Below are positions 1 through 9,872 of a stretch of 9,872 nt of DNA, one piece after another. A model generated the notes under the pieces. The model made no database searches. It was not told where the DNA came from and saw only the letters and a list, made by a program, of their open reading frames with translations. The DNA lies in IMG/VR virus record IMGVR_UViG_2663763428_000004. One strand, written 5' to 3'. The position numbers and the translations under genes were made by a program. The DNA is from a virus. Its lineage: Duplodnaviria; Heunggongvirae; Uroviricota; Caudoviricetes. How positions within the stretch are numbered: the stretch's first letter is position 1; each line of letters starts with the position of its first letter.

Positions 1-157
1 TAATCGTGTCCTCTGTGGTGGGTGTGGTGAATGTTATGTGTGGTTTGTGAGTAGTGTCCTGTGCATAGTCAGGTGTGTGTTTATGTAGAACTTAGGCGAC
101 CACCGAGATCTACACATTTATATTCGGCGGCAGCGTCAGATGTGTAGAAGAGAGTAG
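1..157. other. Non-biological library-adapter read-through at contig end (Illumina P5 sequence, 8-nt index-like spacer, degenerate Nextera read-1 / Tn5 mosaic-end sequence)
   Basis: 95-115 ggcgaccaccgagatctacac exactly matches the 3' part of the P5 adapter. 116-123 is an 8-nt index-like spacer. 124-157 tcggcggcagcgtcagatgtgtagaagagagtag matches TCGTCGGCAGCGTCAGATGTGTATAAGAGACAG apart from a few substitutions to G. 1-94 is GT-rich junk typical of reading past the adapter. Confidence 0.8.
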
Positions 158-693
158 GTAATACCCAAATCCTTGCATCTTTTCGATATTTCCTCATCGA
201 AGAAATACATTACTGTATTTGAAATAATGGGAGAAGAAGGTGCTCCAACACTTAGGCGTAACGGGCTATTTCTTCTTAACTTCCAGAAGAAAAGATTTTT
301 AAGAACAAAGATATCAGTATCAGTTAGTTCAACGCCATAATCTTTTAAGACAGATAAAAGATTATGGGGTTTGATACTCATAAAAAAGTTTTTAAAATCC
401 ATTTTAAGCAAATAATCATTATTACAATGCATTAACGCATTAGATCTAATACTTTTATCGGCTTCATAAGCGAAAGCATTTTCATGAACTTTCAAATTAG
501 CCAACATATGATTGATTACTACCTTCTGTAAGGCTTTAACTTGCCTAGCTGGTTGTGCAATTAATCTATATCCATTACCATTTCTTTTGGCGATAGGATA
601 AATTTTATATCTGCGTGGAATAGTAACAATATACCTTTTAGCCTCTTCTTCGCTAAGAAAAAGACCTTTTGAAATATAACTTAGCAACTCCAT
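158..693 (-). CDS. Retron-type reverse transcriptase, 3'-truncated fragment (N-terminal part through motif B; contig ends just before the expected YxDD box)
   Basis: ORF-track entry 136..708. Retron-RT blocks read directly: YIVTIPRRYKIYPIAKRNGNGYRLIAQPARQVKALQ (compare Ec86 RIYTVEKKG..RTIYQPSRELKALQ), motif A LKMDFKNFF, motif B LSVGAPSSPIISN. Preferred start is the ATG at 693-691, preceded by GGAGG; the track start at 708 is a GTG. The last ~7 codons and the stop at 136-157 are adapter-derived. Confidence 0.85.
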
Positions 694-694
694 T

Positions 695-1681
695 CTAAGC
701 CCCTCCACGCACGATATTGATTTGATTTAGAGCATTTTTCCTTTTTTTTGCAGTCTCGTCCATATCTTTAGCATCCATACTTAAGTAAGATTGTCGGATT
801 GCAACCTTAATATTCATAGAATCCTTTATTTTACCACTAGCACTGATACCAAATTTAAGTTTACTCTCTCTATGCCCTCGGGAATAGAAGTAGTCTGTAC
901 CACTGTAAGATAATGATGAGGTTAATTTCATCTTTTCAAGCAAATAAAGTAAACGAGTTATTATTTTTTGTGGCACATCTATATCCATACAGTATAGTGC
1001 CCACTCTATTTCGCTTTTCTTGATTGGTTCTGATAAAAGGATTATTTCGTAAATCAATATAGCTAGGTGCCCAGTATTTTCAGGGTTATATCGCTCCGTT
1101 TTTTTTACACGTTTTAATCTAGAATGAATATCATGGTAGATAAGCTCAACCTCATCATATTTCATACGATCCGATTTTGGCCATGGATAAACTGATACTG
1201 AGGCCTCATCTATTTTTTTAAGATACTCCAAAGGGCCTAAATATATAAAAGAAGATCTAGCAGGAATATTTTTTCGTTCATTTCCCTCAATCTCCTCAAA
1301 TGGTGCGACTACATGCAATTTTTGAGCTAGAGACTTCCTATTAACAAATAATCCAAGCTCAACTAACGAACCTGCACTTTCTAAACAGATAACAACTAAT
1401 GTTGAAATATTTGCAATATCATCTTCAAAGCTCATTAGATCTGAATATGCCCCCTCTCTGAAGTAGTCATGGAAGTTCTCAGCTAAAATAAGAGAATCTG
1501 ACAATTCAGGTTTGTGGCCTGCTACATAAGTAAATATGTGGTCTCGTACACTCATTGGAGTGGAATTTATCGGCCCACCACAAACAAAAATAATAGGAGG
1601 CATGAACTGAACAGTGAAATTTGAATATTTCAAATCTCCAAACTGCTCTTGTAATGCATTCATATATGCAGAATCACTCAC
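695..1681 (-). CDS. Retron effector candidate with nucleoside 2-deoxyribosyltransferase-like (NDT-like) N-terminal domain, RcaT/Ec86-effector-like
   Basis: 328-aa ORF immediately upstream of the RT on the same strand (stop TAG 697-695, RT ATG 693). N-terminal IIFVCGGP followed by ESAGSLVELG, which resembles the NDT catalytic-glutamate motif (compare DVGLGMELGY). AT-rich like the RT. Start is uncertain: GTG at 1681 per the track, or ATG at 1663. Confidence 0.7.
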   Translation of the reverse strand: MSDSAYMNALQEQFGDLKYSNFTVQFMPPIIFVCGGPINSTPMSVRDHIFTYVAGHKPELSDSLILAENFHDYFREGAYSDLMSFEDDIANISTLVVICLESAGSLVELGLFVNRKSLAQKLHVVAPFEEIEGNERKNIPARSSFIYLGPLEYLKKIDEASVSVYPWPKSDRMKYDEVELIYHDIHSRLKRVKKTERYNPENTGHLAILIYEIILLSEPIKKSEIEWALYCMDIDVPQKIITRLLYLLEKMKLTSSLSYSGTDYFYSRGHRESKLKFGISASGKIKDSMNIKVAIRQSYLSMDAKDMDETAKKRKNALNQINIVRGGA

Positions 1682-1689
1682 CCTTGTGA

Positions 1690-1905
1690 CCCCCTACTCC
1701 AAAAGAAAAGGTGGCTAACCAGCCACCTTCGACCCCTTTACCTAAAGGATGCGCTTTAGACTTTCAGCAAGATCCTGAATGGAACGCAGTGGCATGAAGG
1801 ATCTTGCTGAAAGTGCTAAAGCGCAACCCTAAATGTCCACAATAAATTAGTGTCTGGCGAAACGCCCGACAAGGATAAACCTGTTATCCCGCGCGTAAAG
1901 GTAGG
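1690..1905 (-). ncRNA. Candidate retron msr-msd non-coding RNA (structure-based guess; boundaries approximate)
   Basis: Non-coding stretch directly upstream of the effector and RT. Interrupted 26-bp hairpin at 1751-1824 (perfect 16-bp core 1761-1776 / 1798-1813, 21-nt loop). Further hairpins at 1708-1729, 1857-1867 and around 1872-1888. Possible minus-strand promoter: -35 TTGAAA (plus 1931-1936), -10 TATCCT (plus 1909-1914). No a1/a2 repeat pair or branching G identified. Confidence 0.35.
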
Positions 1906-2261
1906 GTTAGGATAGCAAAAGATGCGAGATTTTCAATAAGTAAGCGTACTGGCTGCCAGCAACCACCTAAACCATTGACATTTAAACAAAAATAAATCTA
2001 ACAATTGAAAGCAATACCTTATTGAATACAGCATTCTTATATCTCTCTTGATATCGCAACATCACAATTATCACCGTTAGTGCGGGCAGCCCCGCACGCC
2101 TGCCCGCTTCGCTTAACAGACTGGTTTTCATGCACCTCATTAATCGTCTCAGAAGCCAGCACACAAGGGTTTTCTCGTCAAAAATGGTGCATAAGACTCA
2201 TGCGTTTTCATGCGCCATAGACATGCACTCATGCGCTCTCATGTCAGCCAGGAAAAGGGGG

Positions 2262-2290
2262 TAAAAAATCCCGGTACTGGACCGGGATTA
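2262..2290 (-). terminator. Rho-independent terminator ending the sid-psu-ogr operon
   Basis: Stem tcccggt (2269-2275) / accggga (2281-2287), 5-nt loop, A-run 2263-2268 on plus strand giving a U6 tract after the stem on the minus strand; about 20 nt downstream of the ogr stop. Confidence 0.6.
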
Positions 2291-2308
2291 CGTGGGCGTT
2301 CTTTCTAA

Positions 2309-2581
2309 TCAGACAGGAATCTGCTGACGGCTTGACAGTTTTGACGCGGAGCCATAGCGATTGAGCGTTTTCTGTTGTTTTTCCGGGGATTGTGCTTTGT
2401 CTGATAGCTGTTCATTGCGCCGGGGTTTCATGATTATCTTATCCACACTCTCCAGTGCCGTAAATGTGCAGGAACATTCCAGATTCTGGCACTGATACCA
2501 CGAGCGTTTAACTGACGGAGCTTCATAGGCTGCTGTTCTGGCGTGTGCAACTGTACCGCATTCCGGACATTTAAGTGCCAT
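2309..2581 (-). CDS. ogr: Ogr/Delta-family zinc-finger late-gene transcriptional activator (single Ogr-like domain)
   Basis: MALKCPECGTVAHARTAAYEAPSVKRSWYQCQNLECSCTFTALESV matches the P2 Ogr C-x2-C...C-x4-C block (compare HCPLCQHAAHARTSRY..RYHQCQNVNCSATF as I recall it). Preferred start is ATG 2581-2579 with AGGAG 8 nt upstream; the track start at 2590 is a GTG. Confidence 0.85.
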   Translation of the reverse strand: MALKCPECGTVAHARTAAYEAPSVKRSWYQCQNLECSCTFTALESVDKIIMKPRRNEQLSDKAQSPEKQQKTLNRYGSASKLSSRQQIPV

Positions 2582-2586
2582 TAATA

Positions 2587-3138
2587 TCACTCCTGTATAT
2601 CGTTAATGTCATTCAGGCGTTGCTGAAAACGCAGATGTTGTGCCGGGGTGTAAGAACCCTGGCAATCACGAATCATCCCGGGGTCAGGCATCAAACCGGA
2701 TTCATCCAGGATCTCACGATAATCCCCGGCAATTTCAGGCGGTGTTATTGCCAGCTGGCGAACCAGAGCACTGCGTAATATACGGGACGCAACGTCAACC
2801 CCTCCGCGCCCCTTCAGGAACGGAGCCAGTGCAGATGTCAGGGCTGCCCCATTCGCCTGCATAAAATTGCTGAGAGCGGCTTCTGTGCAGGCCTCCATCA
2901 GTAAATGCTGCGAGTAAATGCATTCGCGCGCAGCACAGTTAATTTGCCATTTCAGCACATCCAGACGTTCCCGCAGTAATTCGAGCTGTCGGGCATAATC
3001 TGCTGGTTTTTCTGTGGCAGCGAGGAGAGATGTTATCTGTTGTTCAACGGCTTTTCGGCTCTCATTATGTCCGGCCCACAGAATACGGGCATTCCGAAAA
3101 CTGGTAAGTGCCTGGTCAGGCGTGCCTCGGGCCGTCAT
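2587..3138 (-). CDS. psu: Psu-like polarity suppression protein (Rho antagonist / capsid decoration protein of P4-type satellites)
   Basis: 183 aa. Blocks KWQINCAARECIYSQ, FMQANGAALTSALAPFL and YTPAQ resemble P4 Psu as I recall it. AGGAG upstream of ATG 3138; ATGA overlap with the preceding gene. Confidence 0.7.
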   Translation of the reverse strand: MTARGTPDQALTSFRNARILWAGHNESRKAVEQQITSLLAATEKPADYARQLELLRERLDVLKWQINCAARECIYSQHLLMEACTEAALSNFMQANGAALTSALAPFLKGRGGVDVASRILRSALVRQLAITPPEIAGDYREILDESGLMPDPGMIRDCQGSYTPAQHLRFQQRLNDINDIQE

Positions 3139-3878
3139 ACTGCTTTCTCCTTCTCAGCAAGTTCCTGACGAACCTTAATTTTATGCATAGCTGCCGGAGA
3201 GAGTTGATTACTGAAATCCAGACGCGCCGCATAATCCGGGGCAACTCCCGCCAGTTTAAACACCGGGTCCTGCTCAGGCATCGCATCGTTAGCCAGAGCC
3301 GGTCTGGTGATATGTTTATGAATAAAGTCTTTCAGCACTGTGTCCGGGTCATTAACTGAATTCACCACACCCACAACGGCACTGGCTTCCCGGCCCATTG
3401 TGGATTTAAGCAGGCTCAGCGTCTGAATAAGCGCTTTTCCATGCGACTGCATAAAATCCTCCCAGATTTGTTTTGCGCGAATATCCACAAGAATGTTATG
3501 CGCGTGGATATACTTTCCGGCTAATTCTGCAGCTTTCTGCGGCAAAAGTGCATTTTCGCTTTCCTGAGCCGCCAGCAGCTCATCAAAATCCTCAAGCGTT
3601 TCTCGTCCCAGCGCAATTTCCGTGCGCAGTTTTTTCATTTCCTTTGAGACCACGCCCTGACTTTCACGAAACAGCGTGCGCCACTCCTCATTCAGTGTGT
3701 TCGTCGTGGCTTCCATTTCAGCGCGACGCTGGCGGATTGTCGCAATATTATCCGCTGCCGCTTTCTGCTGACGACGTGCTTCAAGCCATGCGTTTCTGGC
3801 TGTGTTCATGGTTTCCAGTGCCCGCTGCGTTACAGCCGGAAAAGTGGAAAGGTTGTTATTCACTGCGGTGTTGTTCAT
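3135..3878 (-). CDS. sid: Sid-like capsid size-determination (external scaffold) protein, Sid/Psu family
   Basis: 247 aa, first gene after the iteron region, AGGAG before ATG 3878, translationally coupled to psu. Predicted helical and charged-residue rich. WRTLFRESQGVVSKE and FMQSHGKALIQTL resemble Sid/Psu-family blocks. Assignment rests mainly on synteny with psu and ogr. Confidence 0.55.
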   Translation of the reverse strand: MNNTAVNNNLSTFPAVTQRALETMNTARNAWLEARRQQKAAADNIATIRQRRAEMEATTNTLNEEWRTLFRESQGVVSKEMKKLRTEIALGRETLEDFDELLAAQESENALLPQKAAELAGKYIHAHNILVDIRAKQIWEDFMQSHGKALIQTLSLLKSTMGREASAVVGVVNSVNDPDTVLKDFIHKHITRPALANDAMPEQDPVFKLAGVAPDYAARLDFSNQLSPAAMHKIKVRQELAEKEKAV

Positions 3879-3912
3879 GACTTCTCCTGTCGGGTTGGTT
3901 CGTTACGTCAAT

Positions 3913-3968
3913 TGTGTCGTGGCTGACACAAGCACACTATCGGTGCTCAGTGTGTGGTGGCTGGCACA
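3913..3968 (-). promoter_or_regulatory. Two TGT-N12-ACA dyads (candidate Ogr/Delta-dependent late promoter upstream of sid)
   Basis: tgtgtcgtggctgacaca at 3913-3930 and tgtgtggtggctggcaca at 3951-3968, each TGT-N12-ACA; the distal one is centred about 81 nt upstream of the sid ATG. Confidence 0.45.
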
Positions 3969-4054
3969 ACGGACGCTTGCGGTTATTCAGACGTGGCTAT
4001 GAAAGCCAGCCAGATAAAAATGCCCTCTGTTTCAGTCTGCTTTATGTCCCTGAT

Positions 4055-4252
4055 GCGGTGGAACAGGTGAAACATGTGTTACAGCTTTGTTTTATAAGGC
4101 ATTTATATACACTGCACCGGTGGAACATCGCGGGTAACAAGGTGGAACAGCGGATTGGCTGGCGTTACATCTGTTCCACCTCACTATTTCAGAAGGTGGA
4201 ACAGGTTCAGCCCTGTAAAATACGGTTGTTCCACCTGTTTCACCTGTTACCC
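4055..4252. repeat. Iteron cluster (candidate crr/ori-like replication element bound by the adjacent primase)
   Basis: GGTGGAACAG/T at 4057-4066, 4119-4128, 4141-4150, 4195-4204; inverted (C/T)TGTTCCACC at 4171-4180 and 4226-4235; variants GTGAAACA 4067-4074, TGTTTCACC 4236-4244, GGGTAACA/TGTTACCC 4132-4139 and 4245-4252. Lies in the non-coding gap just after the primase stop. Confidence 0.6.
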
Positions 4253-4278
4253 TTAATAAATAAGACTCACGCAAAGCC

Positions 4279-6951
4279 TTAACCCGGCACCTCGCTGTTG
4301 AAGACATAGAGCCTGCGGGGATTCATCTCTGGCGGGCGAATGGTTGTCTGGAGTTTGCCATCAGTGGAGGGCAGCAGGTATCCACGATCTGCGCACAGAC
4401 GCGCCACCTTGCGCGGGTCAAATCCCCTGCAGATTTCTTTCCAGCCGGACGGCATGACATAGAACGTAGTGACAGCTTCCGTGCCCTGCGCGGTACTGCC
4501 TTTCTCCACCCTGCGCCAGCCCACCATATTGCCGGGGCGGTTGCGCTCGTCATACCAGTCTGCAAAGCGGCTGTACTGATTCGCGGTAAAGAAACTGCGA
4601 ACCTGCTCCAGTGCGGCGATATCTTCCTGATTGGCGGTGTGCCCGCGATCTTTCAGCCATGCGTTCAGGCAGACGCGGGTTGCCCGCAGTGCTTCACCCT
4701 CAGGCCAGCCGGTGATACCCAGACGGGTTGCCAGTTCACCTGCCATCGCCACCAGAGCAAAGCGGTTCACAGCCCGGCCCACCTGATTGCCTGCATCTTT
4801 CGGAGTCAGGGCGGCAGCATATTCCTTCATCAGCGATTTTGCCTGTGCCGTTAGTCCGTTAAGATCAGCGGTCAGTGCTTTCAGCCACTCCCGGAACGGC
4901 GAACCGTAGTAGCAGGACGTGGCCCATTCAAGATGCTCTGCCAGAGCCTTGCCGCTGTCGAAGCCGTGCAGCTCCTCAAAAACGCCAAACTTCCCGGAAT
5001 CGCTGGGGATCTGGATCATCCTGACTTCCATCCCGGCAAAAGTACGCTCACCGGCCTTTGCCGCATGTTCGGTCAGAGACAACTCGCCAGTTGAAAAGAA
5101 CAACAGGCGCCAATGCTTACGGGTACGCAGCTCACCGTCCGTACCGGCACGGCCCTTGCCCTGACCGTTTGCCAGCATGTAGGCGATATTGCCTGCCTCG
5201 CGTCCGTCAACTTCCCGGATCTCATCAAGCATCATGGCGGCATCGTTGCGGCGGCTGGCGCATCCCTCCAGCGCGTTGCCGGTGGCCCGCCATGTCTGCC
5301 AGTAGTCAGGCCCGCCGCAGACGGAGGTTGCCGCTTTCATGGTGGTGGTCTTACCGTCTGTCGATTCCCCTTTGAGGTGGTAGCCGCCGCCGTCCATACC
5401 AACCAGCCGTAACAGTGGTGCAGCAAAGGCCAGGCTGACAGCAAATGCCACGCGGGAGTTGCCGGTACAGTAGCGGGATACATGCTCCCGCCATTCCTCT
5501 GTTGTGCCCGACACGCGGAAATCACGCCCCTGCACGGAAGTGGTCTGGAGAATGACACCCTCTGCACCTTCACCGCTGACCTCATCCTGCAGGACGTAAA
5601 CCTGACCATGCCAGCCAGTACGACTGACGCAGGTCACGCGGCGTTCCGGTTTACACAGTGAGATATATTCCATCAGGCGTGCGCGTGCCTCACCGGTGGT
5701 GCTGATATAAGACAGCCCGTTAACCAGCAATACCCGGCGCAGTTCCTCACCACTGCCGCTCAGCATTTCCATCGGCATCGCCCAGCGGCGACACTCACCC
5801 CACGTATCTTCCCATTCCAGCAGTCGTCCGAAGTTACCGCCATCGGCATCGCAGGTGATTGCCGTCACGCGCAGCGGGCTGCATATTTTGACGTTCTGGA
5901 TCTCCGTCTCACCGTTGCGCTGTACCTGCTTTTCATACCAGAGATATTCCTGGGTAAGACGGAACCCGTGCGGCAGTTGCGTGCGGCCCTCCCCGCACAG
6001 CACCAGACCGTTACGAAAGGCTTCACGGGCGCGGGTAATACCGTGCTCCCGATGGAAGTCATTCCAGTCGGCCTTAATCTCTCCCGGTGGCAGCGTCATC
6101 CAGCCGCCAACAGCTTTTGCCGCCCGTTCAGCAAAGGCTCTGCCGGGATTCTCACCCCCGTCCTGAAAATCGTTATCACCGGCGATGATAATTTTTACCT
6201 CAGGCCAGCGTGCCCGCAGCGACTGCGCCACATTGGGCAGGTTGCCCGCAGATATGGCAGCCACTACGCATCCGGCAGTGAGCTGACTTACCGTCAGCGC
6301 CGTAGCGTAACCTTCGGTAATCACCACCTGTACCGGTGGTTCAGACGGTAACGGGCTGAGCGACACAAACGCGCCTTTCATCGTGCTGCCGGGCAGTATG
6401 CTTTTTTCACCCGTCGGGGCGATAAGCTGTGCACCAGTCACGGCTCCGGTGTTGGTCGTGAGTGGTAACAGCAGGGAACCGGCAGGAAAATCCTTACCGC
6501 TGATATGCTGCACGCTTCCGGTCAGAGAGGCCGGGTATCCGGCGAACCCTTTTCCTGTCAGATAGGCGCTTTCTCCCGTGTGGCTCTCTTTCATCAGCGC
6601 CGCCACGGTAAGACCCATGTCGCGTTTAGGGGCTTTTTTTCTGGCAGGCTTAACAGGCAGTTCCTGCACATCCGGCACATTAAGCACCTGCGCCACCTCC
6701 TGCGCAGCCTTTCTGACGCTGTAACCGGTTACGAGCTTAACCAGATCCAGACCGTCACCATTGCCACACTGGCTGCAGATCCACGTCCCGCGCCCGTCAA
6801 GGTCATCAAGGCGAAAACGATCCTTGCCCCCACATTTCGGGCAGGGACCGTGCCTGCCGTTTTCAGGTACATCAATACGCAGCATCTGGAGAATAACGGG
6901 CCATTTCCCCCGTGCGGCGGCTGAAATCTGCGTAACCGTCTGTATTGTCAT
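4279..6951 (-). CDS. Satellite primase-helicase, P4 alpha-like (N-terminal zinc ribbon, TOPRIM, C-terminal P-loop NTPase)
   Basis: 890 aa. CPKCGG..(x19)..CSQCG zinc ribbon (coded about 6766-6843); TOPRIM-like VVITEGYATA...IIIAGDND; Walker A GESTDGKTT. ATG 6951 with GGGGGA upstream; ATGA overlap with the upstream gene. Confidence 0.9.
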   Translation of the reverse strand: MTIQTVTQISAAARGKWPVILQMLRIDVPENGRHGPCPKCGGKDRFRLDDLDGRGTWICSQCGNGDGLDLVKLVTGYSVRKAAQEVAQVLNVPDVQELPVKPARKKAPKRDMGLTVAALMKESHTGESAYLTGKGFAGYPASLTGSVQHISGKDFPAGSLLLPLTTNTGAVTGAQLIAPTGEKSILPGSTMKGAFVSLSPLPSEPPVQVVITEGYATALTVSQLTAGCVVAAISAGNLPNVAQSLRARWPEVKIIIAGDNDFQDGGENPGRAFAERAAKAVGGWMTLPPGEIKADWNDFHREHGITRAREAFRNGLVLCGEGRTQLPHGFRLTQEYLWYEKQVQRNGETEIQNVKICSPLRVTAITCDADGGNFGRLLEWEDTWGECRRWAMPMEMLSGSGEELRRVLLVNGLSYISTTGEARARLMEYISLCKPERRVTCVSRTGWHGQVYVLQDEVSGEGAEGVILQTTSVQGRDFRVSGTTEEWREHVSRYCTGNSRVAFAVSLAFAAPLLRLVGMDGGGYHLKGESTDGKTTTMKAATSVCGGPDYWQTWRATGNALEGCASRRNDAAMMLDEIREVDGREAGNIAYMLANGQGKGRAGTDGELRTRKHWRLLFFSTGELSLTEHAAKAGERTFAGMEVRMIQIPSDSGKFGVFEELHGFDSGKALAEHLEWATSCYYGSPFREWLKALTADLNGLTAQAKSLMKEYAAALTPKDAGNQVGRAVNRFALVAMAGELATRLGITGWPEGEALRATRVCLNAWLKDRGHTANQEDIAALEQVRSFFTANQYSRFADWYDERNRPGNMVGWRRVEKGSTAQGTEAVTTFYVMPSGWKEICRGFDPRKVARLCADRGYLLPSTDGKLQTTIRPPEMNPRRLYVFNSEVPG

Positions 6952-7331
6952 ACTTCCCCCTGATACAACGTCACACCGGTACTGCAGAAGTCATCAAAGG
7001 CCGCCGGAAGCGTGCGGTACATCTCCGCCATCACTTCACAGCCGCGCGCGGTCAGTACCGGCGGCGCGGTCAGCAGTGACGGCTCCAGCATGTCAGTCAG
7101 CAGTGCCAGCGCGGCAGCGGCGCCCTGTGCTTCGCCGTACTCGTTAATCAGTACGCACTCGATATGCAGCGCAATGGCCATTTCAATACGCTCCACCGTC
7201 AGGCTGTGCGGACCATACTGATCACTGCCAGTTTCGTTCAGCATTTTCTGCCGCCATGCTGAAGCAATAGCCCGCCGGTAAAGCGCGGTGGTCATTTCTG
7301 CCGGGAAAATGGAAACCTGCGGCTGGTTCAT
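6948..7331 (-). CDS. Hypothetical protein (127 aa), translationally coupled upstream of the primase
   Basis: ATG at 7331; ATGA overlaps at both ends; GC content like the satellite core. No motif recognised. Confidence 0.6.
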   Translation of the reverse strand: MNQPQVSIFPAEMTTALYRRAIASAWRQKMLNETGSDQYGPHSLTVERIEMAIALHIECVLINEYGEAQGAAAALALLTDMLEPSLLTAPPVLTARGCEVMAEMYRTLPAAFDDFCSTGVTLYQGEV

Positions 7332-7612
7332 CTGGCACCTCCTTCAATCAGTGCGCAGCTGTGTGCAATATCCGTCAAATCTGCCAGCAGGTACTCCATC
7401 AGCGCGGCGACACCATGCGCACAGCCAGCGTCCAGTGCTCCGGCCTGAGACGGGTATTCAGAAAAGAGAAGCTGGAGCATGTCGCAGGCATTTCTTGCGC
7501 GGGTCAGTTTTCCGAAACTGTCCTCTGACAACCCATAGGCAAAAGCACCGGTATTGTGTTTTTCAGGCAAAGTGTGGCCCTGAGCACCGTTGTGCCCGTT
7601 TGAAATATTCAT
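7328..7612 (-). CDS. Hypothetical protein (94 aa)
   Basis: ATG 7612 with GGAG upstream; ATGA overlap with the next gene. No motif recognised. Its position is analogous to the small regulators upstream of alpha in P4, but that is positional only. Confidence 0.5.
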   Translation of the reverse strand: MNISNGHNGAQGHTLPEKHNTGAFAYGLSEDSFGKLTRARNACDMLQLLFSEYPSQAGALDAGCAHGVAALMEYLLADLTDIAHSCALIEGGAR

Positions 7613-7643
7613 CGTGGATTACTCCGTTTTCAGCGGTATTTTG

Positions 7644-8003
7644 TCAGAGAAACTTTGAATAGTGACCGTCGTCAGGCTCAGCAGAACGCCGTATGCTACG
7701 CTCCCGCCAGCGGATAAATAGCACAGACGGATGCAGTGTCAGCGGGCCGGAACCACTACCGCCAGCAGGAGCTGGTGCAGGCTTCAAGAGCGGTACATCA
7801 AACAGGCGCGTATACCGCTGTTCAAACCATGCCAGAGGGCAGGAAGAAAGCTGGTTGTCGCTGTCATGACGTATCAGCACTTCACAGCTGAATTCAGGAT
7901 TAACCAGCGCCACAGAGGGCGAGGCTTCTATTAATCGGATAATCGTGACCGTCCAGCCACGTTCATGCTGCCAGCGTTCGCCGGGGTGCGGATAATTACG
8001 CAT
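7644..8003 (-). CDS. Hypothetical protein (~119 aa)
   Basis: Track ORF 7644..8033 begins at a TTG; I prefer the ATG at 8003-8001, which is preceded by GGAGGTG. No motif recognised. Confidence 0.5.
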   Translation of the reverse strand: MRNYPHPGERWQHERGWTVTIIRLIEASPSVALVNPEFSCEVLIRHDSDNQLSSCPLAWFEQRYTRLFDVPLLKPAPAPAGGSGSGPLTLHPSVLFIRWRERSIRRSAEPDDGHYSKFL

Positions 8004-8172
8004 GTTCACCTCCGCAGGGAATGCGCCCGGCAAAGCTCAGTACATAGTCCGGGGCAAGTCTGCGCCGCGCTGACCGCTCGTTATCTGCGGTGATCCTTAA
8101 CATCACAGGACGGGCATTGCGTTGACTGCGGTTGATCGCCGCAAATAACCAGGTACACTTCTGTTTAGCCAT
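7996..8172 (-). CDS. Small basic hypothetical protein (58 aa), first gene of the leftward operon
   Basis: ATG at 8172-8170 preceded by GAGG; this is the 3' part of track ORF 7996..8730, whose upstream portion crosses the promoter and operator region and is not credible as coding. Confidence 0.35.
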   Translation of the reverse strand: MAKQKCTWLFAAINRSQRNARPVMLRITADNERSARRRLAPDYVLSFAGRIPCGGEHA

Positions 8173-8247
8173 CTTCGTTACCTCATTTAGCGGATTGGTC
8201 AGAAGCCCGGTTAGTGTTGCTGCACTGTCGGGCTTCGCACTCACAAG

Positions 8248-8340
8248 GTGAATCGCACCTTTAATTTTAAAGCTACCCTTAAGTGAATCGCACTTCAAGC
8301 TTTTTATTATCATTTTTTTTGCATATACTGAATCGCACCT
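8248..8340. promoter_or_regulatory. Three direct repeats (G/C)TGAATCGCAC(C/T)T in the divergent control region, with a candidate plus-strand promoter
   Basis: Repeats at 8248-8260, 8283-8295 and 8328-8340; -10-like TATACT at 8324-8329 abuts the third repeat; weak -35 TTTTTA at 8301-8306. Confidence 0.45.
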
Positions 8341-8359
8341 AACGCGAGGAGATCCAGTA

Positions 8360-8545
8360 ATGGCAACGAGTTCAACTAACAACAAGTCGCAGCAACTTAA
8401 TGCTCGTTTCCCACATGATGTAGTTGCAGAATTAGAAAGCAACCTTGAAGATGGAGAAACGAAAGCGCAATTCATTGTTACGGCTGTAAAAGGCGAGATT
8501 AAACGCCGACAGCGCAGGAAAAATAAGCCAGAGCAAGGTAGTTGA
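8360..8545 (+). CDS. Small ribbon-helix-helix (CopG/Arc-like) DNA-binding protein, candidate repressor
   Basis: 61 aa; GAGGAG 8 nt before the ATG; N-terminal ARFPHDVVAELESNL...AQFIVTAVKGEI fits the RHH strand-helix-helix pattern; basic C-terminal tail. No toxin partner downstream. Confidence 0.55.
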   Translation: MATSSTNNKSQQLNARFPHDVVAELESNLEDGETKAQFIVTAVKGEIKRRQRRKNKPEQGS

Positions 8546-8608
8546 ATAGAGAAGCCAACAGACGTTCTCTCTGTTTCCATGTTAATTTCAGTAAGCGACA
8601 ATATTTTT

Positions 8609-8642
8609 AAGCCCACAAATTCATTATGTCGGGCTTTTTTAT
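8609..8642 (+). terminator. Intrinsic terminator after the RHH gene
   Basis: Stem 8609-8617 / 8627-8636 with one bulge, 9-nt loop, then T6; sits between the convergent RHH and alpA genes. Confidence 0.5.
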
Positions 8643-8872
8643 TAGTGATTTTCATATCGCTCACCACGAGAGGCATATATTTGCTCTTGAATCCAGTGAT
8701 CCACTTCGCTTTCAACAAATGAAATTGCACGAGTTCCTATTTTCACCGGACGGGGAAATGTATTGTTTGCAAGCTGTTTGTAAAGCCATGCCTTGCTACG
8801 CTGAACGCGTCTTAAGACCTCTTTTGCTGAGATAAGAGTCTGATTATCTGAAAAGCTGTTTGCATATTCCAT
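8642..8872 (-). CDS. alpA: AlpA/Vis-family phage transcriptional regulator / excisionase-like protein
   Basis: LISAKEVLRRVQRSKAWLYKQLANNTFPRPVKIGTRAISFVESEVDHWI matches the AlpA helix-turn-helix pattern. Preferred start is ATG 8872 with GGAG upstream; the track start at 8917 is a GTG. Confidence 0.8.
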   Translation of the reverse strand: MEYANSFSDNQTLISAKEVLRRVQRSKAWLYKQLANNTFPRPVKIGTRAISFVESEVDHWIQEQIYASRGERYENH

Positions 8873-9248
8873 CTTGTTACTCCGTGTTCTACTTAAGTTC
8901 ACGGTGACTTTAAACACTGGGAAAAAGTGATTCTAGTGATAATGGAATCTATTAAGACAAATATTGATTCTATTGAAAAACAATAATCTCCACTGAAAAA
9001 AGAAGTAATATTCATATGAAAGAACACGGAGAGAAGGAAATGCACAAAAAAAACAAAATCAATAGAATTCATATGGATAGGATGGAAAATCAAAAAATCA
9101 TATGTCAAAAGGTATTATTGCATTTTAACGATTCATATTACCTAGGAATTAGCACAGTATTACACCATATTACATCGTATTACCCCCTATAGCCCGTTAG
9201 AGCCTCTTGTGGCCCTTCTATTGAGAGATAGCCAGAAAATTAATAAAT

Positions 9249-9851
9249 TTACTCTCCGTATTTTATAATGTCTTTCCCAAGCTTTATTTTCTTATAAAAC
9301 GTAGCTTTTTTAACCCCTTTCATTAGAATCTCATTCTCATTACAAAAAGAAACAATATCATTATATATAACACTATTATCGCTATAACTTACCTTTCCAT
9401 GTCTCTTAAGCAATTCAATTAGTAAATAAATTAATTTACAACTATAATTATCCTCATCATCTTTTCTGTACTGCCCTCTACCATTACTCCTTAATTTTTT
9501 ACCAACTTCATATAATTCACTTCCTCCTAACGTCATTAGAATATCACTCCAATCTTTATTTTTTACCTGTTGTCGTAATGCGTTCTCAATTCTCTCCTTA
9601 ATCTCCACAGGTACAATACCTTCCCTCTGAAAGATATAAGCGGCAGTTAATAATAAGTTCGCCTCCACTTTTTGCGTGGCGGATACGTTTTTATATTCAT
9701 TAATTAATTGTAGATTTCTGGTTATTGCCTTTCTTAATCTAATAACCTCTTTTAATTGAACCTCAGTCAATTCATCATTTTCGGTATCATAGTCAAAACC
9801 ATTCATAGCAAGCGCCACTTCGTGTGGCGTTATGTAAGTTACCCTATTAAA
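9249..9851 (-). CDS. AT-rich hypothetical protein, probably 5'-truncated by the contig end
   Basis: Track ORF 9249..9818 starts at a GTG. Neither that GTG nor the first ATG (9806) has a Shine-Dalgarno sequence, and the frame stays open up to the adapter at 9854. No recognisable motif. Confidence 0.55.
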   Translation of the reverse strand, partial: FNRVTYITPHEVALAMNGFDYDTENDELTEVQLKEVIRLRKAITRNLQLINEYKNVSATQKVEANLLLTAAYIFQREGIVPVEIKERIENALRQQVKNKDWSDILMTLGGSELYEVGKKLRSNGRGQYRKDDEDNYSCKLIYLLIELLKRHGKVSYSDNSVIYNDIVSFCNENEILMKGVKKATFYKKIKLGKDIIKYGE

Positions 9852-9853
9852 AT

Positions 9854-9872
9854 CTGTCTCTTATCAACATCT
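9854..9872. other. Non-biological Nextera mosaic-end remnant at contig end
   Basis: ctgtctcttatcaacatct matches CTGTCTCTTATACACATCT at 17 of 19 positions. Confidence 0.75.

Follow-up and report, generated by a model that had tools for sequence, protein, structure and literature searches.

An untrimmed Nextera adapter at the left end of an Escherichia coli satellite-prophage contig and the false stop it lends to a retron reverse transcriptase gene

The stretch of DNA analysed here (9,872 nt in full, hereafter the window) carries at its left end a minus-strand ORF, 708..136, that encodes a fragment of a reverse transcriptase (RT). This raises a simple question: did the retron lose the remainder of its RT gene, or was the end of the gene supplied by the sequencing library? 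In a preliminary description, made from the letters alone, bases 1-157 had been regarded as adapter and the RT stop codon as an artefact of it. The evidence given below shows that the left end is indeed a library artefact and not a real feature, that its boundary lies slightly elsewhere, and that there is nothing new in the underlying biology. The features identified are collected in Table 1.

Table 1 Features of the window, from left to right
Feature	Position	Strand	Basis
Non-genomic sequence without assignable match	1-94	.	Composition, no genome match
Illumina P5 flow-cell sequence, positions 9-29, GGCGACCACCGAGATCTACAC	95-115	+	21/21 exact
i5 index slot, ATTTATAT	116-123	+	Exactly 8 nt between P5 and read-1 sequence
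Nextera read-1 sequence plus mosaic-end positions 1-16	124-153	+	28/30; T>G at 127 and 147
Adapter-encoded false C-terminus, Leu-Leu-His-Ile-stop	136-150	-	Codon-by-codon comparison with genome
Genuine 5' part of retron St85-family RT gene	152-693	-	Codons 1-181 of 310
NDT-like effector	695-1681	-	PADLOC NDT_II-A, 1.8e-87
Rfam STnc400	1695-1831	-	55.4 bits, below gathering score 80
Rfam msr	1836-1902	-	42.2 bits, below gathering score 52
Ogr/Delta-like gene	2309-2581	-	RefSeq annotation
Psu	2587-3138	-	
Sid-like gene	3135-3878	-	
Primase of P4-alpha type	4279-6951	-	Zn-ribbon, Toprim, DUF927
DUF5375 protein	6948-7331	-	
AlpA-like regulator; Icd-like and small ORFs		-	
Hypothetical gene	~9249-9833	-	Called gene on source contig
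Complete Tn5 mosaic end, reverse complement, CTGTCTCTTATCAACATCT	9854-9872	+	17/19, AC>CA at 9865-9866

Alignment of the standard Illumina oligonucleotides to the window revealed that positions 95-153 form a single composite match to the Nextera i5 adapter on the plus strand. The exact match to P5 (reference flow-cell sequence AATGATACGGCGACCACCGAGATCTACAC) that had been described holds for positions 9-29 of the oligonucleotide only; positions 1-8 (AATGATAC) are unrecognisable where they would be expected, at window 87-94, which read AGAACTTA. The near-exact match to the Nextera read-1 and mosaic-end sequences, in turn, was recovered as reported. The observed letters at 124-153 are TCGgCGGCAGCGTCAGATGTGTAgAAGAGA, the corresponding adapter segment is TCGTCGGCAGCGTCAGATGTGTATAAGAGA, and the match consists of 13 of the 14 bases of the read-1 or Tn5 'A' sequence (TCGTCGGCAGCGTC) at 124-137, with T>G at 127, followed by mosaic-end positions 1-16 at 138-153 (15/16). 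The complete 19-bp mosaic end is AGATGTGTATAAGAGACAG; at the left end of the window it is incomplete, and its positions 17-19 (CAG) are replaced by genomic GTA at 154-156. Altogether, 49 of the 51 specified adapter bases were matched with the correct 8-nt spacing, and the 59-nt composite pattern, with at most two mismatches allowed, had a single occurrence in the window and none in 200 dinucleotide-preserving shuffles. The full 62-nt adapter pattern found no match in the window even with three mismatches because the last three mosaic-end bases differ, and it was this failure that led to the corrected junction. The index ATTTATAT matched none of 18 Nextera i5 indexes with which it was compared. 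The nearest of them, N502, was rejected, as its three mismatches fall outside the pattern of A and C confusions described below. TruSeq adapters and P7 were likewise rejected, with local alignments at chance level only (scores 11-12).

To locate the beginning of genomic DNA, window 1-2400 was compared by megablast with 5,426 complete E. coli genomes. At least 80% of this query is covered by 156 finished genomes, and 154 of all matching records show at least 99% identity to it. Among the matches listed, all start at base 152, and 15 of 15 show 100% identity over 152-2400. Strain M217 (NZ_AP019189.1), aligned with the window without gaps, has an identity of 100% over 152-2400, 19% over 95-151 and 27% over 1-94. 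Bases 152-157 (GAGTAG) match the finished genomes exactly, the GA at 152-153 being common to adapter and genome. Judged by these alignments, verified genome begins at 152, and the boundary runs between 151 and 152, six bases to the left of the 157|158 border proposed previously; the trim point was placed there because identity with finished genomes starts at 152 and is random to its left. Thus, the claim that bases 1-157 are not genomic stands for 1-151 and fails for 152-157. The observation named beforehand as a refutation of the adapter reading, the 157 bp as a contiguous stretch of finished genomes, was looked for in the E. coli genomes and did not refute it, all matches listed beginning at 152. 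The suspicion of low quality beside the left junction was not borne out, given that 152-9053 shows zero mismatches to M217.

The consequences of this boundary for the RT gene are direct. In the finished genomes the gene encodes WP_000422112.1, a "retron St85 family RNA-directed DNA polymerase" of 310 aa, which starts according to their RefSeq annotation with the ATG at 693 and not with the GTG at 708. The window product is identical to residues 1-181 of this protein (181/181) and then continues with LLHI and a stop in place of RYADD: the protein ends with ...GITYSLLHI-stop in the window and reads ...GITYSRYADD... in the genome, the respective codons being CTT CTA CAC ATC TGA and AGG TAT GCT GAT GAT. 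The false TGA lies at 136-138 on the minus strand, within the adapter. Codon 181 is a hybrid, TCT in the window and TCA in the genome; both encode serine, and the change is synonymous by chance. The fragment therefore ends two residues before Y183-A-D-D, whereas the identical gene of finished genomes has RYADD. The true continuation of the gene past the junction, as reverse complement in window orientation, is ...CCTTATGCTGATGATCTTACG. The missing part amounts to 129 RT codons, including those of the catalytic YADD. Profile searches gave the same picture, in which only the N-terminal ~58-73% of the profiles is covered: PADLOC RT_II-A matched at 1.7e-69 over profile positions 1-177 of 304, and Pfam RVT_1 at 4.5e-16 over positions 2-149 of 205. 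Both earlier assertions, that the stop is created by adapter and that the gene continues beyond the contig, are confirmed in this way, and the truncation of RT in the contig is an artefact of assembly, not biology.

If the left end was formed by adapter read-through, is there any trace of the same process at the other end of the contig? The complete reverse-complement mosaic end found there (Table 1) was not reproduced in any of 200 shuffles, and the adapter faces inward at either end. Finished genomes agree with the window up to 9853 and diverge after it. Over 8900-9853, 205 E. coli genomes match; the best are 99.9% identical and none is 100% identical. Relative to M217, the sole substitution within 8900-9853 is the C at 9843, which lies eleven bases short of the junction and is probably a read error. 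Low quality beside a junction is thus seen near the right end only. A run of A at ~9046-9054 is one A shorter in the window than in M217; this length is probably common to other strains because the best genomes (99.9% over 8900-9853) allow only one difference.

Another question concerns the nature of bases 1-94, which had also been included in the adapter. This part of the claim did not hold: the sequence is rich in G and T and matches nothing, and the start of P5 cannot be recognised in it. Its G+T content is 74.5% (equal to 74.5% A+C in the read direction, that is, on the minus strand), while genomic 94-nt stretches of the window reach at most 70.2%, with a mean of 49%, so that all of them fall below it. 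The 27% identity to the homologous position of M217 corresponds to random expectation, and a blastn search of the 5,426 E. coli genomes, with E<=10 as the limit, gave no match. Poly-A is usual past the flow-cell oligonucleotide; it is absent here. Most likely, bases 1-94 are base calls made past the end of the library molecule.

Taken together, these data make it almost certain that the whole draft contig derives from an untrimmed Nextera library, in which adapter read-through extended the left end and produced the false RT stop. In such a scenario, reads of an Illumina library prepared by Nextera (Tn5 tagmentation) would have entered the assembly without adapter trimming, and the left end would have been extended by a minus-strand read that started in a short insert within the retron RT gene, crossed the mosaic end, the read-1 primer site, the i5 index and P5, and went on being base-called past the end of the template, yielding bases 1-94. 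The in-frame TGA carried by the adapter leads gene callers to report a 'complete' RT of 185-190 aa, and the right end bears a mirror-image artefact that retains the mosaic end only. What the data show directly is which adapter is present, where the junction lies, how the true gene reads and from which contig the window comes. The order of genome, mosaic end, read-1 site, index, P5 and noise is that of a read 2 running off a short insert. On 4-colour Illumina instruments, A and C share one laser. All recognisable errors at both ends are confusions of A with C in the read direction (A>C at 127 and 147, minus strand; A>C at 9843; AC>CA at 9865-66), and for this reason we infer that a single read 2 of low quality, in its late cycles on a 4-colour instrument, gave rise to the extension.

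One detail of the left end requires a separate explanation. In a molecule from a Tn5 library the mosaic end must be present with all 19 bases, and here the junction is non-canonical, with only 16 of the 19 recognisable and bases 152-156 agreeing with the genome. The original read may have had a canonical junction at 156|157 (...CTGTCTCTTATACACATCT, with the insert starting at window 157), after which consensus or mismatch correction would have replaced CAG at 154-156 by GTA, the bases of the genomic majority; reads from the genome would span the shared GA in their alignment and lose the part beyond 151 by clipping. Alternatively, the junction read could be a chimera, arising by PCR template switching or by a fusion resembling an adapter dimer and joined at the GA microhomology of 152-153. 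The presence of just 16 mosaic-end bases, together with a 2-nt overlap common to adapter and genome at the breakpoint, fits a chimera, and we regard it as unlikely but deserving of serious attention: the right end displays a complete 19-nt mosaic end with a clean junction, which points to ordinary read-through in this library, and the change of CAG to genomic GTA is exactly what correction by read mapping would do. Because the right end shows such ordinary read-through, we favour polishing of a canonical read-through over a chimera as the origin of the junction. Were the chimera true, the end would still be an artefact, and only its origin would differ.

Explanations in which the left end is not an artefact fare considerably worse. 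Bases 1-157 could in theory be real DNA of the strain, resulting from a rearrangement or insertion such as an engineered Tn5-based transposon that truncated the RT gene. Mosaic ends are known in real mini-Tn5 insertions, and one is located at each end of the contig; here, however, the mosaic end is preceded by a read-1 site, an 8-nt index slot and P5, which occur in library molecules only and not in transposons. Moreover, the two inward-facing mosaic ends enclose 9.7 kb of otherwise unaltered prophage, identical to that of more than 150 genomes, and bases 1-94 match nothing. The reading of 1-157 as real DNA is effectively refuted, and an insertion of this kind is hardly credible. A chance resemblance of a genomic region to adapter is refuted and has a negligible probability: beyond the 3 + 8 unmatched adapter bases at the ends of the match nothing speaks for it, against the number of adapter bases matched at the correct spacing, their absence from shuffled sequences and the different sequence that finished genomes carry at this position. 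There is, finally, a slim chance that the break also marks a real change of the gene itself, such as an insertion of a mobile element or a deletion in the 3' half of RT. Such a change would block the assembler, so that nothing but the adapter-bearing read could extend the contig. In related genomes a degenerate integrase, an IS3 fragment and a group II intron are found within 3 kb of the contig break, beyond RT.

What, then, is the element whose end was altered? All genes of the contig lie on the minus strand, and the contig is a P4-like satellite prophage whose defence hotspot holds a type II-A retron (695-9853, minus strand). In M217 the element adjoins an integrase, tRNA-Leu and ahr/yjgR, the surroundings to be expected of such a satellite; its site in related genomes is likewise at tRNA-Leu beside ahr. 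In M217, too, the homologue of the hypothetical gene near the right end has 212 aa and extends past the end of the contig. The 19-mer of the P2/P4 cos site was not found in the window at up to three mismatches. Downstream of the Ogr/Delta-like gene lies an AT-rich cassette composed of an ncRNA, an effector and RT. A long interrupted hairpin at 1747-1828 (22+13 bp) is typical of an msd stem, and the match to STnc400, a Salmonella sRNA family, places that family over the msd region. Both the msr and the STnc400 matches remain below their Rfam gathering scores in what is nonetheless a bona fide St85-family retron. The junction 42-mer was not found in IMG/VR viral contigs or JGI metagenome contigs, and window 1-2400 had no match in a phage collection; it is from chromosomes that the element is known, as a prophage or satellite.

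Retron St85, or Retron-Sen2, of Salmonella is of type II-A and comprises msr-msd, the NDT-like effector RcaT and RT. The retron of the window has the same gene order, from ncRNA through effector to RT, and the full-length E. coli RT shares 95% identity over 310 aa with a Salmonella 'retron St85 family' RT. Unlike in Salmonella, the host here is E. coli, the carrier is a P4-like satellite, and the RT is represented by a fragment of 181 codons, the last difference being the artefact. P4-like satellites possess a defence hotspot between psu and int, with retrons among its occupants (Rousset et al. 2022, PMC9122126). The succession of a P4-alpha-type primase, Sid-like gene, Psu and Ogr/Delta followed by a retron resembles this psu-int hotspot as well as the retronphage phiR73. 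The retron is therefore a known kind of P4 hotspot cargo, with no notable difference.

The artefact, too, has precedents. In a survey of public microbial assemblies by the Moeller lab (BMC Genomics 2024, PMC11536531), adapter was reported at contig extremities, pointing inward, with the reverse complement at the other end and at contig breaks. The window agrees with these cases in having adapter at contig ends, pointing inward, at a contig break. The cases described there concern a TruSeq-type universal adapter (AGATCGGAAGAG...), and Nextera has zero occurrences in the text of that paper, whereas the window carries Nextera i5 and P5. The left end of the window differs further from those cases by its 94 nt of off-template calls and by the three mosaic-end bases missing at the junction.

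How far has the false product spread? An exact look-up of the 185-aa protein led to one contig, GenBank LNIE01000146.1 of the E. coli isolate assembly GCA_001463325.1, whose 9,872 bp constitute the entire window. The protein is on record as RefSeq WP_244493317.1 and UniParc/UniRef100_UPI000AB6B13A, its last four residues (LLHI) being encoded by adapter. The WP_244493317.1 record lacks the partial flag that other fragments of its 90% cluster bear, because the in-frame stop supplied by the adapter lets the truncated gene pass as complete. Taken at face value, the ORF yields a 185-aa "RT lacking YADD", that is, a false "degenerate or inactivated retron". Positions 1-151 and 9854-9872 should be trimmed, and 9843 should be treated with caution. 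The case has no biological significance; it is a worked example of the spread of untrimmed adapter, of modest value for database hygiene.

In a search with bases 1-151 alone (5,426 E. coli genomes, E<=10), the only matches were to two other E. coli genomes, both apparently through adapter contamination. The two records deserve mention in their own right. The 'complete' E. coli chromosome NZ_CP071328.1 (strain 4114, RefSeq) contains an error-laden full Nextera i5 adapter at ~3147790-3147865, in an intergenic position beside yibL; it reads AATGATACGGCGACCAACGAAAACTACAC-CGTCTAAT-TCGTCGGCAGCGTCAGATGTGTATACGAGAC, and its index matches S510. In another 'complete' E. coli chromosome, NZ_OZ040716.1, the sequence AATGATCCGGCGACCACCGAGATCTACAC is found at 3735199-3735219 between lacZ and lacI, a sign that this finished assembly may contain adapter or engineered sequence. 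This insert apparently replaces part of the lac promoter/operator region, and the adjoining bases look error-rich.

Follow-up and report, generated by a model that had tools for sequence, protein, structure and literature searches.

A locus that is very probably Retron-Eco9 in the cargo hotspot of an Escherichia coli P4-like satellite prophage

Retron-Eco9, whose source strain is E. coli NILS-16 (Bobonis et al., bioRxiv 10.1101/2020.06.22.160168, 10.1101/2020.06.22.160242), and Retron-Sen2 (St85) of Salmonella Typhimurium have been shown to share a tripartite toxin–antitoxin mechanism, with identities of 49% for the reverse transcriptase (RT), 43% for the toxin RcaT, 85% for msr and 58% for msd (Bobonis et al.). 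The same authors found that production of msDNA-Eco9 requires RNase H and ExoVII, and that the toxin is triggered by RecE degradation of the msDNA in Eco9 and by Dam methylation at the stem GATC in Sen2. Eco9 defends against T7, which counters by means of a kinase that phosphorylates RcaT (PMC13645617). As late as 2026 the literature describes the biochemical target of RcaT as unclear, and one paper calls RcaT a nuclease.

Sen2 and Ec73 belong to subtype II-A1 and RT clade 1, whereas Ec86 is assigned to subtype II-A3 and RT clade 9 (Mestre et al.). Retron-Eco1 (Ec86) follows the same logic, its msDNA caging an N-glycosidase effector; filament formation and NAD(P)+ hydrolysis have been shown for Eco1 only. 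Retron-Eco3 (Ec73), on the retronphage phiR73, is the 1991 precedent of a type II-A1 retron on a P4-like element, although it is a different retron from the one described here. In P4-like satellites, the hotspot that carries variable cargo adjoins cos, and a catalogue of its contents lists, as system no. 8 of Table S1B, a 'type-II retron' with weak NDT homology and 141 occurrences (Rousset et al. 2022, PMC9122126).

The DNA studied here, referred to as the window, is a stretch of 9,872 nucleotides. We put the probability at roughly 95% that its positions 152-1936, on the minus strand, are Retron-Eco9, type II-A1 ('St85 family'), carried as hotspot cargo by an E. coli P4-like satellite prophage. 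This anti-phage retron is not new: publications already cover the element, where it sits in P4-like satellites and how it acts. The module comprises the msr-msd ncRNA, an NDT-like effector of 328 aa and a retron RT of which codons 1-181 are present. All of it lies on one strand and is AT-rich (G+C of 0.32 in the RT fragment, 0.354 in the effector and 0.36 in the whole module) against 0.557 for window positions 2309-8033, the satellite core, as the initial annotation had noticed.

The two proteins and the ends of the window

The coding parts of the module and the sequences at the window ends are as follows.

152..693, minus strand: retron RT (rrtT-Eco9), codons 1-181; assigned from RVT_1, RT_II-A, identity to the M217 RT and primer JB391
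695..1681, minus strand: effector/toxin RcaT-Eco9, 328 aa from a GTG start, 322 aa if the ATG at 1663 is used; predicted NDT-like N-terminal and winged-helix C-terminal domains
1..94, no strand: G/T-rich non-genomic sequence beyond the adapter, not organism DNA; no genome match, outside the adapter alignment
95..153, plus strand: Illumina Nextera P5 adapter, 8-nt i5 index and Tn5 mosaic end; local alignment
9854..9872, plus strand: Tn5 mosaic end CTGTCTCTTATCAACATCT, 17 of 19 bases matching CTGTCTCTTATACACATCT

The RT fragment matches Pfam RVT_1 (E 4.5e-16) and PADLOC RT_II-A (E 1.7e-69, profile positions 1-177 of 304), with RT_I-A as the next-best PADLOC model. Its translation contains motif A (LLKMDFKNFF), motif B (SVGAPSSPIISN) and the retron NAxxH box (NALMH, residues 85-89), so that the retron blocks and motifs A and B first read in this fragment stand. 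Over 181 residues it is identical to an intact protein of E. coli M217, after which LLHI-stop replaces RYADD. The M217 RT has 310 aa, with YADD at 183-186 and VTG at 234-236, both past the junction in the window. The retron-specific boxes are therefore all present, NAxxH in the window and YxDD and VTG in the identical intact M217 gene, which supplies the missing 3' end. The full-length RT scores 333.9 bits on NCBIfam NF038233 (St85 RT; cut-off 235), compared to 45.5 for group II intron, 38.4 for Drt2 and 15.2 for AbiA models. The closest solved RTs are all retron RTs, the five closest at 224-285 bits (three of them labelled Ec78 or Ec83), whereas the Ec86 RT, of clade 9 rather than clade 1, reaches 110 bits. 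On these scores the RT is assigned to the St85 RT family (clade 1, common to type I-A). An overlap between the RT gene and the effector gene had been described, but the annotated RT start, ATG at 693, clears the effector stop codon at 695-697; the overlap appeared because the GTG start of the longest open reading frame, at 708, was used.

The effector matches PADLOC NDT_II-A (E 1.8e-87) and exceeds the cut-off of 100 bits of the curated NCBIfam equivalog NF038232, 'retron St85 family effector', with a score of 223.7. It has no family match in the local Pfam-A copy; more than 200 database homologues carry, without exception, the precomputed label PF28093. Its motif L-E-S-A-G-S-L-V-E-L-G confirms the NDT-like motif seen initially, although the spacing is G-x-x-x-E-x-G, one x more than the G-x-x-E-x-G then given. 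Residues E101, S102, G104, V107, E108 and G110 are invariant across 47 homologues. The AF2 model of the 328-aa protein (pLDDT 87.3, pTM 0.88) shows an NDT-like fold in the N-terminal domain and a winged helix in the C-terminal one, and its closest solved structure is the Retron-Eco1 effector, whose chains take the top three Foldseek places (E about 1e-10, best 1.2e-10). Identity in the Foldseek alignments is 17-19%, phmmer also matches the solved Eco1 effector chain (E = 2.2e-6), and the Eco1 active-site motif E-S-x-G-S-x-x-E-L-G is found in the window effector as well. Glu108 aligns to the residue mutated in 8qbl (E106A). From this comparison we infer that the NDT-like domain of RcaT-Eco9 acts through an active site of N-glycosidase type, in which Glu108 would be the counterpart of Eco1 Glu106 and a putative catalytic residue.

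As for the ends, positions 95-153 align to AATGATACGGCGACCACCGAGATCTACAC-N8-TCGTCGGCAGCGTCAGATGTGTATAAGAGACAG over 59 columns with 2 mismatches, positions 1-151 match none of 5,426 complete E. coli genomes, and positions 152-9853 are 99.98% identical to E. coli M217, the genome match ending at 9853. Since window 95-153 is a Nextera P5/Tn5 adapter, the cut of the RT after codon 181 is, as read from the sequence, the adapter junction of a sequenced fragment and not a feature of the locus; the same holds for the missing YxDD box noted at first. Both window ends are untrimmed Nextera/Tn5 adapter, and gene truncations at the edges are therefore not biology.

The msr-msd RNA and its neighbouring sites

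Upstream of the effector, the following non-coding features were located.

1909..1936, minus strand: promoter-like site TTGAAA, 16 nt, TG-TATCCT; consensus scan, weak evidence
1836..1902, minus strand: msr, with a2 at 1901-1895 (CCUUUAC), GCG at 1894-1892 and stem-loops at 1890-1872 and 1871-1851; RF00170 and fold
1751..1824, minus strand: msd long hairpin of 74 nt, template of the msDNA stem; DNA fold and RF02058 alignment
1735..1741, minus strand: a1 inverted repeat GUAAAGG, partner of a2; closing stem of the minimum-energy fold
1697..1730, minus strand: terminator-like hairpin GAAGGTGGCT-GGTT-AGCCACCTT with a T-run after it, lying past a1 and ahead of the start codon of the effector; consensus scan

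Ahead of the effector and on its strand, the stretch thus combines the a1/a2 repeats, a G directly following a2, stem-loops in the msr part and a hairpin in msd. The ncRNA folds with z = -7.3 and none of 200 shuffles folded as well, which, together with the Rfam alignments, bears out the earlier description of a structured non-coding stretch. Its minimum-energy fold recovers the a2/a1 stem, the two msr hairpins and the msd hairpin, and positions 1742-1835 folded as DNA give -32.2 kcal/mol (z = -10.7). The covariance models do align, RF00170 (msr) at 1902-1836 over the full model 1-69 (42.2 bits, E 7.9e-5) and RF02058 at 1831-1695 (55.4 bits, E 1.2e-8), but both scores remain below the gathering scores of 52 and 80, respectively, which fits the divergence between Eco9 and Sen2. 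A genome contig scan gave 32 related loci at 34-47% identity, the Salmonella Sen2 locus not among them. In these relatives the msr gathering score was passed in 12 of the 16 searched (53-75 bits), msr and RF02058 occur in tandem above their gathering scores, and 28 of the 32 keep the msr core ahead of the effector.

The a2 repeat was defined by position, as the 7 nt ahead of the conserved GCG, and forms a stem of 7 bp with a1. With G-U pairing permitted, a partner in the window sequence turned up for 79 of 200 shuffled versions of a2 as well, so that the support for this stem lies in family-wide conservation and not in the window alone: in 25 of 29 related loci the corresponding position holds a full partner, and the pairing occurs there in 6 covarying variants. 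An unconstrained a1/a2 search had returned a G-U-rich helix, which was spurious and was dropped in favour of the positional definition. The branching guanosine is most likely the second G of GCG, G1892, by analogy with Sen2, whose branching-G primer marks that base (Bobonis et al., supplementary Table 5). Both arms of the msd hairpin contain GATC (1803-1800 and 1774-1771); in the msDNA stem of Eco9 this duplex would form a Dam site and could confer Dam sensitivity.

The consensus scan found one promoter-like site, with 1.2 expected in shuffles, and it is weak evidence for transcription that would begin near a2. The terminator-like hairpin has a 10-pair stem and a T-run, and aligns to the 3' hairpin of RF02058. 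In one predicted fold the 5' leader of the ncRNA pairs with the rcaT ribosome-binding region (GGAGUAGGGGG), a pairing absent from the fold of the bounded ncRNA. Related retrons conserve this hairpin as the 3' part of RF02058. It could be speculated that the hairpin at 1730-1707 and the leader pairing together form an attenuator governing the ratio between antitoxin RNA and toxin mRNA, although we regard this as improbable. No discussion of such a layer was met in the cited retron literature, which was read without a dedicated search.

Identity, alternative readings and satellite setting

Identification as Eco9 rests on published primers and on reported serines. All 7 Retron-Eco9 cloning primers (Bobonis et al., supplementary Table 5) map at the expected places, namely the rcaT start and end, +107 of rcaT, the msr start, the RT start and end, and downstream of the RT; JB391 falls on 663-693, at the RT start, and JB370 (msr-Eco9 forward) on 1904-1930. 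Nearly all differences between primers and window are letters lost in a machine-read PDF, JB392 having one substitution as well, and two Sen2 control primers do not map to the window. The reported RcaT-Eco9 serines, Ser155, 181, 254 and 292 (322-aa numbering), are all four serine in the window effector. As the primer texts differ by dropped letters, identity with the NILS-16 allele is near-certain and unproven base by base. Retron-Eco9 has the same order of msr-msd, rcaT and RT, and no biological difference was detected, the window copy having only the first 181 RT codons owing to the adapter junction. Retron-Sen2 also has this gene order and shares with the window the NCBIfam families, the a2-GCG branching context and the tandem of Rfam msr and RF02058. 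The family models and this order sustain the original classification as a type II-A retron (ncRNA, NDT-like effector, RT).

The locus could be imagined as truly decayed, a rearrangement or insertion having removed the RT after codon 181 and left an orphan toxin gene with its ncRNA. The RT frame in the window does end in LLHI-stop after residue 181, with no YxDD downstream. However, what replaces the 3' half of the gene is the P5/i5 adapter with its mosaic end, a second mosaic end closes the far side of the window, and the 9.7 kb between them are nearly identical to a genome with an intact RT; moreover, nothing would neutralise RcaT in a locus lacking the RT, and in the system as published RcaT is then toxic. 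Decay is thus very unlikely. An even slimmer chance is given to an RT of another class (group II intron, DGR, Abi or DRT) next to a structured RNA unrelated to msr-msd, for which the generic RVT_1 domain speaks and nothing more. The St85 retron model is far ahead of the group II intron, Drt2 and AbiA models, the best solved relatives are all retron RTs, and the msr match, the a1/a2 stem and the msd hairpin stand in canonical order.

The initial annotation had also taken the effector for a possible divergent variant close to nothing recognised, and a new NDT-like variant defining a new retron subtype would agree with its low identity to the solved Eco1 effector, the modest phmmer E value and the lack of a local Pfam match. 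This too is hardly credible, as the effector passes the St85-family equivalog model, has its PF28093 homologues, matches a catalogued protein in 321 of 322 residues and is the experimentally tested RcaT-Eco9. That catalogued protein is protein 1 of system no. 8, the single difference being I136 in the catalogue and R here (322-aa numbering); the RT of system no. 8 equals that of the M217 locus in 310 of 310 residues. The retron of the window and system no. 8 also share their location, in P4-like satellites at the locus of variable cargo.

With Retron-Eco9 as the preferred reading, its surroundings agree with the placement first proposed, in the hotspot of a P4-like satellite next to psu/ogr. 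The genes adjoining the cargo are:

2309..3878, minus strand: P4-like late genes, sid-like 3878-3135, psu 3138-2587 and ogr/delta zinc finger 2590-2309; Pfam, phrog_6165 and RefSeq

Pfam matches in this block are Psu (1e-44), Psu (1.8e-9) and Ogr_Delta (1e-15). The P4-type flanks are characterised by Pfam Psu, Ogr_Delta, DUF5375 and Phage_AlpA, and the RefSeq annotation of this element adds an integrase and a TOPRIM/DUF927 protein. A search of the window with the P2/P4 cos 19-mer gave no match with 3 or fewer mismatches, and a BLASTN search (distant mode) of 152-2000 against a phage collection, made for phiR73/Ec73, gave none either. Window 152-2300 occurs at about 100% identity in 154-156 of the 5,426 complete E. 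coli genomes (best match at least 99% identical in 154 records, query coverage at least 80% in 156), and PGAP names both genes "retron St85 family", with the RT intact (310 aa, YADD, VTG). The word retron is absent from a 2026 NAR paper on P2/P4 hotspots.

Proposed mode of action and meaning

In the window, the promoter-like site precedes the msr-msd RNA, whose ends pair in the predicted fold through a2 (CCUUUAC) and a1 (GUAAAGG), and the terminator-like hairpin stands between this RNA and the genes of the toxin (rcaT) and the RT. The RT would copy msd into multicopy single-stranded DNA, and RT and msDNA together would bind RcaT and hold the toxin inactive, as published for Eco9 and Sen2. In these published systems, phage functions that degrade or methylate the msDNA release RcaT, and the freed toxin halts the growth of the infected cell, resulting in abortive infection.

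In practical terms, gene truncations at window edges must not be taken as biology. Precise coordinates are now given for the parts of the Eco9 ncRNA, and the Rfam family named "STnc400 sRNA" can be equated with the msd half of the RNA in St85-type retrons.

The effector, its reverse transcriptase and the cut at the window's left end

As the initial annotation proposed, an effector, a retron reverse transcriptase (RT) and an ncRNA lie on the minus strand in the left part of the window, and the module is AT-rich cargo (G+C 0.36 vs 0.557 in the satellite core). Its two reading frames are the following.

1681 to 695, minus strand: effector ORF, 328 aa
from ATG 693, minus strand, downstream of the effector: RT reading frame, a fragment in the window

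Profile-HMM searches identify the RT as that of a retron and the effector as NDT-like, as had been anticipated. In Pfam the RT fragment hits RVT_1 (E 4.5e-16), and the PADLOC model that fits it best is RT_II-A (E 1.7e-69, covering profile positions 1-177 of 304). The intact RT of E. coli M217, whose locus holds an intact copy of this retron, reaches 333.9 bits with NF038233, the "retron St85 family RNA-directed DNA polymerase" model with its cut-off of 235, vs 45.5 bits with the group II intron model. For the effector, the hits are PADLOC NDT_II-A (E 1.8e-87) and, at 223.7 bits over a cut-off of 100, the NCBIfam equivalog NF038232 ("retron St85 family effector protein"). The NDT-like motif first read in it is present, but its spacing is G-x-x-x-E-x-G (G104-S-L-V-E108-L-G110, invariant across 47 homologues) and not G-x-x-E-x-G. 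The effector start is annotated in two ways (1663-1681, minus strand): GTG 1681, giving 328 aa, is used by PGAP and the primers of Bobonis et al., and ATG 1663, giving 322 aa, by the table of Rousset et al. and, judging by its serine numbering, by the T7 kinase paper.

The RT is indeed cut before its YxDD box in the window, but this truncation is a library adapter artefact. For 181 residues the frame is identical to that of the intact E. coli RT; after these it runs into LLHI-stop in place of the native RYADD. Window 95-153 can be aligned, with two bases mismatching, to the Illumina Nextera P5 adapter followed by an 8-nt index and the Tn5 mosaic end; at this left end (1-153), 94 nt of G/T-rich junk come first. 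Among the complete E. coli genomes searched, 1-151 has no match and 152-2300 matches at 100%. The last 19 bases (9854-9872) are again the Tn5 mosaic end (17/19 bases), and the sequence between both adapters (152-9853) is 99.98% identical to M217. The window therefore seems to be a single tagmentation fragment whose adapters were left untrimmed, and features that reach its ends should not be trusted. The M217 RT is intact (310 aa, YADD 183-186, VTG 234-236); the window is silent on the RT 3' end of its source organism and gives no sign of RT decay.

Identity with Retron-Eco9 and mode of action

This retron is already known at every level: its family, the element itself, its genomic niche and the way it acts. 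Bobonis et al. (10.1101/2020.06.22.160168, 10.1101/2020.06.22.160242) gave the name Retron-Eco9 to a Sen2-like retron found in E. coli NILS-16, and all seven published Eco9 primers map onto the window or M217, at both ends of rcaT, at +107 of rcaT, at the msr start, at both ends of the RT and immediately downstream. Where the primers differ, the cause is nearly always a letter lost in the machine-read PDF, and JB392 has one substitution besides; two Sen2 primers, used as controls, do not map to the window or M217. The four serines of RcaT-Eco9 named in the 2026 T7 kinase study (PMC13645617), Ser155, Ser181, Ser254 and Ser292, are all found in the window effector in the 322-aa numbering from Met7. 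System 8 of the P4-like hotspot (Rousset et al. 2022, PMC9122126, Table S1B; 141 occurrences) comprises two proteins, an RT identical to that of M217 (310/310 residues) and a partner identical to the window effector at 321/322, which, with the primers and serines, disposes of the earlier suggestion of a divergent variant. The same entry notes weak NDT homology for protein 1 and calls the system a type-II retron, so that the anti-phage cargo proposed for this hotspot is a catalogued one; retrons have been known there since phiR73 in 1991 (Rousset et al.). Window 1-2300, searched in complete E. coli genomes, gave 154 records with at least 99% identity and 156 covering at least 80%.

The effector is modelled confidently by AlphaFold2 from a 47-sequence alignment (pLDDT 87.3, pTM 0.88), and its only significant Foldseek matches are three Retron-Eco1 effector chains (E about 1e-10). 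Glu108 aligns by sequence with the residue that is Ala in 8qbl ("inactive effector E106A"), and in RcaT-Eco9 it would work in an N-glycosidase-type site. As modelled, the protein is NDT-like with a C-terminal DNA-binding domain, which is the architecture that Mestre et al. give for type II-A. These authors place Sen2, Vc81 and Ec73 in subtype II-A1, with an RT clade common to type I-A, and the solved relatives of the RT, in which Ec78 and Ec83 rank ahead of Ec86, fit this clade. Family models, fold and ncRNA anatomy support the type II-A reading.

The mechanism is known from publications on Eco9 and Sen2, not from the window. The rcaT-Eco9 gene alone is toxic and the complete retron is non-toxic; msDNA-Eco9 needs RNase H and ExoVII, and antitoxin specificity comes from the RT. 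Retron-Eco9 is triggered by RecE, which in Sen2 acts through msDNA degradation, and RcaT-Eco9 is blocked by RacC. T7 is a target of Eco9 defence, and its kinase counteracts it via RcaT phosphorylation (PMC13645617). In the structurally related Eco1, msDNA cages the N-glycosidase effector and NAD(P)+ is hydrolysed once the msDNA is methylated; in Sen2, the Dam trigger is methylation of GATC in the msDNA stem. The Eco9 msDNA stem also holds a GATC/GATC duplex (1803-1800 and 1774-1771), which could make it sensitive to Dam.

The satellite around the retron

A further AT-rich ORF lies in the satellite.

9250-9853 (18099-18737 in the M217 locus), minus strand: 212-aa ORF, G+C 0.32, between alpA and the satellite integrase, N-terminus beyond the window

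Its match is phrog_30524 (unknown function, E 1e-108), and Pfam, NCBIfam and PADLOC give no hit; it may be a second accessory gene. The late genes at 2309-3878 (minus strand) run sid-like, psu, then ogr/delta; for P4 itself we take the order to be sid, delta, psu. The P2/P4 cos 19-mer, presumably GGCGAGGCGGGGAAAGCAC, is absent from the whole window, 2000-2310 included, with up to 3 mismatches allowed. The P4-like hotspot is described as adjoining cos (Rousset et al., PMC9122126). In M217, the chromosome next to the retron RT, outside the window on its left, holds at 3550-8155 of the locus an integrase pseudogene with a frameshift and an IS3 transposase interrupted by a group II intron (ltrA). 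A reverse transcriptase unrelated to that of the retron thus sits about 2 kb away from it.

The msr-msd RNA and its relatives

The non-coding stretch upstream of the effector, previously described as structured, folds far better than shuffles (z = -7.3). The covariance models match it at full length but below their gathering scores: msr RF00170 at 1902-1836 (minus strand; 42.2 bits, gathering score 52) and RF02058 (STnc400) at 1831-1695 (minus strand; 55.4 bits, gathering score 80). Folded without constraints, the bounded RNA (1903-1733) takes the canonical retron shape.

1936-1909, minus strand: promoter-like site (TTGAAA, 16 nt, TG-TATCCT), weak evidence on its own
1901-1895, minus strand: a2, CCUUUAC, predicted closing stem with a1
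1894-1892, minus strand: GCG triplet directly after a2
1890-1872 and 1871-1851, minus strand: two predicted msr stem-loops
1824-1751, minus strand: predicted 74-nt msd hairpin
1741-1735, minus strand: a1, GUAAAGG, predicted to pair with a2
1730-1697, minus strand: terminator-like hairpin and T-run, between a1 and the effector start

Transcription from the promoter-like site might begin near 1902. The published Sen2 branching-G mutant primer alters the second G of the same GCG (Bobonis et al. primer table), and the Rfam alignment puts the equivalent position at G1892, which is therefore the likely branching guanosine. The msDNA strand (plus, 1742-1835) folds as DNA with z = -10.7. The terminator-like hairpin is kept in relatives, via the RF02058 model, and a fold of a longer stretch pairs the 5' leader of the RNA with the toxin's ribosome-binding region; together they may control the toxin-to-antitoxin ratio.

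Protein searches return more than 200 effector homologues, with identity down to about 40% among the 120 listed, all of which carry PF28093 and many of which are named "retron St85 family effector". A genome scan adds 32 related loci (34-47% identity), 28 of which have an msr core 110-200 nt upstream of the effector and on its strand. With a2 defined by position alone, as the 7 nt preceding the conserved GCG, 25 of the 29 usable loci have a perfect 7-bp partner on the downstream side of the msd hairpin; there are six different a2 sequences, and each is matched by its own complement, which is covariation. When 16 related loci are held against the Rfam gathering scores, msr passes in 12 and RF02058 in 9, and where both pass RF02058 directly follows msr in tandem; the sub-threshold scores of the window therefore reflect divergence, not absence. 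RF02058 lies above its gathering score directly 3' of msr in related loci L005, L008-L010, L013-L016 and L018, at about 3840-3990, and is described in Rfam as 'Gammaproteobacterial sRNA STnc400'. It seems to correspond to one half of the ncRNAs of St85-type retrons, made up of msd, a1 and terminator, and not to an independent sRNA.

Follow-up and report, generated by a model that had tools for sequence, protein, structure and literature searches.

The minus-strand hairpin region of an Escherichia coli P4-like satellite prophage is very probably the msr-msd gene of Retron-Eco9

The 9,872 nt stretch of viral DNA analyzed here (IMG/VR record IMGVR_UViG_2663763428_000004; "the window") carries a complete retron ncRNA gene (msr-msd) on the minus strand at positions 1735-1901. 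We consider it very likely (about 95%) that this gene belongs to Retron-Eco9, a retron of type II-A (St85/Sen2 family) which an E. coli P4-like satellite prophage carries in its variable defence locus. Retron-Eco9 is already known, and there is no new biology in this assignment. A real retron ncRNA was recovered from the raw sequence, and it is one that Rfam misses at its gathering score.

An earlier note had interpreted the hairpins at 1690-1905 as an msr-msd RNA. This interpretation is supported by the effector-RT context, by Rfam matches, by covariation, by an invariant guanosine, and by the published msDNA of Eco9. The proposed boundaries proved essentially right, but they include a terminator hairpin which is outside the msr-msd gene proper. 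The features of the locus are compiled in Table 1.

Table 1. Features of the retron locus (window coordinates) and their basis
Feature	Position	Strand	Description and basis
Retron RT gene (RT-Eco9/rrtT)	152..693	-	First ~181 codons only; Pfam RVT_1, PADLOC RT_II-A, NCBIfam
Effector/toxin gene RcaT-Eco9 (NDT-like, St85/STM3845 family)	695..1681	-	328 aa, GTG start; PADLOC, NCBIfam, RefSeq name, primers, serines
Terminator-like hairpin with U tract	1699..1730	-	GAAGGUGGCU-GGUU-AGCCACCUUU + U tract; located after a2 and ahead of the effector start codon; terminator scan
a2 inverted repeat	1735..1741	-	GUAAAGG; pairs with a1; inverted repeat and covariation
msd template hairpin	1742..1832	-	Inverted repeats I1 and I2; 30 consensus pairs; contains the 1751-1824 hairpin
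Single-stranded msr 3' segment	1833..1850	-	CUAAUUUAUUGUGGACAU; UUAUUG invariant or nearly so in 42 sequences
msr stem-loop 2	1851..1871	-	UGUC-G-GGCG-UUU-CGCC-A-GACA; highly conserved; best-conserved block of the Rfam msr match
msr stem-loop 1	1872..1890	-	GGGAUAA-CAGGU-UUAUCCU; MFE and centroid fold; 3 consensus pairs, all compensatory
Predicted branching (priming) guanosine	1894	-	UUUAC-G-CG; first base after a1; invariant in 42/42
a1 inverted repeat	1895..1901	-	CCUUUAC; perfect 7-nt repeat with a2; 99.3% paired in 42 sequences
Sigma-70-type promoter	1909..1936	-	-35 TTGAAA (1936-1931), 16-nt spacer, TGn-extended -10 TATCCT (1914-1909); consensus scan

Genomic context in a P4-like satellite

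All large ORFs of the window are encoded on the minus strand. Those identified with Pfam code for a P4-type alpha primase with Zn-ribbon, Toprim, and DUF927 domains (4279-6951), for a DUF5375 protein, for a protein similar to Sid, for Psu (2587-3138), and for a zinc finger protein of the Ogr/Delta type (2309-2590). Along the minus strand, delta is followed by a non-coding stretch of 628 nt, by the 328-aa ORF (695-1681, same strand), and by the gene for an RVT_1 reverse transcriptase.

Window positions 152-8000 are 100% identical to E. coli M217. At this locus of M217, the RefSeq annotation has a "retron St85 family effector protein" and a "retron St85 family RNA-directed DNA polymerase", and no annotation under the ncRNA region. 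Because the effector and RT genes are located directly downstream, the hairpin region is at the position expected for the msr-msd of a type II-A retron.

The genes psu, delta, and alpha primase are found within the window, and in an identical locus (L001) an integrase pseudogene is located downstream of the RT gene. This corresponds to the arrangement of the P4-like satellite defence hotspot, which has the late genes (sid, psu, delta) and the alpha primase on one side and an integrase on the other. The layout primase-delta-[retron]-integrase is repeated in loci L038-L043. The defence hotspot of P4 has been described, and retrons are among its cargo (PMC9122126).

The late genes of the window (2309-3878, minus strand) have the order sid-like, psu, delta, and the Delta protein is short (93 aa, single-domain). 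In P4, the order is sid-delta-psu and Delta has double length. The Sid-like protein has a weak match to the Psu family (1.8e-9). Just past the delta stop codon, there is a perfect 9-bp hairpin (AATCCCGGT/ACCGGGATT, 2267-2289, minus strand) which is followed by a T run and is likely the terminator of the sid-psu-delta operon; our consensus scan does not have it in its list. Between this hairpin and the retron promoter, a 17-nt direct repeat similar to ACTCATGCGTTTTCATG occurs in four copies (2116-2243; 71-100% identical, spaced by 31-45 nt), which could be a cis-acting site of the satellite. A candidate sequence for the P2/P4 cos core has no match in the window, and a search of a phage collection with window positions 1-2400 did not return any match.

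The effector and reverse transcriptase genes

The effector matches PADLOC model NDT_II-A (1.8e-87) and NCBIfam STM3845_fam (NF038232) with 223.7 bits, the cut-off being 100. Its homologues (226 are detectable) are all called St85-family effectors where the source provides a name, and Pfam domain PF28093 is found among them. The GTG start codon at 1681 aligns with M1 of the homologues (family consensus MSxxxYxxAL).

The RT matches PADLOC model RT_II-A (1.7e-69) and NCBIfam retron_St85_RT (NF038233; 333.9 bits, cut-off 235). In the identical locus L001, the RT is intact (310 aa) and shows the motifs NALMH85, YADD183, and VTG234 (NAXXH class). Thus, an NDT-like STM3845/RcaT effector is encoded between the ncRNA and an RT which passes the St85-family model and has, in L001, the motifs NAXXH, YADD, and VTG, as is characteristic for type II-A.

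In the window, the RT ORF ends prematurely at about codon 181, immediately ahead of YADD. The Nextera transposase adapter matches window positions 153-124 (minus strand) at 28 of 30 positions. It is followed by an 8-nt index-like stretch and then by the reverse complement of P5, which corresponds to window positions 115-95 (21/21). The remaining sequence at the window start is low-complexity junk. A truncation of the RT by a real pseudogene or an IS insertion was considered and rejected, since window positions 1-151 have no match among 5,426 E. coli genomes and fit the Nextera and P5 adapters. The RT "stop" at 136 is adapter read-through at the contig end and thus an assembly artefact.

Anatomy of the msr-msd RNA

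The region has the features of a retron msr-msd: a1/a2 pairing, a conserved G 3' of a1, msr stem-loops, and a long msd hairpin, the base of which abuts a2. The a1/a2 pair and the branching G had not been identified in the earlier note; both are assigned here (1895-1901 with 1735-1741, and G1894). With 7 bp, the a1/a2 pairing is short for a retron, which counts against the assignment.

Msr stem-loop 1 varies among relatives in length and sequence. Msr stem-loop 2 is likely the RT-recognition hairpin, by analogy to the RTs of Ec86 and Ec73, which bind an 8-9-bp stem with a 3-base loop (review PMC6868368). If the canonical retron pathway applies, the DNA-RNA hybrid is expected to form in the single-stranded msr 3' segment, where the RT would also terminate.

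The long hairpin had been described as a stem of ca 26 bp at 1751-1824 with a perfect 16-bp core and a 21-nt loop. It is real, and so is the perfect core (1760-1775/1799-1814), but the stem is longer (1742-1832) and the loop comprises 11-23 nt, depending on how the imperfect distal pairs are counted. The I1/I2 arms pair over 22 nt with 91% complementarity (1760-1781/1793-1814) and over 13 nt with 92% complementarity (1747-1759/1816-1828). The smaller flanking hairpins, which had also been proposed, correspond to the two msr stem-loops (1890-1872 and 1871-1851) and to the hairpin part of the terminator-like element (1730-1707).

RNA folding had been suggested as a check, and it bears out the structured nature of the region: the 259-nt minus-strand RNA folds with -99.3 kcal/mol (shuffled sequences: -69.0 +/- 4.3 kcal/mol; z = -7.1). 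When folded as DNA, the msd segment has z = -10.0. A pairing of 1902-1908 with 1825-1831 (I5), which is the choice of the single-sequence MFE fold, was rejected as its 5' arm is unconserved in relatives; its 3' arm (1825-1831) belongs to the conserved base of the msd stem.

The msDNA would equal the plus strand from about 1742 or 1743 to about 1838, with exact ends that we infer. When extrapolated from St85, the DNA before trimming is predicted to have a length of about 95-97 nt. Going by the name St85 and by the title of the work of Ahmed and Shimamoto from 2003, the St85 msDNA is said to be 85 nt long.

Conservation and covariation

For comparison, 32 distant and 12 closer loci were collected. 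A profile search of genome contigs with the effector alignment resulted in distant relatives only (34-47% identity), and the closer ones were gathered individually. The upstream regions of the close relatives can be aligned from promoter to terminator, and their msd stem and terminator hairpin show obvious compensatory changes. RNAalifold, applied to a MAFFT alignment of 16 sequences, predicted 48 pairs, of which 19 are compensatory; these pairs make up a1/a2, the two msr hairpins, and the msd stem. This alignment was used to build a covariance model (R1), which scores 175 bits for the window. For 42 of the 43 sequences searched, the model matches over its full length, directly upstream of the effector gene. 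Matches on the opposite strand (25-45 bits) are caused by the palindrome of the msd stem; they were left out of the resulting 42-sequence alignment.

In the 42-sequence alignment, 94.9% of the cells are paired, compared to 41-49% when the partners are slid by 1-3 columns. Pairs changed on both sides number 35 of 48 (12-18 in the slid controls), and none of 500 shuffles reached any of the pairing measures. For a1/a2 (helix 1), five of the seven pairs are changed on both sides. Helix 3 (msr stem-loop 2) has 8 pairs, of which five covary, and is 94.3% paired. Helices 4 and 5 (msd) have 30 pairs, 22 of them compensatory, and are 93-95% paired. All 42 aligned ncRNAs have a G directly after a1 (column 16 of alignment A4). 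The alignment was fitted to the model structure and hence favors it, but the covariation signal can be argued to be real because of the margin over the slid controls and because of the independent MAFFT/RNAalifold result.

The 319-nt ncRNA region is present in 156 of 5,426 complete E. coli genomes, once in each. Of these copies, 154 have at least 99% sequence identity, and one is on a plasmid. No annotation was found under this region in any of the 20 genome records listed. There is thus an annotation gap: the ncRNA is unannotated in RefSeq and is carried by 156 complete E. coli genomes.

These data bear on the question of whether the long hairpin might be a mere terminator or palindrome of the upstream P4 late operon (sid-psu-delta) without any role as a template. 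The hairpin is downstream of delta on the same strand, and long GC-containing hairpins can terminate transcription. However, a separate hairpin with a U run (2289-2267) already belongs to the delta operon, a U tract is missing from the msd hairpin, and delta and the msd hairpin are separated by about 330 nt and a promoter. Also, loci which are devoid of P4 genes (e.g., L034, L036, L044, L045) carry this RNA upstream of the effector as well, and the hairpin covaries together with a1/a2 and the msr hairpins. Finally, RT-DNA sequencing of Eco9 has already reported an msDNA which equals the plus strand from about 1742 to 1838. We thus consider a terminator without template function to be exceedingly improbable.

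Promoter, terminator, and transcript

A minus-strand promoter (TTGAAA, 16 nt, TATCCT) had been proposed in the earlier note and was recovered by our consensus scan, with a TG preceding the -10 box. The promoter aligns among close relatives. A TTGnnn-N15-19-TAnnnT motif ending 4-9 nt before a1 is found in 36 of the 42 related loci. Because its spacing before a1 is conserved, transcription probably starts at about a1, with a predicted start near 1902, i.e., 0-1 nt before a1.

The terminator-like hairpin has the same position in relatives (L034-L045 and others), with its structure being kept while its sequence is different. According to a crude test, at least 20 of the 42 loci have a hairpin and a T-rich tail after a2. 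The distance from the promoter to the U tract of this element is about 200 nt. The predicted transcript is thus close to the ca 210 nt which had been estimated, and its length agrees with that of the ca 190-nt Salmonella precursor.

A terminator-like hairpin which is conserved in position ahead of the effector start codon might also indicate a cis-acting leader or attenuator that only controls the effector mRNA, with hairpins that are regulatory and do not serve as a template. Some read-through attenuation is indeed plausible. However, it fits as a layer on top of a retron rather than as its replacement, and a template function is favored by the features of msr and msd, by the RT encoded alongside, and by the msDNA which has been published. 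We consider a purely regulatory leader to be highly unlikely.

The hairpin at 1730-1699 might terminate transcription in part only, which would result in a large excess of the ncRNA (antitoxin precursor) over the rcaT-RT mRNA. As the retron is directly downstream of the P4 late operon, activation of that operon by a helper phage might alter the read-through into the retron. If this is true, arming of the retron would be coupled to the satellite life cycle. We regard this scenario as speculative and rather unlikely to hold. Neither the partial terminator nor the coupling to the late operon was found to be stated in the retron literature consulted.

Rfam matches and the relation to STnc400

A covariance search with retron ncRNA models had been proposed as a further check. 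Matches over the full length of two models were obtained, but both are below the gathering scores, and there is no Rfam match at the gathering thresholds. With a relaxed E-value, msr (RF00170) matches 1836-1902 (minus strand) with 42.2 bits (gathering score 52; E 5.8e-6), and STnc400 (RF02058) matches 1695-1831 (minus strand) with 55.4 bits (gathering score 80; E 8.8e-10). In the msr match, the G within UUAGCG of the Rfam consensus is aligned to G1894. The STnc400 match includes the terminator-like hairpin at 1730-1699. For msr, the score is a threshold miss rather than a structural mismatch, as the RF00170 model is narrow. The exact coordinates and the 42-sequence alignment could be used to seed a better covariance model for ncRNAs of St85-family retrons.

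STnc400 is a Salmonella sRNA with species of ca 190 nt and ca 55 nt on Northern blots (PMC2515195). It is encoded between STM3844 and STM3845 on the same strand. Since STM3845 is the effector and STM3846 the RT of the St85 retron, this is where the ncRNA of that retron is located.

Rfam files this Salmonella homologue as an sRNA, and it was found by Hfq co-immunoprecipitation sequencing. It might thus be argued that the RNA described here is a free-standing STnc400-like regulatory sRNA, with base pairing as its mode of action and no relation to reverse transcription. However, STnc400 is exactly at the St85 msr-msd site and is not Hfq-enriched (112 control reads vs. 42 co-IP reads; PMC2515195). 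Also, the RNA always accompanies the effector-RT pair, and it has the invariant branching G and a1/a2. An sRNA of this type is therefore very improbable.

Identity with Retron-Eco9

All seven cloning primers which were reported for Retron-Eco9 by Bobonis et al. map uniquely and at their stated sites, either in the window or in the identical locus L001. The sites are the msr start (1930-1904), the rcaT start (1681-1651), rcaT +107 (1575-1603), the rcaT end (690-707), the RT start (693-663), the RT end, and a position downstream of RT. Compared with the window, each primer text shows 1-4 edits, namely missing letters, which we attribute to machine reading of the PDF, and one substitution each in JB368 and JB392. 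The substitution in JB368 is an engineered ATG which replaces the native GTG start.

Residues Ser155, Ser181, Ser254, and Ser292 of RcaT-Eco9 correspond to S161, S187, S260, and S298 of the window protein, so that all four fit with a constant offset of +6. The RcaT-Eco9 numbering in the paper on the T7 kinase fits only when counted from Met7 (ATG at 1663). The constant offset indicates that this paper numbers the protein from Met7, and that there are two annotations which start six residues apart.

The seven primers and the four serine positions together indicate that the element is Retron-Eco9. Based on these sequence matches, identity with the retron of strain NILS-16 is near-certain, although not base for base. 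A full-text literature search for the msd and msr sequence strings did not find any paper.

Proposed mechanism

The following scheme combines predictions for the window with published results on Sen2, Eco9, and other retrons. The sigma-70 promoter at 1936-1909 would start an RNA of ca 200 nt at about a1. A large part of these transcripts probably terminates at the hairpin with its U tract (1730-1699), while read-through would provide the rcaT-RT mRNA. Pairing of a1 (1901-1895) with a2 (1741-1735), which is supported here by covariation, positions the invariant G1894 adjacent to the msd hairpin base.

As judged from published work on Sen2, on Eco9, and on retrons in general, the RT would bind the conserved msr stem-loop (1871-1851). 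As in published retrons, it would then prime from the 2'-OH of G1894 and copy the msd hairpin, from 1742 upwards, into single-stranded DNA. The 2'-5' RNA-DNA branch and the RT dependence of the msDNA have been published for Eco9 and Sen2, and in Sen2 the msDNA is lost upon mutation of the branching G. According to results on Sen2 and Eco9, RNase H would remove the template and fix the termination point, and Exo VII would trim the first four nucleotides, resulting in an unbranched msDNA. For Eco9, it was reported that msDNA production depends on RNase H and on Exo VII and that the retron behaves as a toxin-antitoxin system.

The RT-msDNA complex would keep the RcaT toxin inactive, as published for Sen2 and Eco9, with the RT providing specificity in RcaT neutralisation in both of them. 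Phage factors which disturb the RT-msDNA complex would, as suggested by published work, free RcaT so that infection is aborted. For Eco9, the RT-DNA has been sequenced, and the retron confers a modest defence against T2 and a defence against T7 which is countered by the T7 kinase.

Comparison with known retrons

Retron-Eco9 of E. coli NILS-16 (Bobonis et al. 2020/2022) has the same operon order (msr-msd, rcaT, RT) and the same family relation to Sen2 as the retron in the window. Compared via primers and serine positions, no real difference was detected.

Sen2/St85 of Salmonella Typhimurium (msr-msd = Rfam STnc400; RcaT = STM3845; RT = STM3846) is built in the same way (type II-A). The two retrons have in common the msr core UAGGGUUGCGC, the junction GCGC-AUCCUNUAG-(G)UAAAG, and a terminator hairpin after a2. 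Published identities between Eco9 and Sen2 are 43% (RcaT) and 49% (RT) at the protein level and 58% at the nucleotide level (msd). The repeats a1/a2 are CUCUUUA/UAAAGAG in the Sen2-like sequence but CCUUUAC/GUAAAGG here. The msd hairpin is 90 nt long as compared to 78 nt in the STnc400 consensus, i.e., about 12 nt longer. Unlike Sen2/St85, the retron described here resides in a P4-like satellite.

Eco3/Ec73 on retronphage phiR73 likewise has an ORF between msr-msd and RT and a P4-like carrier. Identity with this classical P4-borne retron was considered and rejected, as the window does not contain the msd primer sequences published for Ec73. The two are distinct retrons, with host elements that resemble each other.

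Eco1/Ec86, which is also of type II-A and for which structures have been solved, likewise has an NDT-like effector with the RT-msDNA as antitoxin. Its RT and effector, as represented in PDB, are detectable as distant homologues (E 1e-30 and E 2e-6, respectively). In Ec86, the effector gene is downstream of the RT gene, whereas it is between ncRNA and RT in the locus described here. The msr hairpin of Ec86 has a UUU loop, as found here, and the branching G follows UUA/UAC at the a1 end. While the msDNA of Ec86 stays branched, that of Eco9 is unbranched after processing by Exo VII.

Follow-up and report, generated by a model that had tools for sequence, protein, structure and literature searches.

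A probable P4-type satellite of Escherichia coli with a DUF927-type primase-helicase and a late operon co-directional with it

The analysed window, a stretch of 9,872 nucleotides (IMG/VR record IMGVR_UViG_2663763428_000004), probably covers most of an intact 11.86-kb P4-type satellite at a tRNA-Leu gene, which belongs to a backbone lineage other than that of P4 and carries a hijack cassette that recombines between backbones. The boundaries were located in L002, a 27.7-kb locus of an otherwise identical genome. Copies of the tRNA-Leu 3' end were present only at L002 20193-20209 and 8354-8369, thus the element spans 11,856 bp between the att repeats. Its tyrosine integrase gene int lies outside the window, beside the tRNA-Leu gene (L002 18766-20028; phrog_1, 3e-51). 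From int onward the whole gene chain is co-directional: int is followed by orf189, alpA, an icd-like ORF, two ORFs of unknown function, a DUF5375 gene, the gene of a DUF927-type primase-helicase, one iteron origin, a Psid-like promoter, sid, psu, a single-domain delta, a probable terminator, a cos-like site, a defence hotspot with a retron and attR. All ORFs of the element are intact. Judged from its sequence, the element is a complete P4-type phage satellite of E. coli, and by homology with P4 it would also function as one. On the minus strand of the window the primase-helicase gene, eight iterons, sid, psu and a one-domain Ogr/Delta gene follow each other in this order, all at the places assigned by a first-pass annotation, which had noticed their common direction. 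The different P4 map with which it contrasted this order was also correct: in NC_001609, alpha is encoded on the minus strand (4636-6969) and sid, delta and psu, in that order, on the plus strand (9583-11460), and the 166-aa Delta contains two Ogr_Delta stretches, a tandem double Ogr-like protein. A synteny comparison with P4 and with satellites bearing a P4-type alpha did not reveal the gene order of the window in any of them. Searched by megablast with the full window, the phage collection gave no match. The window also had no blastn match to P4 DNA, therefore the comparison with P4 was made on proteins.

The long co-directional operon has alpA as its first conserved gene (8642..8917, minus strand; Pfam Phage_AlpA, PF05930, 1.6e-11), coding for an AlpA/Vis-like regulator with 26 % identity to P4 Vis; the start annotated by PGAP is 8872. 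A small Icd-like ORF of 58 aa (7996..8172, minus strand; PGAP; phrog_1743 2.5e-16, phrog_6928 1.7e-14) corresponds to the C-terminal part of the P4 'cI' ORF family. Two further conserved ORFs without assigned function, one of 119 aa and one of 94 aa (7328..8003, minus strand; phrog_30862 and phrog_14861), occupy the position of P4 epsilon and orf151. They had no Pfam match and no blastp match to P4 proteins, the longer ORF taken as 119 or 129 aa, and their PHROGs are others than that of P4 epsilon (phrog_10016). Searches of the element with Pfam, PHROG and blastp against P4 found no homologue of the helper-derepression protein Epsilon/Ash, and upstream of alpA no PLL-type dyad was found; in both respects the element differs from P4. 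An Rfam scan at gathering thresholds gave no hit to a known RNA family; it recognised no P4 CI/C4-like RNA and no retron msr. The DUF5375 gene (6948..7331, minus strand; Pfam DUF5375, 8e-14) encodes a homologue of P4 orf106 with 40 % identity and overlaps the start of alpha.

The primase-helicase of 890 aa (4279..6951, minus strand; Pfam Zn_Ribbon_Prim, Toprim_3 and DUF927; phrog_1139, 1e-183) is the predicted functional counterpart of P4 alpha, with a helicase part from a different family. Only residues 5-316, the N-terminal primase part, were alignable to P4 alpha by blastp (38 % identity). P4 alpha consists further of D5_N, DUF5906 and Pox_D5 domains; according to Pfam, Pox_D5 (PF03288) and D5_N are present in the alpha proteins of P4 and O157:H7 and absent from that of the window, which has DUF927 in the helicase part instead. 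This part matches the PDB entries 8tch 'Pathogenicity island protein' (8e-15) and 5dgk 'Active helicase' (2e-13). The literature on DUF927 and satellites yielded one unrelated mention only.

P4-like satellites have been described by seven core components (PMC8628076). Of these core markers the element presents the tyrosine integrase (by att), Psu, Sid, Delta and AlpA, but fails for Epsilon/Ash and for alpha detected via Pox_D5 (PF03288); its gene order also differs from the core order int - psu/delta - sid - alpA - epsilon - alpha, in which the late operon is divergent from alpA. The published marker profiles are PF03288 for alpha and PF10554 for epsilon, and from these profiles alone the element would be assigned to Type C, with epsilon and alpha counted as missing. 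P4-like sets without epsilon and alpha are known as 'Type C#var01'; they have been treated as alpha-less, possibly decaying or long diverged, and were omitted from the gene-order analysis (PMC8628076, PMC10085698). Compared with this description, the element has a different primase-helicase, its own putative origin and a conserved layout. Some Type C sets can be read, following the literature (PMC8628076, PMC10085698), as decaying or domesticated P4-like remnants that have lost alpha and epsilon and that the host retains solely because of the defence genes they carry. Applied to the present element, this explanation can point to the two genes missing by the published profiles, to the retron on board and to a helper-derepression gene that was not recognised, but it is unlikely in view of the intact ORFs, the full-length primase-helicase with matching iterons and the conservation of Psid dyads, terminator and cos-like site. 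Moreover, near-identical copies from different genera, inserted at different sites, argue for ongoing mobility.

The putative replication origin is an iteron cluster at 4057..4244, to which no strand was assigned: eight exact copies of TGTTYCACC in both orientations flank an AT-rich stretch. Eight copies were reached in none of 200 shuffles (mean expected 0.13). The motif is confined to this region, with no further copy in the 27.7-kb locus, and seven related loci repeat the pattern, namely L008-L010, L012, L025 and L027 and, as aligned sequences show, L058. The P4 octamer iteron TGTTCACC was rejected as unit of the element, its one occurrence being at chance level. P4 has two sites, ori and crr, with an 8-mer unit, whereas the element has one cluster of a 9-mer; the far-side neighbour of the origin is the alpha 3' end in the element and the divergent vis/PLL region in P4. 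By homology with P4, the DUF927 primase-helicase would start replication at the iterons just 3' of its own gene. P4 has iterons of both orientations at two places, crr downstream of alpha and ori upstream of sid, and recombination between crr and ori would put sid co-directional after alpha. The element might then represent the P4 architecture flipped by one inversion between these inverted iterons, within the same lineage. We consider this highly improbable: after such an inversion one would expect a P4-type alpha and two iteron clusters, with int inverted beside alpA, whereas the helicase part belongs to another Pfam family, a single iteron cluster with a 9-mer unit is present, and integrase and alpA are co-directional. 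The flipped layout was in none of the elements with P4-type alpha examined.

A Psid-like control region for late transcription (3913..3968, minus strand) contains two TGT-N12-ACA dyads 38 bp apart, the consensus of Ogr-dependent P2 late promoters (PMC3931495). Relative to the start codon of sid the dyads begin at -93 and -55, positions identical to those in P4, and the unit of iterons, two dyads and sid is shared with P4; in elements of canonical layout the dyads are at -90/-52 and -92/-54. Every co-directional locus with an alpha of at least 73 % identity has the dyad pair. From this arrangement, sid is predicted to have its own Ogr/Delta-type promoter. The consensus scan detected no intrinsic terminator between alpha and sid, thus read-through from the alpha operon into sid is possible; the scan for promoter and terminator consensus did not rise above background and overlooked the hairpin past delta. 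This probable intrinsic terminator of the sid-psu-delta operon (2263..2288, minus strand; TCCCGGT-ccagt-ACCGGGA, then TTTTTT) was read from the sequence.

Within the late operon, sid (3135..3878, minus strand; phrog_6165, 9e-93 or, unrounded, 8.7e-93) codes for the external scaffold determining the capsid size, a protein of 247 aa in the same PHROG as P4 Sid, with 24 % identity to this and 91 % identity to O157:H7 Sid. Psu (2587..3138, minus strand; 183 aa; Pfam Psu, PF07455, 1e-44), the capsid decoration protein and Rho inhibitor, is 30 % identical to its P4 counterpart and 88 % identical to that of O157:H7. The single-domain Ogr/Delta zinc-finger late activator of 90 aa is encoded by delta (2309..2581, minus strand) and has one stretch matching Pfam Ogr_Delta (PF04606, 1e-15); with a GTG start the gene reaches 2590. 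A P4/P2-type cos-like site (2080..2108, minus strand) reads AGCGGGCA/GGCGTGCGGGGCTGCCCGCAC, which resembles the P4 cos junction AAGCGGGCG/GGCGAGGCGGGGAAAGCAC; its 19-nt cohesive end differs from that of P4 at several positions. Modelled on P4, the Ogr of a P2-like helper together with the Delta of the element would bind the two dyads and switch on sid, psu and delta, which would form a late operon of their own that does not depend on transcription of alpha, although both run the same way. Sid and Psu would remodel helper capsids to a size for about 12 kb, and the helper terminase would cleave the cos-like site past delta, again by homology with P4.

In total, the likeness to P4 (NC_001609) comprises Sid, Psu, Ogr/Delta, AlpA/Vis, DUF5375 (orf106), the Icd-like ORFs, a P4-family tyrosine integrase at tRNA-Leu, a cos-like site past the late operon that adjoins a variable hotspot, and the size, about 11.9 kb against 11.6 kb. 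Sid and Psu are only 24-30 % identical, however, and the layout is another one. The late operon of P4 is divergent from vis, reads sid-delta-psu and has a two-domain delta, whereas that of the element lies downstream of alpha in the same direction, reads sid-psu-delta and has a one-domain delta; the integrase gene is situated beyond alpha in P4, but upstream of alpA in the element.

Much closer relatives of the cassette were found in canonical elements with swapped psu and delta (for example O157:H7, L003). They share the block sid-psu-delta(90 aa)-cos with 92 % DNA identity and 88-91 % protein identity, but carry a P4-type alpha, 73 % identical to that of P4, in the layout int, hotspot and reversed delta, psu and sid, divergent from alpA through alpha. 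The cos-like block is kept in both layouts, and the similarity ends just past it, at 2074, the border of the hotspot; this position and another at about 3791, within sid, are the mosaic breakpoints. In the Sid tree the clade with divergent layout was placed among the co-directional ones, so that the layouts are interleaved. This placement and the DNA identity of the block indicate that the hijack module is common to both architectures, and the cassette from Psid to cos probably recombines between the DUF927 backbone and canonical P4-type backbones. The order of psu before ogr and the single-domain ogr, taken by the first-pass annotation as distinguishing, do not separate the element from others: both occur in canonical divergent elements (for example O157:H7 L003 and L007), and the swap of psu and delta has been reported for 20 % of P4-like elements (PMC8628076). 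The proposal of a distinct P4-like lineage was sound in so far as a lineage exists, with a backbone of its own and a layout that tracks the alpha type. What defines it is this backbone, i.e., a DUF927-type alpha, a single iteron cluster, an integrase gene placed immediately ahead of alpA and a late operon that follows alpha, rather than the features that had been stressed.

The comparison of genomes indicates that the co-directional lineage is real and widespread. Among 5426 complete E. coli genomes, 325 (~6 %), many of them near-identical and perhaps clonal, contained the junction of alpha, iterons and sid, which also occurred in at least six other genera. A search with alpha led to 15 genome loci, distributed over Pseudocitrobacter, Pantoea, Citrobacter, Enterobacter, Yersinia and Shigella; all have delta downstream and co-directional, 11 with sid and four with delta and other partners. 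Across genera, alpha is 98 % identical. Among 29 loci found with Sid, 22 had a DUF927-alpha and the co-directional layout and seven a P4-type alpha and the divergent layout, with no exception, and the same correspondence holds throughout the approximately 45 related loci in which both genes are visible. The integrase position is filled by at least four types of the enzyme. These loci also bear on the explanation that two islands are juxtaposed in the window, one with int, alpA and primase at tRNA-Leu and next to it a canonical remnant in tandem with sid, psu, delta, cos and the hotspot. Tandems do exist at this site, as a degenerate second integrase after attR in L002 shows, and surveys report ambiguity for elements between two integrases (PMC10085698). 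Yet an att core copy is absent between alpha and sid in the 27.7-kb locus, where the sole repeat lies beyond the retron, and the sole origin sits exactly at the supposed junction. The junction of alpha, iterons, Psid and sid is kept in more than 35 loci, which belong to several genera and have at least four different integrases among them, and the total of 11.86 kb fits the 11.6 kb of P4. The tandem arrangement is thus largely refuted and scarcely tenable for this element.

With P4-type islands the satellite shares its cassette, with islands of the PICI/SaPI type, Gram-negative PICIs included, the plan of its backbone: int, alpA and primase/Rep are co-directional, the origin lies just past the replicase, and the DUF927 helicase part matches the solved island chains 8tch and 5dgk. 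Unlike these islands, the element has the P4 cassette (sid, psu, delta and a P2-type cos-like site), DUF5375 and the Icd-like ORFs, and among its Pfam and PHROG matches were no PICI-type genes for packaging redirection or capsid morphogenesis. We tentatively suggest, though with less than even confidence, that a portable P4 hijack cassette of Psid dyads, sid, optionally psu, delta and cos was captured by a separate PICI-like backbone of int, alpA, a DUF927 replicase like those with structures known from pathogenicity islands, and origin, and that its carriers form a second, overlooked family of P2-dependent satellites. If so, current detection rules file the members as 'P4-like lacking alpha and epsilon' or miss them. 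Relatives with this backbone seem to hijack by other means: delta alone in some, two Sid paralogues in others, and in the element common in E. coli ST131 a major capsid gene of the P2 family that it carries itself.

Surveys that count P4-like satellites and the defence hotspots in them use the Pox_D5 profile for alpha and analyse only near-complete marker sets, therefore the lineage, with ~6 % of complete E. coli genomes and several other genera, would be scored defective or omitted. Its recognition would correct the counts of functional satellites and of their defence systems, and would show that the replication and hijack modules of P4-type satellites evolve separately. The lineage also offers a natural test of whether the divergent PLL/Psid region of P4 and its second replication site, crr, are dispensable.

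The hotspot cargo of the element is a retron system of the St85/Sen2 type (152..1975, minus strand; PGAP names). It comprises a reverse transcriptase (RVT_1, 4.5e-16), whose gene is interrupted by the end of the read, an effector (695-1681, minus strand; PGAP name) and an msr/msd-like structured region at about 1700-1975 on the minus strand with a fold z-score of -5.7.

The genes of the window formed one long minus-strand series (ORF listing and family scans): orf189 (9249-9818), AlpA (8642-8917), an Icd-like ORF, two unknown ORFs (7328-8003), DUF5375 (6948-7331), the primase-helicase alpha (890 aa, 4279-6951), a 400-bp spacer holding the iterons, Sid (3135-3878), Psu (2587-3138), a 90-aa Ogr/Delta protein (2309-2581) and, after delta, the effector of a St85-type retron with the first part of its reverse transcriptase (RT). 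The part from primase through iterons, sid and psu to ogr (2309-6951), proposed in a first-pass annotation, was confirmed in order and coordinates by ORF listing, family scans and repeat count. Only one gene lay on the plus strand: a 61-aa ORF of the YlcI/YnfO family (8360-8545; phrog_949, 2e-23), flanked by alpA and the Icd-like ORF, that may belong to a switch governing immunity or regulation. Many E. coli chromosomes presented 99.99% identity to the window over 152-9853. In NZ_CP028578.2 an integrase gene of the same direction was located upstream of orf189, adjoining a tRNA-Leu. The tRNA 3' end, TCCGGCCTTCGGCACCA, had a single further copy in this 27.7-kb locus (L002), just past the retron RT, with one base missing (TCCGGCCTTCGCACCA); this repeat pair therefore delimits the element at 11,856 bp. 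Between alpha and sid, no att copy was present in the 27.7-kb locus. A second, degenerate integrase is part of a neighbouring island: directly after attR, outside the window, L002 carried a frameshifted tyrosine integrase (7017-8155), then IS fragments and a group II intron, an arrangement that resembles a degraded island in tandem at this tRNA-Leu. Both window ends (1-151 and 9854-9872) resembled sequencing adapter and had no match to E. coli genomes, the left (...GCGACCACCGAGATCTACAC...GGCAGCGTCAGATGTGTA.AAGAGA) being Illumina P5/Nextera-like and the right (CTGTCTCTTAT.ACATCT) the Nextera mosaic end. The truncation of the RT ORF (136-708) is therefore an artefact; the window apparently represents one long fragment produced by tagmentation.

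In P4 (NC_001609), alpha (4636-6969) is a minus-strand gene closely followed by crr, ori comes after vis, and the plus strand holds sid (244 aa), delta (166 aa) and psu (190 aa) in this order, sid and psu being separated by delta (PMC7552001). The P4 map given in the first-pass annotation, with alpha divergent from sid-delta-psu and a double delta, was right by this record and by domain scan: two Ogr_Delta stretches were present in P4 delta, one in window delta. The co-directional layout was indeed unlike P4, but the psu/delta swap was common to the O157:H7 element (L003) and a second compared locus (L007), both with sid-psu-delta order and a 90-aa delta. Their layout is canonical: int, hotspot and the reversed delta, psu and sid, divergent from alpA to alpha. 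The swap has been reported for 20% of P4-like elements (Moura de Sousa & Rocha, PMC8628076). Psu-before-delta order and a 90-aa delta are ordinary among P4-like elements. Window and P4 alphas were alignable only across the N-terminal primase region (38% identity over residues 5-316); the C-terminal part was DUF927 in the window, whereas the alphas of P4 and O157:H7 had D5_N, DUF5906 and Pox_D5. Among solved chains the DUF927 part matched a 'Pathogenicity island protein' (8tch, 8e-15) and an 'Active helicase' (5dgk, 2e-13). Family scans and comparison to P4 proteins revealed no epsilon homologue in the window.

In the spacer (4057-4244), TGTTYCACC occurred eight times without mismatch, with copies in either orientation; 0 of 200 shuffles reached this number. 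This was the only iteron cluster of the element, whereas P4 has ori plus crr, and the unit is a 9-mer instead of the P4 octamer. Relative to sid, the iterons span -369 to -190 in the window and the ori iterons -276 to -180 in P4; the unit of iterons, the late promoter Psid and sid is thus common to both, and only the gene on its far side differs. Ahead of sid, two TGT-N12-ACA dyads 38 bp apart started at -93 and -55 relative to its start codon, positions identical in P4 and shifted to -90/-52 and -92/-54 in canonical elements. Footprints of Delta on Psid were reportedly observed at -55 and -18 by Julien and Calendar in 1995, in agreement with this spacing. All co-directional loci whose alpha was at least 73% identical had the dyad pair. 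Late promoters of P2 that depend on Ogr have TGT-N12-ACA as their consensus (PMC3931495). These Psid-like dyads probably control the late operon. A hairpin with T-run followed delta (2263-2288); the window scan detected no terminator between alpha and sid, thus some read-through may occur. Upstream of alpA or int, the 27.7-kb locus had no PLL-type dyad.

Between a point within sid and one just beyond the cos-like site (2074-3791), DNA identity to the O157:H7 element was 92%, and the proteins of this block were 88-91% identical. In sliding comparisons, the window was 88-100% identical to psu-less co-directional elements from alpha through most of sid, and 83-100% identical to the O157:H7 element beginning at about 3791, upstream of which similarity was absent. 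Positions ~3791 and 2074 were sharp recombination breakpoints; the O157:H7 similarity began about 29 codons into sid and stopped a few bases past the cos-like site. Neighbour-joining of Sid sequences placed the clade of divergent layout in a nested position among co-directional clades. Both patterns indicate that the hijack cassette, the sid/psu/delta block up to the cos-like site, is exchanged between architectures by recombination; it is the backbone that defines the lineage. The cos-like block, AGCGGGCA|GGCGTGCGGGGCTGCCCGCAC at 2080-2108 (-), resembling the P4 junction AAGCGGGCG|GGCGAGGCGGGGAAAGCAC, was kept in both layouts, and similarity ceased immediately past it. Block and border agree with the published cos-adjacent defence hotspot (PMC9122126). 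The hotspot cargo (152-1975, -) was a retron of St85/Sen2 type with an msr/msd-like structured region, a 328-aa effector and RT; the region had a fold z-score of -5.7 and no RNA family in the Rfam gathering scan.

A genome scan with alpha yielded 39 loci. Fifteen of them, with alpha at least 73% identical, ran co-directionally from int to alpha with delta, usually together with sid, downstream (hosts: Pseudocitrobacter, Pantoea, Citrobacter, Enterobacter, Yersinia, Shigella). Their late cassettes were sid-psu-delta, sid-delta, sid-delta with a second Sid paralogue, or delta with a Sid paralogue. At least four integrase types occupied the same upstream position. Among 29 loci found by a Sid scan of viral contigs, DUF927-alpha was paired with the co-directional layout in 22 and P4-type alpha with the divergent layout in seven, without exception. 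The alpha-iteron-sid junction was present in 325 of 5426 complete E. coli genomes (coverage at least 80%). The distinct lineage proposed in the first-pass annotation was thus upheld for the backbone, with its DUF927-alpha and exceptionless layout, but not for psu/delta order and single-domain delta, which also occur in the canonical layout. The element is a complete satellite of P4 type and, judged from homology and conservation, probably functional; its backbone lineage is distinct, widespread and under-described. Surveys detect alpha by PF03288 (Pox_D5) and epsilon by PF10554; under these profile rules the element lacks both and would be 'Type C#var01', the most frequent variant of Type C. 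The surveys omitted Type C sets from their gene-order analysis and called them possibly decaying or long diverged, and a 2026 hotspot study covered Types A and B only. Among the papers searched, none was found linking DUF927 primases to P4-like satellites.

Alphas 98% identical to the E. coli alpha occurred in Pantoea stewartii, Citrobacter, Enterobacter and Pseudocitrobacter (L008, L009, L010, L012, L027), which implies recent inter-genus transfer. In several co-directional elements (L008 6194-7105, L026 14666-15478, also L027, L029, L011, L028) delta was followed by a second paralogue of the Sid family (270-303 aa; phrog_6165, ~1e-19), in some occupying the place of Psu. Less closely related alphas (Xenorhabdus, Proteus, Morganella, E. 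coli ST131) were followed by a small Ogr-like gene and a hotspot. The ST131 element (L005; NZ_CP051615.1, ~6600-17000), at a tRNA-Arg, had the order DUF927 alpha, Ogr/Delta, sce7725/7726 hotspot and int, with neither sid nor psu. DUF927 alpha 3' ends at about 71% identity, as in this element, were among ~790 E. coli records of the 60-80% identity band. In its upstream part the ST131 element had a gene for a major head protein of the P2 family (phrog_70, 2e-86) and a 286-aa ORF without assigned function; it may be a satellite bringing its own capsid protein.

Follow-up and report, generated by a model that had tools for sequence, protein, structure and literature searches.

Introduction

In the sid promoter of satellite P4 (Psid), Delta footprints reportedly lie at −55 and −18, and the −18 site is said to be dispensable for activation. 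The record of P4 (NC_001609) places sid at 9583, and the only exact TGT-N12-ACA dyads near this gene are at 9493–9510 and 9531–9548. The late genes of P2 and P4 are activated by both Delta and Ogr (PMC8628076, PMC7552001). Ogr binds inverted repeats centred near −55 and requires the alpha subunit of RNA polymerase (PMC3152322), and the consensus of the P2 late promoters is TGT-N12-ACA (PMC3931495). The psu, delta, and sid genes have been described as a single operon with a single promoter (published statement citing Reiter et al.). The P2 record annotates the late transcription starts together with the activator sites. The site shared by the PP and PO promoters, TGTGTCAGTGATAAGCCA, occupies −64 to −47 from both starts, with its centre at −55.5.

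In this study, we analysed the region upstream of a sid homologue in the window, which is the whole 9,872-nt stretch of DNA deposited as IMGVR_UViG_2663763428_000004. An original prediction, made from the letters of the window, had proposed an Ogr/Delta-activated late promoter in this region. We put at roughly 0.8 the probability that the region serves a P4-like satellite of E. coli as its late (sid) promoter, located on the minus strand, Psid-like, and activated by Ogr/Delta.

Materials and methods

Homologous loci were collected by a Sid homologue search, a 24-sequence Sid alignment, and two collection scans. This yielded 67 loci, whose Sid proteins are 41–100% identical to that of the window. 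The scan of genome contigs returned only 7 close relatives; the diversity of the set came from the scan of viral contigs with the 24-sequence Sid alignment. Searching the phage collection for DNA similar to the promoter region gave zero matches, as did tblastn of Sid against phages.

Exact and one-mismatch TGT-N12-ACA dyads were located by pattern search of the window. The dyad pair was evaluated against 20,000 simulated windows generated with a first-order Markov model.

Results

Satellite context of the window

Judged from its gene content and its genomic matches, the window is a P4-like phage satellite of E. coli. Positions 152–9853 are 100% identical to the chromosomes of many E. coli strains, and in NZ_CP028578.2 the region is a P4-like satellite adjoining tRNA-Leu. 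RefSeq context, Pfam, and PHROG matches identified the core genes of such satellites (int, an HTH regulator, primase, sid, psu, and ogr) beside tRNA-Leu. The scans that were run identified no epsilon/ash homologue. All satellite genes are on the minus strand of the window. The order of transcription is integrase (outside the window), a hypothetical gene, an AlpA-like gene, an Icd-like gene, two unknown genes, DUF5375, primase, sid, psu, ogr, and a retron. The iteron array located between the primase gene and the sid promoter is probably the satellite replication origin. The promoter stretch occurs in 331 of 5426 complete E. coli genomes (~6%), with no annotated feature under the match. The coordinates of the features are listed in Table 1.

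Table 1. Features of the sid promoter region, the sid-psu-ogr operon, and the neighbouring satellite genes in the window.
Feature	Position	Strand	Remarks
Distal TGT-N12-ACA dyad	3951–3968	−	Sense strand TGTGCCAGCCACCACACA; exact match; predicted activator site, −64 to −47, centre −55.5
Proximal TGT-N12-ACA dyad	3913–3930	−	Sense strand TGTGTCAGCCACGACACA; exact match; −26 to −9, centre −17.5; overlaps promoter spacer and −10 hexamer
Predicted −10 hexamer CACAAT	3911–3916	−	Inferred; CACAATT invariant in 12/12 clade representatives, including P4
Weak −35-like hexamer TAGTGT	3934–3939	−	17 nt 5′ of the −10; 2/6 match to TTGACA
Predicted transcription start (A)	3904	−	7 nt past the −10 hexamer; placed by this hexamer and by the −55.5 rule calibrated on P2-annotated starts
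sid homologue, first operon gene	3135–3878	−	247 aa; PHROG 6165, E = 8.7e-93; P4 Sid, 24% identity, BLASTP E = 1e-12; weak Psu Pfam match
psu	2587–3138	−	183 aa; Pfam Psu, E = 1e-44; PHROG 6366, E = 4e-70; 4-nt overlap with the sid end
Single-domain ogr/delta-like activator gene, last operon gene	2309–2581	−	90 aa; Pfam Ogr_Delta, E = 1e-15; RefSeq annotation
Intrinsic terminator after ogr	2261–2289	−	9-bp stem, 5-nt loop, U6; fold −13.8 kcal/mol, z = −2.3
Iteron array	4057–4244	both orientations	8 × GGTGRAACA vs 0.2 expected; AT-rich patch at ~4090–4112; between primase gene and sid promoter
TOPRIM/DUF927 primase	4279–6951	−	Followed by a 400-bp intergenic region before sid
DUF5375 gene	6948–7331	−	
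AlpA-like HTH/excisionase-type gene	8642–8872	−	

The operon is followed by cargo. A retron St85 occupies 136–1681 (minus strand), with an effector matching NCBIfam STM3845_fam (E = 3.5e-66) and a reverse transcriptase matching Pfam RVT_1. Upstream of these genes, at ~1770–1850 (minus strand), a long inverted repeat is likely the msd. A scan with Rfam at gathering thresholds gave zero matches across the window. The string GGCGTGCGGGGCTGCCCGCAC at ~2080–2100 (minus strand) resembles the P2 cos end GGCGAGGCGGGGAAAGCAC when compared by eye. It is situated past the ogr terminator and ahead of the retron, at the place of cos in P4-like elements. Past the retron and outside the window, positions 1–3155 of locus L001 contain a frameshifted second integrase, an IS3 fragment, and a group II intron reverse transcriptase, which suggests a decayed neighbouring element or a composite island.

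Both ends of the window are non-genomic. Positions 1–151 are unmatched in the E. coli record that matches 152–9853, and terminate with a noisy adapter (Illumina P5 / i5 index / Nextera read-1; ...GGCGACCACCGAGATCTACAC ATTTATAT TCGGCGGCAGCGTCAGATGTGTAGAAGA), which cuts the retron reverse-transcriptase ORF (136–708). Positions 9854–9872 (CTGTCTCTTATCAACATCT) are a Nextera mosaic end with errors.

The sid-psu-ogr operon

The overlap of sid and psu, the gap of 5 nt between psu and ogr, and the hairpin after ogr together define a compact sid-psu-ogr operon with the activator gene last. The product of this last gene shares 47% identity with P2 Ogr across 51 aa, and 45% with the first, N-terminal domain of P4 Delta. 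It carries a CX2CX22CX4C motif, as is characteristic of a cognate zinc-finger activator. The original prediction had placed the dyads upstream of sid and an Ogr-like gene of the element itself at the end of the same operon. The first assignment was borne out by the PHROG 6165 and P4 Sid BLASTP matches, and the second by the Pfam Ogr_Delta match, the tight packing of the genes, and the terminator.

The hairpin after ogr was missed by the consensus terminator scan; it was spotted in the sequence and confirmed by folding. The scan also detected no intrinsic terminator between the primase gene and sid. Since the primase gene is co-directional with sid, some sid expression could therefore come from read-through.

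Paired dyads upstream of sid

Two exact TGT-N12-ACA dyads, TGTGTCGTGGCTGACACA at 3913–3930 and TGTGTGGTGGCTGGCACA at 3951–3968, are present 35–90 nt 5′ of the ATG of the sid homologue (3878, minus strand). Their starts are 38 bp apart and they share 16 of 18 positions, in agreement with the two near-identical 18-bp elements that had been predicted. The description as near-identical holds for the clade of the window, but not as a family trait: identity between the two dyads is 8–13/18 in the other clades (9/18 in P4), compared with ~9 expected by chance. The near-identity of the two copies is thus peculiar to the window clade, and the family-wide trait is the presence of two TGT-N12-ACA dyads at a fixed spacing.

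The motif itself is not enriched in the window. Three exact matches were found versus 2.21 expected, a count reached by 73 of 200 shuffles, and matches with one mismatch numbered 42 versus 45 expected. Enrichment alone therefore cannot support the claim of a regulatory site. The third exact match, at 2552–2569, is within the ogr gene and encodes the zinc-finger residues CPECGT, which include the first zinc-finger cysteines; hence, this match is coincidental, arising from the coding sequence, and has no regulatory role. The arrangement of the pair gave a different result. Any exact pair 18–60 bp apart was present in 2.15% of the 20,000 simulated windows, an exact pair at 38 or 39 bp in 0.08%, and a pair with at least 16/18 identical positions in none (0/20,000). 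Unlike the bare motif, the dyad pair is non-random.

Core promoter and predicted start

The predicted −10 hexamer agrees with the sigma-70 −10 consensus in its second base, A, and its sixth, T. The ACA of the proximal dyad is part of the invariant CACAAT. Because this ACA is inseparable from the −10 hexamer, only the proximal TGT is independent evidence for the proximal site. In the −35 region, T (3939) and G (3937), at −35 and −33, are the only positions invariant family-wide. A consensus sigma-70 promoter scan of the minus strand found no promoter in the intergenic region 3879–4278. The weak or absent −35 typical of activator-needing Ogr/Delta-type late promoters is thereby seen in the window. 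Transcription from the predicted start would produce a 25-nt leader, with AGGAG at 3884–3888.

Conservation across the Sid family

Both exact dyads, at a spacing of 38–39 bp, were present in all 36 distinct sid-upstream sequences obtained from the 67 loci and P4. Across these sequences, the start of the proximal dyad precedes the sid ATG by 50–54 nt. The distal TGT and ACA were invariant in 17 distinct family variants and likewise in alignment A3, and the proximal TGT was invariant in 12 distinct variants. In the 12-clade alignment, the invariant positions comprised the distal TGT and ACA, the proximal TGT, CACAATT, the T and G at −35 and −33, the AGG of the ribosome-binding site, and the ATG; C15 and A18, scattered farther upstream, were also invariant. 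All 12 TGT/ACA edge positions were among the 26 invariant columns of 120. The corresponding probability for a random draw of 12 columns is 9e-10, a value that is indicative only, because the aligned sequences are relatives of one another and thus not independent.

The N12 interiors are divergent and do not retain internal symmetry (0–4 of 6 pairs). They do not track the zinc finger of the activator: the fingers of the window and of the L025 clade are almost identical, and the interiors differ. Retention of two short half-sites with diverging interiors fits recognition by a protein, not a nucleic-acid stem. An Ogr-type zinc-finger gene is located 3′ of sid on the same strand in every sufficiently long locus, either directly after sid or after psu.

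Upstream of the distal dyad, all clades, including P4, have a conserved palindrome, CTGGCTnGCCAG, with CCTTT(T)C and AAGAAGG as its flanks. It lies just 5′ of the distal dyads in L039, L040, L042, L069, L035, and L047. The hairpin that it forms in several clades resembles a terminator, with a U-run adjoining the dyad. In the window, the palindrome is at 3994–4013 (minus strand, CTGGCTGGCTTTCATAGCCA); in the window clade it is expanded, 25 nt from the dyad, and without a U-run. The palindrome could shield sid from transcription arriving from upstream, or be a binding site for another factor.

Discussion

Proposed mechanism

Homology and conservation point to a probable dependence of the window promoter on Ogr/Delta. 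They likewise support, at the level of sequence, the helper-triggered and self-reinforcing activation of the capsid-hijack genes that the original prediction had proposed. An Ogr/Delta-family zinc-finger activator would bind the distal dyad, centred at ~−55.5. The activator would be supplied first by an infecting or induced P2-like helper and later by the satellite itself. Once bound, it would recruit RNA polymerase via the alpha subunit to a core with a usable −10, CACAAT, and almost no −35. Transcription would then proceed from ~3904 through sid, psu, and ogr, and stop at the hairpin after ogr. Because the operon ends with the activator gene, expression would be self-reinforcing once triggered.

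The two dyads are not equivalent, since only the distal one is at the activating position of −55.5, as counted from the predicted start. The proximal dyad, at ~−17.5, is best regarded as another site for the activator, with a tuning effect on the loop that most likely consists of a cap at high activator levels. Given its overlap with the spacer and the −10 hexamer, it is more likely to modulate the promoter, probably by limiting it, than to activate. This role is probable in view of the position of the site and of what is reportedly known of P4.

A more speculative extension is that the −17.5 dyad acts as a satellite-specific brake on the sid-psu-ogr loop or as a high-affinity sink for helper Ogr, together with helper-independent priming by read-through. 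We hold this only tentatively, and judge the odds to be against it. As a sink, the dyad would capture helper Ogr ahead of the imperfect sites of the helper. Priming by read-through is proposed on the basis that the proximal site is homogenised to the distal site in the window clade and that no terminator was detected between primase and sid.

Alternative explanations

Both dyads might instead be activating. Two activator dimers would then bind cooperatively, both would be required for full induction, and the proximal site would have no dampening effect. Such cooperation would account for a proximal TGT as invariant as the distal one across all clades, for the fixed spacing, which corresponds to roughly 3.6 helical turns, and for the near-identity of the two sites in the window clade. 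However, the site at −26 to −9 overlaps a surface that RNA polymerase must occupy, and a single −55 site, with no −18 dyad, is enough for P2 PP, PO, and PF. The −18 site of P4 is, moreover, said to be dispensable. We therefore consider cooperative activation unlikely, and favour activation from the distal dyad with modulation by the proximal one.

The iteron array raises a second alternative, as the dyads are only ~90 bp from these P4-ori-like repeats. The dyads could belong to the replication origin, or be bound by a different satellite protein, for example the primase/origin-binding protein or the AlpA-like regulator, and not by Ogr/Delta. This is very improbable. The dyads are unlike the GGTGRAACA iterons, and match the motif and the offset of the P2-annotated activator sites. 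In addition, they keep a fixed distance from the sid ATG and the −10, whereas the stretch separating them from the iterons differs between clades in both length and content.

An explanation by RNA structure was rejected, because RNAalifold found zero conserved pairs in the 12-clade alignment and the fold of the sense strand was unremarkable, being no better than that of shuffles (z = −1.6). The inverted repeats would in that case be RNA hairpins, acting as an attenuator or a terminator in a primase read-through transcript. Each dyad in the window clade can indeed form a 4–6 bp stem, and a fold of −31.2 kcal/mol (z = −2.8) was obtained for the plus strand of the 71-nt region. Even so, conservation is confined to the outer 3 + 3 bases of the dyads, which, with the poor internal symmetry, fits protein recognition; we give hairpins hardly any credence. 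The two matches might also be chance copies of a low-information motif, of which 2.2 are expected per window and which is not enriched in this one. This explanation has a negligible probability and is already refuted by the comparative data, as P4 and each of the 36 distinct homologous upstream regions have the same layout. The rarity of such a pair in the simulations also speaks against it.

Comparison with known systems

The window shares the layout of P4 Psid. Comparison of the two, as proposed with the original prediction, revealed two exact TGT-N12-ACA dyads with a spacing identical base for base (38 bp) and an identical distance of 34 nt from the end of the proximal dyad to the sid ATG. 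In both elements, CACAAT overlaps the proximal ACA, an ori iteron array is present just upstream, and the promoter precedes sid, psu, and an Ogr-family activator gene. The P4 array is annotated as ori type-1 repeats, GGTGAACAG, at the same place upstream of sid. With a P4 start at 9557, the distal and proximal dyads of P4 are at −64 to −47 and −26 to −9, the same as in the window. The feature that distinguishes the two-site Psid subtype, a second dyad ~38 bp downstream, near −18 and directly upstream of sid, is present in the window.

Beyond this layout, the two satellites differ. The Sid proteins are only 24% identical, and the operon order is sid-psu-ogr in the window versus sid-delta-psu in P4. 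The activator of the window has one zinc-finger domain (90 aa), whereas P4 Delta has two (166 aa). The alpA-to-primase block is co-directional with sid in the window but divergent in P4. The two dyads are far more alike in the window (16/18) than in P4 (9/18), and the distal site of the window resembles the distal site of P4 in the opposite orientation (15/18). A PLL-type exact dyad was not found upstream of the AlpA-like gene (8873–9248), where only AT-rich one-mismatch matches occurred at chance level; the element thus seems to be without an equivalent of PLL, the second late promoter of P4. The only other exact dyads in the L001 satellite region are inside the ogr and int coding sequences. 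The stretch 8873–9248 is very AT-rich, unlike the remainder of the element.

The comparison with the P2 late promoters, also proposed with the original prediction, gave an equal predicted offset: the distal dyad centre would be at −55.5 from the predicted start 3904, as the PP/PO site is from its annotated starts. The window and the P2 late promoters also share a poor −35, and the left half-site TGTGTCAG is common to the window and PO. The P2 sites are imperfect, with TGT-N12-CCA (one mismatch) in PP/PO and PF and, by eye, an 11-nt spacing in PV. A second dyad at −18 is absent from all P2 late promoters (PP, PO, PV, and PF) but present in the window, which makes the paired layout a satellite feature.

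The PpsR/CrtJ operators of purple bacteria, in the portions of the literature consulted, have the same written consensus, TGT-N12-ACA, and are often paired. They are bound by unrelated regulators of alpha- and betaproteobacterial phototroph hosts and serve repression, and no PpsR is present in the context of the window. We rejected this likeness as one of notation only, irrelevant to the satellite context.

These comparisons leave the accepted picture of helper-triggered, self-reinforcing late expression unchanged. A specific regulatory element, including a predicted start, can now be assigned to an unannotated intergenic stretch. That the −18 site is invariant family-wide adds modestly to the accessible literature, and makes the role of this site worth testing. 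The conserved layout also provides a search rule for satellite late promoters: two TGT-N12-ACA dyads 38–39 bp apart, the second fused to CACAAT, ~50 nt before sid. The two-site Psid architecture is not a peculiarity of P4, but an invariant of the P4-like family down to 24% Sid identity, and the window promoter is a divergent further example of this known promoter type.

Follow-up and report, generated by a model that had tools for sequence, protein, structure and literature searches.

The DUF927 domain marks the family of replication proteins that includes Cch and the Rep of SaPIbov1, and the Reps of SaPIs are self-loading helicases (PMC7581432, PMC9371898), which recognise iterons via a C-terminal winged helix (PMC9371898, PMC7581432). 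These iterons, 6-12 in number, are located directly downstream of rep and are arranged around a central AT-rich stretch (PMC7581432, PMC9371898), and Reps of the SaPI type require just one such downstream ori (PMC9371898). The primases of SaPIbov1 and SaPI5 are of the AEP type (PMC7581432). A comparable arrangement is found in the PICIs of E. coli, where two iteron sets surround an AT-rich stretch 3' of pri-rep, and a pri-rep-ori fragment from EcCICFT073 drives the replication of a plasmid (PMC6092414). In this experimentally validated PICI origin (positions 3997-4284 of locus L058, from E. coli CFT073) the words TGTCTACC and GGTAGACA are placed around the AT-rich stretch, while the EcCICFT073 protein belongs to a helicase family other than DUF927 (D5_N/DUF5906/Pox_D5).

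The satellite P4 carries two clusters of short repeats, ori and crr, which are 4.5 kb apart. The crr directly follows the alpha gene, and ori is found 81 bp upstream of the dyad of the sid promoter, TGTGTCAGGGCTGGCACA, which in turn is positioned 80 bp upstream of the sid ATG. Initiators of theta plasmids (RepA/pi/TrfA type) are not helicases and rely on DnaA and DnaB/DnaC. Here, we describe an iteron array that follows the primase-helicase gene of a satellite prophage, contained in a stretch of DNA of 9872 bp (the window, to which all positions refer unless another locus is named), and that is very probably the replication origin of this element, as judged from its sequence and that of its relatives.

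The Satellite Prophage

Bases 152-9853 of the window match many complete E. coli chromosomes at 100% identity. In one of these, NZ_CP028578.2, the stretch lies within a prophage of ~12 kb adjoining tRNA-Leu, in which the genes are arranged in the order integrase, small regulators, an Icd-like gene, two unknown genes and DUF5375, followed by a 'TOPRIM and DUF927' protein, a sid-like gene, psu, ogr/delta and a retron St85 system. The satellite genes all read from the minus strand of the window, in which Psu, Ogr_Delta and DUF5375 were found by Pfam. The prophage is a P4-like satellite, since its sid-like, psu, ogr/delta and DUF5375 genes together with the defence hotspot are as in P4-like satellites; it does not match the gene set of PICIs, namely an alpA-controlled unidirectional operon and capsid-redirection/terS genes in the absence of sid, psu and delta. 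The element also codes for small helix-turn-helix proteins. Of 5,426 complete E. coli genomes, 331 carry a satellite of this group at ≥90% identity.

Both ends of the window (1-151 and 9854-9872) are foreign to the E. coli sequence. Bases ~94-155 are presumably an Illumina P5 sequence with index and Nextera read-1 adapter, with a few errors, and the last 19 bases, CTGTCTCTTATCAACATCT, we take to be the Nextera mosaic end, so that the window has the appearance of one tagmented fragment, or one read, with the adapters still on. In the defence hotspot past ogr/delta, a system of the retron St85 family occupies 136-1681, with the effector at 695-1681 and a reverse transcriptase interrupted by the start of the window; a search of the whole window against Rfam returned no family at threshold, retron msr/msd families included. 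The sequence GGCGAGGCGGGGAAAGCAC, presumably the 19-nt cohesive end of P2 and P4, is absent from the window at up to three mismatches. It would be expected between ogr/delta and the hotspot (1681-2309), and the packaging site of the satellite may differ from that of P4. A further set of repeats is located at 8249-8340, where TGAATCGCACYT occurs three times as direct copies with 35 and 45 bp spacing. These copies belong to the regulatory region that separates the Icd-like gene from the divergent YlcI/YnfO-like gene, and could serve the early operon as operator or immunity repeats.

Layout of the Iteron Array

The word TGTTCCACC is present in six exact copies on both strands, namely at 4057, 4119, 4141 and 4195 on the minus strand and at 4172 and 4227 on the plus strand. 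When up to one mismatch is allowed, the number of matches in the 9872-bp window rises to eight, the two additional copies being TGTTTCACC at 4066 (minus strand) and 4236 (plus strand). All eight are confined to 4057-4244; by chance, 1.8 one-mismatch matches to TGTTCCACC are expected per whole window. Furthermore, no 9-mer reached more than three non-overlapping copies per 200 bp in 500 first-order Markov resamples of the window, and the best 9-mer outside the cluster has three copies in the window. Three degenerate copies (4075-4083, 4131-4139 and 4245-4253), with three mismatches each, were recognised solely by alignment with the full repeats of relatives. Together with these, the array, a putative ori, spans 4057-4253 and comprises 11 repeat positions and an AT-rich stretch. 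It starts 27 bp past the stop codon of the primase gene (4279-4281, minus strand).

Between this stop codon and the first iteron lies a TCTTAT box (4260-4265, minus strand), which is invariant in 12 of 12 lineages of a multiple alignment (A2), while the flanking bases vary. It is followed by a proximal triple tandem array (4227-4253, plus strand) with a 9-bp period, composed of TGTTCCACC, TGTTTCACC and TGTTACCCT and reading GGGTAACA-GGTGAAACA-GGTGGAACA in the direction of the primase gene, which aligns with three tandem repeats in each of the 12 lineages of A2. The next iteron (4195-4203, minus strand) is a single exact copy, inverted relative to the proximal triple array, whose position is kept at ~+77 from the stop codon in relatives; a second single exact copy (4172-4180, plus strand) has the same orientation as the triple array. 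Then come three inverted iterons spaced ~10-12 bp apart (4149-4119, minus strand), of which those at 4141-4149 and 4119-4127 are exact and the intervening one at 4131-4139, CGGGTAACA, is degenerate. The AT-rich stretch (4084-4112), a candidate unwinding element, separates this trio from the distal triple tandem array (4057-4083, minus strand). The latter again has a 9-bp period, is inverted with respect to the proximal array and reads GGTGGAACA, GGTGAAACA, TGTGTTACA on the plus strand; the two outer triple arrays form an imperfect inverted repeat.

The GC content of the region reaches its minimum, 0.23, over the 30 bp of 4080-4109, and an AT-rich minimum is found at the equivalent place in most relatives. 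A conserved stretch of alignment A2 containing ATCAA falls inside the AT-rich stretch. An IHF site, which this motif of the relatives had suggested, is not claimed here, since the window copy AAACAAAGCTGTA fits the consensus poorly.

The stretch that carries the array is non-coding. No CDS is annotated over it in the identical RefSeq record, and the open reading frames that overlap it, 3914-4282 on the plus strand and 4092-4307 on the minus strand (122 and 71 aa), have no counterpart in 12 related loci. The first-pass annotation, which was based on the window sequence, had described a dense bidirectional iteron cluster in non-coding DNA directly after the primase gene and had considered both reading frames likely to be spurious, and the analysis bears this out. 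Its count of at least six core copies is matched by the six exact ones, but of the several one-mismatch variants that it mentioned there are two, both TGTTTCACC.

The Adjacent Primase-Helicase

The gene in front of the array (4279-6951, minus strand) encodes a primase-helicase of 890 aa, as assigned from Pfam, similarity to P4 alpha and matches to PDB sequences. The protein contains a Zn-ribbon (aa 32-68), a Toprim domain (aa 209-304), a DUF927 helicase domain (aa 330-612), and a C-terminal helical linker with a winged helix. Residues 5-316, which cover the Zn-ribbon and Toprim domains, share 38% identity with P4 alpha, and the similarity stops there. Past aa 316, P4 alpha continues with D5_N, DUF5906 and Pox_D5, whereas the window protein continues with DUF927 according to Pfam. 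Indeed, residues 415-640 match the PDB sequences of the SaPIbov1 replication initiator (8tch, E 8e-15) and of the SCCmec helicase Cch (5dgk, E 2e-13). By its domain content the 890-aa protein is a chimera of a P4-alpha-like primase and a DUF927 helicase of the SaPIbov1 Rep/Cch type.

The coding region of the predicted winged helix, the proposed reader of the iterons (aa 791-890), occupies 4282-4581 on the minus strand, with the codon of Lys866 at 4354-4356. An AlphaFold model of aa 661-890 reached a pLDDT of 86. The full-length model is poor in the DUF927 core (pLDDT 25-40) and is unusable there, so that the fold search was carried out with the C-terminal 230 aa. The fold of this part matches those of SaPIbov1 Rep, Cch and the oriT-binding winged helix of TcpK. 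The origin-binding domain of P4 (1ka8) is not among the PDB sequence or fold matches. When the primase was searched against phage records by tblastn, none of the deposited phages or satellites proved to have this protein; the closest match was partial, at 37% identity.

Conserved Layout and Changing Repeat Words

Protein homologues are numerous in Enterobacterales (57-100% identity), and from an alignment of 21 of them 55 genome, 80 metagenome and 60 IMG/VR loci were fetched. The same array layout behind the same gene is found in ~190 related Enterobacterales loci. The downstream sequence was long enough for evaluation in 50 genome loci. A cluster of 6-15 repeats is found inside the first ~250 bp after the stop codon in 46 of them and ~1.15 kb downstream, behind an insertion, in three, and it is missing from one, whose primase gene is frameshifted. 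The three displaced clusters belong to L039, L047 and L056, which had initially been scored as loci without a cluster; they carry 10-11 copies of GTGGGAACA at ~7800-8060, ~1.15 kb instead of ~30 bp past the primase stop, so something is inserted between gene and origin in these elements. The metagenome and IMG/VR sets added 139 loci, of which 130 have three or more exact copies that start within 130 bp of the stop codon, and in those inspected among the remaining nine the array is present with more heterogeneous copies. Across the 12 lineages of the alignment the layout is kept position by position with respect to order, orientation and spacing. The internal repeats occur in both orientations, and their number varies slightly by lineage.

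By contrast with this conserved scaffold, the repeat word differs by lineage. At least nine words are found: GGTGGAACA in the window, and in other lineages GGTGTAACA, GGGGTAACA, TGGGTAACA, CTGGTAACA or GTGGTAACA, GAGGTAACA, GCGGTTACA, GTGGATACA, GTGGGAACA and TGTAGTACA. Within one locus all copies change together. A kept scaffold with a word that changes in concert is expected of sites that are read by a co-evolving, element-encoded protein and not by a conserved host factor.

Three loci (L050, L051 and L197) encode a protein that matches residues 324-888 only, that is, DUF927 and the winged helix, and the Toprim part was not found in these loci by tblastn. An array of the same kind, made of GGTGTAACA or GGTGGAACA, is kept in them, indicating that the unit of helicase and origin exists without a fused primase, too. 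Two elements of the family were observed in each of three genomes, those of Pantoea stewartii (L004 and L046), Pantoea leporis (L013 and L052) and Enterobacter intestinihominis (L043 and L012). In all three the two elements carry different words, which fits with selection against cross-talk between co-resident satellites.

Covariation of Residue 866 with the Repeat Word

For 41 proteins, which were grouped by base 2 of the associated 9-mer into G (n=20) and T/A/C (n=21), residue 866 is the sole column of ~900 in the alignment that splits the two groups without error, being Lys in 20 and Arg in 21 proteins, with the Lys and Arg classes defined after viewing the alignment; the next-best column makes four errors. 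In the predicted structure, residue 866 is placed in the loop between the presumed recognition helix (846-856) and the first strand of the wing (869-871). In a tree of aa 330-790 the Lys lineages arise at least four times, and one Xenorhabdus locus with GGTGTAACA and Lys is nested among four loci of ~96% identity with CTGGTAACA and Arg. Two of the loci with a displaced cluster, L039 and L047, have an intact gene and carry Arg866 next to GTGGGAACA, as the rule predicts, while the frameshifted L056 was left out of this scoring.

In the 139 further loci, which mostly come from lineages already represented in the training set, G is found at base 2 in 75 of 75 Lys loci, and T or A in the Arg loci that have three or more exact copies (n=52), with the exception of the TGTAGTACA lineage; this lineage has Arg, and its word is not alignable to the other words. 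Four metagenome loci that are 97-98% identical to the window (L071, L074, L076 and L077) combine Met866 with GGTGGAACA, and three of them have only four exact copies. Seven close pairs that differ in their word were compared, and in five of them the density of substitutions peaks in aa 857-890; the pair formed by the window and L006 is an exception, with more substitutions in residues 1-320.

No column in aa 324-890 splits the GGTGGAACA from the GGTGTAACA lineages, so that base 5 (G/T) either is without a found determinant or is tolerated. When the window is compared with its 91%-identical GGTGTAACA relatives, most substitutions fall into aa 1-200. These N-terminal differences were rejected as the determinant of GGTGGAACA versus GGTGTAACA, since they merely reflect the tight clade of the window's relatives. 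The covariation of residue 866 with base 2 supports a direct reading of the repeats by the primase-helicase.

Comparison with P4, SaPI/PICI and Plasmid Origins

Upstream of the sid-like gene two TGT-N12-ACA dyads are seen, TGTGTCGTGGCTGACACA at 3913-3930 and TGTGTGGTGGCTGGCACA at 3951-3968, and the window contains one other such dyad, at 2552. The distal dyad TGTGTGGTGGCTGGCACA is identical to the P4 sid promoter dyad at 15 of 18 positions and is located 81 bp upstream of the sid-like ATG, with the array starting 89 bp beyond. The dyads at 3913-3968 are probably an Ogr/Delta-activated late promoter. In P4 the primase and sid operons are divergent, whereas they are co-directional in the window, so that the positions 'after the primase' and 'upstream of sid' coincide here. 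Being placed right behind the initiator gene and also ~90 bp upstream of the late promoter of sid, this one cluster fills the positions of both the ori and the crr of P4, a satellite of the same kind.

The words of the two elements are nearly the same, TGTTCACC in P4 and TGTTCCACC in the window, the 9-mer corresponding to one inserted base. Tandem copies are 9-11 bp apart, and the P4 ori likewise has three tandem copies and then one inverted copy. However, the exact octamer TGTTCACC is absent from the cluster, also when one mismatch without gaps is allowed, and has one copy in the window, at 8003. The helicase and origin-binding parts differ as well, with D5_N/DUF5906/Pox_D5 (1ka8) in P4 and DUF927 with a TcpK-like winged helix in the window. 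With a different word, a different binding domain and one cluster instead of two, the array is no P4 ori or crr in the strict sense. P4 alpha, the Pri-Rep of PICIs and the DUF927 protein represent three types of initiator with similar TGT..ACC-type words.

The likeness to SaPI and PICI origins is found at the level of organization. By sequence and fold, the initiator belongs to the family of self-loading hexameric Rep helicases with a C-terminal winged helix; ori is located directly 3' of the initiator gene, with a gap of 27 bp in the window; and 6-12 short iterons occur in both orientations, with an AT-rich stretch between opposed sets. On the other hand, the iterons of the window are 9 bp long and those of SaPIs and PICIs 5-6 bp, the AT-rich stretch is off-centre with three repeats on one side and eight on the other in contrast to its central position in SaPIs, and a Zn-ribbon/Toprim primase of the DnaG type is joined to the helicase in one protein. 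Unlike a PICI, the host element is a P4-like satellite with sid, psu and delta. By analogy, arrays of short repeats, an element-encoded winged-helix initiator and an AT-rich unwinding element would also be shared with the iteron origins of theta plasmids, from which the window differs in that helicase and primase are parts of the initiator itself and DnaA boxes are not enriched.

The first-pass annotation had likened the cluster to the iterons bound by P4 alpha at ori and crr. This likeness stands for the first 316 aa of the protein, but not for the helicase and origin-binding parts, the exact octamer or the number of clusters, although the P4 word TGTTCACC had been given correctly. The alignment to P4 ori/crr that it had envisaged was not obtained: with positions 3880-4300 as the query, blastn (word 11) returned nothing from a set of 50,697 phage records, P4 among them. 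Its proposal that the cluster is a cis-acting replication element of the satellite, read by the adjacent primase, gains strong comparative support from the conservation of the array, the concerted change of the word and the covariation of the winged-helix residue.

Proposed Mode of Initiation and Alternative Functions

Given the repeats with their conserved layout and concerted change between lineages, the family and fold of the protein and the covariation of residue 866, the cluster is with high probability the replication origin of the P4-like satellite prophage. We infer that binding, melting, loading and replication proceed as at SaPI and PICI origins. Upon expression of the early operon of the satellite, the 890-aa primase-helicase would be made, and its C-terminal winged helix would bind the 9-bp repeats at eleven sites, with inverted triple arrays at both ends. 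Hexamers of DUF927, an MCM-like AAA+ domain, would then form on the array and open up the AT-rich stretch of 30 bp; they would load themselves, with no need for a separate loader. Eventually, the fused Toprim domain would make the primers, and the host polymerase would copy the excised circle.

The repeats could instead act mainly in transcription or insulation, with protein bound to them blocking read-through from the primase operon into sid-psu-delta or controlling the late promoter, or as copy-number or incompatibility sites (handcuffing). In a scan of 3800-4400 for sigma-70 promoters and intrinsic terminators nothing was predicted, which leaves the primase gene and sid on the same strand with no predicted terminator between them. 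Furthermore, the array is ~90 bp upstream of the Ogr/Delta-type dyads at 3913-3968, and different words in co-resident elements of one genome are what incompatibility sites would be expected to have. However, the cluster keeps its form in the three loci where ~1.15 kb separates it from the primase gene, and many relatives without a detectable downstream sid still keep the array. Regulatory and incompatibility roles are moreover usual for an iteron origin and compatible with it, and thus no alternatives to it. As the main function such a role is unlikely, while a regulatory or insulating role as a side function is possible.

Quite improbable, too, is a role confined to that of a crr-like enhancer, in which the initiator binds the cluster but replication starts elsewhere. 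P4 needs both ori and crr, the position after the primase is exactly that of the P4 crr, and the context of sid, psu, delta and DUF5375 is P4-like. Nevertheless, a second cluster of the word (≤1 mismatch to TGTTYCACC) is absent from the 21.7-kb region that holds the whole prophage. The cluster has its own AT-rich stretch and also occupies the place of the P4 ori, ~90 bp upstream of the sid promoter dyad, and for Reps of the SaPI type one downstream ori is enough (PMC9371898).

There is very little probability that the repeats are read not by the primase-helicase but by a host protein, for instance DnaA, or by a different protein of the satellite. TGTTCCACC is two mismatches away from the DnaA-box consensus TTWTNCACA, and the small helix-turn-helix proteins of the element could provide another reader. 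Matches to the DnaA box are, however, at chance level in the window (22 found against 19.7 expected), with one in the region, and a word that changes between close Enterobacterales fits poorly with a conserved host reader. Against any other reader argue the covariation of the word with a residue of the adjacent primase-helicase and the fact that the array follows the gene of this protein in elements of otherwise different gene content. Finally, coding and chance or assembly artefact, as suggested by the two mechanical reading frames over the array (122 and 71 aa) and by the adapter remnants at the window ends, are excluded by the 100% identity of the stretch in many complete E. coli genomes, the absence of an annotated CDS, the lack of counterparts of the reading frames in relatives, and copy numbers far above the expectation and the Markov resamples.

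Returning to the cluster as an origin, a wider proposal can be made tentatively, although we give it clearly less than an even chance. The family may represent a natural set of at least nine mutually orthogonal pairs of initiator and origin, in which a few residues of the loop and wing that follow the recognition helix (aa 857-880) set the specificity for the 5' half of the repeat, with Lys/Arg866 as a switch for base 2. The diversification would be driven by co-resident satellites that avoid cross-initiation or incompatibility, and the single array would combine the roles of ori and crr.

Implications

A description of this origin was not found in the searchable literature. The array almost certainly belongs, judging by its sequence features, to the well-known kind of iteron origins, in a version for which no description was found. 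It locates the putative origin of a group of P4-like satellites that is widespread in E. coli and across Enterobacterales, and whose replication module is a hybrid of a P4 primase and a self-loading helicase of the SaPI type. One gene and ~230 bp make up a small, self-contained candidate replicon. For annotation, the reading frames at 3914-4282 (plus strand) and 4092-4307 (minus strand) should not be called. The lineage-specific words, together with a candidate specificity residue, provide a simple system in which the evolution of the recognition between initiator and origin can be followed, and these words may explain how several satellites coexist in one cell.

Follow-up and report, generated by a model that had tools for sequence, protein, structure and literature searches.

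A putative ribbon-helix-helix repressor with three operators and a SymR-homologous antisense RNA as a candidate immunity cassette of a P4-like satellite prophage

The region between the alpA gene and the early operon of a P4-like satellite prophage of Escherichia coli probably encodes an immunity cassette, in which a small, autoregulated repressor of predicted ribbon-helix-helix (RHH) fold, acting on three operators, is combined with an antisense RNA homologous to SymR. This reading comes from a comparison of 81 related loci of Enterobacterales (17 from reference genomes, 56 from viral contigs and 8 retrieved by exact protein look-up), which give 63 distinct upstream sequences, the window counted in; by the window we mean the whole stretch of 9,872 nucleotides analysed here (viral record IMGVR_UViG_2663763428_000004). 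From these sequences we infer that the protein binds DNA, in which direction it regulates, where the promoters lie and what role the cassette has in lysogeny.

The window is a P4-like satellite prophage at tRNA-Leu. Its sequence is found with 100% identity in the chromosomes of many E. coli strains, and in E. coli M217, where the element adjoins tRNA-Leu, the RefSeq gene order is integrase, hypothetical protein, AlpA-type regulator, YlcI/YnfO protein, Icd-like protein, three small genes, TOPRIM-DUF927 primase, the gene in sid position, psu, ogr/Delta and a retron. The RefSeq annotation of this identical element thus contains the P4-like core set (int, HTH/AlpA, TOPRIM-DUF927 primase, psu, ogr/Delta, tRNA-Leu); the sid assignment follows from gene position only, the RefSeq label being "septation initiation protein". 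Pfam matches in the window were AlpA and DUF5375, and a phage collection gave no DNA match for the window. Elements of the P4 type can also replicate as plasmids. P4-like satellites have been reported in more than 30% of Enterobacterales genomes (PMC8628076). The genes and signals that frame the region are as follows.

7996 to 8172, minus strand: Icd-like gene (NCBIfam NF033153, 84 bits), counterpart of the P4 kil region
8346 to 8351, plus strand: Shine-Dalgarno sequence GAGGAG, 8 nt before the ATG at 8360
8360 to 8545, plus strand: open reading frame of a 61-aa YlcI/YnfO-family protein, predicted RHH, the proposed repressor
8609 to 8643, plus strand: intrinsic terminator of the RHH gene, hairpin AAGCCCAC...GTCGGGCTT followed by TTTTTATT, abutting the alpA stop codon
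8642 to 8872, minus strand: AlpA/Vis-type regulator (Pfam Phage_AlpA, E 1.1e-11), convergent with the RHH gene

The Icd-like gene, which is 54% identical to P4 8192-8329, heads a leftward early operon running to the primase gene (4279-6951), and the RHH gene stands on the opposite strand to this operon. The original prediction had placed a small gene with a strong ribosome-binding site antisense to the main operon, and both points stand: the 61-aa frame is on the plus strand, the operon on the minus strand, and the GGAG of the Shine-Dalgarno sequence is kept in related loci. A longer frame of 244 aa on the minus strand (7996-8730) was discarded as a gene, as it crosses the intergenic region and is antisense to the conserved RHH gene. 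On the minus strand the terminator hairpin is followed by an A-rich tract and has no U tract, so that leftward transcripts that start upstream of alpA could, once activated, continue into the RHH gene in antisense; such read-through could lower its expression.

Between the two divergent genes lie three repeats, the candidate operators O1 to O3, together with two predicted promoters.

8245 to 8261, no strand: operator O1, AAGGTGAATCGCACCTT (AAGGTG-AATCG-CACCTT, palindromic arms round the centre AATCG)
8281 to 8295, no strand: operator O2, AAGTGAATCGCACTT (AAGTG-AATCG-CACTT, palindromic arms)
8329 to 8340, no strand: operator O3, TGAATCGCACCT
8270 to 8298, minus strand: predicted leftward early promoter (-35 TTGAAG at 8298-8293, 17-nt spacer, -10 TAGCTT at 8275-8270; read by eye)
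8301 to 8329, plus strand: predicted promoter of the RHH gene (weak -35-like TTTTTA at 8301-8306, 17-nt T-rich spacer, -10 TATACT at 8324-8329)

An exact search found the 10-mer core TGAATCGCAC three times in the 9872-base window, at these sites and nowhere else; dinucleotide shuffles of the window contained 0.01 copies on average, and none of 200 reached three. With its two following bases, TGAATCGCAC(C/T)T occupies 8249-8260, 8284-8295 and 8329-8340 on the plus strand, with start-to-start distances of 35 and 45 bp. The three copies and their spacing had been predicted correctly, as had the contact of the third copy with TATACT, whose final T is its first base; the repeat itself begins one base downstream of the predicted start at 8248. 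O1 and O2 have palindromic arms, between which a C/T change is compensated, O3 lacks the left arm, and in several relatives (L015, L017, L018, L023, L025) the centre of O1 is inverted with its arms kept. The arms and this inversion indicate three quasi-symmetric operators rather than strict direct repeats, and an inverted centre between intact arms is more in keeping with a symmetric oligomer on DNA than with a loop in RNA.

The sites are set on the core elements of both predicted promoters, whose -35 elements stand back to back. Within the leftward promoter, O2 takes up the spacer and reaches into the -35 element, and O1 falls at about +3 to +19 of the transcript predicted to start there. In the RHH gene's promoter, O3 adjoins the -10 element and spans the predicted +1. 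The leftward promoter matches the consensus at only 4/6 and 3/6 positions, below the cut-off of the consensus scan, which for this reason did not list it. In the related loci read, TTGARG-N17-TAnnnT is found again at this position in both classes of the protein described below, and at the position of the rightward promoter class-B loci carry TTTACA-N16-CATAAT, a stronger version.

The three sites hold their positions across the 81 loci (63 distinct upstream sequences), with the 35 and 45 bp spacings retained in both class A and class B, and in related loci of 1.5-8 kb the motif is likewise confined to the intergenic region. Among 42 distinct class-A upstream regions, O2 and the -10 element plus O3 are at least 95% conserved, and the intervening sequence is not. 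The RHH gene itself is under strong purifying selection (dN/dS 0.02-0.06, with dS of about 0.9-2.8 between the same loci), and the cores of the sites are unchanged across loci despite saturated synonymous sites. A shorter O1-O2 spacing of 22-23 bp instead of 35 bp, about one helical turn less, was observed in L015, L017, L062, L063, L078 and L079, where O1 overlaps the leftward -10 element.

The letters of the sites follow those of the protein. The O2 core tracks the protein class in 61/61 sequences of the two main classes: QQLNARFPH at residues 11-19 goes with [GT]TGAAT[CT]G (class A, 44/44), and xQKTARxPL with GTGACT[TC][GC] (class B, 17/17), with GTGAATCGCAC as the core in the window and GTGACTTGCAC as the class-B core. 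In a Xenorhabdus locus whose protein has QFMTARVPH, O1 and O3 read GATACAC, and some class-B lineages have a degenerate O3 (CTGAACGCCACC). Residues Q12, A15 and R16 of the protein are invariant, as are the outer GTG and CAC of the sites; the centre of the sites varies jointly with residues 13, 14 and 17. All three sites switch together with residues 11-19, the predicted DNA-reading strand. A protein and DNA linked to it could covary because the cassette is inherited as a unit, and it is only the concerted change of three separate sites, for which co-inheritance alone is not a sufficient explanation, that argues for selection. A host factor is an unlikely reader of the sites, since both classes occur in E. 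coli. Furthermore, loci with identical operators have AlpA, Icd-like and primase proteins that are absent, undetectable or 27-56% identical to those of the window, and their replication modules differ (P4 alpha type, D5_N, DUF927), so that the small protein is the only neighbouring protein co-conserved with the sites. The siting on promoter cores, the invariance of the sites, their concerted covariation and this sole co-conserved protein all favour the autoregulated repressor and operator that the original prediction had proposed. Among 5426 complete E. coli genomes, 612 match the cassette or a part of it, and 203 of these 612 carry at least 80% of the region; it also occurs in Klebsiella, Salmonella, Citrobacter, Pectobacterium, Proteus, Xenorhabdus and others.

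The 61-aa protein is a member of NCBIfam NF041551, YlcI_YnfO_N (65.7 bits against a cut-off of 30, E 2.8e-18, positions 1-42 of the 42 of the model); RefSeq gives the identical protein the same YlcI/YnfO annotation, and it also matches phrog_949, a group with no assigned function. It is likely to have an RHH fold. In the AlphaFold monomer model (pLDDT 74) the N-terminus is extended and followed by helices at 19-30 and 35-55, and weak, sub-threshold Pfam matches were obtained among 29 members to CB_ParB_C (7/29, best E 0.011) and PSK_trans_fac (3/29, best E 0.0094). The RHH label given to the gene has moderate support from the extended N-terminus with its two helices and from these weak matches; the 61-aa protein passed no Pfam threshold, all matches to RHH families of the Arc/MetJ/CopG superfamily were below threshold, Foldseek gave no hits in the PDB and a PDB sequence profile search returned nothing relevant. 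The quasi-palindromic sites and the covariation of residues 11-19 suggest that the protein would act as a dimer or higher oligomer on symmetric operators. Phage and satellite records yielded a single weak protein match, and in the literature searched, which did not cover all journals, we found no functional study of YlcI/YnfO (DUF3950) or of the cassette. K-12 YnfO was rejected as a functional model (27% identity over 30 aa, location beside nohA/cos, no similar repeats). Variants of 103 aa with a 40-aa C-terminal extension are present in Yersinia enterocolitica and relatives (L061, L083; P0080/P0081), and in L061 and L083 the operators are more degenerate and the distance to the antisense RNA is longer. 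L023 and L024 encode at 4679-5041 (plus strand) a 120-aa small-terminase-like protein with a weak precomputed DUF3950 Pfam hit and a Terminase_2 hit; this suggests that a small DNA-binding module of the YlcI/YnfO type is also used in packaging proteins, and K-12 ynfO is likewise next to nohA.

Just left of O1 a two-hairpin element is conserved, and it points to a second component of the cassette.

8167 to 8240, possibly to about 8268, plus strand: cis-antisense RNA homologous to SymR, facing the start codon and ribosome-binding site of the Icd-like gene
8132 to 8159, plus strand: promoter-like TTGATC (8132-8137), 16 nt, TACACT (8154-8159), ending 7 nt before 8167

RNAalifold on an alignment of 25 sequences gave 22 pairs, 14 of them with compensatory changes, and 97.5% of the alignment cells were paired, a value matched by none of 500 shuffles (0/500). 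The asymmetry of the strands (78 G-U cells on the plus strand and 2 on the minus strand; 97.5% against 83.6% paired cells) indicates an RNA read on the plus strand and complementary to the Icd-like transcript at its ribosome-binding site and start codon. At the same spot Rfam symR (RF01809) matched four loci, the window at 24.6 bits and L006, L021 and L025 at 31.6-34.8 bits, the gathering score of 61 being reached in none of them. We also built a covariance model, R1, from the satellite sequences alone; it detects the annotated symR of K-12 with 41 bits and E 1.3e-7 (L088 3831-3924; annotated 3836-3912), and it finds nothing in P4. The R1 element is present in all 81 related loci and in two further elements with other small genes (L086 and L087, see below). 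SymR is transcribed from a promoter inside the coding sequence of its target and covers the target's ribosome-binding site and start codon (PMC1891008). The satellite RNA has this same geometry in addition to the homology: it is cis-antisense over the ribosome-binding site and start, with a promoter within the target coding sequence. The repressor and operator originally proposed are upheld, and control is not by protein alone: a SymR-homologous antisense RNA, unnoticed in the original prediction, accompanies them in every related locus. A second SymR-like copy lies on the far side of the RHH gene in L068 and L071 (3044-3133, plus strand). In K-12 (L088, 4576000-4583000) the chromosomal symE/symR pair is located between mcrBC and hsdSMR; the homology of its symR to the satellite RNA suggests that the symE/symR locus may descend from a satellite control cassette.

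The mechanism that we propose is the following. The 61-aa YlcI/YnfO-family RHH repressor would bind three quasi-symmetric sites of 13-17 bp with the core GTGAATCGCAC. At O1 and O2, which lie over the -35 element and spacer of the leftward promoter and over the first 20 bases transcribed from it, it would switch off the operon from the Icd-like gene to the primase gene, and at O3, over the -10 element and +1 of its own promoter, it would limit its own synthesis. The antisense RNA may add a second, post-transcriptional block to leaky translation of the first, probably toxic, leftward gene. Protein and RNA together would form a prophage-maintenance (immunity) cassette in the slot that in P4 is taken by PLE, seqA/isrK and the CI (C4) RNA.

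One might argue instead that the antisense RNA is the real immunity factor and that, like P4 CI, it blocks translation of the first gene and thereby causes premature termination in the operon, the protein being an accessory or transient regulator of the Cro-like or fine-tuning kind and not the one that maintains the prophage. The structure of the RNA is strongly supported, SymR-homologous RNA accompanies not only all 81 RHH loci but also elements with other protein cassettes, and in P4, too, immunity depends on an RNA, which prevents the first genes from being translated, with termination following. Yet operators placed over both core promoters and so strongly constrained are hard to explain for a minor regulator, a cis-antisense RNA leaves the covariation of operators and protein unexplained, and the two layers are compatible with each other; we consider it unlikely that the RNA acts as the main factor. 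A combined action of repressor and RNA remains our preferred reading, and it has also to be weighed against two proposals that dispense with the small protein as the reader of the sites.

According to one of these, the repeats are bound by AlpA/Vis, by the primase (as origin iterons), by the integrase or by a helper factor such as Cox, and the small gene is unrelated to them. AlpA does adjoin the region, and P4 has primase-binding repeats in ori and crr as well as arm-type integrase repeats; however, no further copies of the motif are found near the primase gene or att, in the window or in any of the loci, and origin iterons of the P4 ori/crr kind were rejected on this ground. The identity of the cores where AlpA, the Icd-like protein and the primase are unrelated or 27-56% identical and the primase families differ, their covariation with the N-terminal strand of the small protein, and the different repeats of L086 and L087 in spite of an identical Icd-like protein and the same gene order make such a binder highly improbable. 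The repeats could also work as RNA hairpins or as a terminator, for example with O1 ending the antisense RNA or stabilising the 5' end of the leftward mRNA. O1 folds as a 6-bp hairpin followed by UUUAAUUUU, the C/T change is compensated between the arms in both O1 and O2, and the main antisense hairpin of the window and of L004 has no U tract, which O1 could supply. This would not account for O3, which has no left arm, nor for O2, which lies within a promoter spacer; moreover, conservation does not extend to the U tract after O1 (L005, L006), the unpaired centre, as the supposed loop, is better conserved than any other part and varies jointly with the protein, and inversion of the O1 centre alters the loop sequence. 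We give very little credence to a purely RNA-level function of the three repeats, and O1 alone may have a dual role as DNA site and RNA hairpin.

The place of the cassette corresponds to that of the P4 immunity region. Between its kil region and vis (orf88), P4 encodes C4 (the CI RNA, 8420-8507) and isrK (the seqA leader, 8615-8692). Neither C4 (RF01695) nor isrK (RF01394) had an Rfam match in the window at E up to 1, or up to 10 locally; the positive control, P4, scored 74.9 bits for C4 and 60.8 bits for isrK. In scans that also took in 20 related loci, both RNAs were found in P4 and C4 alone in L068. What the original prediction says of P4 is thus accurate, the two RNAs being at the equivalent place and P4 having no homologue of the 61-aa protein. 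Strict mutual exclusion of the protein cassette and C4 had to be rejected: L068, of a PICI-type lineage, carries the C4 RNA (1883-1970, minus strand) alongside the RHH cassette, which is accordingly no strict replacement of RNA immunity. Other E. coli elements whose Icd-like protein (WP_001118612.1) is identical and whose early genes are in the same order have other small divergent genes in the slot. In L086 (2640-2848, NZ_CP128592.1) it encodes a 57-aa protein (…PPFQMRLTDDFRLQLENEM…) and there are two copies of GGTAATTACC; in L087 (2620-2854, NZ_CP049967.1) a protein of about 60 aa (annotated as 64 aa), which matches YlcI_YnfO_N at E 2.7e-4, goes with TGTAATG/CATTACA palindromes. Both slot proteins show an Arc-like sequence pattern, and profile comparison of A1 with them was not significant. 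Varied slot genes, each with repeats of its own, are the pattern expected of alternative immunity alleles.

Several known systems resemble parts of this arrangement. P4 immunity shares with it the slot between vis/alpA and the Icd-like (kil-region) gene at the head of the leftward primase operon, and an RNA that acts at the 5' end of the first gene; P4, however, has no protein repressor, and its CI RNA derives from sense transcription and has seqA and seqC as targets in trans; in the satellite there is instead a protein gene in divergent orientation, with three operators, and the RNA is a cis-acting antisense one. The immI region of P22 (Mnt, Arc, sar) likewise has small autoregulated RHH repressors with operators over divergent or adjacent promoters and, in the same region, an antisense RNA on the ribosome-binding site of the downstream gene. 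The satellite differs from it in having one protein instead of two, with no sequence-family relationship detected, in the control of an early/replication operon instead of an antirepressor gene, and in an RNA that is a SymR homologue. Two-layer control of a replication operon, by a promoter repressor, in CopG a small RHH protein, and an antisense RNA at the translation start, is known from CopG and RNAII of pMV158 and from CopB and CopA of R1; copG, unlike the divergent satellite gene with its three spaced sites, is co-transcribed with repB and has a single pseudo-symmetric element, and we found no sequence similarity of the 61-aa protein to CopG-type systems. The SaPI repressor Stl is similar in that its gene is divergent to the excision/replication operon, near int, keeps the island quiescent and has allelic variants of different specificities; Stl proteins are, in contrast, larger, of the helix-turn-helix type and inactivated by helper-phage proteins, and we propose no inducer for the satellite. 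SymE/SymR of K-12 has the homologous antisense RNA in the same geometry (PMC1891008), with SymE and not an Icd-like protein as the target, and the LexA control of that locus is not evident in the satellite.

To our knowledge, the control of lysogeny in P4-like satellites is understood only for P4 itself, via the CI RNA. For Gram-negative PICIs, AlpA as master activator and RNA repressors have been reported, and the papers searched describe no protein repressor (PMC11773190, PMC10111431). We put forward, tentatively, the broader idea that a portable, allelic cassette of a YlcI/YnfO repressor-operator set and a SymR-type RNA is common to many satellites of Enterobacterales (P4-like satellites, PICIs and capsid-forming PICIs), where it would replace or supplement CI and set heteroimmunity groups. 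If so, the cassette would be the missing repressor of Gram-negative satellites, the YlcI/YnfO (DUF3950) family would acquire a testable function, and the chromosomal symER locus would be a descendant of such a cassette. One protein and one 11-bp core would then offer a handle to control or induce satellites with defence systems, such as the retron of the window, and the classes would provide a natural set of orthogonal repressor-operator pairs.

Some minor observations concern other parts of the element. Upstream of alpA there are 21-bp direct repeats (AAAAAGTGATTCTAGTGATAA at 8922-8942 and AAATATTGATTCTATTGAAAA at 8959-8979) and, up to 9095, more AT-rich repeats and inverted repeats, which may be the control region of the alpA (PLL-like) promoter. 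The int-alpA RNA (RF02996) has no match in the part of the element within the window; it scores above the gathering score in L005 (6057-6125), L078 (4620-4685) and L083 (5844-5914, minus strand). The retron occupies the variable region of the satellite (window 1695-1902, 695-1681 and 136-708, all on the minus strand), with an effector and a reverse transcriptase both labelled "retron St85 family" in RefSeq. Its msr (RF00170) matches at 42 bits and is adjacent to an STnc400-like structured match of 55 bits, both below their gathering scores, and the latter is probably the msd.

Follow-up and report, generated by a model that had tools for sequence, protein, structure and literature searches.

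The window, that is, the whole stretch of 9,872 nt that was analysed, is a P4-like satellite of E. coli whose genes are read along the minus strand. Its left part carries a retron St85 module with the reverse transcriptase cut at the left edge, the effector at 695-1681 and the msr at 1836-1902, followed by delta (2309-2581), psu (2587-3138), sid (3135-3878) and the alpha primase (4279-6951), all on the minus strand. Three small genes and an icd-like gene lie between the alpha primase and a divergent plus-strand gene of the YlcI/YnfO family (8360-8545; 61 aa, PHROG 949). Further to the right are alpA (8642-8872, minus strand), which encodes an AlpA/Vis-family regulator and excisionase homologue according to Pfam (PF05930, E = 1e-11) and the RefSeq annotation, and the gene under study, here called X. 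Codons 12-212 of X occupy 9249-9853 on the minus strand, with the stop codon at 9249-9251, as seen from the ORF, its translation and the genome match.

Several other features of the satellite were observed. In the retron ncRNA region (1695-1902), upstream of the effector-RT operon, the msr matches RF00170 with 42 bits (gathering score 52), and beside it there is an STnc400-like match to RF02058 with 55 bits (below 80). An RNA-based immunity element of the C4/CI type was sought with Rfam, and only these two matches were obtained. In the intergenic region between alpha and sid (4057-4244), TGTTCCACC/TGTTTCACC occurs eight times, counting both orientations, and resembles the type I iterons of P4 (TGTTCACC). 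This array probably marks the ori/crr of the satellite, and comparable 9-nt arrays follow the primase in four of the compared loci (L003, L014, L016, L019). Three exact GTGCGATTCA repeats (8249-8338) are located between the icd-like gene and the divergent YlcI/YnfO-family gene, and in sister elements this place is taken by another small gene with palindromes of its own (CATGGTAATTACC in L012 and GTGTAATGACACATTACAC in L013). The YlcI/YnfO-type gene and its repeats resemble an exchangeable repressor-operator (immunity) cassette acting on the replication operon.

The complete genome NZ_CP028578.2 (L001) is colinear with window positions 152-9853 (offset 3101) and differs from them only at 9842. 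The genome match ends at 9853 in 205 of 205 E. coli genomes, and the 19-nt tail at 9854-9872 (ctgtctcttatcaacatct, with CTGTCTCTTAT located at 9854) has no match in any E. coli genome. This non-genomic tail is the Tn5/Nextera mosaic-end adapter, in reverse orientation and with two mismatches. At the left end, GT-rich junk at positions 1 to ~94 precedes Illumina P5 (95-115), an 8-nt index and a Nextera read-1/mosaic end with errors up to 151. The window is one tagmented fragment of ~9.7 kb. Since both of its ends are library adapters, the truncations of the retron reverse transcriptase and of X are technical and not biological. The mismatch at 9842 (C versus A in NZ_CP028578.2), which turns Leu16 into Val in X, lies only 11 nt from the adapter junction and is therefore probably a read-end error. 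On the far side of the element, to the left of the retron, L001:1-2900 contains a degraded second integrase (frameshifted and truncated), an IS3 fragment and a group II intron. An attR copy of the tRNA-Leu end was sought in L001, and no exact repeat of at least 12 nt was found; the region beyond the retron may be a tandem or decayed island array.

In NZ_CP028578.2, X has 212 codons (L001:12350-12988; WP_001066505.1, "hypothetical protein"), of which the window holds 201, the 11 N-terminal codons being absent. In the 205 complete E. coli genomes with X, the gene continues for 34 nt beyond the match to an ATG with GGAGAG upstream. This true ATG is 15 nt past the window end and 29 nt after the stop of a P4-type tyrosine integrase gene (int) adjoining tRNA-Leu. 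Neither of the in-window candidate starts (GTG at 9818 and ATG at ~9806), at which the preliminary description saw no ribosome-binding site, is the real start. It had also read the frame as open to the window edge, whereas two apparent in-frame stops are present at 9861-9866, both inside the adapter; in the complete genomes the ORF is not interrupted just upstream. Its view of the ORF as the C-terminal piece of a larger protein holds for the truncation at the window end and fails for the size, since only 11 residues are missing.

X is a real gene, far beyond chance, and it is under purifying selection. Its dN/dS is 0.05-0.17 within allelic groups, and the corresponding values are 0.07-0.13 for alpA and 0.02-0.06 for int. 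The protein matches the PHROG 30524 HMM over residues 1-212 and profile positions 1-220 (E = 9.6e-109), and distant homologues (L002, L003, P0065, P0072) match the same family. The family is small and restricted to the Enterobacterales: a single-sequence search gave 23 clusters and a profile search 53, and 1.8 billion proteins contained 41 representatives at 50% identity. Two matches were set aside, namely P0051 (1106 aa with 7 "stretches", a junk or chimeric match) and P0080 (the N-terminus of X fused to an unrelated integrase fragment). The allele in the window occurs in ~4% of complete E. coli genomes, and distant alleles occur in more.

As noticed earlier, X is AT-rich like the retron module (GC 0.31 and 0.34, respectively) and lies on the same strand, while int (0.45) and the satellite core (0.54) are richer in GC. 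However, the 376-nt spacer between X and alpA has a GC content of 0.32, alpA of 0.41, and most X homologues of 0.31-0.43, with one at 0.57. Thus, the AT-richness runs from X through the spacer into alpA and recurs in most homologues, so it is a property of this zone and not a mark of recent cargo.

Coupling of X to the integrase gene

The gene order is int-X-alpA, and X lies 376 nt upstream of alpA, in the AT-rich part of the satellite where the preliminary description had placed it. Among 5426 E. coli genomes, int was found in 205 and X in 205, the two genes being adjacent in every record inspected, and the retron was found in 156. In the P4-like satellite at tRNA-Leu, the integrase operon has X as its second gene. 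Moreover, X is located directly 3' of a P4-type integrase gene or its remnant in all contexts examined (L001-L011, L014, L016, L019, L020, L022-L026). The distance from the int stop to the X start is -4 to +55 nt across homologues; in other lineages X overlaps int or begins 1-5 nt past its stop, with its own Shine-Dalgarno sequence. The neighbours of homologues with 20-32% identity are also P4-type integrases, with Arm-DNA-bind_3, Phage_int_M and Phage_integrase domains.

A search for related loci with a narrow X alignment gave 8 loci. X homologues occur in P4-like satellites located at yicC in Pantoea and Hafnia (L016, L019, L024), in a satellite with Ash and alpha (L023), in an E. coli ssrA island (L014), in a circular 12-kb PICI-like element (L003) and in the capsid-forming PICI vB_KppS-Ant (L002). 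X is absent from P4 and from ~50,000 other phage records. The allele of the ssrA island (P0065) stands for 1438 member sequences. In this island (L014/L015) and in L020, other genes are present between X and alpA, namely a 390-aa minus-strand gene and two more in one case and a 1490-aa protein in the other island. The position of these inserted genes indicates that cargo enters downstream of X and leaves the int-X pair intact. In Apirhabdus, X is frameshifted while int is intact, and in two Symbiopectobacterium genomes both X and int are fragmented (L009-L011). These broken copies are consistent with island decay and with X being a gene that can be lost.

The preliminary description had treated X as cargo, possibly of the same hotspot as the retron if the assembly were circularly permuted. 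The documented hotspots of P4-like satellites extend from int to psu/delta(-sid) on the circular map, or from the primase to att (PMC13586616); X is outside the described hotspots and constant among close relatives. The retron occupies the slot from delta to att. Between the retron and X lie the integrase gene and attL/tRNA-Leu in one direction and the whole element in the other. This slot is variable. In L022, the same int-X-alpA...delta backbone carries an AAA-ATPase system in the place of the retron, and elsewhere the slot is filled by a SMEK-domain protein (L012) or by other genes (L013). As to the earlier proposal to look for homologues beside retron or other defence genes, the constant neighbour of X in the related satellites is the integrase gene. 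Thus, X is not part of the retron hotspot and is a fixed member of one satellite integration-module type.

It is extremely improbable that X represents the C-terminal part of a much larger protein in the variable hotspot of the retron, displaced by a circularly permuted assembly. Such a reading could draw on the ORF being cut at the window end and on the composition and strand shared with the retron. However, the window already holds 201 of the 212 codons and is bounded by library adapters, the circular form puts int and att between X and the retron slot, and X is constant where the slot varies, so the reading is refuted by the complete genomes. A false lead is thereby removed, as X lies outside the retron hotspot and is truncated only by the sequencing adapter.

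Module exchange and divergence of X

Two sister satellites without X, integrated at tRNA-Thr or tRNA-Arg (L012, L013), are 98-100% identical to the window in the region from icd to delta. They carry a different block next to it, with an integrase that is 41-47% identical, a different alpA and a different putative small repressor. In a comparison with window positions 7996-9872, the boundary of the exchange is at ~8210-8235, just beyond the icd-like gene. The slot between int and alpA encodes a 210-aa protein in L012 and a 293-aa protein in L013, both unrelated to X and without a Pfam, PHROG or PADLOC match. A remote homology of these slot proteins to X was rejected by BLASTP and hhalign (probability < 0.2%), and a likeness of their C-terminal halves to X, noted by eye, was unsupported. 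In the tRNA-Arg module, too, the slot gene goes with its own integrase (66 versus 72 genomes). The presence of different blocks on identical cores means that these satellites swap the int-slot-alpA module in one piece, with X filling the slot in one module family. Furthermore, since the replication and hijacking genes of the sisters without X are near-identical to those of the window, X is dispensable for the core P4-like cycle.

The exchange of slot genes bears on the possibility that X is a "moron" expressed in lysogeny. Such a single gene, carried on the constitutive integrase transcript, would act in defence, superinfection exclusion or anti-defence and benefit the host or the satellite against other phages. 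The unrelated 210- and 293-aa proteins in the sister slots, the dispensability of X for the core cycle, its frameshift in Apirhabdus and its fragmentation in the decaying Symbiopectobacterium islands would all fit such a gene. So would its AT-richness, its presumed expression in the quiescent state by co-transcription with int, and the wealth of defence genes in satellites (PMC9122126, PMC13586616). On the other hand, no PADLOC match was found for X or its distant homologues, and no enzymatic or NTPase motif is present in the conserved columns. The synteny with int is kept down to ~20% identity across P4-like, PICI-like and capsid-forming PICI satellites, X occurs 1:1 with int while true hotspot cargo turns over, and the documented P4 hotspots are elsewhere (PMC13586616). 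We consider a defence or anti-defence function, which had been suggested earlier, a serious but rather unlikely alternative; the deep synteny with int in three satellite types favours membership of the satellite's own integration and regulation module. Should X nevertheless act in defence or exclusion, it would represent a new single-gene system.

By a sliding comparison of the E. coli element with the Izhakiella, Klebsiella indica and Apirhabdus islands, a sharp breakpoint was found at the int/X junction. The int DNA is 94-97% identical, and from the first codons of X the identity is 60-70%. The dS is 0.13-0.30 for int and 1.3-1.8 for alpA, and it is saturated for X. Across loci, the identities of X and alpA form the pairs 93/93, 65/82, 27-28/33 and 23/29 percent, respectively. 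The integrases are 97-98% identical at the amino acid level where X is 65% identical, and the identity of X tracks neither int nor the primase. Taken together, the breakpoint, the dS values and the tracking of identities mean that X is coupled physically to int, and shares its history with alpA and the control region.

This discordance weighs on another explanation, in which X is a cofactor of the integrase, either an architectural or specificity factor acting with the P4-type integrase in integration or excision at att, or a factor that controls how much integrase is present. The tight operon coupling, with the int stop and the X start overlapping or nearly abutting in several lineages, and the 1:1 co-occurrence of the two genes are what would be expected of such a partner. 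The same applies to the movement of the int-slot-alpA block as a unit between satellites with identical cores and to the tie between the slot gene of the tRNA-Arg module and its own int. However, the same integrase is found with X alleles that are only 65% identical and have a saturated dS, which argues against co-adaptation of int and X and weakens the cofactor idea. Moreover, AlpA/Vis already provides directionality (PMC6092414, PMC10111431). A role of X as a cofactor is unlikely, but it too is a serious alternative.

The spacer between X and alpA

In loci where alpA is the next gene after X, the two genes are separated by an AT-rich spacer of 305-590 nt (8873-9248 in the window) with two kinds of repeats. 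The spacers of the sister satellites without X (L012, L013) are 102-125 nt long and contain no arrays. The first kind, starting ~55 nt after the X stop, consists of 4-5 phased heptamers GTAATAC/T on the minus strand, ~10 nt apart, at 9135-9183. They are adjoined by a GGGCTATAGGGGG motif (9183-9195), which recurs in L005, L007 and L018. The pattern RTATTAC has 8 matches versus 1.8 expected, and 4 of them lie within 9135-9195. Period-10 arrays with lineage-specific units are found at the same place after the X homologues of L002, L003, L005, L007-9, L016/18 and L019, beginning 34-170 nt after the X stop.

The second kind comprises three TCAATAGAAT-like repeats at 8930-8976, ~18-20 nt apart, which lie 58-104 nt upstream of the alpA start and ~250 nt after X. 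The TCAATAGAAT-type motif persists in L007-9, which have an alpA of 80-84% identity, and ATGGAAT repeats take its place in loci with an alpA of ~33% identity. The AlpA of EcCICFT073 is known to activate its own promoter (PMC6092414), and the change of the motif with the identity of alpA fits this type of control. The TCAATAGAAT-like repeats are thus probably AlpA autoregulation sites. Exact copies of TTCTATTGA were also located at 9059-9067 (inverted) and 9216-9224, and all three exact 9-mers of this sequence in the window fall inside the spacer.

With regard to the period-10 arrays, the Cox protein of the helper P2 binds direct repeats 10-11 bp apart upstream of PLL, the promoter of the alpA homologue of P4 (PMC3936717), and recombination directionality factors (RDFs) generally bind such direct-repeat arrays (PMC7498355). 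By this precedent, the arrays may belong to AlpA or to a helper protein and not to X, and the candidate binders of the repeats at 9135-9195 are X, AlpA and a helper Cox/Apl-like protein. Two other assignments of the spacer repeats were ruled out. They are not primase iterons, because the 8 copies of TGTTCCACC are confined to 4057-4244, and they are not arm sites of the integrase, because different repeats (TGGTCTCTTGT) are present upstream of int. In L001rc, L005, L007 and L009, period-10 repeats of TGGTCT(C/T)TTGT were observed ~60-100 nt upstream of int, in the stretch that separates its start from the tRNA-Leu end; these are probably arm-type integrase sites, distinct from the repeats of the X-alpA spacer. 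When the motifs of the X spacer were sought near attL, none was found, and the repeats beside X are ~2 kb from the att core, which further counts against a role of X as a cofactor of the integrase at att.

The X protein, its possible role and comparison with known systems

X is a protein of ~25 kDa that is mildly basic, with a pI of 8.3-9.2 in most members of the family. An AlphaFold model built with 15 close sequences had a pLDDT of 64, and an alignment of 45 sequences was used instead, which gave a confident all-helical model with nine helices (pLDDT 90, pTM 0.62). The model is less certain over the invariant basic loop at residues 134-145 (S-N-G-R-G-Q-Y-R-K-D-D-E), for which the invariant family pattern is G-R-G-x-H/Y-R-K-x-D-E. 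The other conserved elements are an N-terminal motif E-x-A-L...G, T/V-P at residues 92-93, L-G-G at 120-122, a hydrophobic helix K-L-I-x-L-L and a C-terminal helix G-x-x-K-S/A-T-F-Y-x-K, and the conserved columns contain no enzyme-type or NTPase motif.

The earlier remark that X carries no recognisable motif was borne out by the searches. Scans against Pfam, NCBIfam and PADLOC gave nothing above noise, there was no match to PF05930 or HTH_17 in Pfam, and in PADLOC-DB 2.0 (2023) no family reached E <= 1 for X or E <= 0.1 for the homologues of L002 and L003. No match was obtained in PDB sequence searches with the single X protein, the profile of the full family or the profile of the C-terminal domain, and Foldseek-type fold searches with the model gave no significant structural match. 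A Pfam scan of 27 family members produced helix-turn-helix hints, all of them below the threshold. Thus, X has no known family function, fold or defence-model match.

We hypothesize, tentatively, that X serves the int/alpA switch as a DNA-binding accessory, in a regulatory or architectural capacity, and is co-expressed with the integrase; we regard this as quite possible, though short of probable. X would be made together with the integrase during quiescence of the satellite and would bind DNA in the spacer beside its own gene. Its binding would set the threshold at which the alpA promoter fires under an active helper phage, and hence the threshold for excision and induction. It would mean that X is a regulator or an architectural part of the int/alpA switch rather than an anti-phage payload. 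We infer the DNA binding, its target and the regulatory role, and favour this role because X diverges in step with alpA and the control region, is associated with long spacers that bear repeats, and is basic and helical, and because the control of alpA lacks an explanation. On the other side, no helix-turn-helix family reached its threshold, and the fold searches gave no significant match. The YlcI/YnfO-family gene with its GTGCGATTCA repeats is a more conventional candidate for the repressor of the replication operon, the sister satellites without X share the core, and L014 and L020 have genes between X and alpA.

How alpA is turned on by the helper phage in Gram-negative satellites (PICIs, cf-PICIs and many P4-like elements) is described as unresolved, and no repressor or sensor of alpA is known in them (PMC6092414). 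A stronger proposal would make X a new fold family and the missing protein of this induction switch, co-expressed with int, acting on the phased sites and gating alpA and excision or sensing the helper. X would then be a functional analogue of Stl without any relationship to it; we consider this improbable. As a conserved, int-linked gene upstream of a repeat-rich alpA control region, X is nevertheless a concrete and testable candidate for the question of how alpA is controlled. We rate X as an accessory protein of the satellite integration and regulation module, previously catalogued only as hypothetical.

X belongs to a catalogued family (PHROG 30524, WP_001066505.1) without annotated function, domain or structure. 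In the satellite literature searched, no gene of its kind between int and alpA is described, nor are its linkage to int, its co-divergence with alpA and the repeat-bearing spacer. The one slot gene discussed there, EcCIMP1_002, encodes a different and much smaller protein. X resembles the cargo of P4/P2 defence hotspots (Rousset 2022; de Sousa 2026) in being an AT-rich gene of a retron-carrying P4-like satellite, but it differs in its location outside the described hotspots, its constancy in close relatives and the absence of a defence-model match (PMC13586616). With the RDFs AlpA, Vis, Cox and Apl it shares the integration zone and the period-10/11 repeats upstream of the alpA/vis promoter (PMC3936717, PMC7498355). 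However, such factors are small winged-helix proteins (60-100 aa), one third the size of X with its all-helical model, and a genuine AlpA gene adjoins X. The Stl/Rpr master repressors of Gram-positive PICIs (SaPIs) have no detectable sequence or fold similarity to X (Foldseek with the Stl N-terminal structures, E = 3.5-9, probability 0.02-0.05), and Stl is transcribed divergently from the genes that it controls, whereas X is co-directional with int and alpA. The likeness to Stl/Rpr lies in the position between int and the excision/regulatory gene and in being helical, ~200-250 aa long and highly divergent between elements, and the role of Stl/Rpr is the one that is "missing" in Gram-negative satellites (PMC6092414).
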